42,843 nt of DNA from an uncultured Bacilli bacterium (GCA_944358165.1 CALVQS010000002.1:1-42843), one strand, 5' to 3'; shown: positions 1 through 42,843, counted from the first letter of the stretch. Numbers and translations are program-made. The notes: generated by a model from the sequence alone, not told the origin.

Positions 1-143
1 AAAACTTGACAAATAAAAACTAGATAAAATCTAGCTTTATTGGATATTTACAAAAATTCAACTGCAAAACTCGGGAGACTAAACTCTAATCTTTTATTTT
101 GCATTTTTTTAACAGAAAATCAAAAGCGAAAGAAAATTATTTA

Positions 144-172
144 TTTACTTTTAAGGTTCAAAATGCTATGAT
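144..172 (+). promoter_or_regulatory. putative sigma-A promoter for ftsY (TTTACT, 17-nt spacer, TGcTATGAT extended -10)
   Basis: Hexamers read by eye about 30 nt upstream of the ftsY ATG. Confidence 0.4.
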
Positions 173-199
173 GATATAAATAAGAAAGAAGGAACAAAC

Positions 200-1189
200 A
201 TGGGATTATTTGATAAATTTAAAAAAGTTTTTGCTAAAAAAGGAGAAAACAAAGAAGATGCAGTTGTATATGAAAAAGGTCTTGAAAAAACAAGAAAAGA
301 ATTTGTAAATGAATTAAGTATTTTAGGACATAAATATACCAAAGTAAGTGAAGAATATTTTGATGAATTAGAAAATATTTTAATTATGGCAGATATAGGT
401 GTAAATACTGTAATGACGTTTTTAGACCGATTAAAGTCAAGAGTAAAAAAAGAAAATATCACTGATACCAAATATTTACAAGAAGTAATTGTTGATGAAT
501 TATTTATTATTTATGTAAGTGGTGAATCATTAAGTGACAAGATAAATATGAATCCTAATGGCCCAACTGTAATATTAATGGTTGGTGTAAATGGAGTAGG
601 GAAAACAACAACGATTGCAAAACTTGCTTATAAATATAAAAAAGAAGGGAAAAGTGTAATGATGATCGCTGGCGACACTTTCCGAGCTGGAGCAGTTCCT
701 CAATTAAAAGAATGGGCAGAAAAAACAGGATCTTTATTTTATGGGAAAGAAAATACAGACCCAGCAGGAGTTATTTATGATGGTTTAGTAAAAGCAAAAG
801 AAGAAAATGTTGATATTGTTTTAGTAGATACTGCCGGACGTCTTCAAAATAAAGTAAACTTAATGAAAGAATTAGAAAAAATAAACAAAGTAATTGGGAC
901 TCATATTAAAGGAGCACCTCAAGAAACATTACTTGTAATTGATGCATCAACTGGTCAAAATGGTATTTTACAAGCCGAAAGTTTTAAAGAAATCACCAAT
1001 ATTACAGGAATTGTTTTAACCAAACTAGATGGTACAGCCAAAGGAGGAATCGTTCTAGCTATAAAAGAAAGTGTAAACATACCTGTTAAGTTTATTGGTC
1101 TAGGCGAGAAGATGGAAGATTTAAAACCATTTGATATAGAAAATTATATCTATGGCTTATTCAAGGATATGATTGATGATGGAAAATAG
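200..1189 (+). CDS. ftsY: signal recognition particle receptor FtsY
   Basis: 329-aa ORF with SRP-GTPase motifs GVNGVGKTTT (G1), DTAGR (G3) and TKLDG (G4); GAAGGA RBS upstream. Confidence 0.95.
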   Translation: MGLFDKFKKVFAKKGENKEDAVVYEKGLEKTRKEFVNELSILGHKYTKVSEEYFDELENILIMADIGVNTVMTFLDRLKSRVKKENITDTKYLQEVIVDELFIIYVSGESLSDKINMNPNGPTVILMVGVNGVGKTTTIAKLAYKYKKEGKSVMMIAGDTFRAGAVPQLKEWAEKTGSLFYGKENTDPAGVIYDGLVKAKEENVDIVLVDTAGRLQNKVNLMKELEKINKVIGTHIKGAPQETLLVIDASTGQNGILQAESFKEITNITGIVLTKLDGTAKGGIVLAIKESVNIPVKFIGLGEKMEDLKPFDIENYIYGLFKDMIDDGK

Positions 1190-1466
1190 AGAATACTTAA
1201 ATTCTTTATTTGATATATATAAAGATTTATTAACAAAGATTGAACAAGATACTTTTATGGATTATTATATGGAAGATTTATCTTTACAAGAAATCGCTGA
1301 TAATAGAAATATTTCAAAAAGTAGTGTAGGAAAAACGTTAAAAAGTGCAACCGAAAAACTTGAAGAATATGAAAGAATACTACATATTGAAAAGAAGAAG
1401 AATCAAATAAAAGAAGCATTACAAAGAAAAGACTATGCTAAAATAGCAAAAATAATAGAAATGTAA
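1173..1466 (+). CDS. ylxM: YlxM/UPF0122-family small helix-turn-helix protein
   Basis: 97-aa ORF overlapping the ftsY 3' end; HTH segment LSLQEIADNRNISKSSVGKTL; classic position next to SRP genes; three consecutive ATGs, so the exact start is uncertain. Confidence 0.8.
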   Translation: MMMENREYLNSLFDIYKDLLTKIEQDTFMDYYMEDLSLQEIADNRNISKSSVGKTLKSATEKLEEYERILHIEKKKNQIKEALQRKDYAKIAKIIEM

Positions 1467-1473
1467 ACTAAAA

Positions 1474-1508
1474 AATAGTAGCAATTGCAAATGTTACTAT
1501 TTTATTTT
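1474..1508 (+). terminator. intrinsic terminator after ylxM
   Basis: aatagtagca / tgttactatt stem (one G-U pair), 8-nt loop, followed by a T-rich run. Confidence 0.65.
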
Positions 1509-1531
1509 ATAATTAACAATAGGGTGATACT

Positions 1532-2086
1532 ATGAAAGTATTAAAATTTATAACATCAATTATTCAGAAGATAATTAGTCTTATAAATATTGTATTAATT
1601 ATTGTAATTGTTTTAAATTTATTTAATTTAATATTATCAAAAGTCCAAGATAATAGTTATATTACATTCTTAGATTATACATATCGAATAATAGAAGAAA
1701 ACGATGAACAGTTCAATTTAAAAAAAGGAGATTTTGTTTTATTTGATTTAAAAAGAACTCCTGAAGAAGAAGAGTTAGTATTATTTAATAACAATGGAAC
1801 AGTTGAATTAGGTAAAGTAACTGAAATAGCTTACGAAGGATTAACCATTGAAACAAAAGAAGATGATATTTTTACCAAGAATGATCAAGTTTTAGGGACA
1901 AATATTAAAACAATTCATAATCTTGGAGATGTAATAACCAGACTTTTATCAACTAGAGTTTTAACAGTAGCAATTATTATAATTGTATTTACAAGTATTA
2001 TGCAGTATATTTTAAATAAAGCTCAAAATAAAATTAAAAAGAAAACAGAAAAGCCGGATTTTAAAAGCTTCAATAATCCTGTTTAA
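1532..2086 (+). CDS. membrane protein with SipW-like (type I signal peptidase, ER/archaeal type) size and topology but no visible catalytic motif
   Basis: 184 aa with N- and C-terminal hydrophobic helices flanking a roughly 110-aa soluble domain; GGGTGA RBS; no SGSMxP-like serine box seen. Confidence 0.55.
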   Translation: MKVLKFITSIIQKIISLINIVLIIVIVLNLFNLILSKVQDNSYITFLDYTYRIIEENDEQFNLKKGDFVLFDLKRTPEEEELVLFNNNGTVELGKVTEIAYEGLTIETKEDDIFTKNDQVLGTNIKTIHNLGDVITRLLSTRVLTVAIIIIVFTSIMQYILNKAQNKIKKKTEKPDFKSFNNPV

Positions 2087-2116
2087 GGCAAAGTGCAAAC
2101 TTTGTCTTTATTTTTT
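2087..2116 (+). terminator. intrinsic terminator
   Basis: ggcaaagt / actttgtc stem (one wobble), 4-nt loop, then tttatttttt. Confidence 0.65.
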
Positions 2117-2169
2117 GTAAAATTTGTAGTAAAATGGTATCCTGTACGTTTGATGGAGGGAAGATTTAT

Positions 2170-3576
2170 ATGAAAAAAACAAAAATTATATGTAGTATAG
2201 GACCTGCTACAAACACAAAAGATGTATTTAAAGAACTAGTTCATGCTGGAATGAATGTTGCTAGAGTAAACTTTTCTCATGCAACGATTGAAGAAAGAGA
2301 AACAGTTCGTGACTTAGTAGCGTGGATTAATGAAGAAGAAAATCATAATATTGGTTTATTATATGATACAAAAGGCCCAGAATTTCGAAATGGCGAAGTA
2401 GAAGAAGGCGGAATTAATTTAGTTCCTGGAAATACCATTCGTGTTGTAAAAGAAACGGTGATTGGTAATGATGAACGTTTTAGTGTAAACCATCCAGAAG
2501 CATTAGATAGTTTAAGCATTGGAAGTATCATTCAATTAGAAAATGGTTTAATGAAAATTGAAGTAATCAGCAAAGAAAGTGATGGAGTTACTTGCAAAGT
2601 TATCAATGGTGGAAATTTAGGAAGCAAAAAAAGCTTATTTGTTCCTGGTGTAAAATTAGATATTCCATTTATTAGTGATGTTGATAAAGAAGATATTATT
2701 TATGCTTGCAAAAACAATGGTGATTTTCTAGCTTTATCATTTGTATCGACCAAAGAAGATGTTCTTGCAGCAAGAAAAATTATTGAAGAACAAAATAGTA
2801 ATATGAAAATTATTGCTAAAATTGAAAGTAAAACCGGAATTGATAATTTAGATGAAATTTTAGAAGTAAGTGATGGTGTTATGGTTGCTCGTGGGGATCT
2901 TGGTGAGGAAGTTCCAATTTCTCTATTACCAGTATATCAAAAGCTAATTGTTAGAAAAGCAAGAGAACATGGGAAATTCTGTATTGTTGCAACCGAAATG
3001 CTCGAAAGCATGAAAAAGAATTCAAGACCAACTCGTGCTGAAGTAACCGATGTTGCCAATGCGGTCTTAGACGGAACGGATGCCGTAATGTTAAGTGGAG
3101 AAACAACAGTTGGTTCATACCCAGTTGAAACGGTAAAATATATGGCAAGTATTGCAAGTGATGCCGAAGAACATAGTGCTACTCATTTTGGCTATTTAGG
3201 AAAAATTGGTCGTACAGAATGTATTGCTAAAAGTGCGGTAGACTTAACAAATTATGTAGATGTAAAAGCGATTGTTGCCGAAGCAATCAGTGGATACAGC
3301 ACTCGTATGATTAGTAATTTTAGACCAAACTGTCCAATTTTAGCAACCTGTACAACGAAAGAAGTAGCAAGAAGTCTAGCATTAAACTATGGTGTATACA
3401 CAACACTTGTTCCACTTATGGACGATACAGATGAACTAGTAAAATTAGTAAAAGAAAAAGCAATTGATTATTTCAAATTAGAAAATGAAGATAAGATTAT
3501 TATCACTGGTGGACTTCCACCTGTAAACAACGTTCGTTTAACAAACTTCTTAAAAATTGAAGAAATTGTAAAGTAA
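2170..3576 (+). CDS. pyk: pyruvate kinase
   Basis: Motifs KIICSIGPA, NVARVNFSH, MVARGDLGEE and ATEMLESM; start moved from 2134 to ATG 2170, which follows a GGAGGG RBS. Confidence 0.95.
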   Translation: MKKTKIICSIGPATNTKDVFKELVHAGMNVARVNFSHATIEERETVRDLVAWINEEENHNIGLLYDTKGPEFRNGEVEEGGINLVPGNTIRVVKETVIGNDERFSVNHPEALDSLSIGSIIQLENGLMKIEVISKESDGVTCKVINGGNLGSKKSLFVPGVKLDIPFISDVDKEDIIYACKNNGDFLALSFVSTKEDVLAARKIIEEQNSNMKIIAKIESKTGIDNLDEILEVSDGVMVARGDLGEEVPISLLPVYQKLIVRKAREHGKFCIVATEMLESMKKNSRPTRAEVTDVANAVLDGTDAVMLSGETTVGSYPVETVKYMASIASDAEEHSATHFGYLGKIGRTECIAKSAVDLTNYVDVKAIVAEAISGYSTRMISNFRPNCPILATCTTKEVARSLALNYGVYTTLVPLMDDTDELVKLVKEKAIDYFKLENEDKIIITGGLPPVNNVRLTNFLKIEEIVK

Positions 3577-3642
3577 GATAAAAAAACTTACTTTTTTCTT
3601 GTCTAAAATCAAAAGTTTCATATATAATGAAAAAAAGAGGGA

Positions 3643-4128
3643 ATGAAAATGGATATTAATTTTAAATGTGAAAGCTATACTTTTAATTTACGTGTCGCTG
3701 CCCTAATTAGGTATGAAAACAAAATATTAGTAGAACAAAATACGGATGTGGATTATTATGGGTTAGTTGGAGGAAGATGTAAACTTGGAGAAGATAGTAT
3801 AACTGCCATAAAAAGAGAAATAAAGGAAGAAACAGGCGAAGATACAGAATATATAAGAAGTGTTGGGATCATTGAAAACTTTTTTACTTCCAGATACACC
3901 AATAGTCCTTATCATGAAATTTTAATCATTCATGAGTTAAAATTTAAAAATCCCAAAGTTTATCAAAAAGAAAAATTTATAAACAAAGAAGAGCCAAAAA
4001 AAGCCAAGTTTTATTGGAAAGAAATAGCAAGCCTAAAAAAATGTAAACCTGAAATTGTTTTTCGTCATTTACTAGACAAAGAATTCTTTCATATTATAAA
4101 TAAAGAAGAAAAATACGAGCAAGAATGA
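3643..4128 (+). CDS. Nudix hydrolase
   Basis: Nudix box GGRCKLGEDSITAIKREIKEETG in a 161-aa ORF. Confidence 0.9.
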   Translation: MKMDINFKCESYTFNLRVAALIRYENKILVEQNTDVDYYGLVGGRCKLGEDSITAIKREIKEETGEDTEYIRSVGIIENFFTSRYTNSPYHEILIIHELKFKNPKVYQKEKFINKEEPKKAKFYWKEIASLKKCKPEIVFRHLLDKEFFHIINKEEKYEQE

Positions 4129-4148
4129 ATAATCTTGTTCTTTTTTTT
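4117..4148 (+). terminator. intrinsic terminator after the Nudix gene
   Basis: 8-bp stem gagcaaga / tcttgttc (one G-U pair) enclosing the stop codon, followed by 8 T. Confidence 0.7.
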
Positions 4149-4182
4149 ACATATTTAGAATAGAATGAATTGGAGGCATTTT

Positions 4183-6321
4183 ATGTTTAATAATTTTGGA
4201 TTTATAGGTAGTGTTCTTTTAAAACAAGCAGAAAAAGAAAGAGAAGAATTATCTCATCCTTATGTTGGAAGCGAACACTTATTATTAGCAATTCTAAAAA
4301 GAGATAGTATAATTAAGGAAACTCTAGAAGAAGCAGGTTTAACATACCAAAAATTTCGTGAAGAACTAATTCATATTGTAGGTATTCCCAAAAAGAACAT
4401 AGAAGTAAATTTATATACACCTTTATTAAAAAGAATTTTATCAAATGCTTTAAGTGATGCCAGAGAAAACAACAAAGGAATTGTAACGGAAAGTCATTTA
4501 TTAGTGGCCATGCTAGATGAAGGAGAAGGAATTGCCATCCGTATTATGATTGGACTTGGCATTGATTTAGATGAATTATATGATGAATTAAAAGTAAAAC
4601 CAGAAGATATCAAAAAAGAAAAACTAGAAATTTTTAATGTTGGAAGAGTGCTAAATGAGAGAGTTACAGAATTTGATCAAGTAATTGGCCGTGAAAAAGA
4701 ACTCGATCTTGTAATGGAAAGTTTACTGCGTAAGAAAAAAAGCAATCCTTTACTAATCGGTCCAGCAGGAGTAGGAAAAACAGCCATTGTGGAAGAACTT
4801 GCCCGAAGAATCACCGAAAAAAATGTACCATATCCATTATTAAATAAAAAAATTATTGAACTACCAATGGGGGATTTAGTAAGTGGTACAAAATATCGTG
4901 GTGAATTTGAAGAAAGATTAACCAAAATTATTAAAGAAGTAATCAAAAATAAAAACATTATTCTTTTTATTGATGAAATTCATACAATGGTAAATGCTGG
5001 TGGAGCAGAAGGGGCAATTAATGCTGGAGATATATTAAAACCATATTTAGCAAGAGGAGATTTAAAAGTAATTGGTGCAACAACTACGGAAGAATATGAA
5101 AAATTTATTGCTAAAGACAAAGCCTTAGAAAGAAGATTTGAAACAATTATTGTAAAAGAACCAACCCTAGAAGAAACAAAAGAAATCTTACTTGGTTTAA
5201 AGTCTAGTTATGAACATCATCATAATATAAAAATTAGTGACAAAAACATAGAAGACATCATAAATTTATCAAACCGTTATTTATTTCAAAAGAAAAATCC
5301 AGATAAAGCAATCGACCTACTAGACAGTGTTTGTGCTTATGTAAAAAGAAAAAATACAAGTAAAGAAAAGTTAATGAATTATGAAAAAAAATTAAAGGAA
5401 CTAACCAAAGAAAAAGAAAAGTATGTTAAGGAAAACGCATTTGATAAAGCTTTAGAAAGTTGTTTAGAAATAAGTGAAATAGAAAATAAGATATTGAACT
5501 TAAAAGAAAAGAAAGAAGATGAAATAACAAAAGATGACATTTTAAAAGTAATTGAACACAAAAGCAACATTCCACTCTTCATCAATAAAGAAGAATTATT
5601 AAATAAAATAAAAAAAGAATTACATGCAAAAATTCTTTATGAAGATGGATCTTTAAACAGGATTATAGAAAACTTAAAAGCTTATTACGAAACCGAAGAG
5701 AGCATCAAACTTTTATTAGTAGGGCCAAGTGGTGTAGGAAAAACTTCCTGTATCAAAATATTAAGTGATGTAACCAAAACAAATTTAATTCGTCTCGATA
5801 TGAGTGAATATAAAGAAGCATCAAGTATTAGTAAATTAATTGGCTCTCATGCTGGATATGTTGGCTATGATGATCCTTTTATCTTTAAAGAAATCAAATA
5901 TAATCCATACTCTATTATTTTAGTAGATGAATTAGAAAAAGCTCATCCAAGTATTATTAATTTATTTTTACAAATTATGGATGAAGGAATAATTCATGAT
6001 TCACATGGTGAAGCACTCGATTTTTCTCATGCCCTTATTATTATGACATCAAATGCTTATAAGAATAATAATGTTGGTTTCATGAAAGAAGAAAAAGAAA
6101 ATTTAACAGAATATTTCAGTGAAGAATTTTTAGGAAGATTTGATGATTTTATTTTCTTTAAAAGCATAAGTAAAAAAGAAGCATTAGAATATTTAAAAGA
6201 AAAAATAAAGGATAACAACCAAAATTATGAAAAACTATTAAATGATGCATCCTACCAAAAATATGGATTTCGCTACTTAAATAAAATAGTAAGTAAATAT
6301 AAGTTAAAAATAAGCAATTAA
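4183..6321 (+). CDS. clpC: ClpC-like class III stress AAA+ ATPase (Clp protease ATP-binding subunit)
   Basis: Clp N-domain repeats (GSEHLLLAIL, TESHLLVAML); two AAA+ modules (GPAGVGKTA with ILFIDEIH, GPSGVGKTS with IILVDELEKA); VGF ClpP-docking tripeptide; start moved to ATG 4183 behind GGAGG. Confidence 0.9.
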   Translation: MFNNFGFIGSVLLKQAEKEREELSHPYVGSEHLLLAILKRDSIIKETLEEAGLTYQKFREELIHIVGIPKKNIEVNLYTPLLKRILSNALSDARENNKGIVTESHLLVAMLDEGEGIAIRIMIGLGIDLDELYDELKVKPEDIKKEKLEIFNVGRVLNERVTEFDQVIGREKELDLVMESLLRKKKSNPLLIGPAGVGKTAIVEELARRITEKNVPYPLLNKKIIELPMGDLVSGTKYRGEFEERLTKIIKEVIKNKNIILFIDEIHTMVNAGGAEGAINAGDILKPYLARGDLKVIGATTTEEYEKFIAKDKALERRFETIIVKEPTLEETKEILLGLKSSYEHHHNIKISDKNIEDIINLSNRYLFQKKNPDKAIDLLDSVCAYVKRKNTSKEKLMNYEKKLKELTKEKEKYVKENAFDKALESCLEISEIENKILNLKEKKEDEITKDDILKVIEHKSNIPLFINKEELLNKIKKELHAKILYEDGSLNRIIENLKAYYETEESIKLLLVGPSGVGKTSCIKILSDVTKTNLIRLDMSEYKEASSISKLIGSHAGYVGYDDPFIFKEIKYNPYSIILVDELEKAHPSIINLFLQIMDEGIIHDSHGEALDFSHALIIMTSNAYKNNNVGFMKEEKENLTEYFSEEFLGRFDDFIFFKSISKKEALEYLKEKIKDNNQNYEKLLNDASYQKYGFRYLNKIVSKYKLKISN

Positions 6322-6337
6322 AAAAAGGCAATAAGCC

Positions 6338-7195
6338 TTAGATTCCTAAATCAAATTTCATTTGGGGATTTTTTTCTTTTACAAGTTTTCTTGGATATCC
6401 TTCAATTTTAATATCGTCTTGAGTAAAATCATAAAAATTTTGTTTTTCAGGATTTAACCATACGGTTGGATTACAATCAATTGGTTCTCTTTCTAACATT
6501 TCATGAGCTTGCTCTATATGACGGTCATAAATTTGAATATTGTCATAAAACCATGTAAATCTTCCTGGTGTATATCCACAATGTCTAGCCACTAAATAAA
6601 GGAAAACTAAATATTGTACTTGATTAATACAACCAGCTGTTAAAAAATCACTACTTCTTTGTTTTAAACTCATATCCAAATAAGTGATGCCATCTTTTCC
6701 ATGTCTTACGTTAAATACGGTATTATAAGCACAAGGCTTTAATCCATGAGGTTCTAAAAAATCATCTTCTTGCCATAAGTTAATGATATGTCTTCTTCCG
6801 TCTGGATCATTTTTGAGTCCATCAAGTAAATTTTTCATCAAGTTGTGTCTGCGAACCGTCTCGCCATAACAAGTACCAATGGTCCTGTTACCGATATCCC
6901 ATTCATCCCACCAAGTAACACCATATTTATCTGCTAACACATCCAAGTTATTAGATTCGTCTTGATAAATCCATAAAAGTTCTCCGATCGCACTTTTAAC
7001 AGCAATTGGCCTAAGAGTAATTAAAGGACTTTCACCCTTTGTTAAATCATAAGTACACATCCCATGATTAACACTAAGAGTATGAGCCGGTACTCCATCA
7101 CTATATTTTGGCCTAGGATTAACATCTAGACAACCCTCATTTAATATTCTTTCAATAATTTCTTTGGTATATTGATCACCTTTCGTTCCGTGCAT
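6338..7195 (-). CDS. thyA: thymidylate synthase (ThyA type)
   Basis: 285 aa; catalytic Cys in LKPCAY; RRHIINLW; QRSSD; substrate-specifying Asn retained (CINQVQY). Confidence 0.95.
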   Translation of the reverse strand: MHGTKGDQYTKEIIERILNEGCLDVNPRPKYSDGVPAHTLSVNHGMCTYDLTKGESPLITLRPIAVKSAIGELLWIYQDESNNLDVLADKYGVTWWDEWDIGNRTIGTCYGETVRRHNLMKNLLDGLKNDPDGRRHIINLWQEDDFLEPHGLKPCAYNTVFNVRHGKDGITYLDMSLKQRSSDFLTAGCINQVQYLVFLYLVARHCGYTPGRFTWFYDNIQIYDRHIEQAHEMLEREPIDCNPTVWLNPEKQNFYDFTQDDIKIEGYPRKLVKEKNPQMKFDLGI

Positions 7196-7362
7196 AACTT
7201 TACCTCCTTATTTTAATTATAAAATAATTAATTTAGAAGTCAATAAAAGAAAAAGATTCTATACATCAAAGAAAGAAAAAACTGGTAATTTTTAATGTAA
7301 ACCAATTGACATTTAATTTGCAAAGATTTTAAAAGCCTTTCTAATTTTATAATCAATGTTTA

Positions 7363-7391
7363 TTGACATTATCTTATTTATTGTGTAAATT
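7363..7391 (+). promoter_or_regulatory. putative promoter for folA (TTGACA, 17-nt spacer, TAAATT)
   Basis: Read by eye in the thyA/folA divergent intergenic region. Confidence 0.4.
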
Positions 7392-7406
7392 AAAGAGGGT
7401 GGTATT

Positions 7407-7892
7407 ATGCTTACATTAAAACTAATCGCAGCAATTGGAAAAAATAGAGAATTAGGAAAAGACAATGATTTAATTTGGCACTTAAAGGAAGATTTGAAAT
7501 TTTTTAGAGAAGAAACAACTGGTCATAAAATCGTCATGGGATACAATACTTTTCTATCACTTCCCAAACTTCTTCCAAATCGGGTGCACATTGTTTTAAC
7601 TCATCACCAAATTGATAATAAAGAAGTATTGGTATTTTCTGATTTTGCTAAATTATTAGAATATTTACAAACATTAGATGAAACAGTCTATGTGATTGGT
7701 GGAGCTTCCATTTATAAATTGTTTTTAAAGGAGGCAGATGAACTTGTTTTAACCGAAATTGATGCAAGCGAAAAAGCAGATGTTTATTTTCCAGATTTTA
7801 AAAAAGAGGAATACACAAAAAAGATCATTGATGAACAGGAAGAAAATGATATTCATTATAAACATGTAAGATATAGGAGGAAGAAAAAATGA
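7407..7892 (+). CDS. folA: dihydrofolate reductase
   Basis: 161 aa; DHFR motifs IAAIGKNRELG, LIWHL, IVMGYNTF and VIGGASIY. Confidence 0.9.
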   Translation: MLTLKLIAAIGKNRELGKDNDLIWHLKEDLKFFREETTGHKIVMGYNTFLSLPKLLPNRVHIVLTHHQIDNKEVLVFSDFAKLLEYLQTLDETVYVIGGASIYKLFLKEADELVLTEIDASEKADVYFPDFKKEEYTKKIIDEQEENDIHYKHVRYRRKKK

Positions 7893-8467
7893 AATCGAAG
7901 TGTATAATTGTTGAAGGACCACAAGGATGTGGAAAAACCCATTTAGTAAACTATTTAAGAGAAAATATTCCTGCATCAAATCTTTATCGTCTATCAGGTC
8001 AAAGAGATAAAAGCGAAAAAGGCAAAGAAAAAAGTAAAAAGATGTATTTTGCTTTATTAAATTATATGAAAGAGATAGAAGATAGTGATATAAATCTAGT
8101 TTTTGATCGTTTCTTTTTTACAGAAGAAGTATATTGTAAATTAGGATACAAAGATTATAGCTTTGATGATGTGTATGATAAATTATTAGAAATGCTAGGA
8201 AATTTAAATTACGATGTCTATTACATTTCTTTGTATTTAAAAGACGTAAGTATTTATGAAGTAAGATTAAAAAGAGAGCACCATAATTATCAAGAGTTTA
8301 GCCTAGACAATAGCATTAATCAACAAAACACATATGAATCTTTATTACATAATATCAAAAAATTAAAAAATACAAAAGTTTATGAAATAGCTGTAGATAA
8401 TTTTGACGAAGCATATAACGAAATTAATAAGATACTTGAGATAGTAAATAAAAAATTAGGAAGTTAA
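7889..8467 (+). CDS. P-loop nucleoside/nucleotide kinase-like protein (thymidylate-kinase/dNK fold)
   Basis: 192 aa; Walker A VEGPQGCGKTH; DRF motif (FDRFFFTEE) where Tmk/dNK enzymes carry DRY/ERS; 4-nt ATGA overlap with folA. Confidence 0.55.
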   Translation: MKSKCIIVEGPQGCGKTHLVNYLRENIPASNLYRLSGQRDKSEKGKEKSKKMYFALLNYMKEIEDSDINLVFDRFFFTEEVYCKLGYKDYSFDDVYDKLLEMLGNLNYDVYYISLYLKDVSIYEVRLKREHHNYQEFSLDNSINQQNTYESLLHNIKKLKNTKVYEIAVDNFDEAYNEINKILEIVNKKLGS

Positions 8468-8522
8468 AAATAATAGGCTTTCTTTTTTCATACACTTTAG
8501 TGTAAAGTAAAACAAGCATTTA

Positions 8523-8550
8523 TTGACAATTTCTTTTTAGATGATATACT
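8523..8550 (+). promoter_or_regulatory. putative promoter (TTGACA, 16-nt spacer, TGaTATACT extended -10)
   Basis: Read by eye about 40 nt upstream of the 8588 ORF. Confidence 0.5.
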
Positions 8551-8587
8551 AAAACTAGATAAATGTTTCTACATTTAGGAGGTATAA

Positions 8588-9766
8588 ATGAAAAATTTTA
8601 CAAATTACACAGTATATGACAAAAAAGAAGGATTACATGATGAAACCAAAGTAGCAAGAGGCGCCTTAGGTCATGATCCGGTAACAGGAGCAATCAGTTT
8701 TCCAATTTTCCAATCATCTACTTACCGGCATATTGGTATAAAAGAAAATACCAATTTCAATTACAGTCGTATTATCAACCCAACAAGAGAAGAATTTGAA
8801 CGAACAATGGCAATGTTAGATCATGGATATCGAGCTTTTGCGGTATCAAGTGGTATGGCTGCAACCTCTCTTGTTTTAACAATGTTAAAACCCAAAGAAC
8901 ACATTTTAGTATCGGATGATGTTTATGGAGGAACGGTTAGAGCTTGTGATGAAGTATTAAAATATAATAATGTGGAATACAATCAAGTAGATTTTACAAA
9001 TCTAGAAGAAGTAAAGAAAAATACAAAGCCAAATACCAAGATGATGTTTATTGAAACACCAACCAATCCAATGATGAAAGTAGCAGATATCGCCGAAATT
9101 TGTGAGTTTGCTCATTCGAAAGGAATTACCGTAGTAGTCGATAATACGTTCTTAACCAGCTATTATCAAAAGCCACTGGATCTAGGAGCAGACATAGTCG
9201 TTTATAGTGCAACCAAATATATTGCTGGTCACAATGATGTTTTAGCAGGTGTAGTTGTTGTAAAAACAAAAGAACAAGCCGATTACTTAAATCTGCAAAT
9301 GGCAATCTACGGTGCCTGCTTAGCTCCAATGGATTCATGGTTAGCCCTAAGAGGACTTAAAACTCTAGCAGTAAGAATGGATCGTCATAATGAAAATGCC
9401 AAGAAAATTGCAGAATTTTTACGAAATCATCCAAAAGTAAAAAAAGTATATTATGTGGGCTTTAAAGATCATCCCCAATATGATATTACTTTAAAGCAAA
9501 GTAAAGGTTTTGGTGGAATGATATCATTTGATTTAGGAGATATGGACACAGTAAATAAATTCTTAGAGAAAATCAATTTGATTTTATTCGCTGAAAGTTT
9601 AGGTGGAGTAGAAAGTCTAGTAACTCATCCAGCTACTCGTACTCATACAGAAGTTTCAAAAGAAGCAAGAGAAAAGCTTGGTATTACCGACACTTTACTT
9701 AGATTATCCGTTGGTATTGAGAATGTTGATGATTTAATCGAGGATATCAAACAAGCTTTAGAATAG
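8588..9766 (+). CDS. Cys/Met-metabolism PLP-dependent enzyme (cystathionine beta-lyase / gamma-synthase family)
   Basis: 392 aa; Schiff-base lysine context YSATKYIAGHND; family-typical FESLGGVESL near the C-terminus. Confidence 0.85.
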   Translation: MKNFTNYTVYDKKEGLHDETKVARGALGHDPVTGAISFPIFQSSTYRHIGIKENTNFNYSRIINPTREEFERTMAMLDHGYRAFAVSSGMAATSLVLTMLKPKEHILVSDDVYGGTVRACDEVLKYNNVEYNQVDFTNLEEVKKNTKPNTKMMFIETPTNPMMKVADIAEICEFAHSKGITVVVDNTFLTSYYQKPLDLGADIVVYSATKYIAGHNDVLAGVVVVKTKEQADYLNLQMAIYGACLAPMDSWLALRGLKTLAVRMDRHNENAKKIAEFLRNHPKVKKVYYVGFKDHPQYDITLKQSKGFGGMISFDLGDMDTVNKFLEKINLILFAESLGGVESLVTHPATRTHTEVSKEAREKLGITDTLLRLSVGIENVDDLIEDIKQALE

Positions 9767-9774
9767 GTGATGAT

Positions 9775-10632
9775 ATGAGATTTACCAAAATGCAAGCTTA
9801 TGGCAACGACTATGTATATATTGATGCCATAAATCAAAAATTAGATAATCTAAATGAATTAGCCAAATTTGTATCCAATCATCACTTTGGTATTGGTAGT
9901 GATGGCATGGTTCTTATTTGTCCAAGTGATGTAGCAGACTTTAGAATGCGTATCTTTAATCCAGATGGAACAGAAGCAGAAATGTGTGGAAATGCCATTC
10001 GTAGTGTTGGAAAATATGTCTATGATCATAAATTAACGGATAAAACTCATTTAAAAATTGAAACTTTAGGAGGAATTAAAACTCTTGATTTAACAGTAGA
10101 AAATGGTGTTGTTACCAATATTCGTGCCAATATTTCCAAACCGATATTTGATCCAAAACAAATACCAGTAAACACAAACAAAGATAAGTTTATTATGGAA
10201 GAAGTAAAAATATTAGATCAAACTTTCAAATTAAGCAGTTTATCTTGGGGAAATCCTCATACGGTTTTATTTGTTGATGATGTAGCAAACTTTGATGTAG
10301 AAAAGTATGGTAGAGCGATTGAAAACAATCGGGAGGTATTTCCAAATAGAACGAATGTAACATTTGCTGAAATAATAAATAAAGATTATATAAAGATTAG
10401 AGAATGGGAAAGAGGAACTGGTGAAACCATTGGATGTGGTACAGGATGTTCTACTGCCGTTGTAATTGCAAGTACTTTAGGACTTACCAATAGGCATTGT
10501 CAAGTTGAACAAATTGGTGGTGTGTTAGAAATAGAGTATGCGGATAATGGTGAATTATACATGATTGGTCCAAGTAATTTTGTATTTGAAAGTGAGATTG
10601 ATGTATCCCACATTATAGGAGGAGAAAAATGA
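9775..10632 (+). CDS. dapF: diaminopimelate epimerase
   Basis: 285 aa; both catalytic Cys motifs present (NPDGTEAEMCGNAIR and GCGTGCS). Confidence 0.9.
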   Translation: MRFTKMQAYGNDYVYIDAINQKLDNLNELAKFVSNHHFGIGSDGMVLICPSDVADFRMRIFNPDGTEAEMCGNAIRSVGKYVYDHKLTDKTHLKIETLGGIKTLDLTVENGVVTNIRANISKPIFDPKQIPVNTNKDKFIMEEVKILDQTFKLSSLSWGNPHTVLFVDDVANFDVEKYGRAIENNREVFPNRTNVTFAEIINKDYIKIREWERGTGETIGCGTGCSTAVVIASTLGLTNRHCQVEQIGGVLEIEYADNGELYMIGPSNFVFESEIDVSHIIGGEK

Positions 10633-12092
10633 AAAAATTAAAAGACATTCTAGAAGGGGTTAGCTATACCGTTTTAACAGGAACGGCTGACTTAGAAATA
10701 AATGATATTAAATATGATAGCAGAAAAGTGGAAAAAGATGATATTTATGTAGCTTTAAAAGGATTTTCAACCGACGGCCATGAATATATACCGGAAGCAA
10801 TTGCAAAAGGTGCCAAAGTTATTATGGTCTCTAAAATAGTAAATATTGTAGGAGACGTTACTGTAATTAAAGTAGATGATACCCGAATTGCTTTATCATA
10901 TATGTCTGCAAACTATTTTGATAACCCAGCCAAAAAATTAAAAGTAATTGGTGTAACTGGAACAACGGGAAAAACAACAACAACCCATATGATTCGTGAA
11001 ATTTTGTTAAAGAGTGATATAAAATGTGGACTCATCGGTAGTATTGGTATAAAATACAATGATGTCGTAATTCATACTGACAATACAACACCAGAATCAT
11101 ATGAAGTACAAAAATATTTTAAAGAAATGCTAGATCATGGCATGACTCATGTAGTGATGGAAACATCTAGTCAAGCTTTTAAATTAAACAGACTAGCTGG
11201 AATCACTTTTGATATTGGGGTACTTACGAATGTTACTACTGACCATATTGGTCCCGGCGAACATGAATCTCATGAAGAATATGTAGCATGCAAAAACAAA
11301 CTATTCTTAAACAGTAAAGAAGTAATTAGCAATAATGATTCGAATTATTTAGAAGAAGTATTAAAGGGAGTAGAAGTACCAATCACAACCTATGGCATTA
11401 CAAATGAGGCCGATTTAAAAGTAACAGATATCAAATTAATTAATGACGAAAACTTCTTTGGATCTCTATTTACAACCGAAGGACTAATTAAAGATACTTT
11501 TAGAACTTGTATTCCTGGTGAATTTAATGTTTACAATGCTTTATGTGCAATTCTTGTATGTTATAAACTAGGTGTAGATGTTAAAAAAGCAAAAGATGCC
11601 TTACTTACTGTAAAGGTTCGTGGACGTATGGAAACAGCTTTAGTAACACCAAAATTTAAAGTATTAATTGATTATGCTCATACCGAAGATGGAATGAAAG
11701 GACTAGTAAAAACTCTAAGAGATTACAAACCAAAAAGATTAGTAAGCATCTTTGGAGGAGGAGGAAATCGTCCGAAAGAACGTCGTTATAATTTAGGCAA
11801 AATTATTGGAGGAGCATCCGACTTAAGTATTATTACAATGGATAATCCAAGATTTGAAGAAATAAGCAGTATCAACAAAGACATCAAAGTTGGTCTTGAT
11901 AAAATAGGTGCTAAATATATTGAAATTCCGGATCGTGCCGATGCAATTAAGTATGCTTGTGAAAATGCCGAAGAGGGAGATTTAATTTTATTAGTAGGCA
12001 AAGGTCATGAAGAATACCAAGATATAAAAGGTGTAAAATATCCATTTAGTGAAATAGAAGTAATTGAAGAAATTAAGAAGAATTTAAAATAG
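10629..12092 (+). CDS. murE: UDP-N-acetylmuramoyl-L-alanyl-D-glutamate--2,6-diaminopimelate ligase
   Basis: 487 aa; Mur ligase P-loop GVTGTTGKTTT; DNPR motif (MDNPRFE) typical of meso-DAP-adding MurE; 4-nt overlap with dapF. Confidence 0.95.
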   Translation: MKKLKDILEGVSYTVLTGTADLEINDIKYDSRKVEKDDIYVALKGFSTDGHEYIPEAIAKGAKVIMVSKIVNIVGDVTVIKVDDTRIALSYMSANYFDNPAKKLKVIGVTGTTGKTTTTHMIREILLKSDIKCGLIGSIGIKYNDVVIHTDNTTPESYEVQKYFKEMLDHGMTHVVMETSSQAFKLNRLAGITFDIGVLTNVTTDHIGPGEHESHEEYVACKNKLFLNSKEVISNNDSNYLEEVLKGVEVPITTYGITNEADLKVTDIKLINDENFFGSLFTTEGLIKDTFRTCIPGEFNVYNALCAILVCYKLGVDVKKAKDALLTVKVRGRMETALVTPKFKVLIDYAHTEDGMKGLVKTLRDYKPKRLVSIFGGGGNRPKERRYNLGKIIGGASDLSIITMDNPRFEEISSINKDIKVGLDKIGAKYIEIPDRADAIKYACENAEEGDLILLVGKGHEEYQDIKGVKYPFSEIEVIEEIKKNLK

Positions 12093-12147
12093 TCTTCTTT
12101 TTCTTTAGAAAAAATGGTAAAATAAAAATAGAAAAGAGTGATAAAAA

Positions 12148-12717
12148 ATGAAAGAAAAAATAATTGGAAAAATTGCCGTTAGTAATAGACATGTTCATTT
12201 AACAAAGGAAGTTTACGACCAACTTTTTGATGAACCAATAAGTATCAAAAGACCTTTAAATCAAATAGGGGAGTTTGCTTCATTTGAAACGGTAACTTTA
12301 AAAACGGAAAAAGCAGAAATACCAAATGTAAGAGTAATTGGACCTTTAAGAAAATATAATCAAGTAGAAATATCTAGAACGGATGCTTATCAATTAGGAC
12401 TAAACCCACCAGTAAGACAAAGTGGTGATTTAGAAGATAGTGAGACCATTACGTTAATTGGACCAAAAGGAGAAATAACATTAAATGATGCTTGTATTCA
12501 AGCAGAACGTCATGTTCATATGAACGAGAGAAAAGCAAAAGAATTAGGCTTAAAACATGAAGATATGGTTCATATCATTGTAGATAATGACAAAGGGGGA
12601 GTCATGGATGCTTTTGTAAAAGTAAGTGATAATGGTTACTTTGAAATTCATATCGATAAAGATGATGCTAATTGCTTCTTACTAAAAACTGGTGATGAGG
12701 TAATAATTGAAAAATAG
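12148..12717 (+). CDS. pduL: PduL-type phosphate acyltransferase (phosphate propanoyl/acetyl-transferase)
   Basis: 189 aa with the duplicated PduL signature SNRHVHL and AERHVHM. Confidence 0.8.
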   Translation: MKEKIIGKIAVSNRHVHLTKEVYDQLFDEPISIKRPLNQIGEFASFETVTLKTEKAEIPNVRVIGPLRKYNQVEISRTDAYQLGLNPPVRQSGDLEDSETITLIGPKGEITLNDACIQAERHVHMNERKAKELGLKHEDMVHIIVDNDKGGVMDAFVKVSDNGYFEIHIDKDDANCFLLKTGDEVIIEK

Positions 12718-13699
12718 TTTTTGGATCAAAGATATTTTAATTACACCACCCATTGTTCTAGCTCCTATGGCAGGGATCTCCAATACTTCTTATCGTAAAA
12801 TTGTAAAAGAAATGGGAGCAGGCCTTATTTATGCTGAAATGGTAAGTTCAAATGCTCTAACTTATGGCAACGAAAAAACATGGAAACTTTTAAAAATGAG
12901 TGAAGAAGAAAGACCAATCGCTCAACAAATTTTTGGAAGTGATGTAAATACGTTTGTGAATGCTGCAAAATTAGTAGAAGAAAAAATGCATCCAGATATT
13001 ATTGATATTAATATGGGGTGTCCTGTACCCAAAGTTGCCCTAAGAGCTCAAGCTGGAAGTGCCTTATTAAAAGATCCAGAAAAAATAAGAGAAATTGTAA
13101 GTGCGGTTGTACAGGCAGTATCAGTCCCTGTAACCGTTAAAATAAGAAGTGGCTGGGACGAAGATCATATAAATGCGGTTAAAGTAGCAAAGGTATGTGA
13201 AAGTGCCGGCGCATCTGCTATTGCTATTCATGCTAGAACCAGAAAGCAAGGTTACAGTGGAAAGGCCGACTGGAAAATTATAAAAGATGTAAAAGAAAGT
13301 GTATCAATTCCCGTAATCGGAAATGGTGATATAGATAGTCCAAAAAAAGCTTTGGCAATGTTACAAGAAACCGGTTGTGATGGTATTATGATTGGTAGAG
13401 CAGCCATCGGAAATCCATGGCTTTTTAAAGAATGCAAAGAATATCTTGAAAATGGTGTTTTAATACCTAAACCAACGAATGAAGAAAAAATAGAAATGAT
13501 TAAATACCATTATCATTTATTAAAAGAAGACAAGAATGAAAAAGCGGTCTTATTAGAAATCAGAACGCATGCTCTAGCTTATTTAAAAGGAATGCCGGAA
13601 TCAAAGCACTACAAAGAATTAATTTGTAAATCAAAAACAGAAGACGAATTTTTAAATATATTAGAGGAATATAAATTATTTTTAAAAAATGATTATTAG
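12707..13699 (+). CDS. dusB: tRNA-dihydrouridine synthase
   Basis: 330 aa; Dus motifs LAPMAGISN, DINMGCPVPK (catalytic Cys) and HARTR; TTG start overlapping the pduL end. Confidence 0.9.
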   Translation: MKNSFWIKDILITPPIVLAPMAGISNTSYRKIVKEMGAGLIYAEMVSSNALTYGNEKTWKLLKMSEEERPIAQQIFGSDVNTFVNAAKLVEEKMHPDIIDINMGCPVPKVALRAQAGSALLKDPEKIREIVSAVVQAVSVPVTVKIRSGWDEDHINAVKVAKVCESAGASAIAIHARTRKQGYSGKADWKIIKDVKESVSIPVIGNGDIDSPKKALAMLQETGCDGIMIGRAAIGNPWLFKECKEYLENGVLIPKPTNEEKIEMIKYHYHLLKEDKNEKAVLLEIRTHALAYLKGMPESKHYKELICKSKTEDEFLNILEEYKLFLKNDY

Positions 13700-13721
13700 A
13701 CAGTAAGTTCTGTCTTTTTTT
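13698..13721 (+). terminator. intrinsic terminator after dusB
   Basis: agacag / ctgtct stem, 6-nt loop, 6-7 T; overlaps the dusB stop codon. Confidence 0.8.
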
Positions 13722-13812
13722 GTCGCTAAAAATAAAATTTGTGCCCATTCACACTACCATCTATTTACATAAGGAAAAATATATGTTATATCCAAACAAA
13801 GGGGGACATAGC

Positions 13813-14716
13813 ATGAACGAAGAAAAATACTATGAAGAAATAAAACACTTAATTAAGAAAAATGAAATAGGAAAAAGAGCAAGAAAAATTGCAGAAAATA
13901 ATGATCTAGTAACAACTTACTGGAATATAGGAAGACTAATCATAGAAGCACAAGGAGGTGAAAGAAGGGCAAAGTATGGAAATGAATTAATCAAAAAATG
14001 GTTAATAAAGCTAACAGAACTTTATGGTAAAGGATATGATGCAACTAATTTACGTAAATTTAGGCAATTTTATTTGTGCTTTCAAAAATGCGCCACAGTG
14101 TGGCGCAAATTAAACTAGAGTCAAATTAAAAGAATATTACCAATCAAAGAAGAAAATAAACGTAATTACTATATTAATTTATGTATTAAAATCAATTTAT
14201 CAGAAAGAAAATTAAAGCAAGAAATAAAATCAAACTCTTATGAACGTTTAATAAATAAACCAGATAAAATAGAAATTATAGAACCAATTAAATATTCTAT
14301 TACAAGTGATATGAAAAATCCAATATTCATTCCTACAGATAAAGAAATTAAAACAGAAGACGAATTAGAATTAAGTATTCTTGCCAATTTAGATTATTTC
14401 TTTTAAACAACTAGGAGAAGGATTTACATTTGTAGGTCATCAATACAAAATTGATAATTATTATATAGATATTTTACTATTTAATTATAAGTTAAATTGC
14501 TTTATTGCAGTAGAATTAAAACTTAGGAGCCTAAAAAAAGAAGATAAAGCCCAAATAGAATTTTATATGAATTTAGTAGATGAAAATTTAAAAGAAAGCC
14601 ATCATAACAAAACCATAGGAATTATTATTACAAAGGAAAGTAATGAATTAGTAATTAATTTTGTTAGAAGAGAAAACATTATTCCTCTATACTATAAATT
14701 AAAGGAGAACATATGA
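13813..14716 (+). pseudogene. DUF1016/YhcG-type PD-(D/E)XK nuclease-family gene, copy 1, disrupted
   Basis: Starts MNEEKYYEEIKHLIKK. There is an in-frame TAG at 14116-14118, and the same frame then continues (SQIKRILPIKEENKRNYYINLCIK...). An extra T in ttcttttaaac, compared with copy 2, shifts the frame before the C-terminal module (GHQYKIDNYYIDILLFNYKLNCFIAVELK). Confidence 0.8.
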
Positions 14717-15517
14717 ACGAAGAAAAATACTATGAAGAAATAAAACACTTAATTAAGAAAAATGAAATAGGAAAAAGAGCAAGAAAAATTGAAGAAAATA
14801 ACGATCTAGTAACAACCTACTGGAATATAGGAAAGCTAATTGTTGAAGCCCAAGGAGGCGAGGCTAGAGCCAAGTACGGAAATGAACTAATCAAGAAATG
14901 GTCTGCAAAATTAACTGAAACCTATGGGAAAGGGTATAACTATACAAATTTATCACGATTTAGAAAATTTTACTTAATGTTTCCAATACTTGCGACAGTG
15001 TCGCAAGTATCTTGGTCCATAATATCGGTTTTATTACCTACAAAAGATATTAACAAACGTAATTATTATATAAATCTTTGTATTAAAAATAATTTGTCAG
15101 TAAGGGAATTAAAGCAAGAAATAAAATCAAACTCTTATGAACGTTTAATAAATAAACCAGATAAAATAGAAATTTCTTGCCAATTTAGATTATTTCTTTA
15201 AACAACTAGGAGAAGGCTTTTTATATGCTGGACATCAATATAAAATTGATAATTATTATATAGATATTTTGCTATTTAATTATAAGTTAAATTGTTTTAT
15301 TGTTGTAGAACTAAAACTTAGAAGTCTAAAAAAAGAAGATAAAGCTCAAATAGAATTTTACATGAATTTAGTAGATGAAAAACTAAAAGATAGCCATCAC
15401 AACAAAACCATAGGAATTATTATTACAAAAGAAAGTAATGAATTAGTAATTAATTTTGTTAGAAGAGAAGGCATTATTCCTCTATACTATAAATTGAAAA
15501 AGACCGTTTATAATTAA
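14713..15517 (+). pseudogene. DUF1016/YhcG-type PD-(D/E)XK nuclease-family gene, copy 2, disrupted
   Basis: Same N-terminus as copy 1. It lacks about 101 nt present in copy 1 (junction gaaatt|tcttgcc), which shifts the frame (ORF ends at 15201). The C-terminal nuclease module survives as the separate 15269..15517 ORF. Confidence 0.8.
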
Positions 15518-15556
15518 CTGTGTTCTTTTCATTTACACAGTTAATTATAAACGGTC
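15502..15556. repeat. perfect 21-bp inverted repeat (gaccgtttataattaactgtg / cacagttaattataaacggtc) with a 13-nt loop
   Basis: Read directly; includes the stop codon of DUF1016 copy 2; no T-run follows. Confidence 0.85.
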
Positions 15557-15630
15557 AGACTAATCTATGGGAAACCAGAATAGATAATATTGATGCTTTA
15601 AATCTTGTGTTTAAAGCTGAAACAATATTG

Positions 15631-15658
15631 GAATAGAGCATTTTCTCTATTCTTTTTT
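15631..15658 (+). terminator. intrinsic terminator (plus strand)
   Basis: 8-bp stem gaatagag / ctctattc, 6-nt loop, 6 T. Confidence 0.8.
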
Positions 15659-15671
15659 ACTATAAATTTAT

Positions 15672-15698
15672 AAAAAAATAGATGCCATGATGACATCC
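15672..15698 (-). terminator. intrinsic terminator for murC (minus strand)
   Basis: On the minus strand GATGTC / GGCATC stem (one G-U pair) followed by TATTTTTTT, immediately after the murC stop. Confidence 0.6.
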
Positions 15699-15701
15699 AT
15701 T

Positions 15702-17075
15702 TTATTTTTCCTCGCCTAAAAGAATTTTAGCAACTTTATTAACTGGTCCAGCCCCGATCGTTAAAATTAAATCATCTTTTTTAACGTGTTCTTTTAAATA
15801 CCCAGCAATTTCTGGATAAGTAGGAATATGTACAACATTTGGATTATTTTTAGCAATTAAACTTACTAAATCATCTTCCTTAACATTCCAAATATTTGTT
15901 TCTCTAGCTGGATAAATATCACATATAATTACATGATCAAATTTACTAAAAACATTGGCAAATTCTTGTAAATGTTCATAAGTTCTACTGTAAGTATGCG
16001 ATTGAAATACAGCCCAAACTTCATGATGCTTTATGGATTGACTAGAGTGATAAGTAGACATAATTTCCGTAGGGTGATGAGCAAAATCATCAAAGATAAA
16101 AGATCCGTGATACTTGCCAAGATATTCAAATCTTCTACCAACACCTGTAAATTCTTTTAAAGCTTTTTTTATAGTTTCTACATCAATCTGATAATTCATA
16201 CACATAAGAATAGTAGCAAGAGCATTCATAACGTTATGTTCTCCCAAAACACTTAAAGTAAAAGTATCCAAATATTTATCATTAAGATAAGCATCAAAAG
16301 TAGGGAATCCCAAATCAGAATAAGAAATATTTTTAGCTACTAAATTAGCAGGATTTTTAATTCCATAAGTAAGAGTATGTCTAGGGAATTTTAAATCACG
16401 AACATTCTCATCATCATTATTAACTACCAAATAACCATTGCTAGGTAACAAATCGATATATTTTTGAAAAGATTTTTTAGTATTTTCTACAGTTTTAAAA
16501 TAATCTAAATGATCATCATCAATATTTAAAATAATTTCACTAGTAGGATGAAAATGCAAGAAAGAATCGACATATTCACAAGCTTCCAAAATAAAATATT
16601 TTTTACCACCAATATAATAATTACCATGAATTTTCTTTAAAGAAGCTCCAATATTAATAGTTGGATTAAGATTAGCTTCTAAAAATACAGATGCTACCAT
16701 ACTAGTAGTTGTACTTTTCCCGTGGGTTCCGCTAATACAGATTAAGTTTTCATATTGTTTTGTATATTCTCCTAAAAATAAAGCTCTCTCAACACATTCG
16801 ATATTGTTTTCTTCGGCACAAACAAGTTCTACATCATCTTTACTAATCGCCACAGTATATATAACCAAATCAGCTTTTTTCACAGCATCAAGATCATGAC
16901 CAATTACAACAGGAATACCAATACTTTTTAAATATTCAGTATTTTCTGATTCTTGCATATCACTACCTGTAACGGTTTTACCATCATATTTAAGCATTGC
17001 TGCAATCGAATACATACTCGCTCCACCAATACCAATTAAATGTACATTTTGATAATCTTCAATATCTTTTTTCAT
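15702..17075 (-). CDS. murC: UDP-N-acetylmuramate--L-alanine ligase
   Basis: 457 aa; N-terminal GIGGASMYS Rossmann motif; Mur ligase P-loop GTHGKSTTT. Confidence 0.95.
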   Translation of the reverse strand: MKKDIEDYQNVHLIGIGGASMYSIAAMLKYDGKTVTGSDMQESENTEYLKSIGIPVVIGHDLDAVKKADLVIYTVAISKDDVELVCAEENNIECVERALFLGEYTKQYENLICISGTHGKSTTTSMVASVFLEANLNPTINIGASLKKIHGNYYIGGKKYFILEACEYVDSFLHFHPTSEIILNIDDDHLDYFKTVENTKKSFQKYIDLLPSNGYLVVNNDDENVRDLKFPRHTLTYGIKNPANLVAKNISYSDLGFPTFDAYLNDKYLDTFTLSVLGEHNVMNALATILMCMNYQIDVETIKKALKEFTGVGRRFEYLGKYHGSFIFDDFAHHPTEIMSTYHSSQSIKHHEVWAVFQSHTYSRTYEHLQEFANVFSKFDHVIICDIYPARETNIWNVKEDDLVSLIAKNNPNVVHIPTYPEIAGYLKEHVKKDDLILTIGAGPVNKVAKILLGEEK

Positions 17076-17137
17076 CTCTTCACCTCATAACTTTAATATA
17101 TTATATACTCAAAATAATGGTTTAAGCAATAAAATTC

Positions 17138-17166
17138 TTTTTTTTTATGTCAAACAATGTTATAAT
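17138..17166 (+). promoter_or_regulatory. putative extended -10 promoter (TGtTATAAT) preceded by a 9-T homopolymer
   Basis: Read by eye about 60 nt upstream of the 17228 ORF; the -35 position is occupied by the T tract. Confidence 0.4.
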
Positions 17167-17227
17167 TAGATTGGTCAATTTTAAACGTTTATACCTTATC
17201 AAAAAATGAATCAGGAGGCGTATTTAA

Positions 17228-18403
17228 ATGAATGTTAAAAAAAGTGTAAATTTGTGTTTATTAATGCTTTTTGTGTTTTTAAGTTTCATCAGCACTAGTA
17301 ATGCTCAATCTGAATATATCAAAATTTGCGAATATAATCATACTTATAATAGCACTACTACTATTTTTGGTGGTACTGTTACAGCTGCTAATAAAGTTGG
17401 TATTTATTACAATACTTTAAATAAAAAATATTATGTATACTCTCAATATATGTTAAGCAATTCCAACAGTGTTAATGATAGACGACCAGTACAATATATG
17501 GGAAATAATAATGTTTATATTCAATCAAATCAAATAGATGAAGATTCAGTTGTATGTCCAACATACGGATATTATAATCATAAAAGCAGCACATCTGACA
17601 AATTTTGCTTTGCCAATGATACAAGCTATTGCAGTAGTCGTGGAACTGATACAGATTTTAGCGGAGAAAATAATAAAATATATGACATAAATACAAAGTT
17701 AAAAAGTTATCTATCTGGATATTCTTATGATTTTAATATATCAAGTGATCCTTCTGAACTTGCAAATTACAAATTTTCAGATTTTGAAAACGCCATAACG
17801 AATGAAATAAATACTTACATTTTAAATGGGTTTGATGTAGAAATTAACGAATGGACACAAACTACCGAAAAATTAGACCAAGTATATGATTTTATTAAAA
17901 ATACATCAGCTTACAAAGAAAAAGTTCTTTCTGAAACAACAAAAGTAAAAAATGAATTAGATAGTAAAATCAACTCAGCTCTTGAAGATCCCAATACAAC
18001 TGAGGAAGAAAAAAATAATATGGAGCAAAGTCAACAACAGTTTGGTGATGATTTAGAAAAGTATGAATCAGAAGCAAATAAAGTAGAAGGAATTGAAGTA
18101 GAGATACCTGATGATGATACTTGCACTTCTTATTTAGGAGATTATAAAATTAGTGGCACACCAGCATGGTATTTGCATCAATTATTTAACATTATTAAAT
18201 ATGGAGCTATTGTCTTATGTTTAGTATTAACAATTATTGAATATGTTAAAGCTGCAACATCACAAGACGATAGTGCAATAAAAAAAGCATCACAAAAAAC
18301 ATTAAAAAGAGTAATAATCACTATAATTTTATTCTTAGCACCAACTTTAATTGAGTTTATTTTAGAATTGCTAGGTATCACAGGTTCTTGTGTATTAAAT
18401 TAA
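17228..18403 (+). CDS. secreted Cys-containing protein with a C-terminal two-helix pilin-like (VirB2-like) membrane hairpin
   Basis: 391 aa; signal peptide ending SNA|QSE; Cys-containing N-domain; acidic helical linker; C-terminal TM - charged loop (KAATSQDDSAIKKASQKTLKR) - TM; AGGAGG RBS. Confidence 0.6.
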   Translation: MNVKKSVNLCLLMLFVFLSFISTSNAQSEYIKICEYNHTYNSTTTIFGGTVTAANKVGIYYNTLNKKYYVYSQYMLSNSNSVNDRRPVQYMGNNNVYIQSNQIDEDSVVCPTYGYYNHKSSTSDKFCFANDTSYCSSRGTDTDFSGENNKIYDINTKLKSYLSGYSYDFNISSDPSELANYKFSDFENAITNEINTYILNGFDVEINEWTQTTEKLDQVYDFIKNTSAYKEKVLSETTKVKNELDSKINSALEDPNTTEEEKNNMEQSQQQFGDDLEKYESEANKVEGIEVEIPDDDTCTSYLGDYKISGTPAWYLHQLFNIIKYGAIVLCLVLTIIEYVKAATSQDDSAIKKASQKTLKRVIITIILFLAPTLIEFILELLGITGSCVLN

Positions 18404-18475
18404 AGTGAAAACCTTTTTTTGAATTTAATTTAATGATATAATAAATTTAGATAAATAGAAATATTTGGAGGGCAT

Positions 18476-19351
18476 ATGAAAAAAGCACTATATATAATCA
18501 TTACTTTTATCGCCAGTACATCATTTTTAAATATAGCAAATGCAGCTGTATGTACATATCAAAACCAAAGTGACAGATATGGAACTGTGCAATATGTTTG
18601 TAATGTTACAAGTAATGATGTGGATTGTGATTTTAGATACGGAGGAGCTATTAATTCTAGTTCTATTAAAGATACAGGATTGGATTTAAATATTGAATAT
18701 AATGATTTTTTGAATAGTGATAATGTTATTGATTGTAGTGAAGTTCCAAATTTATTTTTAGATCAATATACTAACAAAAGTAATGCCATTGTCGTTTTAG
18801 GAGTTTCAAAAGAGAGAGTTTGTGAAGAACACCAATCAGCTTACGAAAATGGTTTAGTAATGGATGGAACTTATTCGGAAGATTGCACCATTTATACACT
18901 TGTTAATAATACTCCAGATGATGATGGTGATAGTGGGTCTTTAGAAGGCGTTGGAGGAGAAATTGACGAAGGAGTAGAAACACTAGATAATTTTTGTAGT
19001 GGGACTGTTTTAGGAGCGTTTACTACAATAGGCTGGATTATTTTCTTTTTAAAAATTGTTATTCCAATCATAATTATTGTGTTTGGTGTAATAGATTTAG
19101 GAAAAGCAATTATTGCCAGTAAAGATGATGAAATAAAAAAATCAATAAAATCGTTAGTTTTTCGTGCTATTGCTGGTATAATCATCTTTTTCATACCAAC
19201 AATCTTAAATTTTGTTATCCAATTAGTAGATAATAATAGTGAAACTTCGCTTAATGCGAATGGAGATTTTAAAAATGATGGTAGTTTTCTAGATTGTACT
19301 TATTGTTTATTAAATCCAAATGAAGATGAATGTAGAAAATTAGTAGAATAA
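18476..19351 (+). CDS. secreted Cys-rich protein with a C-terminal two-helix pilin-like membrane hairpin (paralogous in architecture to 17228..18403)
   Basis: 291 aa; signal peptide ending ANA|AVC; many Cys; C-terminal TM - loop (GKAIIASKDDEIKKSIKSLVFR) - TM, then a Cys-containing tail; GGAGGG RBS. Confidence 0.6.
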   Translation: MKKALYIIITFIASTSFLNIANAAVCTYQNQSDRYGTVQYVCNVTSNDVDCDFRYGGAINSSSIKDTGLDLNIEYNDFLNSDNVIDCSEVPNLFLDQYTNKSNAIVVLGVSKERVCEEHQSAYENGLVMDGTYSEDCTIYTLVNNTPDDDGDSGSLEGVGGEIDEGVETLDNFCSGTVLGAFTTIGWIIFFLKIVIPIIIIVFGVIDLGKAIIASKDDEIKKSIKSLVFRAIAGIIIFFIPTILNFVIQLVDNNSETSLNANGDFKNDGSFLDCTYCLLNPNEDECRKLVE

Positions 19352-19379
19352 TTAAATACTTTTGTAGGAGGTAAAACAA

Positions 19380-21530
19380 ATGGATATATTTGAAATAATT
19401 CAAGAAGCATTATTATGGATTTGCCTTATGATTGATAGTGCTGTTTATTCTTTTATTGGATATGTATATCAAATTATTTTAGTGTTAGCACGTATTAATG
19501 TCTTTGATGATACATCAGTAATAGATGGCCTAGTTAATCGAGTATATATAATTATTGGTGTAGTAATGCTATTTGTTCTTGCATATTCACTACTAAAAGG
19601 ATTGATTAATCCAGATGAAGCATTAAAAGGTAAAAATTCACCACCAAAAATTATCTTCAATATTATTATTTCGATTGTATTAATTGCTTTTGTACCAACA
19701 ATATTTAATATTGCTACTGGTTTTCAAAATGCAATATTAGAACAAGGAACCCTAACAGGAATTATAATTGGTTCAGATGGTTCATCAGATAGCGCTCAAT
19801 CAATTGAAGATGGTGGCTTTAATATTGCAGCAGGAGTATTTCAAGCTTTTTTCCATCCGAAAGTTGAAACGGAAGAAGGGGTAAGATATTGTCAATATTT
19901 TGTAAATAGTAATCCTGGAAATGATGATATAACAACAACAGAGGTGAATGATACAGATTGTACGGAATTTACATTTTCTAATGGCCTTACTTATTCAGAA
20001 TTTTGGCAAGCAATGAAAAGTGCAAATTCATTTGAATTACTCCCTAGCATAAATACAGATATTATTGGTAATATCGATTATACATGGATAATCTCAACGA
20101 TAGCAGGAGCATTTGTAGTATTTGTATTAATAAGTTACTGTATTGAAATAGCAATACGAGCTTTAAAGTTAGCTGCTTTTCAATTAATTGCACCAATTCC
20201 TATACTTGCTAGAATTATTCCAGGAGAACAAGGTAACAAAGTTTTTAGCAATTGGATTAAAGCTTGCTTATCAACTTATTTGGAAGTATTTATTAGATTA
20301 GGAATTTTATTTTTCATAATCGTTATGATATCTGCTTTGCAAAGAAATATAGGAGGAATATTTGCTACTTTTGAAACAGAATCTGGAAGTTTAGGAATAG
20401 CATTTTTAGCATGGGCCTTCCTAATAATTGGTTTAATATTTTTTGTAAAAGACTTCCCAAATATCCTAAAAGAAGTAACTGGTTTAGATAGTGGAAAATA
20501 TGGAAAAGCTGTTGTAAGAGGTTTAGGAATGATGGGGGCTACATTTGGTGGTGGAGCAACCTCTGCTATCCGAAGAACTGTAGCTGATAAAAAGGAGCAC
20601 CCGGAAATGGGTAAAGGCCAAAGAGTTGCCAGAACTTTAAGTGCTTTAGGTGGAGGTATGAAAAGAGGCTTATGGCAAGGAGGAAAAGTAGAAAAAATTA
20701 ATGATATTCCTAAATATGCTGGAAAAGCAGCTACTGCAACTCTAGGACATCGAGCAGATATGGATGCTGCTATAGCATCAGCAGGTGGAAATAAACTTAA
20801 AGGAACAATAGAATATTATGAACAAAAAAGAAAAAATGTTGCTACTAATGTAGGTGCATGGGCTAGTGGAAGTTTTGAAGCTCAACAACAAATGTTAAAT
20901 GAAATAAATGAATTTTTAAAAGATGCGAAGTCTGTTAAGTCGGAATCAGAAGGAATAGTTAGAGATAAAAAATACTTATTTACAATGGGCCAAAGAACAT
21001 ATCGCTATGGAGTAAATAACAATAAAACTCTTAACGTTAATTCATCCACTTCATTAAGTGAAATTGAAGCAATAATTGAAACGTTAAAATCTTCTGGAAA
21101 TATTGAAGATGCACAATTTGCAGATAAATTAAATAATGACTTACAATTAAGAATCAAAGATATTGGTAAAGAATTATCAAAATCTTCAGTTGAAATATCA
21201 TCAACCAATGATGATAGCACTCGCCAAAATATAAGCAATAATTTTTCTGCACAATTTATGACACCAACTTCAAAAGGATTAATTGGAGAAATTTCACCAT
21301 CAATAGCAAAAATAAATTCTGCTTATGAAATAGTTAATAGAAAAGCAAAAGAAAACTCTTCATTAGATGCAGTAATAAATTTCAAAAAAGAAAAAGGAGA
21401 TTTATCTCCAGACAATGTTTCAGCATTAGCTGATCAATTAGAAATTTCTTCAGCAGAAATTCAACAAAACATTAAATTAGAACAAGAACGTAGAAAAGCA
21501 GCAAACCCAAAAGGCGGAAAGGATAAATAA
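19380..21530 (+). CDS. polytopic membrane protein, TrbL/VirB6-like, with a long hydrophilic C-terminal extension
   Basis: 716 aa; several hydrophobic helices in the first roughly 380 aa, including AFQLIAPIPILARIIPG; the C-terminal roughly 330 aa is hydrophilic and Gly/Lys/Ala-rich; position in a VirB4-containing cluster. Confidence 0.55.
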   Translation: MDIFEIIQEALLWICLMIDSAVYSFIGYVYQIILVLARINVFDDTSVIDGLVNRVYIIIGVVMLFVLAYSLLKGLINPDEALKGKNSPPKIIFNIIISIVLIAFVPTIFNIATGFQNAILEQGTLTGIIIGSDGSSDSAQSIEDGGFNIAAGVFQAFFHPKVETEEGVRYCQYFVNSNPGNDDITTTEVNDTDCTEFTFSNGLTYSEFWQAMKSANSFELLPSINTDIIGNIDYTWIISTIAGAFVVFVLISYCIEIAIRALKLAAFQLIAPIPILARIIPGEQGNKVFSNWIKACLSTYLEVFIRLGILFFIIVMISALQRNIGGIFATFETESGSLGIAFLAWAFLIIGLIFFVKDFPNILKEVTGLDSGKYGKAVVRGLGMMGATFGGGATSAIRRTVADKKEHPEMGKGQRVARTLSALGGGMKRGLWQGGKVEKINDIPKYAGKAATATLGHRADMDAAIASAGGNKLKGTIEYYEQKRKNVATNVGAWASGSFEAQQQMLNEINEFLKDAKSVKSESEGIVRDKKYLFTMGQRTYRYGVNNNKTLNVNSSTSLSEIEAIIETLKSSGNIEDAQFADKLNNDLQLRIKDIGKELSKSSVEISSTNDDSTRQNISNNFSAQFMTPTSKGLIGEISPSIAKINSAYEIVNRKAKENSSLDAVINFKKEKGDLSPDNVSALADQLEISSAEIQQNIKLEQERRKAANPKGGKDK

Positions 21531-22096
21531 TGTTTAGATTAGAAAAATTGAAAAACTGGGCTCATAGCAGTGTAGCAGATGATAAGAAAGAATTAAATGT
21601 ATATCAAAGTTTTCAAGACCAATTTTTAGCTATAAATAGCAAAATAGATGATTATTTAAACGAGAAAAGCTATGAAGATGAAAGAATACAAGTTGATTAT
21701 AATGGAAAAAAAATACCTATAAATTTATTAAAAACATTAAGTCAATCAATTTTAAGCAATAAAGATTTAACAACAATTCAAAAAGCACAAAAAAGCGCTG
21801 AACTAACTAAATTATATTATGAAAAACTAAAACAACTAAGAGAAAAAATAATCACTTTAGCAGTTACAGAAAAAGATAATGTATATCTAGTATATATAAA
21901 TAGTTGTATTCAAATAATAAATTCTTTACTAAACGAATATTCATATTTATTAGCAATTCAAAGATCTTCTATCTATCAAATTGATAATCAAGGTGAGCTA
22001 AATGCTGGTGAAAAATTAAAAGTATTAAAAGATAATATTGAAATCAGAACAGCTGAAATAAATAGTCGCTTAGCGTTGGATAGATTAAAAAGATAA
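21530..22096 (+). CDS. hypothetical helical (coiled-coil-like) cytoplasmic protein, translationally coupled to the VirB6-like gene
   Basis: 188 aa with no hydrophobic helix; TAATG stop/start overlap with the upstream ORF. Confidence 0.6.
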   Translation: MFRLEKLKNWAHSSVADDKKELNVYQSFQDQFLAINSKIDDYLNEKSYEDERIQVDYNGKKIPINLLKTLSQSILSNKDLTTIQKAQKSAELTKLYYEKLKQLREKIITLAVTEKDNVYLVYINSCIQIINSLLNEYSYLLAIQRSSIYQIDNQGELNAGEKLKVLKDNIEIRTAEINSRLALDRLKR

Positions 22097-22237
22097 CAAA
22101 TTTATAATCTTATCAAATTACAGAAATTCAACAAATAAAGAATCAATGATGGTTCTTTTTTGTTTTTTATTGAAATATACTACCCCTTTAAAAATAAATA
22201 TGATATAATAATTAAGTAAAATTAGGAGGTAAGTAGT

Positions 22238-22546
22238 GTGAAGAATTATTTAATTCCTGCTAACTCTAAAAAATCGCAATTAATATTAGGATTTTTTAGA
22301 GGGATAGACTTAATATTATTTGGATTTGGAGTTGGAATAACATTAATATTACTATTAGCAATACAAAGTGCAAACATGGGAGTTATGATATTAATACTTG
22401 CTCCAGCATTAATTACAGGTTTTTTAGTGATGCCTGTGCCAAATTATCATAATGTATTACAATTTATAGTAAATATATATACCTATTTAAGTGAAAGAAG
22501 AAGATATTATTGGAAAGGATGGTGCTATGATGTCGAAGAAGAGTAA
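22238..22546 (+). CDS. small two-TM protein, PrgI/VirB3-like
   Basis: 102 aa; GTG start behind AGGAGG; two hydrophobic helices, then a basic tail (SERRRYYWKGW); lies directly upstream of the VirB4 gene, as in Gram-positive T4SS loci. Confidence 0.55.
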   Translation: MKNYLIPANSKKSQLILGFFRGIDLILFGFGVGITLILLLAIQSANMGVMILILAPALITGFLVMPVPNYHNVLQFIVNIYTYLSERRRYYWKGWCYDVEEE

Positions 22547-23081
22547 TTCTCCATTTACAGAAGATTGGTTACCAATGAAACAAATTTTAAATGGAATGAT
22601 ACAATTAGATACCGGCGAATATGTAACAGGAGTAAAAGTACATCCTAGAAATATTTTTATTGTCGATCAAGGACTTCAAAATGCCATTATTGGCAATTTA
22701 AGAAATTTTTATAATTCAATTAGTTTTGAATTTTGGCTAATTATTGCAGATCGTCCTGTAGATATAGGTTTATATTTATCTAATTTACAAATTCTTTACA
22801 ACAATACTGATAGTCCAATTCAAAGAAAATTAATTATGGAAGATATCAAAAAAGCAAATATGTTTATGAGTGCAGAATATAATGTTGTGGATACAGAGTA
22901 TTTTATTTTATTTAAAGAAAAAAGAATGGAATTAGTTCAAAAGAATTTACACACATTAATTAGTGGCCTTGCCAATTCTGGCCTTAATTCCAATCAAGTA
23001 TCAAATGACGATTTAAGAATGATTTTAGACAATTTCTTAAATGGTGGTGTTCATACAACATTTGGGACGGTGATGAGCTAA
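22527..23081 (+). CDS. VirB4-family ATPase, N-terminal domain encoded as a separate ORF
   Basis: About 184 aa from ATG 22527 (AAGGA RBS; overlaps the end of the previous ORF); WLPMKQILNGMIQLDTGEYVTGVKVHPRNIF resembles the N-terminus of Tn916 Orf16/PrgJ-type VirB4 proteins (from memory). Confidence 0.6.
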   Translation: MMSKKSNSPFTEDWLPMKQILNGMIQLDTGEYVTGVKVHPRNIFIVDQGLQNAIIGNLRNFYNSISFEFWLIIADRPVDIGLYLSNLQILYNNTDSPIQRKLIMEDIKKANMFMSAEYNVVDTEYFILFKEKRMELVQKNLHTLISGLANSGLNSNQVSNDDLRMILDNFLNGGVHTTFGTVMS

Positions 23082-24868
23082 TGGCAAAGATAAAAAGTGA
23101 AATAGCTCCAAAAGGAATGGAGTTTAAACCAACGGAGTTTACTTTAGGTGGTAAATATTGTACCATCATGACAATTATTTCTTATCCAAAAAGTATTTAT
23201 GTTGGTTATTTATCAGATATTACGAGTATCAGTGGAGTAAAAGTAGCAATCAAACACATTCCAATTGAATTTAGTACACTTCAAAAAATGTTAAACAAAG
23301 AAATTGCTGACTTAAAAATGCGTTATCAAAATGAAAGAGATAAAACCATTCAAGAAAGAATTCGCCAAGACTATGAATCATTAGAGCAATTTATTTCAAT
23401 GCTTGCCGCAACTCAAGCAAGAATCTTTGATTTTCAAATGCATATCATGATTAGTGCGGATAGTAAAGAAGAATTAGATTTAAAGAAAATGCAAGTAAGA
23501 ACTTATCTAGATGCTTTAGGTATGAGAGGAATTTCCTTGATGTTTGAACAAGAAAAAGTTTTAAAATCAATAATTCCTATTTTTCCAAAGCAAGATATTG
23601 AAAATAGAATTGGAACCCCAATACCATCTGTTACAGTTGCAGCTATGTATCCTTTTGTTTTTGATAGCATCAAAGATCCTGGAGATGCCACACTTTTTGG
23701 TGTAGATTTCTCTGGTGGTGTTGTTTTATTTAATCAATTCTTATATCAAATCAAAAAAGAAAGTAATAGGAACAATGCCAATATGATTTTACTAGGTACC
23801 AGTGGTTCTGGTAAATCAACTGCAGCAAAACTATTACTTAGAACTCATCTTCGAAATGGATGCAAAGTAGTATGCATTGATCCAGAAGGCGAGCTAGAAG
23901 AAATGGCTCATTCCTTAGGTGGAGATTTCCTAGATTTAGGAAAAGGTGGCGACTTTGGAATGATTAATCCATTAGAAGTAGTAGTGGATGCCGATGAAGA
24001 AGAAATAGCCCAAGGTCTAGGATATACAATTTTAACAAGAACATTGCAACAATTAAAAGCCTTCATGAAATATTTATATCCAGATATTGAAGAAGACGTA
24101 CTAACCATGTTTAGTGAAATTGTTCAAGATACTTACAAAAGATATAAAATAGATTTTGATACGGATTTTACGAAAATAACAAGCGCTGATTATCCAACAT
24201 TTGATGATGTTTATGCAACGATTAAAGGAAGACTTTTATCAATGCCAGATGCAACCCGTGAAAAAGATGTAATTGAACGTTTAGAGTTAAAGATCAGACC
24301 ATTAACCAAAGAACTAAGATATTATTTTACTGGTCATACCACTCTTAGATTTAATAGTGATTTTATTGTATTTAATATAAGAGAATTAATGAACAGTGAT
24401 GAAAATATTAAAAACACATTATTCTTTAATATTTTAAAATATGCATGGGGACTTACTCTTGATAAAAATGTAAATACCGTTATGATGGTTGATGAAGCTC
24501 ACGTATTATTATCAAGTAGAAATGAACTTGGTGCAGAGTTCCTTGCCCAAATTCAAAGACGTTCTAGAAAATACAATACAGGTACTATTATTATTACTCA
24601 ACAACCAACCGATTTTGCTGCTCCAAACATGATTGTTCATGGAAAAGCAATCTTTGATAATGCATCTTACTATTTAGTAATGGGACTTCGTAAACAAGCA
24701 GTAGAAGATTTAGCAAAATTAATTGACTTAAATGAATCAGAAAAAGACAGTATTAAATATTATAATCAAGGAGAAGCTTTATTCATATGTGGTAACAGAA
24801 GAATGAGAATTAGTATTATAGTTACTCAAGAAGAATTAGACTCCTTTGGTTCTGGAGGAGGATTATAA
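23081..24868 (+). CDS. VirB4-family conjugation/T4SS ATPase, C-terminal ATPase part
   Basis: 595 aa; Walker A LLGTSGSGKST; DPEGE motif; Walker B VMMVDEAHVLL; RSRKYNTGTIIITQQPTDF; TAATG overlap with the preceding ORF. Confidence 0.85.
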   Translation: MAKIKSEIAPKGMEFKPTEFTLGGKYCTIMTIISYPKSIYVGYLSDITSISGVKVAIKHIPIEFSTLQKMLNKEIADLKMRYQNERDKTIQERIRQDYESLEQFISMLAATQARIFDFQMHIMISADSKEELDLKKMQVRTYLDALGMRGISLMFEQEKVLKSIIPIFPKQDIENRIGTPIPSVTVAAMYPFVFDSIKDPGDATLFGVDFSGGVVLFNQFLYQIKKESNRNNANMILLGTSGSGKSTAAKLLLRTHLRNGCKVVCIDPEGELEEMAHSLGGDFLDLGKGGDFGMINPLEVVVDADEEEIAQGLGYTILTRTLQQLKAFMKYLYPDIEEDVLTMFSEIVQDTYKRYKIDFDTDFTKITSADYPTFDDVYATIKGRLLSMPDATREKDVIERLELKIRPLTKELRYYFTGHTTLRFNSDFIVFNIRELMNSDENIKNTLFFNILKYAWGLTLDKNVNTVMMVDEAHVLLSSRNELGAEFLAQIQRRSRKYNTGTIIITQQPTDFAAPNMIVHGKAIFDNASYYLVMGLRKQAVEDLAKLIDLNESEKDSIKYYNQGEALFICGNRRMRISIIVTQEELDSFGSGGGL

Positions 24869-24879
24869 TCCTCTTTTTT
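24858..24879 (+). terminator. intrinsic terminator after the VirB4 gene
   Basis: Palindrome gaggattataatcctc enclosing the stop codon, followed by 6 T. Confidence 0.75.
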
Positions 24880-25165
24880 GGACGAAATAATGTGTTTAGA
24901 ATTGTTCTTTATGTATTCTAAACGTTGAAAAAACAGAAAAAATAATTAAAGAAGATGGAACCATTATATTTAGTTGAAAATATAGAAAATGAAAATAAAC
25001 TAATAAAAATAATATAGATATTGAAAAAAATTATTAATATTGGATCTGCTAGTTAAAATCTAGTAGATTTTTTTGTAAAAAATATGTAAAATTGCTTTAT
25101 AAAAAAGAAATATAGTATATGAGGGTAATAAATAATAGTAGAGGGGTGTAACTTTATAATTTTAT

Positions 25166-25960
25166 TTGATAAGAGCTTATTCTAATCCAGAAAATCCAGC
25201 AAATGTAATTATACATTGGATGAGTAATAAAGGAACTTTTGATTATATAGGATTATGGGAACAATTAAATAATGAAAATTTTAATTTCACGGAATTCAGT
25301 GAAATTAAAAATAACGAAGTTGGATATCCCTCATTTACTTTAAGCCCAAAGAGATGGATTGGAAGAACTAATGCTATTGGAATATATTCAAAAGGAGGAA
25401 AATATAGCATTGGAACATTTGCTCATCCTGATATAGCATTTGAATTTGCTAGTTGGTTAAGCCCAGAATTTAAGTTATATTTAATCAAAGAATTCGAAAG
25501 ATTAAAGAAAAATGAAGCATATCAAGAAAAGTTAGAATGGCATGCTAATCGTCTTTTGTCTAAGACAAACTATATAATTCATACTGAAGCAGTTAAAAAT
25601 TATATTGTTCCAATACTAACTGAAAAGCAAAAGAAATTTGTATATGCCGAAGAAGCTGATGTATTAAATGTTGCTTTATTTGGTATGACTGCTAAAGAAT
25701 GGAGAGAAAATAATCCTGAACTTGCTGAAAATGATAATATAAGAGATTATACTGATTTACTTCATCTAGTAATATTAAATAATTTAGAAAATTCTAATGC
25801 TGAATTTATAAAATTAGGCATCAGCCAAAGTGAAAGATTAGTAAAATTAAACGATTATGCTAGAAATCAAATGGAAGTATTAAAAAATAATCATGGAATA
25901 AAAGAATTTGAAATATTACACAAACAAATAAATGAAAATGATAAATATTTAATTCGATAA
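25166..25960 (+). pseudogene. KilA-N domain protein gene, 5'-truncated
   Basis: GTFAHPDIAFEFASWLSPEFKLYLIKEFERLK and the rest match the KilA-N family well, but the usual roughly 25-35 N-terminal residues are missing. The frame opens only at a TTG with no RBS, and an in-frame TAA lies just upstream. Confidence 0.65.
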
Positions 25961-26179
25961 AAACTATTATTTACAACTCATAATTAATTAAATTCTATAG
26001 ATAATAACTTTACCTAAGCAATTATTTTTAACTGTTATTAATTTTATCTGTTTATAAAAAGCTTTTTATTTACCAACGTTTGTCTTGATAATTAGTGCTA
26101 ATTTTATAAACGAATTTTGCAACATTTTTCTTAAAATAAAGACTTTTCGTTATAAATTTGGTAAAATAAAATTGGTTAA

Positions 26180-26311
26180 TCTAAAATAAGTGACATGTCT
26201 CCGTATAACTTCAACAACGGTTGGGCTAACGTGTTCGTTGTGAATTCGAATGGCAACCTCGACTGGAACAACGTGAATAACACGAATGGTGTGCGCCCAA
26301 TATCCTTTTAA
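26180..26311 (+). other. orphan, locally GC-richer, AAC/AAT-rich 3' gene fragment resembling a DGR variable/template repeat (DUF1566/Lcl-like C-terminus)
   Basis: Translates as ..MSPYNFNNGWANVFVVNSNGNLDWNNVNNTNGVRPISF*; 13 Asn codons in about 100 nt; a stop codon lies just upstream, so no full gene is attached. Confidence 0.3.
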
Positions 26312-26430
26312 ACTTAATATTTGGTCAAGGCTAAATAAAAAAGCATTAGGATACAAGATTAGCCATAGGTTCAGCCTAAATATTTAATATTGATATTTTA
26401 AATCTAGTATTTAAAATTGCAACAATATTG

Positions 26431-26456
26431 GACAGAGCTTTCTCTGTCTTTTTTTT
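26431..26456 (+). terminator. intrinsic terminator (plus strand) with no intact gene upstream
   Basis: gacagag / ctctgtc stem, 4-nt loop, 8 T. Confidence 0.75.
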
Positions 26457-26462
26457 ACAAGT

Positions 26463-26489
26463 AAAAAGTCAAGAGATAACCCTTGACTT
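26463..26489 (-). terminator. intrinsic terminator for the collagen-like gene (minus strand)
   Basis: On the minus strand AAGTCAAG / CTTGACTT stem followed by TTT; lies just after a double stop TAATAA. Confidence 0.65.
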
Positions 26490-26493
26490 CTTA

Positions 26494-27555
26494 TTATGGT
26501 CCCGTAGGTCCAGTAGGTCCGGTAGGTCCTGTTGCACCTGTAGGTCCAGTTGGACCAGTTGCTCCTTCGGCACCTTGTGGTCCGGTAGGTCCGGTAGGTC
26601 CAGTAGCACCAGTTGTTCCGGCAGTACCTTGTGGTCCGGTAGGCCCAGTAGGCCCTGTTGCCCCAGTAGCACCAGCTGTTCCGGCAGTACCTTGTGGTCC
26701 GGTAGGTCCGGTAGGTCCTGTTGCTCCAACAGTACCAGCTGTTCCGGCAGTACCTTGTGGTCCAGTAGGTCCGGTAGGTCCTGTTGCCCCAGTAGCACCA
26801 GTTGTTCCGGCAGTACCTTGTGGTCCAGTAGGTCCGGTAGGTCCTGTTGCTCCAACAGTACCAGCTGTTCCAGCAGTACCTTGTGGTCCCGTAGGTCCGG
26901 TAGGTCCTGTTGCTCCAACAGTACCAGCTGTTCCAGCAGTACCTTGTGGTCCCGTAGGTCCTGTAGCACCTGTTGGTCCGGTTGAACCAGTAGGACCAGT
27001 AGCACCAGATGGTCCAGTAACTCCTTGAGGAATCGTTAAATTAAGGAAGAAATTTGGAGCAGTTCCTGTGATTGATGCAGTAGCAGTTGATCCAGGAGCT
27101 CCAGTAGTTACAGTTCCTATATTTAAAGTTGGAGTAGCTGATGTACCAGCAGGACCGGTAGCTCCAGTAGCTCCAGTAGCTCCAGTAGGCCCCGTTGCTC
27201 CGGTTGGTCCAGTTGGTCCTGTTACACCAGCACTACCAGTAGGTCCTGTTGCACCGGTTGGTCCGATACTTCCAGGAGTTCCTGCAGGTCCAGTAGCACC
27301 AGTAGGCCCAGTAGGCCCAGTAGCTCCAGCTGGAATAGAGAATGCAAGTACTGCATTTGAAGAAGTACCTGTATTAATGACACTTGCAGCCGTACCAGGA
27401 TCTGTAGTGGTTGTAGTACTTACGGTTATCGTTGCAGCAGCAGGCCCAGTAGGTCCAGTAGGTCCCGTTGGACCAAAGCAGCAGCAGCTAGGATTAGGAT
27501 GATTTTTATTATAGCAATCGATATATGCCTGAGCACGCTCTAAATTATTATTCAC
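26494..27555 (-). CDS. collagen-like (Gly-X-Thr) repeat surface protein, BclA-like in style
   Basis: 353 aa; GTG start behind AGGAGA; N-terminus [27 protein letters not shown], then long GPT/GAT triplet runs. Two roughly 35-aa non-collagen inserts end in AFSIPAG and LNLTIPQG. The protein ends inside the repeats (..[11 protein letters not shown]). Confidence 0.85.
26573..26960. repeat. in-frame tandem repeats inside the collagen-like gene, period 63 bp (one 54-bp unit)
   Basis: The motif ccttgtgg recurs at 26573, 26627, 26690, 26753, 26816, 26879 and 26942; the unit encodes [21 protein letters not shown] variants. Confidence 0.9.
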
Positions 27556-27699
27556 TTTCTTTTTCTCCTTTCTTCTATATTATATGTAAGCCCGAAAAAA
27601 TAAGGATGACAAATTTCAATTTTTCATATTCTTCTAAGAGCTTAGGTATTTTCTATGATAATAAAAGAGGTTGAAACATATAATTTTATGGGTGAAATT

Positions 27700-28779
27700 A
27701 TGAATAAATATAAGGTATGTGTATATGCCATAAGTAAAAATGAAGAGAAATTTGTAAAAAGATGGGTTGAATCCATGAAAGAAGCGGATGATATTTATGT
27801 TTTAGATACTGGTTCAACGGATAACACGGTAAAATTATTAGAAGAATTAGGAGTTCATGTAACAGTGGAAGCGATTGATCCTTGGCGTTTTGATGTAGCT
27901 AGAAATAAATCTTTAGATTTAGTGCCACTAGATACAGATATTTGTGTTTGTACCGACTTAGATGAAGTATTAGAAAGTGGTTGGCGACAAAGATTAGAGA
28001 ATGTATGGAACGAAAAGGTGGACCGAGTAAGATATACTTACAATTGGAGTTTTGATGAATACGGGAAACCAGCGACTACTTTTATGCAAAACAAAATACA
28101 TAGAAGAAAAGGATATACATGGTATCATCCCGTTCATGAAATATTAAAAACGAAACCAAATGAGGTTGAAGTAGACTGTGCTGATATGGTTTTAAATCAT
28201 TATCCTGATAGTACAAAATCTAGAGGAAGTTACTTGCCATTATTAGAGATGAGTGTAAAAGAAGATCCAGAGGATGACCGTAATATGCATTATCTAGGAA
28301 GAGAGTACATGTATCACCAAAGATGGAATGAAGCAATAGATACATTAATTAGACACTTAAATTTACCAAGTGCCAAATGGGATGCAGAAAGATGTGCTTC
28401 CATGCGTTTTATAGCAAGATCCTACATGGGACTAAATAGGCCAAAAGAAGCAGAAATGTGGTACAAAGAAGCAATTAAAGAAGCCTCTTATTTAAGAGAA
28501 AGCTATGTAGAATTAGCGCAAATTTATTTAGATCAAAAAAGATATGAAGAAGCTTATGAAGAATTAGAATATGCTTTTTTAATCAAAGATAAAGCACCAA
28601 TCTACATTAATGAAGCTTTTGCTTGGAACGAATATATTTATGAATTAATGGGACTTGTATGTTACAATTTAAAATTATATCCAAAAAGTTTATATTATAT
28701 GCAAAAAGCCTTAAACTTAGCTCCAACCAACGAACGAATCAAAAACAACTGTGAAATAATTAGTAAAATGATCAACTAA
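27700..28779 (+). CDS. family-2-like glycosyltransferase fused to a TPR domain
   Basis: N-terminus KVCVYAISKNEEKFVKRWVESMKEADDIYVLDTGSTDNT with DxD-like TDLDE; the C-terminal half is TPR-like (YLGREYMYHQRWNEAI, AQIYLDQKRYEEAYEELEYA); start moved to ATG 27700 behind GGGTGA. Confidence 0.75.
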   Translation: MNKYKVCVYAISKNEEKFVKRWVESMKEADDIYVLDTGSTDNTVKLLEELGVHVTVEAIDPWRFDVARNKSLDLVPLDTDICVCTDLDEVLESGWRQRLENVWNEKVDRVRYTYNWSFDEYGKPATTFMQNKIHRRKGYTWYHPVHEILKTKPNEVEVDCADMVLNHYPDSTKSRGSYLPLLEMSVKEDPEDDRNMHYLGREYMYHQRWNEAIDTLIRHLNLPSAKWDAERCASMRFIARSYMGLNRPKEAEMWYKEAIKEASYLRESYVELAQIYLDQKRYEEAYEELEYAFLIKDKAPIYINEAFAWNEYIYELMGLVCYNLKLYPKSLYYMQKALNLAPTNERIKNNCEIISKMIN

Positions 28780-28867
28780 AAATAAAAAAATAACAAAAAG
28801 GTATTTATTTTATAGGAAAAGTATTGTAAAATATTTTTAGTTAAAGAAAAAAGTAAGGAGTGAATTT

Positions 28868-30466
28868 ATGGTTTGCAGTAAGTGTGGTACGAAAAATAAA
28901 GATGGTGCCAAATTTTGTGAAAAATGTGGCAATAAATTAGAAGTGCCAAAAAATCCTAAAAAAGAGGAGAAAAAAGAAACCAAAGAAAAGGAAACAAAAA
29001 CAGAAGAAAAAAAATATGTTTTTTGTGAGAAATGTGGAACAAAAAATGATTCTAATTCAAAATTTTGTGAGAAATGTGGAGGTAGCTTAAAATCTACAAA
29101 TTCATCTAACAAACCAAATCAAGCAATGGAAAACATCAAAGGCAAAGTAAATAAAATTCCAAAGAAAATCAAAATAGGAATTGGTATAGCAGCACTTTTA
29201 CTAGTAATTGCCATTGTATCATTAGCAATTCTTCTAAGTAATCCCGTAAAAAAAGTTGAAAATTATTTAACAAGTTACTATGATCATTATGAGGAAGATT
29301 ATGGAAATGATGAACTAGTAAAAATTGGAGAAATATTAAGAAACAACAAGGATAACGAAGATAAATTAGAAAGCATTTCCAATCAAATTGATAAAACAAT
29401 TAATAATTGGGTAAAAAATTTCAACAAATCTTATTCAAGTGAAGAAGACTTAGAAGAAGCATTTAATAAGTTATATGATGTTTTAAGAGAAATTTATACT
29501 TACTTTAATGGTTTAGAGTATGTATTAACTTATGAAGATTATTATACTTATTATGAAGAAATTTATGATTTATATAATTCGAAAGAAAACTATTTTAAAG
29601 GAGAAGAAGCAAGTAGCGATGCTGACAAATATAGTTATTACAGCAAAGTAATAGAAAGTGATTCTTACTATGATGATGCAAATGAATTTGTAAGCAACTA
29701 TTTAAGCGAAGAGTTAGGCGAATTACAAACAAATGCAGAAGAAATAACAAATCTTGGCGAAGATGCAACAAATGAAGAATTATTAAACGCATATATTAAA
29801 CAATTAGAATATCTTGAAGAAAATGAATATCAAAATGGCATTGATTTAAGCACAACAGAAAGTTATCAAACTTTATATAATAATGCCGTTAGTAAAATTG
29901 TAGAATATACGAAAGCTTATGCTGAAGAATTAAACAAAAATTTAGAAACAAATAGTGTTATGGATATGATTGAAAATTCTATGGAAGCTTTAGAATATAA
30001 TTCGGATGCTTATAAAGAATTAGAAGAACTAAAAGCTAGTTATGAAGACAAATTACCAGACAAATTAGCTTCTAAATATTTAGTTTCTTCAACAAGTGGA
30101 ACTGGAGATGCAACTTATCAAATTACGATTAATGATGTTGAATATGATAGTTATGTCAGATTTAATTTTGAAGGAGAAACAGTAAATAGAGTATATCGTC
30201 TAAATAATGAATACAAAACTTTTAAAGCAACGATTGTAAGAGGTCCAGACTGGGATCCAGACTTTAGTGGTGAAATTGTAATTTATGGTGACGATAAAGA
30301 ATTATATCGTTCTGGTGTAATTACCAAAACGAATGAATTAAACGGAGAAATCAACATTGATATTACAGATGTAGATGATTTAAAAATTGAATTTGTAACC
30401 GAAAGTGAACCAGACGGTTGGTCAAATTTCTATATTTACTTAGTTGAGCCATATTTATATAAATAG
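28868..30466 (+). CDS. double zinc-ribbon membrane protein with a large extracellular domain
   Basis: 532 aa; two CxxC..CxxC ribbons (CSKCGTKNKDGAKFCEKCG, CEKCGTKNDSNSKFCEKCG); one TM helix; acidic Tyr-rich helical region; C-terminal beta-rich roughly 130 aa, possibly an NPCBM-like sandwich (weak recollection). Confidence 0.7.
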   Translation: MVCSKCGTKNKDGAKFCEKCGNKLEVPKNPKKEEKKETKEKETKTEEKKYVFCEKCGTKNDSNSKFCEKCGGSLKSTNSSNKPNQAMENIKGKVNKIPKKIKIGIGIAALLLVIAIVSLAILLSNPVKKVENYLTSYYDHYEEDYGNDELVKIGEILRNNKDNEDKLESISNQIDKTINNWVKNFNKSYSSEEDLEEAFNKLYDVLREIYTYFNGLEYVLTYEDYYTYYEEIYDLYNSKENYFKGEEASSDADKYSYYSKVIESDSYYDDANEFVSNYLSEELGELQTNAEEITNLGEDATNEELLNAYIKQLEYLEENEYQNGIDLSTTESYQTLYNNAVSKIVEYTKAYAEELNKNLETNSVMDMIENSMEALEYNSDAYKELEELKASYEDKLPDKLASKYLVSSTSGTGDATYQITINDVEYDSYVRFNFEGETVNRVYRLNNEYKTFKATIVRGPDWDPDFSGEIVIYGDDKELYRSGVITKTNELNGEINIDITDVDDLKIEFVTESEPDGWSNFYIYLVEPYLYK

Positions 30467-30487
30467 AAAAAAGGAGTGTGAGTAAAA

Positions 30488-31354
30488 ATGGCTGAAGAAA
30501 AAAAAGAAACAACAAAGAAGACACCTAAGACAGAAGCAGTAGAAGAAGTAAAAGTCGAAAAAAGATTCTGTACTAATTGTGGTAGAGAATTAAAGGAAGG
30601 AGAGGTATGTAATTGCACTGCAAATACAGGAGCTAATAATGCTAGTAGTATTAATGGTGATGCAATTGTAAATACTTGCAAAGATATTTGGCATACAATT
30701 ATAAATGTATTTAAAAAACCTGCTACAACTGTAAGTGAAGAAGCAAACAGTAGCAAGAGTAATAAAAGTATTATTTTAATAATTGTATTAGCAATTTCTT
30801 ATGCCCTTTACTTAATGGCAATGTTTGCAGGTATGGCAAAGGGTATAGAAAGTGCAGCAAACTCAATTTGGAGTGGAGCAAGAGCAAGTGTAGATGTTCC
30901 ATATTTCCAAATATTCATTTATGGAATTATCATTTATGCAATCTTAGCAATCTTACCAGTAGTCGCTGCTTTAGTTGTAGCCAAAATTGCTAAAAATAAC
31001 AATTATACATTTAAGAAATCATTTAACCTATACATTACAAGTAATGCCCCAATGGTATTTTGTTATTTAGGAATGGCAATCATTTTATTATTAAATGTTT
31101 CATTGCTAACCGTATTAGGTACAATTGCTACCTTAATCATTAGTTTATTCTGTTTCTTTAATTTCATCTTAGGATTTAATGCAGAAACAAGAATGAAAGA
31201 GGACAGAAGAAGTTATGCTATAACTGGCTTAATTGCTTTCTGGATTGTTATGGTTATTGTTGCTTTCCTAATTGTTGGTGCAACCATCTTTGGAAGCATC
31301 GTTAGCGATGTCCAATCAACCACAAATGATATTAATGATATCTTTAATTGGTAA
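30488..31354 (+). CDS. zinc-ribbon polytopic membrane protein
   Basis: 288 aa; N-terminal FCTNCGRELKEGEVCNC followed by about 5 hydrophobic helices. Confidence 0.7.
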   Translation: MAEEKKETTKKTPKTEAVEEVKVEKRFCTNCGRELKEGEVCNCTANTGANNASSINGDAIVNTCKDIWHTIINVFKKPATTVSEEANSSKSNKSIILIIVLAISYALYLMAMFAGMAKGIESAANSIWSGARASVDVPYFQIFIYGIIIYAILAILPVVAALVVAKIAKNNNYTFKKSFNLYITSNAPMVFCYLGMAIILLLNVSLLTVLGTIATLIISLFCFFNFILGFNAETRMKEDRRSYAITGLIAFWIVMVIVAFLIVGATIFGSIVSDVQSTTNDINDIFNW

Positions 31355-31382
31355 AAAAATGTAAAAAAGTATGTTTAGTGTA

Positions 31383-31411
31383 TTGTATATTTTAAAAATA
31401 TGTGATATACT
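31383..31411 (+). promoter_or_regulatory. putative promoter (TTGTAT, 17-nt spacer, TGaTATACT extended -10)
   Basis: Read by eye; followed by two hairpins, the second of which is a terminator. Confidence 0.4.
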
Positions 31412-31461
31412 CAAGTTGTAGAAGTTAAGAAAAGCATTTCTAACTTCTACTTCCATACCAG

Positions 31462-31493
31462 ACTATGTTTATTTTTTAGTAAACATAGTTTTT
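31462..31493 (+). terminator. intrinsic terminator
   Basis: 10-bp perfect stem actatgttta / taaacatagt, 8-nt loop, then ttttcttt. Confidence 0.75.
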
Positions 31494-31507
31494 CTTTGCA
31501 AAATTAT

Positions 31508-31536
31508 TTGCCTAAATGCTTAAATAAAGGTATAAT
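31508..31536 (+). promoter_or_regulatory. putative promoter of the ZIP transporter gene (TTGCCT, 17-nt spacer, TATAAT)
   Basis: Read by eye about 20 nt upstream of the 31555 ATG. Confidence 0.5.
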
Positions 31537-31554
31537 TAGTATGGGTGTTTTATT

Positions 31555-32307
31555 ATGCAAACATATTATGGTTTAATTTTAACATTAATCGCTGGAGCAT
31601 TTTTCTTAGTAGGAGGCTTAATATCTTTAAAAATAAAAAACAAAGACAAATTAAATGCCTTTAGTATTGCTCTAGCATTTATCATTATTATTAATCTAAT
31701 TGTCATGGATTTATTTCCCGAAATATTTGAACAATTAGAAAGTTACGATTTCAGTTTTAAAATAGCAATTCTAGTTATTTTTAGCATTTTAGGAATTTTA
31801 ATATTAAAAGTGTTAGATTTCTTTATTCCGGATCATCATCATGAACATCATGAAAATGAAATTGATAAAACGGAGCACATCTCTCATATAAAGCATATTG
31901 GCACTCTTACATTAATTAGTCTAATATTACACAATTTATTAGAAGGATTTGCAATTGCCGGAATGGCTTTAAATGATTTAAAAGTAGGATTAATGATTTG
32001 CGTGTCAGTCGCACTTCATAATATTCCTTTAGGAACCACCATTTTTAGTTCATTAGACATTAAGAAAAACAAATTATTAATTGCAATTTTAACTTTATCA
32101 AGTTTTGTTGGTGGCCTAATATTCTTTTTAGCAGGAAATATTGGGGGATTAGTTTTAGGAATTATAACAAGTATTACTCTAGGTATGTTGCTATATATTT
32201 CTTTATTAGAACTATTACCAGAGTTATGGCAACACAAAAAAGAAAAAGCAACCTTAATAGGATTAATAACGGGAATAATTATTATTATAATATCTTTTGT
32301 GATTTAG
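31555..32307 (+). CDS. zupT: ZIP-family divalent metal (zinc) transporter
   Basis: 250 aa polytopic; His-rich loop DHHHEHHENE; ZIP signature helices HNLLEGFAIA and HNIPLGT. Confidence 0.85.
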   Translation: MQTYYGLILTLIAGAFFLVGGLISLKIKNKDKLNAFSIALAFIIIINLIVMDLFPEIFEQLESYDFSFKIAILVIFSILGILILKVLDFFIPDHHHEHHENEIDKTEHISHIKHIGTLTLISLILHNLLEGFAIAGMALNDLKVGLMICVSVALHNIPLGTTIFSSLDIKKNKLLIAILTLSSFVGGLIFFLAGNIGGLVLGIITSITLGMLLYISLLELLPELWQHKKEKATLIGLITGIIIIIISFVI

Positions 32308-32310
32308 GAA

Positions 32311-33315
32311 GTGATGATTTTGAAAAAAGTATTAGTAACTGGAGCTGGAGGTTCAGTTGGGATTAACGTAATTAAGTATTTATTAAGTGAAGGAAAATAC
32401 GAAATTACAGCCTTAGATCTTCGGAATAAAACCAGTCAAAAAAGATTAAAAAAATATCGTCGTCGTATTAATTTAATTTATGGAGATATGAATGATTCGG
32501 TATTAATGGATGCATTAGTAAAAGATCATGATTATATTATTCATCTAGCCGGAATTATGCCTCCAATCGCTGATATTAAAAGAAATATTTGCGAAGCGAT
32601 TGATTATAGAGGAACAGAAAACATGATTAAAGCAATGAATATGTATAATCCTAATGCTGTTTTGCTTTATGCATCATCAACAACGATATATGGAAATGTA
32701 ACAGAAGCAAATAGTGGAACGAAACCTCACTTAACAAGCCTAGATTATTACAGCAATACCAAGCTAAAAATCGAAAAATTAATCAAAGACAAATTAAAAA
32801 ATTATATTATCATTCGTTTACCGTTAATTTTAACCAATCCAAAAAATGGAGCATTTATGTATAATGTAAAATTAGATAATAAAGTAGAAGCCATCACGGA
32901 TAATGATGCAGGATATTTATTTACGAATGCTCTAAACCGTATTGATGAATTAAAAGGGAAAACATGGAATGGAACAGGTGGCGCCATGACTACCGATACT
33001 TATCGTAATATTTTAATAAATGTTTTAAAAATATATGGTTTAAGCATCAAATATTTATTAACAACTTTATTTATCGACAAAAATTTTTACACCCATACTT
33101 ATACAGATAGTGACGAGTTAGATCATATTTTAGAATTTCGAAGTGATTCTACATCTTCTTATTATATGCGCCTAAAAAGACAAGTAAAGGGAAGAAAAGT
33201 TGCCAAAATTTTAGCAAAACCTTTAATTTTATTCTTAAACAGAAAAAATCGTGGACGAATCACAAGAATTTTAAAAAAGCCTTTCCAAGTATTTTCAAAA
33301 AGGAAAGAAAAATGA
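32311..33315 (+). CDS. NAD(P)-dependent epimerase/dehydratase-family (extended SDR) protein with a basic C-terminal tail
   Basis: VLVTGAGGSVG Rossmann motif; YxxxK-like YYSNTK; C-terminal roughly 45 aa very Lys/Arg-rich; start uncertain (GTG 32311 or ATG 32314). Confidence 0.75.
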   Translation: MMILKKVLVTGAGGSVGINVIKYLLSEGKYEITALDLRNKTSQKRLKKYRRRINLIYGDMNDSVLMDALVKDHDYIIHLAGIMPPIADIKRNICEAIDYRGTENMIKAMNMYNPNAVLLYASSTTIYGNVTEANSGTKPHLTSLDYYSNTKLKIEKLIKDKLKNYIIIRLPLILTNPKNGAFMYNVKLDNKVEAITDNDAGYLFTNALNRIDELKGKTWNGTGGAMTTDTYRNILINVLKIYGLSIKYLLTTLFIDKNFYTHTYTDSDELDHILEFRSDSTSSYYMRLKRQVKGRKVAKILAKPLILFLNRKNRGRITRILKKPFQVFSKRKEK

Positions 33316-34364
33316 TTGGACTTGCACTAGAAGGTGGAGGGGTAAGAGGTTCTTATCAAGCTGGAGCATACATTGCCTTTTTAGAATGCGGTATTAAAAT
33401 AGATGGTGTATGTGGAACCAGTATTGGAGCTTTAAATGGTGCAATCATTGCAAGCAAAAAAGGTTCGGAATTACCAAGAATTTGGCGTAACAGCAATATG
33501 GGAAAAATATTTGGCTTTACAAGTGATTTTGTTGATGCTGTAAATGAAAAAAAGATCAATTTAAACTATTTGAAAGCACTTTTAAAAAACATTACGAATA
33601 TTATCTTAAATAAAGGAATTGAATTAAAGGGAGTAAAAGAGTTAATTGACAAAGAACTAGATGTGGATGCTTTAATAAATAGTGAGATCGACTTTGGTTT
33701 GGTAACAGTAAGACTAAAAGATTTTAAACCAATCTATTTATTTAAAAAAGATATGGAAAAAGACAAGATAAAAGATTACATTATTGCTAGTTGTTGTCTT
33801 CCTATTTTTAAAATGGAAAAATTAATTGATGATGAATACTATTTAGATGGTGGATTCTATGACGTTGGCCCTGTAAATATGCTTTTAGAAAAAGGATATA
33901 AAAAAGTATATTTAATTAAAATTCATGGAGTAGGTATACGAAGAAAGTACCAAGAAGATGCCGATGTAGTAGTAATTGAACCAAAAAGAAGTCTAGGTGG
34001 CGTATTAGATTTAAATCCAGAGCAAATAGAAGAGAACATCAAAATGGGCTATTATGATGCTTTAAAAGTATTAAAAAACTTAGATGGAGAAAATTATGTA
34101 TTTAAAGTAAAAAAAGAAGAATTTTATAAAAGATTAAATCGTAAAATATCAAAATATGAAATACGCCGAGTAAAACATTTTTTAAATGCTAAAACTGAAA
34201 AAGACACCATTATAAAAGCTTTAGAATATATTATGAAGAAGGAAGAATGGAATTATTATGAAATTTATGATTCTAAAAAGGTGATCAAAAAAATAAAAAA
34301 GAAATATAAAAAAACAGATCATTTTGTTTACAATTATATTAGAAAATTAAGATTTTTCTTTTAA
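33312..34364 (+). CDS. patatin-like phospholipase
   Basis: 350 aa; oxyanion GGGVRG; nucleophile elbow GTSIGA; catalytic Asp in LDGGF; 4-nt overlap with the upstream SDR gene. Confidence 0.9.
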   Translation: MIGLALEGGGVRGSYQAGAYIAFLECGIKIDGVCGTSIGALNGAIIASKKGSELPRIWRNSNMGKIFGFTSDFVDAVNEKKINLNYLKALLKNITNIILNKGIELKGVKELIDKELDVDALINSEIDFGLVTVRLKDFKPIYLFKKDMEKDKIKDYIIASCCLPIFKMEKLIDDEYYLDGGFYDVGPVNMLLEKGYKKVYLIKIHGVGIRRKYQEDADVVVIEPKRSLGGVLDLNPEQIEENIKMGYYDALKVLKNLDGENYVFKVKKEEFYKRLNRKISKYEIRRVKHFLNAKTEKDTIIKALEYIMKKEEWNYYEIYDSKKVIKKIKKKYKKTDHFVYNYIRKLRFFF

Positions 34365-34390
34365 GTTGGTAGACAAGATATAGAATGTAG

Positions 34391-34399
34391 TGTTATAAT
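34391..34399 (+). promoter_or_regulatory. extended -10 element TGtTATAAT upstream of yebC
   Basis: Read by eye; no good -35. Confidence 0.35.
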
Positions 34400-34421
34400 T
34401 TGAAAAGTTTGGAGTGATATT

Positions 34422-35144
34422 ATGGGACGTGCTTATGAAGTAAGAAAAGCAAGTATACAAAAAACAGGAGCAATTAAAGCAAAAACATATTCTACTTTTG
34501 CCAAAGAAATTTATTTAGCAGCCAAAAAAGGGGTACCAGAAATAGAAAGTAATATTTTCTTAAAAAGAATCGTAGAAAAAGCCAAAAAAGCTCAAGTACC
34601 AAGTGATATTATTAATAGGGCAATTGATAAAGCAAAAGGAGTAGGTGGCGAAGATTATCATGAAGTCATTTATGAAGGATTTGGTCCAGGAGCATCTACT
34701 TTAATTATCAAAACCCTAACAGATAATGTAAATCGTACAGTTGGTATGGTTCGTGCAGCTTTTAACAAAGTTCATAAAAGTTTAGGAGTAACCAATTCCG
34801 TTGCTTATAACTACGATTATTTAGCAATTATTACTTTTAAAACAGACAAAGAAGAAGAAATTTTTGAAAAATTATTAGAAGCAGGAATTGAACCAATCGA
34901 ATTTGAAAGTAATGATGGCGAATTAACAATCAGTGTTCATCCCAATGATATAAACAGTACGAAAGATTGTATTGAACAAATTGTTCCAAATGTAGAATAT
35001 GAATTTGATGAAGTTGGTATGTTTCCAAAAAATAAAGTAGATTTAAATACCGAAGATTTAGAAGCTTTTGATAAACTATATAATATGTTAGATGAAATTG
35101 ATGATGTAACAAATATTTATCATAATGTAAATGGAAGAGATTAG
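34422..35144 (+). CDS. yebC: YebC/PmpR-family DNA-binding transcriptional regulator
   Basis: 240 aa; family-typical N-terminus MGRAYEVRKASIQKTGAIKAK and YEGFGPGASTLIIKTLTDN. Confidence 0.9.
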   Translation: MGRAYEVRKASIQKTGAIKAKTYSTFAKEIYLAAKKGVPEIESNIFLKRIVEKAKKAQVPSDIINRAIDKAKGVGGEDYHEVIYEGFGPGASTLIIKTLTDNVNRTVGMVRAAFNKVHKSLGVTNSVAYNYDYLAIITFKTDKEEEIFEKLLEAGIEPIEFESNDGELTISVHPNDINSTKDCIEQIVPNVEYEFDEVGMFPKNKVDLNTEDLEAFDKLYNMLDEIDDVTNIYHNVNGRD

Positions 35145-35163
35145 CAGAGTCTAGTCTTTTTTT
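35139..35163 (+). terminator. intrinsic terminator after yebC
   Basis: gattag / ctagtc stem (one G-U pair), 6-nt loop, 7 T. Confidence 0.55.
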
Positions 35164-35257
35164 GTTAAGAAAATGTAAAGAAAAAAGAATGATTTATGTA
35201 AAGTTGATTCCTAATTTCAAAATATGCTAAAATAAAAATAGAAAAGGATCTGATTCT

Positions 35258-36124
35258 ATGAAAAAAATAGAGAAGTATATCTATCTAGTATTAGCTTTAA
35301 TTGTATTAGCAATGATTGTCAGTAGTATTATTTTCATTGTTACCTTAAATAATCAAGATAAGCAAACAATGGAAGCAGAAGAAAATAATCAATCAAATAA
35401 TGAAGAAGTAACTTTAGAAGATAGTATAAAATTAAATAGAACATATAAACTAGATGATTTAATTATAGAAGAATTTACAATCACTTTAAATAATAAAATA
35501 AGTACTTTCAAAATAGAGTATCAATACAATCATGAGGAAGATGATAATTACCTTATCATAAATGGAAATTTTAAAGAAGATCAACTAATAACTTTAGCAT
35601 ACACAAAGGATGAAGAAAGTAATTACACCAAAGAAGATATTTTTACTACAGAAAACATTGAAACCAACTTTAATGAAGATAATTTTAGCATTATAAAAGG
35701 AACAGATAATAAAAGTTATTTATTAATTCAAACTAGAACTGATAATAGTTTTGATTCTTCAGAATTGTATGTTTATAATGATGAACTAAAATTAATAAGT
35801 GCAAATATCATTACAGCAGAAGAAAGTCCCGATTATTTTTCTCATAATGGCTTTATCATTGATAATTTTTATGGTAATATCCCATGTGAATTTAATAATT
35901 CCAATCCTTTATATAAAAGAACTTTAAAAAAAGTAAATGAATTTTCAAGCGATTACCAATATGTAAAAATAGAAAATAATAAAATTTATTTCTTATACCC
36001 AAAAATAAAAGAAGATTTAAGTGGTGGTATTTTAGAAGAAAGAATTTATACAATTAATAATAACAATTTAGAATATGAAACGGGAAACACTTATACATTT
36101 AATAGTGTTTGTCAACAAATATAA
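35258..36124 (+). CDS. hypothetical membrane-anchored extracellular protein
   Basis: 288 aa; one N-terminal TM helix; Asn/Glu/Tyr-rich ectodomain; no family recognised. Confidence 0.6.
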   Translation: MKKIEKYIYLVLALIVLAMIVSSIIFIVTLNNQDKQTMEAEENNQSNNEEVTLEDSIKLNRTYKLDDLIIEEFTITLNNKISTFKIEYQYNHEEDDNYLIINGNFKEDQLITLAYTKDEESNYTKEDIFTTENIETNFNEDNFSIIKGTDNKSYLLIQTRTDNSFDSSELYVYNDELKLISANIITAEESPDYFSHNGFIIDNFYGNIPCEFNNSNPLYKRTLKKVNEFSSDYQYVKIENNKIYFLYPKIKEDLSGGILEERIYTINNNNLEYETGNTYTFNSVCQQI

Positions 36125-36147
36125 TACTGATAAAATTCAGTATTTTT
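36123..36147 (+). terminator. intrinsic terminator
   Basis: aatactga / tcagtatt stem, 6-nt loop, then a T-run. Confidence 0.7.
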
Positions 36148-36193
36148 AATTGCAAATATTTAAAAATTTGTTATAATAAATATCCGAGGTTTA

Positions 36194-36724
36194 ATGATGA
36201 AGATAACAGATTTTTTACAAGCAATAGAACAAGAACTATATAATATTCATGCTACACTTTTTGGAGGTGTTTATACTTCTGAAGAACTAGAAGAAATAAA
36301 AAGTACATTAATAGATTATAAAAGTATTTTAGAAGATTTAAAATATTATAATGAAGAAATCGGTAATACAATGAATCGAATAATAAAATTATTTACCATT
36401 TCCTTTTACACAATTGCACTTTTAATATTTTACTTTGTTATTTTAAATATTTTAAGTTTACTAGTTGGAGGTGCTTTATTTTCCATTTGTATTTATTTAT
36501 CCCATAAATTTAAAAGAGCCTATCAGCAATTAAAAGAAAGTGATAAAATAGGATTAAAAATAGCAAATTTACTATCTGATGTTACTTATAAAGAAGAGAT
36601 TACAAATAAAAAATTAGAAAAACTAAAAAAATTAACAAAATTACAAGAACAAAATATTTTACCAGTTTTAGAACCAAACTTAGAAAAAGAAAAAGAATTT
36701 ATTAGAGTACGAAAGCGAAAATAG
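36194..36724 (+). CDS. hypothetical membrane protein
   Basis: 176 aa; helical N-terminus, two central hydrophobic helices, basic/acidic helical tail; no family recognised. Confidence 0.55.
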   Translation: MMKITDFLQAIEQELYNIHATLFGGVYTSEELEEIKSTLIDYKSILEDLKYYNEEIGNTMNRIIKLFTISFYTIALLIFYFVILNILSLLVGGALFSICIYLSHKFKRAYQQLKESDKIGLKIANLLSDVTYKEEITNKKLEKLKKLTKLQEQNILPVLEPNLEKEKEFIRVRKRK

Positions 36725-36757
36725 ACAATTCTAGACAAATATTCTAATTTAAAATTC

Positions 36758-36786
36758 ATGACAACAGCTTGATTCCATGCTATAAT
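36758..36786 (+). promoter_or_regulatory. putative promoter of the PFOR gene (ATGACA, 17-nt spacer, TGcTATAAT extended -10)
   Basis: Read by eye; lies inside the N-terminal extension of the six-frame ORF, which argues that extension is not translated. Confidence 0.5.
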
Positions 36787-36804
36787 GATATAGGTGATGA
36801 TAAA

Positions 36805-39800
36805 TTGAAAATATGCGATGGAAATAAAGCTTGTAGTGATATAGCTTACTTTTTTAGTGAAGTATCAAGTATATATCCCATAACTCCGTCAAGTCCTATG
36901 GCATCCAATATTGATGCATTAACACATGATAAATTAAACTTGTTTGATTCTCCGGTAAAATTAGTGGAGATGCAAAGTGAAGCAGGAGCTGCAGGAGCCT
37001 TTCATGGTGCCTTAATTAGTGGATCATTAGCATCTACTTTTACAGCTAGTCAAGGCTTACTTTTAATGATACCAAATATGTATAAAATAGCAGGCGAAAT
37101 GCTTCCTGGAGTGATTCATGTAGCAGCAAGAACCGTAGCAACCAATGCTTTATCCATTTTTGGTGATCATAGTGACGTTTATGGGGCACGTTCCACCGGC
37201 TTTGCTATTTTAGCGTCTTCCAATGTTTATGATGCCCAAAATCTAGCAGCTGTAGCCCATCTATCAGCAATAAAAGGAAGTATTCCTTTCTTACATTTTT
37301 TTGATGGATTTAGAACTAGTCATGAAATTAGTTCTATTAAAGAATTACCAATTGATGAATTAAAAAAGATCATTCCTTGGGATAAAATTGATGAATTCAA
37401 AAACAAAGCTTTAAATGTTTCTTCTGGTATTCAAAAGGGAATGAGTATGAATGAAGATATTTTCTTCCAAACTCAAGAAGCAAGAAATCCAAGTTATGAA
37501 ATACTTCCAGATATTGTAAATGAATATATGGAAAACATTAATAAAATAATGGGAACAAACTACAAACCATTTACTTATTATGGTGATTTATGTGCCACCA
37601 ATATTATCATTGCGATGGGAAGTATTACGGATACCATTAAATTAATAGTAGATGAAGAAAGAAAAAAAGGAAAAAAAATTGGTGTAATAACTGTCCACTT
37701 ATATCGTCCATTTAGTACAAAATACTTACTAGAAGTACTTCCTAAGACTACCCAAAATATAGCTGTCCTAGACCGAGCAAAAGAAGCTGGAGCAAGTGGT
37801 GAGCCATTATATTTAGATGTAGTAAATGCTCTAAAAGATACAAATATAAACATAGTTGGAGGAAGATTTGGTCTTTCTAGCAAAAATACAACTCCAGCAG
37901 ATATCAAAAGTGTATACACCATGTTAGAAGAAAATTTAAAGAACAATTTTACCATTGGAATTACAGATGATGTAACTTATACAAGCCTACCAAAAGAGAC
38001 TTACAAAGTAGATTTAAACGATAAAGAATTTTTAATATATGGATATGGTTCTGATGGCTGTGTCAGTGCCTCAAAAGATATCTTAAAAATTATGGGAAAT
38101 AATGGTAATTATGTAAATGGTTATTTTTCATATGATTCAAAGAAAAGTGGAGGAGTAACGGTAAGTAATCTAAGAATTGCTACCCATGAATTAAATGCAC
38201 CATTTTATGTAGAAAATCCTAGTTTAATTGTTGTAACAAAAGATGAATATTTCAAGAAATTTAATATGATAGACCATATTTGCGAAAATGGAACGATTAT
38301 TATTAATACCAATAAAACGGAAGAAGAAATGAGTAGCCTATTTTCTTTAGAAGACATAAACACGATAAAAGAAAGAAACGTAAAAGTATATACAATTGAT
38401 GCATCCCTAATCGCTGCAAACTGTGGTATTCGAGGAAAAATAAGTAAAATTATTGAGATGATTGTTTTAGATAAACTAAATATTCCAAATGCCGAAGAAT
38501 TAATTACCGAAAGTATTAAAAAGTCTTTTAAAACTAAAGGTGAAAACATAATTAACAGCAATATTTCTGCTATAAAAGAAGCTTTAAAGAACTTAAATGA
38601 AATAAAGATTACAATAAAAAATAACAAACCAGAAGAAGAAAACTTAGATGTGTTTAGTAAAATTAATCGTCGTAGGGGAGATGAACTCACCGTTAGTGAA
38701 GTATCCATGTTAAAAACAGGAACATTCCCAGATGGATTAAGCAAACTAGAAAAAAGACACGTCAATAGTTTTGCTCCGAAATGGATTAAAGAAAACTGTA
38801 TCGAATGTGGCCGTTGTAGTTTTGTTTGTCCTCATGCAGTAATTAGAACATTTGTATCAAAAGATGAATCAGGCATTCCTTTCTTAGCGAATAAAGAATA
38901 CACTTATCAAGTATTAGTAAGTGAAGTAGATTGTACCGAATGTGGTTTATGTATTGAAGAATGTCCTGGTAAAAATGGTAAAAAAGCTTTAGAATTTGGT
39001 CCAGTAGATTTAGATGCCCAAAGAAAAGCCAATGAATACTTTAATAACTATGAAAATCCTGAAGTATTAAATAAATTTACAGTTCCAGGAGCAGCCCTAT
39101 GTAAACCAAGATTTGAATTTAGTGGAGCTTGTGCAGGCTGTGGTGAAACTCCATACATCAATTTAATAACAAGACTTTTTGGTGATGAATTAGTAATTGC
39201 TAATGCAACTGGTTGTTCTAGTATTTATGGTGGTTCTGTTCCAACAACACCATACACAATTCCATGGGCCAACTCTTTATTTGAAGATAATGCCGAATTT
39301 GCTTTAGGAATGCACCTTTCTTTCCAAAGTAAACGTTCTTTAATAAAAAGAATCATGGAAGAGGAAATGGATCATGTAAGCAAAGAGACAAAGGAATTAT
39401 TTCAAGAATTTATAAATAACTTTAATGATTTTAAAATTACAATGAATATCAAAAATAAATTATCAAAACTAGAAATACCAGAAAAATTAAAAAGTTTATT
39501 AAATTACATTCCATCAAGAACAGTTCTTGCCATAGGAGGAGATGGATGGGCTTATGATATTGGCTTTGGTGGCCTAGATCATGTTTTATCAACTGGTGAA
39601 AACATCAAAGTATTAGTACTTGATACAGAAGTTTATTCAAATACAGGAGGTCAAGCTAGTAAAGCAAGTAAACTTGGAGCTGTCGCTGAATTTGCGAACT
39701 TTGGTAAAAAAACAGCTAAAAAAGATTTATTTAGAATTGCTATGTCTTATCCAAATTGTTATGTTGCAAGTATTAGTTTAGGTGCGAATATGATGCAAGG

Positions 39801-40164
39801 AATTAAAGCAATGAAAGAAGCAATGGAACATAATGGTCCAGCAATCATTATTGCTTATTGTCCATGTATTGAACAAGGTATTAAAACCGGAATGTCTCAT
39901 TCAACGGAAGAAGAAAAACTTGCTAGTGAAGTAGGATATACACTATTAATGCGTTATAATCCAACAGAAGAAAAACTATACTTAGATAATAAAGAACCAA
40001 ACTTTGATAATTATGAAGCATTCTTAGATAATGAAGTTCGTTATAACTCTCTCAAAATAAAAGATGAAACACTAGCCAAAGAACTATTATCAAAACAAAT
40101 AGACAATGCTAAAAAAAGATATGCATACTATAAAGAATTAAGTGAAAAAACTTCTCAAAAATAA
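36805..40164 (+). CDS. nifJ: pyruvate:ferredoxin (flavodoxin) oxidoreductase
   Basis: N-terminus (M)KICDGNKACSDIAYFFSEVSSIYPITPSSPMAS; two 4Fe-4S motifs (CIECGRCSFVCPH, CTECGLCIEECP); TPP site GGDGWAYDIGFGGLDH; start set at TTG 36805 behind AGGTGA. Confidence 0.93.
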   Translation: MKICDGNKACSDIAYFFSEVSSIYPITPSSPMASNIDALTHDKLNLFDSPVKLVEMQSEAGAAGAFHGALISGSLASTFTASQGLLLMIPNMYKIAGEMLPGVIHVAARTVATNALSIFGDHSDVYGARSTGFAILASSNVYDAQNLAAVAHLSAIKGSIPFLHFFDGFRTSHEISSIKELPIDELKKIIPWDKIDEFKNKALNVSSGIQKGMSMNEDIFFQTQEARNPSYEILPDIVNEYMENINKIMGTNYKPFTYYGDLCATNIIIAMGSITDTIKLIVDEERKKGKKIGVITVHLYRPFSTKYLLEVLPKTTQNIAVLDRAKEAGASGEPLYLDVVNALKDTNINIVGGRFGLSSKNTTPADIKSVYTMLEENLKNNFTIGITDDVTYTSLPKETYKVDLNDKEFLIYGYGSDGCVSASKDILKIMGNNGNYVNGYFSYDSKKSGGVTVSNLRIATHELNAPFYVENPSLIVVTKDEYFKKFNMIDHICENGTIIINTNKTEEEMSSLFSLEDINTIKERNVKVYTIDASLIAANCGIRGKISKIIEMIVLDKLNIPNAEELITESIKKSFKTKGENIINSNISAIKEALKNLNEIKITIKNNKPEEENLDVFSKINRRRGDELTVSEVSMLKTGTFPDGLSKLEKRHVNSFAPKWIKENCIECGRCSFVCPHAVIRTFVSKDESGIPFLANKEYTYQVLVSEVDCTECGLCIEECPGKNGKKALEFGPVDLDAQRKANEYFNNYENPEVLNKFTVPGAALCKPRFEFSGACAGCGETPYINLITRLFGDELVIANATGCSSIYGGSVPTTPYTIPWANSLFEDNAEFALGMHLSFQSKRSLIKRIMEEEMDHVSKETKELFQEFINNFNDFKITMNIKNKLSKLEIPEKLKSLLNYIPSRTVLAIGGDGWAYDIGFGGLDHVLSTGENIKVLVLDTEVYSNTGGQASKASKLGAVAEFANFGKKTAKKDLFRIAMSYPNCYVASISLGANMMQGIKAMKEAMEHNGPAIIIAYCPCIEQGIKTGMSHSTEEEKLASEVGYTLLMRYNPTEEKLYLDNKEPNFDNYEAFLDNEVRYNSLKIKDETLAKELLSKQIDNAKKRYAYYKELSEKTSQK

Positions 40165-40310
40165 TGCATAAAAATATGTTATTATGAATATGTCAAGGAA
40201 ACTTGCATAAAATAAAAAGAGGAATATTCAAGTTGCGCAAGTGAATGTCTCCTCCATTAATGGGTTTGACACTCTATCAATGCTGAAATATTTATTATAA
40301 GAGTTAAATA

Positions 40311-40342
40311 AAAACTTCTCAAAAATAATGAGAAGTTTTTTT
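40311..40342. terminator. bidirectional intrinsic terminator between PFOR and the XRE gene
   Basis: 10-bp stem aaaacttctc / gagaagtttt with an A-run on one side and a T-run on the other. Confidence 0.75.
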
Positions 40343-40568
40343 AAGATTGTTTTTTTGAATCACTATCAGGAACAATTTTAATCAAATCACTAGGTGTACA
40401 ATTAAGATAATGACAAAATTCTTCAATATATTTAAAAGAAATAGAAGTAGTTTGTCCTCTAATAATCCGATTAATATTTCTACTAGTTATATTCATTTGA
40501 CAACATAACCAATATTTACTTTTATTATTCTTCTTTAATAGTTCTTCAATATTTATTAATATCATCAT
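40341..40568 (-). CDS. XRE-family helix-turn-helix transcriptional regulator
   Basis: 75 aa; KSKYWLCCQMNITSRNINRIIRGQ HTH core. Confidence 0.8.
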   Translation of the reverse strand: MMILINIEELLKKNNKSKYWLCCQMNITSRNINRIIRGQTTSISFKYIEEFCHYLNCTPSDLIKIVPDSDSKKQS

Positions 40569-40675
40569 AGCACCTCAAATTTCAACTTTATTGTACAAGA
40601 TTTATAAAATTGATTTAAGGTACTTGCGTACCCTGATTTATAAGATATAATAATACTAAGTAAAGGGTAGTGTAT

Positions 40676-40969
40676 ATGAAAAAAAGAGTAATTATATTAA
40701 TAATTAGTTTAATAGCTATAACCGGAATAATTGTAGGAGTAAGTTATGCGTTTTTCTCGACCGGTGGAATGCAGGAGGCAGCAAATACATTTCAAAGTGG
40801 ATGCTTAAATATTTCTTTAACAGATGCATCATCATCGATTAATCTAAGTAATATTTATCCAGTAACAGACATTGAAGGATTAGATGGAACAAGTTATGAT
40901 TTTACAATTAAAAATACTTGTAGTACAGATGCAAATTATCAAATTAACTTAGAAAGTATTCAAGTATAG
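40676..40969 (+). CDS. small secreted protein with a SipW-dependent (TasA/camelysin-type) signal peptide
   Basis: MKKRVIILIISLIAITGIIVGVSYAFFSTGGMQEAANTFQSGCLNISL resembles the TasA-type leader (..YAYFSD....NTF..G.L.L); only about 97 aa long; start set at ATG 40676. Confidence 0.6.
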   Translation: MKKRVIILIISLIAITGIIVGVSYAFFSTGGMQEAANTFQSGCLNISLTDASSSINLSNIYPVTDIEGLDGTSYDFTIKNTCSTDANYQINLESIQV

Positions 40970-40972
40970 AAA

Positions 40973-41012
40973 AGAGTGAAGTTTATTGGTACTTACTTCA
41001 CTCTATTTTTTT
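40973..41012 (+). terminator. intrinsic terminator (plus strand)
   Basis: 10-bp perfect stem agagtgaagt / acttcactct, 12-nt loop, 7 T. Confidence 0.8.
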
Positions 41013-41014
41013 GC

Positions 41015-41115
41015 AAAAAAATAGAAGCTGCCCCCTGAAGACAGCTTCTTAAAAGAATAAAAAGGGGTTGACTAGTGTGATACTAGCACCAATTCGCCTG
41101 TTAAGTGAATTGGTG
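41015..41115 (-). ncRNA. candidate roughly 100-nt small RNA (minus strand), family unknown
   Basis: Minus-strand promoter at 41122..41150. The transcript would contain a 9-bp hairpin (caccaattc / gaattggtg), a 5-bp hairpin (ctagt / actag) and a terminal hairpin agaagctg / cagcttct followed by 7 T. It has no ATG and no ORF. Confidence 0.4.
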
Positions 41116-41121
41116 ATTGTT

Positions 41122-41150
41122 ATATTAAAGGATAAACGTCAATTTGTCAA
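41122..41150 (-). promoter_or_regulatory. minus-strand promoter (TTGACA, 17-nt spacer, TAATAT)
   Basis: Reverse complement of tgtcaa (41145..41150) and atatta (41122..41127), read directly. Confidence 0.5.
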
Positions 41151-41237
41151 CCACTTTTTCAAAAAAATTCAAAAAAATTTTAAATTAATTTACAAAGAAG
41201 AATTTGTCTGATAAAATTATAATGGTAGGTGTGAAAA

Positions 41238-42836
41238 ATGATTATAAAAAAACCATATGCCTTTATATTAAAACACTTTCGTTTAATTCATTTGTTGTTA
41301 CTAATTCCTATGATTTTTTTAGTAACCCAAACGAAGGAAATTGTAACATTCTTTCATGAATATGCAGCGAATGGATACTCATTAGGTTCATCAACTGAAG
41401 TATTATCATCACTAGCAAGCAATTACATTAATATTTTTATGTATATTGCCGTTATTCTTATTATGATAGTACTAATATTTTTATCCATTGTATTGCAACG
41501 AAAAGAAAAGCCAACCAAATTTTATAATATTAGTATTGTTTATTATTTAGTTATTTTTATATTAATCACGGTAAGTTTCACTATTTTTAGAGCAATTGAA
41601 ACCGATACATTAAGTACAGCAGCAGCTAGAATTATTCGGGATTTATCAACACTAATTCATTATAGTCAATATATATTCATAATTTATACAGCAGTACGTG
41701 GTGTTGGTTTTAACATCAAACAATTTGATTTTAAAAGCGATTTAGATGAATTAGAAATCAGCAGTGAAGATAGTGAAGAAGTTGAATTTTTAATTGGTAT
41801 TGATGCTGATGAAGCCAAAAGAACCGTAAGACGTTTTTTTAGGGAGTTAGGTTATTATTACAAAGAAAATAAATTTGTGTTTATTATGATTTTTGTAATT
41901 ATAATTGGGGTTGTAGGAACAATGCTATTTATGAATCAAGAAGTATATCAAAGAGTATACAAAGAAAGTGAAAATATAGCTTTAGGATATTTAAACTTTA
42001 ATGTTAAAGATTCTTATATATCGAATTTAAGTCAAAATGGCGAAGTATTAAATGAAGATAAATATTATGTAATCCTTCAATTAGAAATAACAAACCGTTA
42101 TCGAGAAGATCACGAATTTAACTATATTAGCTTAGAACTAACAATAAATAATGAATATTTTTTACCTGATTTATCAATCGCAAATTACTTTACCGATTAT
42201 GGAGCACCATATAATGGAACTTTAATCAAAGGTAACACAACCAGCGAATACATTCTTGTCTATGAAATAGATAAATATTTAATTAATCAAGATTTTCTAT
42301 TAACAGTATTTTCCCATTATGATGCAAGTGTAGGAGGAATTGGAAGTGTAAATAATCAAATTAGTATTGACCCAACTATTATTAATGATGAAATTACTAC
42401 CCATAATGTAAATTTAGGAACAAAAATAGATTTATCAAATACTAATTTAGGTAATTCCGAATTAGTTATCATAGATTCTGAACGAACCAGTTTTTATCAA
42501 TATTCTTATATTTCAAATGCTGGAAGAGAAAGTATTGGCTTTGCAACCCCATCAAATTATCGAAATACTCTTTTAGTATTAGGTTATAATTTAACTTTAG
42601 ATGAAAATATTCCGTATATGGATATAACCAGAACTTATCGTTCGATATTTAGTGATTTTACAAAAATAGAATATGAAGTAAATGGTACAATATATACTGC
42701 AGCAACTACCGTTGTAAATCCCAATTTATATAATGAAAAAGTAATTATTGAAGTACCAAGAGAAATAAATGATGCTGATGATATTGATTTAATATTTACA
42801 GTTAGAAACGTTTCTTATCGTATTAATCTTCTATAA
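41238..42836 (+). CDS. hypothetical polytopic membrane protein with a large C-terminal extracellular beta-rich domain
   Basis: 532 aa; about 5 N-terminal helices, an acidic linker, one more TM helix, then about 300 aa rich in Asn/Tyr/Ile; possibly a DUF4352-like fold (weak). Confidence 0.6.
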   Translation: MIIKKPYAFILKHFRLIHLLLLIPMIFLVTQTKEIVTFFHEYAANGYSLGSSTEVLSSLASNYINIFMYIAVILIMIVLIFLSIVLQRKEKPTKFYNISIVYYLVIFILITVSFTIFRAIETDTLSTAAARIIRDLSTLIHYSQYIFIIYTAVRGVGFNIKQFDFKSDLDELEISSEDSEEVEFLIGIDADEAKRTVRRFFRELGYYYKENKFVFIMIFVIIIGVVGTMLFMNQEVYQRVYKESENIALGYLNFNVKDSYISNLSQNGEVLNEDKYYVILQLEITNRYREDHEFNYISLELTINNEYFLPDLSIANYFTDYGAPYNGTLIKGNTTSEYILVYEIDKYLINQDFLLTVFSHYDASVGGIGSVNNQISIDPTIINDEITTHNVNLGTKIDLSNTNLGNSELVIIDSERTSFYQYSYISNAGRESIGFATPSNYRNTLLVLGYNLTLDENIPYMDITRTYRSIFSDFTKIEYEVNGTIYTAATTVVNPNLYNEKVIIEVPREINDADDIDLIFTVRNVSYRINLL

Positions 42837-42843
42837 TTTGACA

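Follow-up and report, generated by a model that had tools for sequence, protein, structure and literature searches.

The T4SS of Patescibacteria combines arrays of VirB2-like pilins with VirB6, PrgI/VirB3, TrsD and VirB4, has no relaxase and has a distant coupling protein (T4CP) (PMC12102498). One strain, Ca. Southlakia epibionticum ML1, requires this system for epibiotic growth (Quinonero-Coronel et al. 2025, PMC12102498). A second point of reference is the mycoplasma ICE (MICE/ICEA), which encodes VirB4 as CDS17, T4CP as CDS5 and several TM proteins including CDS16; its machinery supports oriT-independent chromosomal transfer, and no relaxase gene is named for that ICE (PMC6030558). RF39 is reported to be an auxotrophic order without any cultured member, reduced in genome size and commonly found in the guts of humans and animals (PMC9606305, PMC12306168). 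In the literature searched we found no paper linking RF39 to VirB4, T4SS or conjugation.

Here we analyze a stretch of 42,843 nt (the window) from an uncultured Bacilli bacterium (GCA_944358165.1 CALVQS010000002.1:1-42843). We propose, with a probability of about 0.7, that it carries the core locus of a domesticated, vertically inherited, chromosomal T4SS of the monoderm MPF-FATA type, shared by uncultured gut Bacilli with small genomes that form a group at order level, and most likely serving contact-dependent macromolecule exchange. Translation of the window recovers all seven co-oriented ORFs that the initial annotation had described on the plus strand between 17228 and 24868. Upstream lies murC (15702-17075, minus strand) and downstream a truncated KilA-N ORF (25166-25960); duplicated DUF1016 fragments are also present near the cluster. 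The remainder of the window consists of housekeeping genes, the flanks being ftsY, pyk, clpC, thyA, folA, dapF, murE, dus, murC and PFOR. Folding revealed two plus-strand hairpins with U-runs. The one at 22137..22168 (-11.1 kcal/mol, z -3.5) lies between two gene blocks and suggests two transcription units, and the one at 24853..24879 (-14.8 kcal/mol, z -3.5) spans the VirB4 stop codon and is likewise terminator-like. Its recurrence in at least 574 species genomes puts this gene set far beyond chance.

The last gene (23081..24868, 595 aa) encodes the middle and C-terminal ATPase domains of VirB4. Its translation shows both Walker A (GTSGSGKS) and Walker B (MMVDEAH), intact as first reported, and a VirB4-family ATPase with both motifs places the locus among T4SS. 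Pfam AAA_10 (50.2 bits, cut-off 27.5) and P-loop_TraG (46.8 bits, cut-off 25.8) match it, as does the VirB4 C-terminal domain of PDB 4AG5 (E 2.6e-57). NCBIfam VirB4 families match at E 5e-106 to 4e-24, all under their equivalog cut-offs; among them are conju_CD1110 (E 2e-51) and the best match, VirB4_plasma (NF045975; positions 294-891, E 4.9e-106). This mycoplasma-ICE VirB4 equivalog describes a fused protein of ~894 aa with a curated cut-off of 590 bits, which the 355.4 bits of the ATPase do not reach, the homologous region being spread over three genes here. The Mollicutes-ICE resemblance noticed at the outset is thus borne out by the best-matching family.

The gene preceding the ATPase is TrsD-like and corresponds to the VirB4 N-terminal domain. 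Its longest ORF spans 22491-23081 (196 aa) and its likely start is the ATG at 22527, giving a gene (22527..23081, plus strand) that overlaps the VirB3-like gene. It aligns to VirB4_plasma positions 97-276 (E 9.4e-14) and the VirB3-like protein to positions 2-96, the profile being a VirB3-VirB4 fusion with which the three genes are collinear. An HMM of the N-domain family also matches residues ~15-200 of 24 unsplit VirB4 homologs of 775-892 aa (E to 4e-25). The initial annotation took the VirB4 split as the one exception to ORF intactness, a view that does not survive comparison: in 80 of 80 related loci a TrsD-like gene for the N-domain is translationally coupled to a second gene for an ATPase of ~594 aa. 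At every junction the first gene has its stop and the ATPase its own ATG; the two genes overlap by 4 nt or 1 nt or are separated by a short gap, and frame offsets differ among loci. The two-gene form is evidently the ancestral, conserved architecture and neither decay nor lesion.

The VirB3/PrgI/TcpE-like protein (22238..22546, 102 aa) has two TM segments in a hydropathy scan, and AGGAGG lies 8 nt 5′ of its GTG start. Its matches to TcpE (21.7 bits, E 2.9e-4, Pfam cut-off 29.9) and PrgI (15.2 bits, E 0.033, cut-off 27) are below threshold, and its family HMM matches the N-termini of two VirB4 proteins of 912 and 1159 aa. The VirB6-like polytopic channel protein (19380..21530, 716 aa) consists of a conserved N-terminal part of ~370 aa with six TM segments by the same scan, followed by a variable helical C-terminal part of ~350 aa. 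The protein itself has no TrbL match at E<0.01 and a weak match to NCBIfam pLS20_p028 (E 4e-5); among its 59 homologs, 12 match Pfam TrbL/VirB6 and seven TrbL_4. Searched against PDB with Foldseek, its AF2 model (mean pLDDT 81.8) finds TrwI/VirB6 of R388 first (8rt9_F, probability 0.94, E 0.19, target-normalised TM 0.43). For the VirB3, VirB6 and pilin assignments alike, the proteins' own profile matches fall short of the cut-offs, and support comes from family-level matches together with structure. The 188-aa protein (21530..22096) is encoded by a gene that overlaps the VirB6-like gene by 1 nt, so the coupling originally described is real. It shows no TM segment in the hydropathy scan and no family match in Pfam or NCBIfam, and tblastn detects a homolog in only 4 of 80 related loci. 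Elsewhere its position holds similar-sized unrelated ORFs or no ORF, most loci being gene-free between the VirB6-like and VirB3-like genes. As predicted from these features, it is a soluble helical accessory, poorly conserved, and not a conserved T4SS component.

The first two genes encode the pilin-like proteins PIL1 (17228..18403, 391 aa) and PIL2 (18476..19351, 291 aa), each with an N-terminal signal-like segment and a C-terminal TM pair in the hydropathy scan. In PIL1 (TM segments 3-27, 316-334 and 357-386) a signal peptide is followed by a fast-evolving ectodomain of ~290 aa and a VirB2-like two-helix hairpin at aa 313-386. PIL1 matches an HMM of short pilins from related loci at E 2.2e-20 and Pfam T4SS_pilin (PF18895) at E 0.016 (15.7 bits, under the 26.6 cut-off), and has only four homologs among 5.8e9 proteins. 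PIL2 comprises a signal peptide, a beta-rich ectodomain (aa 24-147), a disordered acidic linker, a helical hairpin (177-214 and 217-251) and a Cys-rich tail; it matches the hairpin HMM at E 1.3e-31, shows no match to PF18895 and has ~45 full-length orthologs (34-74% identity). The two-helix hairpin is visible in its AF2 model (mean pLDDT 78.8), for which no fold match was found in PDB. The hairpin module is common to all 176 pilin-like family members; 44 of 148 match PF18895 (best E 1.4e-6) and 3 of 148 match CagC. Weak NCBIfam matches to the ICE transmembrane families MMCAP2_0566 and Mbov_0396 were also seen for the PIL proteins. For the VirB2-like label, the two proteins' own Pfam matches are sub-cut-off or absent, and support comes from the family HMM and the modeled hairpin. 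Related loci carry one to seven PIL copies, many hairpin proteins having ectodomains of 150-500 aa, some of them enzymatic and some peptidoglycan hydrolases. PIL1 and PIL2 are predicted to be Sec-exported surface proteins with variable ectodomains anchored by a VirB2-like helical hairpin.

Among RF39-like Bacilli, relatives tentatively placed in RF39 from record titles and GTDB taxonomy, a VirB4 of 79-98% identity occurs in at least 574 species genomes. Synteny was compared over 80 related loci, including a set of close relatives of the window (group A). The ATPase is 92-98% identical to those of group A and 79-98% identical over all 80. The VirB3-like gene and both VirB4 genes are present in 80 of 80 loci; outside group A, 53 loci extend far enough upstream, and of these all 53 have a VirB6-like gene there, 51 have a PIL gene, and in 17 the pilin array is directly preceded by a T4P/ComG-like cluster that includes a T2SSE ATPase. 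The loci sit among housekeeping genes, and VirB4 identity co-varies with that of the neighboring VTT, RmuC and UppP genes (Spearman rho 0.77-0.98). This comparison across relatives thus finds one core gene set within housekeeping flanks. dN/dS is 0.02-0.06 for the ATPase and 0.03-0.14 for the VirB4 N-terminal gene, versus 0.12-0.28 for murC, at dS of 0.6-1.3, similar for T4SS and housekeeping genes. By these ratios the ATPase is under very strong purifying selection, more constrained than murC, in keeping with the initial annotation's view of a maintained module. In the same species pairs identity is 23-43% for PIL1 and PIL2 and 37-52% for the VirB6-like protein; the presumably exposed parts are hypervariable, with varying copy number. 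On the available genomes, the system is chromosomal, inherited vertically and not carried on a mobile element.

As first noted, the 42,843-nt window has no gene for a relaxase, a T4CP, a wall hydrolase or an integrase, and the marks of a conjugative element (relaxase/oriT, T4CP, integrase/att boundaries) are lacking at this locus. The sole flanking repeat, of 54 nt with copies at 15579 and 26379, has murC between its copies and is part of a multi-copy element. Searches with Pfam and NCBIfam found no relaxase among the subset of recurrent neighbors within ~10 kb of the T4SS genes, nor among the 25 listed of 116 families matched for 94 singleton neighbor ORFs. Only three of the 80 loci have a serine recombinase, which lies there beside LysM/SleB genes. 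The cluster is therefore not inside an ICE, as these neighborhoods and the housekeeping flanks agree, and its relatives, which in those neighborhoods have a T4CP and neither a relaxase nor ICE hallmarks, do not carry the cluster inside a complete ICE. These genomes may encode an unconventional or distant relaxase.

The description of the module as orphan and minimal holds for this locus and not for the system. Among other-clade loci with enough downstream sequence, 35 of 43 continue from VirB4 into a SpoIID-domain hydrolase, a lipoprotein and a VirD4-type T4CP, which falls above cut-off in the conjugative CD1115 family. The 42.8-kb window has no T4CP; among the matches listed, 9 of 15 sister MAGs of its clade have one on a separate contig from the T4SS core, and for the other 6 of 15 none appears among the 80 loci listed. 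The context there is conserved (uppS, a 151-aa protein, T4CP, rhodanese), and the gene is intact, with Walker A and dN/dS of 0.06-0.11. In the window's clade the T4CP is thus relocated, intact and selected. Because it is based on sister-species MAGs, in which binning errors are possible, the link to the window's own genome is indirect.

Set against the published description of the Patescibacteria T4SS (PMC12102498), the system is chromosomal, has no relaxase and combines VirB4, TrsD, VirB3, VirB6 and tandem divergent VirB2-like proteins. In its predicted architecture it closely resembles the machine of those epibionts. Common to both are tandem divergent VirB2-like (PF18895) genes, VirB6, PrgI/VirB3, a separate TrsD, a VirB4 of ~600 aa, a T4CP that can be unlinked, reduced-genome hosts and frequent proximity to type IV pilus genes. 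The RF39-like system differs in its Bacillota host, in a T4CP that is adjacent and strongly conserved in most clades, in its SpoIID-type wall hydrolase and in its many pilin-hairpin proteins with large ectodomains. Among VirB4 phmmer neighbors below 35% identity there was no named Patescibacteria sequence. Like the mycoplasma ICE, the window locus has the collinear VirB3-like and VirB4 genes and the weak PIL matches; unlike it, it has no DDE transposase, terminal inverted repeats or multi-copy or strain-variable behavior, and it is vertically inherited in a walled host. The nearest named VirB4, from Thomasclavelia cocleata, is ~34% identical and likewise split. The T. cocleata/T. ramosa locus (Erysipelotrichales ICE-type) has the same order of a 702-aa VirB6-like polytopic protein, a 129-aa VirB3-like and a 225-aa TrsD-like protein, a 606-aa VirB4 and a wall hydrolase. 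However, that hydrolase combines glucosaminidase with M15 and is not SpoIID-type, sortase-pilus adhesins are found and the pilin-hairpin array is absent; its SSB, primase and serine recombinase mark the locus as a mobile element. The pGO1/pSK41 Trs system (TrsC-TrsD-TrsE, MPF-FATA), compared by description, also has a separate TrsD between VirB3-like protein and VirB4, with remote homology to the VirB4 N-terminus, but it serves plasmid conjugation with a relaxase, and its pGO1 subclass has neither a VirB6 homolog nor pilin genes (PMC12102498).

Could the fixed T4SS and T4CP form a working conjugation machine that exchanges chromosomal DNA, with an unrecognised, distant or absent relaxase? The mycoplasma-ICE family of the best VirB4 match, the weak PIL matches, the conjugative T4CP family and the oriT-independent transfer of the mycoplasma ICE all speak for it, and a retained T4CP whose C-terminal tail is acidic-aromatic (DDEFFDDFF) would suit DNA transfer equally well. 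Yet in the neighborhoods searched no relaxase, SSB, primase or recombinase accompanies the RF39 loci, the last three of which the nearest mobile relative has; extremely diversified pilin-like arrays and wall-hydrolase ectodomains are atypical of Gram-positive conjugation (PMC12102498); and a facultative gene-exchange device would not usually have a VirB4 under tighter constraint than housekeeping genes. We regard conjugation as possible but doubtful.

Much less probable is a device for DNA uptake (ComB/Ced-like) or release (Neisseria GGI-like) that feeds a nucleotide-poor reduced genome. Small genomes and reported auxotrophies (PMC12306168), the T4P/ComG-like cluster and a weak NCBIfam CedD match of VirB4 (E 3e-11) fit it, but the CedD match is far weaker than the conjugative VirB4 matches, and in the Patescibacteria analog comEC was dispensable while the T4SS was essential (PMC12102498). 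The ComB uptake system is not known to have a T4CP, whereas the T4CP here is conserved under selection. Decay of an ICE, leaving a deletion derivative minus T4CP, hydrolase, relaxase and integrase, is largely refuted and deserves almost no credence: the hydrolase, lipoprotein and T4CP genes of other clades are indeed missing from the window, and the truncated KilA-N gene and DUF1016 fragments lie nearby, but the ORFs are all intact, the ATPase genes have dN/dS of 0.02-0.14 at dS ~1, the gene set is conserved over at least 574 species, the T4CP is kept elsewhere under selection and ICE hallmarks occur in no clade examined.

Under the preferred reading, a domesticated T4SS, VirB3, TrsD and VirB4 would power the assembly of a translocon based on VirB6, the hairpin proteins would either form an extracellular conduit or adhesin in contact with another cell or decorate one, and the unlinked T4CP would feed substrates into the channel. 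Its role would be contact-dependent macromolecule exchange with neighbors, of protein, DNA or both, co-opted from mobile-element self-transfer; co-option away from self-transfer has also been proposed for the Patescibacteria T4SS (PMC12102498). More speculatively, and in our judgment improbably, RF39-like gut Bacilli might live as epibionts or parasites in contact-dependent partnership with other gut microbes, with the vertically inherited T4SS as essential interface and their hypervariable hairpin proteins, some fused to peptidoglycan hydrolases, recognising and breaching partner walls. A lifestyle that depends on a CPR-like T4SS would then be found for the first time outside Patescibacteria, and these Bacilli could possibly be the monoderm source lineage of the CPR system.

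For annotation, neither a split VirB4 nor the lack of a nearby T4CP is by itself a sign of decay. The RF39-like T4SS offers a non-CPR comparison point for the domestication of conjugation systems. More conserved than murC, equipped with fast-diversifying surface modules and sharing its architecture with the T4SS of Saccharibacteria epibiotic growth, it is therefore a strong candidate for a determinant at the core of how these bacteria live.

The seven plus-strand ORFs of the initial annotation all lie exactly where it had placed them. Two signal-peptide proteins with a VirB2-like hairpin come first, PIL1 (17228-18403, 391 aa) and PIL2 (18476-19351, 291 aa), in each of which a hydropathy scan finds a signal-like N-terminus and a C-terminal pair of transmembrane (TM) segments. 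They are followed by the VirB6-like protein B6 (19380-21530, 716 aa, six TM segments), by a 188-aa ORF (21530-22096) that overlaps the B6 stop by 1 nt and for which tblastn finds homologues in only 4 of 80 loci, and by the VirB3-like protein B3 (22238-22546, 102 aa, two TM segments), with a GTG start and AGGAGG 8 nt upstream. VirB4 occupies two genes: B4N for the N-domain (longest ORF 22491-23081, 196 aa; from the N-termini of orthologues, the likely start is the ATG at 22527) and B4C for the ATPase (23081-24868, 595 aa), which overlaps the B4N stop by 1 nt. One hairpin with a U-run follows the 188-aa ORF and another spans the VirB4 stop (z ~ -3.5 each), which suggests two transcription units in the locus; a promoter scan showed no enrichment over shuffles in the AT-rich DNA of the window. 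The remaining genes of the window are housekeeping genes (ftsY, pyk, clpC, thyA, folA, dapF, murE, pduL, dus, murC and PFOR), and, as had been claimed, no relaxase, VirD4-type coupling protein (T4CP), hydrolase or integrase is encoded there. Scans for tRNA genes and Rfam families found none in the window, which therefore holds no tRNA-type integration site.

The locus was compared with its relatives by scanning one genome per GTDB species for B4C and by clustering ORFs from 80 loci, each taken with 10-kb flanks. B4C is present at 79-98% identity in at least 574 species genomes, in records titled uncultured Bacilli, Tenericutes, Mycoplasmatota or Erysipelotrichaceae (for example Firmicutes bacterium CAG:460), which probably belong to the GTDB order RF39. 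Records with T4CP loci include Mycoplasma sp. CAG:776 and Candidatus Caccenecus, a genus placed by NCBI taxonomy in Bacilli incertae sedis. B3, B4N and B4C occur in all 80 loci. Upstream of B3, loci outside group A (the closest relatives of the window) with 5 kb or more of sequence on that side carry B6 in 53 of 53 cases and members of the PIL family in 51 of 53; PIL copies number one to seven per locus. Of 43 loci outside group A whose downstream sequence reaches 7 kb or more, 35 run from B4C to a SpoIID-domain membrane protein (500-1000 aa, with a weak CD1108 match), a lipoprotein or TM protein of ~230-300 aa and a T4CP of ~740 aa (Pfam T4SS-DNA_transf, E 2e-55; NCBIfam conju_CD1115, 296 bits against a 250-bit cut-off), after which come rhodanese, VTT/DedA, RmuC and UppP genes. 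Within the sampled neighbourhoods, no relaxase was found among the recurrent neighbours of the T4SS loci or among the best 25 of the 116 families matched by 94 singleton ORFs 220 aa or longer, and a serine recombinase occurs in only 3 of 80 loci, beside LysM and SleB-type genes.

By its profile matches B4C is a VirB4. It aligns with the VirB4 C-terminal domain of PDB 4AG5 (E 2.6e-57), exceeds the Pfam cut-offs of both AAA_10 and P-loop_TraG, and has as its best NCBIfam match the mycoplasma-ICE VirB4 (NF045975, E 4.9e-106, positions 294-891), under the equivalog cut-off. Positions 97-276 of the same profile align with B4N (E 9.4e-14) and positions 2-96 with B3. An HMM built from 80 B4N orthologues matches residues ~15-200 of 24 unsplit VirB4 homologues of 775-892 aa (best E 4e-25), and two longer VirB4 proteins match the B3 HMM at their N-termini. 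Because the profile positions run in order and the HMMs match unsplit proteins, B3, B4N and B4C are collinear with VirB3-VirB4 fusions. In the MPF-FATA literature TrsD is a separate protein, a remote homologue of the VirB4 N-terminus (PMC12102498), and B4N corresponds to it. The initial annotation had excepted the VirB4 split from the ORFs that it called intact, but the split is no lesion: the B4N/B4C junction is a stop and a new ATG in all 80 loci, in three forms (a 4-nt overlap in 24, a 1-nt overlap in 34, a gap of 1-3 nt in 22) with varying frame offsets. This rules out a frameshift or pseudogene and identifies the split as an ancestral gene architecture.

Several of the other window proteins score under curated thresholds, and their assignment is based on family-level or structural support. 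Among 59 B6 homologues, 12 match Pfam TrbL/VirB6, 7 match TrbL_4 and a pilin-like hairpin is present at the N-terminus of 8, so that B6 may be called VirB6-like mainly at the level of its family; the family profile found only noise among PDB sequences. The AlphaFold2 model of B6 (mean pLDDT 81.8) has R388 TrwI/VirB6 (8rt9_F) as its top PDB match (probability 0.94, E 0.19), which is suggestive of VirB6 identity, not conclusive. The PIL family was sampled as 176 members from 63 loci, all sharing the hairpin module, which is C-terminal in 174. An HMM made from short members retrieves PIL1 (E 2e-20) and PIL2 (E 1e-31), and among 148 members scanned, 44 match PF18895 T4SS_pilin and 3 the CagC pilin family. 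Lengths are bimodal, ~110-170 aa and ~270-470 aa; both window proteins are of the long type, the short type is absent there, and PIL1 has only 4 homologues. In the AlphaFold2 model of PIL2 (mean pLDDT 78.8), a beta-rich ectodomain (aa 24-147) and a disordered acidic linker precede a pair of long helices (177-214 and 217-251) that run antiparallel; Foldseek found no PDB match at E<0.5. The ectodomains of long members include peptidoglycan-active and other hydrolases, namely Amidase_3 (4 of the 148 scanned), Peptidase_M15_4 (2), Peptidase_M23 (1), Peptidase_C39_2 (4) and a VgrG3-like C-terminal domain (1). The hairpin end was confirmed for two M15-bearing members, and one further relative carries a glucosaminidase.

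The description of the module as an orphan holds for the window's own locus and fails at the genome level, where sister MAGs carry the T4CP on another contig. In CANUCD01, a group-A MAG (that of locus L002) whose VirB4 is 96% identical to that of the window, a DNA pattern for the invariant motif TNFILDEFxNMP led to a T4CP on a separate contig. With this T4CP as query, 80 loci were listed, which cover 9 of 15 group-A MAGs but not the other six; these 9 have an intact T4CP of 718-880 aa on a contig other than that of VirB4 (CANUCD, CALVQM, CALVHJ, CANRPK, CASEOP, CANQBY, CANRIB, CANQMC and CANOGG), a linkage that rests on MAG binning, which can err. CALVHJ is the MAG of locus L004, which shares the synteny from murC to the collagen-like gene with the window. 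The relocated T4CP lies in the context uppS, 151/186-aa TM protein, T4CP, rhodanese in ~28 species, and keeps its Walker A motif and an invariant C-terminal DDEFFDDFF, with dN/dS of 0.06-0.11 at dS ~1. This acidic-aromatic tail recalls the one by which TraD of F binds TraM. The 151-aa protein was considered as a shortened lipoprotein homologue and this was rejected, since its HMM matched no other protein encoded upstream of T4CP genes, lipoprotein families LP9, LP16 and LP28 included. An ~85-aa single-domain rhodanese is always 3′ of the T4CP, even after relocation from VirB4 (L201-L229, for example L201 2-3920; L076 14983-17659). Four group-A loci (L007, L008, L011 and L013) are without PIL and B6 beside B3; together with the unlinked T4CP, this makes dispersal of T4SS genes appear to be a trait of the window's clade. 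The T4CP is thus retained, though unlinked from VirB4. The SpoIID-type hydrolase and lipoprotein were not located in the clade.

Against group A (L001-L014 and L079), identities are 92-98% for B4C (dN/dS 0.02-0.06), 83-96% for B4N (0.03-0.14) and 74-90% for B3 (0.06-0.28), compared with 71-84% for murC of the same loci (0.12-0.28). PIL1 and PIL2 (23-43%) and B6 (37-52%) are too divergent for a meaningful dN/dS. Since dS is 0.6-1.3 for all genes, the high identity of VirB4 reflects constraint, not recent transfer. Recent horizontal spread as the source of the 96-98% VirB4 identities is ruled out by dS ~1, at least that of murC, and by divergence that tracks housekeeping neighbours: over the whole set of loci, the identity of VirB4 is correlated with those of the non-T4SS genes VTT (rho 0.77), RmuC (0.77) and UppP (0.98). 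The system is chromosomal and vertical in character, and ICE functions are absent from the neighbourhoods sampled. By sequence identity its VirB4 clade is isolated, the next relatives among 1.84e9 representative proteins being two tiny clusters at 45-47% and the rest at 35% or less. A genome scan with one such representative (P0003, 45% identical) returned no locus. The nearest named relatives are 606-aa proteins of Thomasclavelia/Coprobacillus, besides Solobacterium and a "Mycoplasmatota" plasmid.

In 17 of 53 loci the PIL array is immediately preceded by a type-IV-pilus/ComG-like cluster that includes small pilin-like genes. Its only member with a Pfam or NCBIfam match is a T2SSE ATPase (E 5e-124); the others are two membrane proteins, a pair of ~80-aa proteins that begin MKEATGELNMT, two paralogues of ~165 aa and one ~330-aa protein (L076 1-4287, L040 128-3490, L078, L080, L069; L011 7033-8235). 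A surface-protein family, C14, has 370-670 aa, an N-terminal TM segment or TasA-like 'YAYF' signal, a conserved C-terminal WTMSP..GVRPVINL..GSGT..DPY module and no Pfam match (L017 2979-4100, L040 4034-5164, L211 13727-16776, L228 13250-16706). Its genes interleave with pilin-hairpin genes in many loci and come after T4CP-rhodanese in the window's clade; the window copy is an N-terminal fragment (40670-40969). C14 is possibly a further surface component of the T4SS.

A multi-copy element of ~280 nt occupies 26150-26460 (+) of the window, with a partial copy at 15579-15660 and copies in L079 (2434-2714, 11803-12086), L006 (three), L003, L008 and L001. It is 80-86% identical between species whose genes have dS ~1, and in sister species it sits directly 3′ of the VirB4 stop, with a second copy near the murC 3′ end. 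It holds a 38-codon Asn-rich ORF (26195-26311, MSPYNF...NTNGVRPISF) homologous to the C-terminal C14 segment WTMSP...GVRPVINL, and has no Rfam match. The copies vary mainly at NNY codons, resembling a DGR template or variable repeat; a DGR was rejected because no fetched locus has a reverse transcriptase motif and the differences are not strictly at adenine. In the window a KilA-N remnant (25166-25960; TTG start, first ~33 profile positions missing) lies between VirB4 and this element. The gene found between VirB4 and the collagen-like gene differs from one sister species to the next (ORFs of 315, 115, 493 and 342 aa), which marks this slot as a variable insertion spot. The collagen-like gene itself (26494-27555, minus strand) encodes a G-P-T/G-A-T triplet-repeat protein of 353 aa and accounts for a local GC peak (0.44 vs ~0.28), and its homologues by the T4SS locus of sister species differ in length and copy number. 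Farther upstream, a DUF1016/YhcG-type nuclease gene (13720-15517) has been duplicated and survives in pieces, as ORFs of 132, 162 and 82 aa. Its direct repeats are 81-92% identical and 795-900 nt apart, and a perfect 22-nt inverted repeat (15502-15556) comes after them. In L088, from a closed 1.46-Mb MAG (CP091726.1), the B4N, B4C, SpoIID-type and T4CP genes each appear as multiple short ORFs, a pattern that looks less like biology than like indel errors in a long-read assembly.

In Thomasclavelia cocleata a 702-aa polytopic protein, proteins of 129 and 225 aa, the 606-aa VirB4 and a glucosaminidase/M15 hydrolase follow one another in the same order, together with sortase-pilus genes, SSB, primase and a serine recombinase; this is a mobile element. 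The RF39-like loci, in contrast, are without these mobility and DNA-processing genes. The closest parallel is the chromosomal T4SS of Patescibacteria, which matches in parts list, tandem divergent pilin genes, separate TrsD gene, lack of a relaxase and reduced-genome host. A T4SS of this kind, domesticated, derived from MPF-FATA systems, lacking a relaxase and equipped with pilin arrays and TrsD, was reported in 2025 for Patescibacteria, where co-option from monoderm conjugation systems has been proposed and the single strain examined could not grow epibiotically without the system (PMC12102498). On the strength of these matching features we favour a contact-dependent function other than self-transfer. 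DNA exchange resembling mycoplasma chromosomal transfer (PMC6030558) is a serious rival, which the conjugative type and the conservation of the T4CP support.

As to mechanism, B3, B4N and B4C would form a membrane-anchored ATPase that powers assembly, with B6 as the base of the translocon. The PIL proteins would be exported by Sec, use their hairpin for insertion and make up or decorate a conduit or adhesin outside the cell, and the T4CP would bring in cytoplasmic substrates. The PIL proteins and the C-terminal half of B6 may diversify against variable targets such as partner cells, the host, immunity or phage. The literature searched contained no paper linking RF39 to VirB4, T4SS or conjugation. 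Unlike its patescibacterial counterpart, the system resides in a Bacillota host, strongly conserves a mostly adjacent T4CP, includes a SpoIID-type hydrolase and fuses its pilin hairpins to large, sometimes peptidoglycan-hydrolytic ectodomains.
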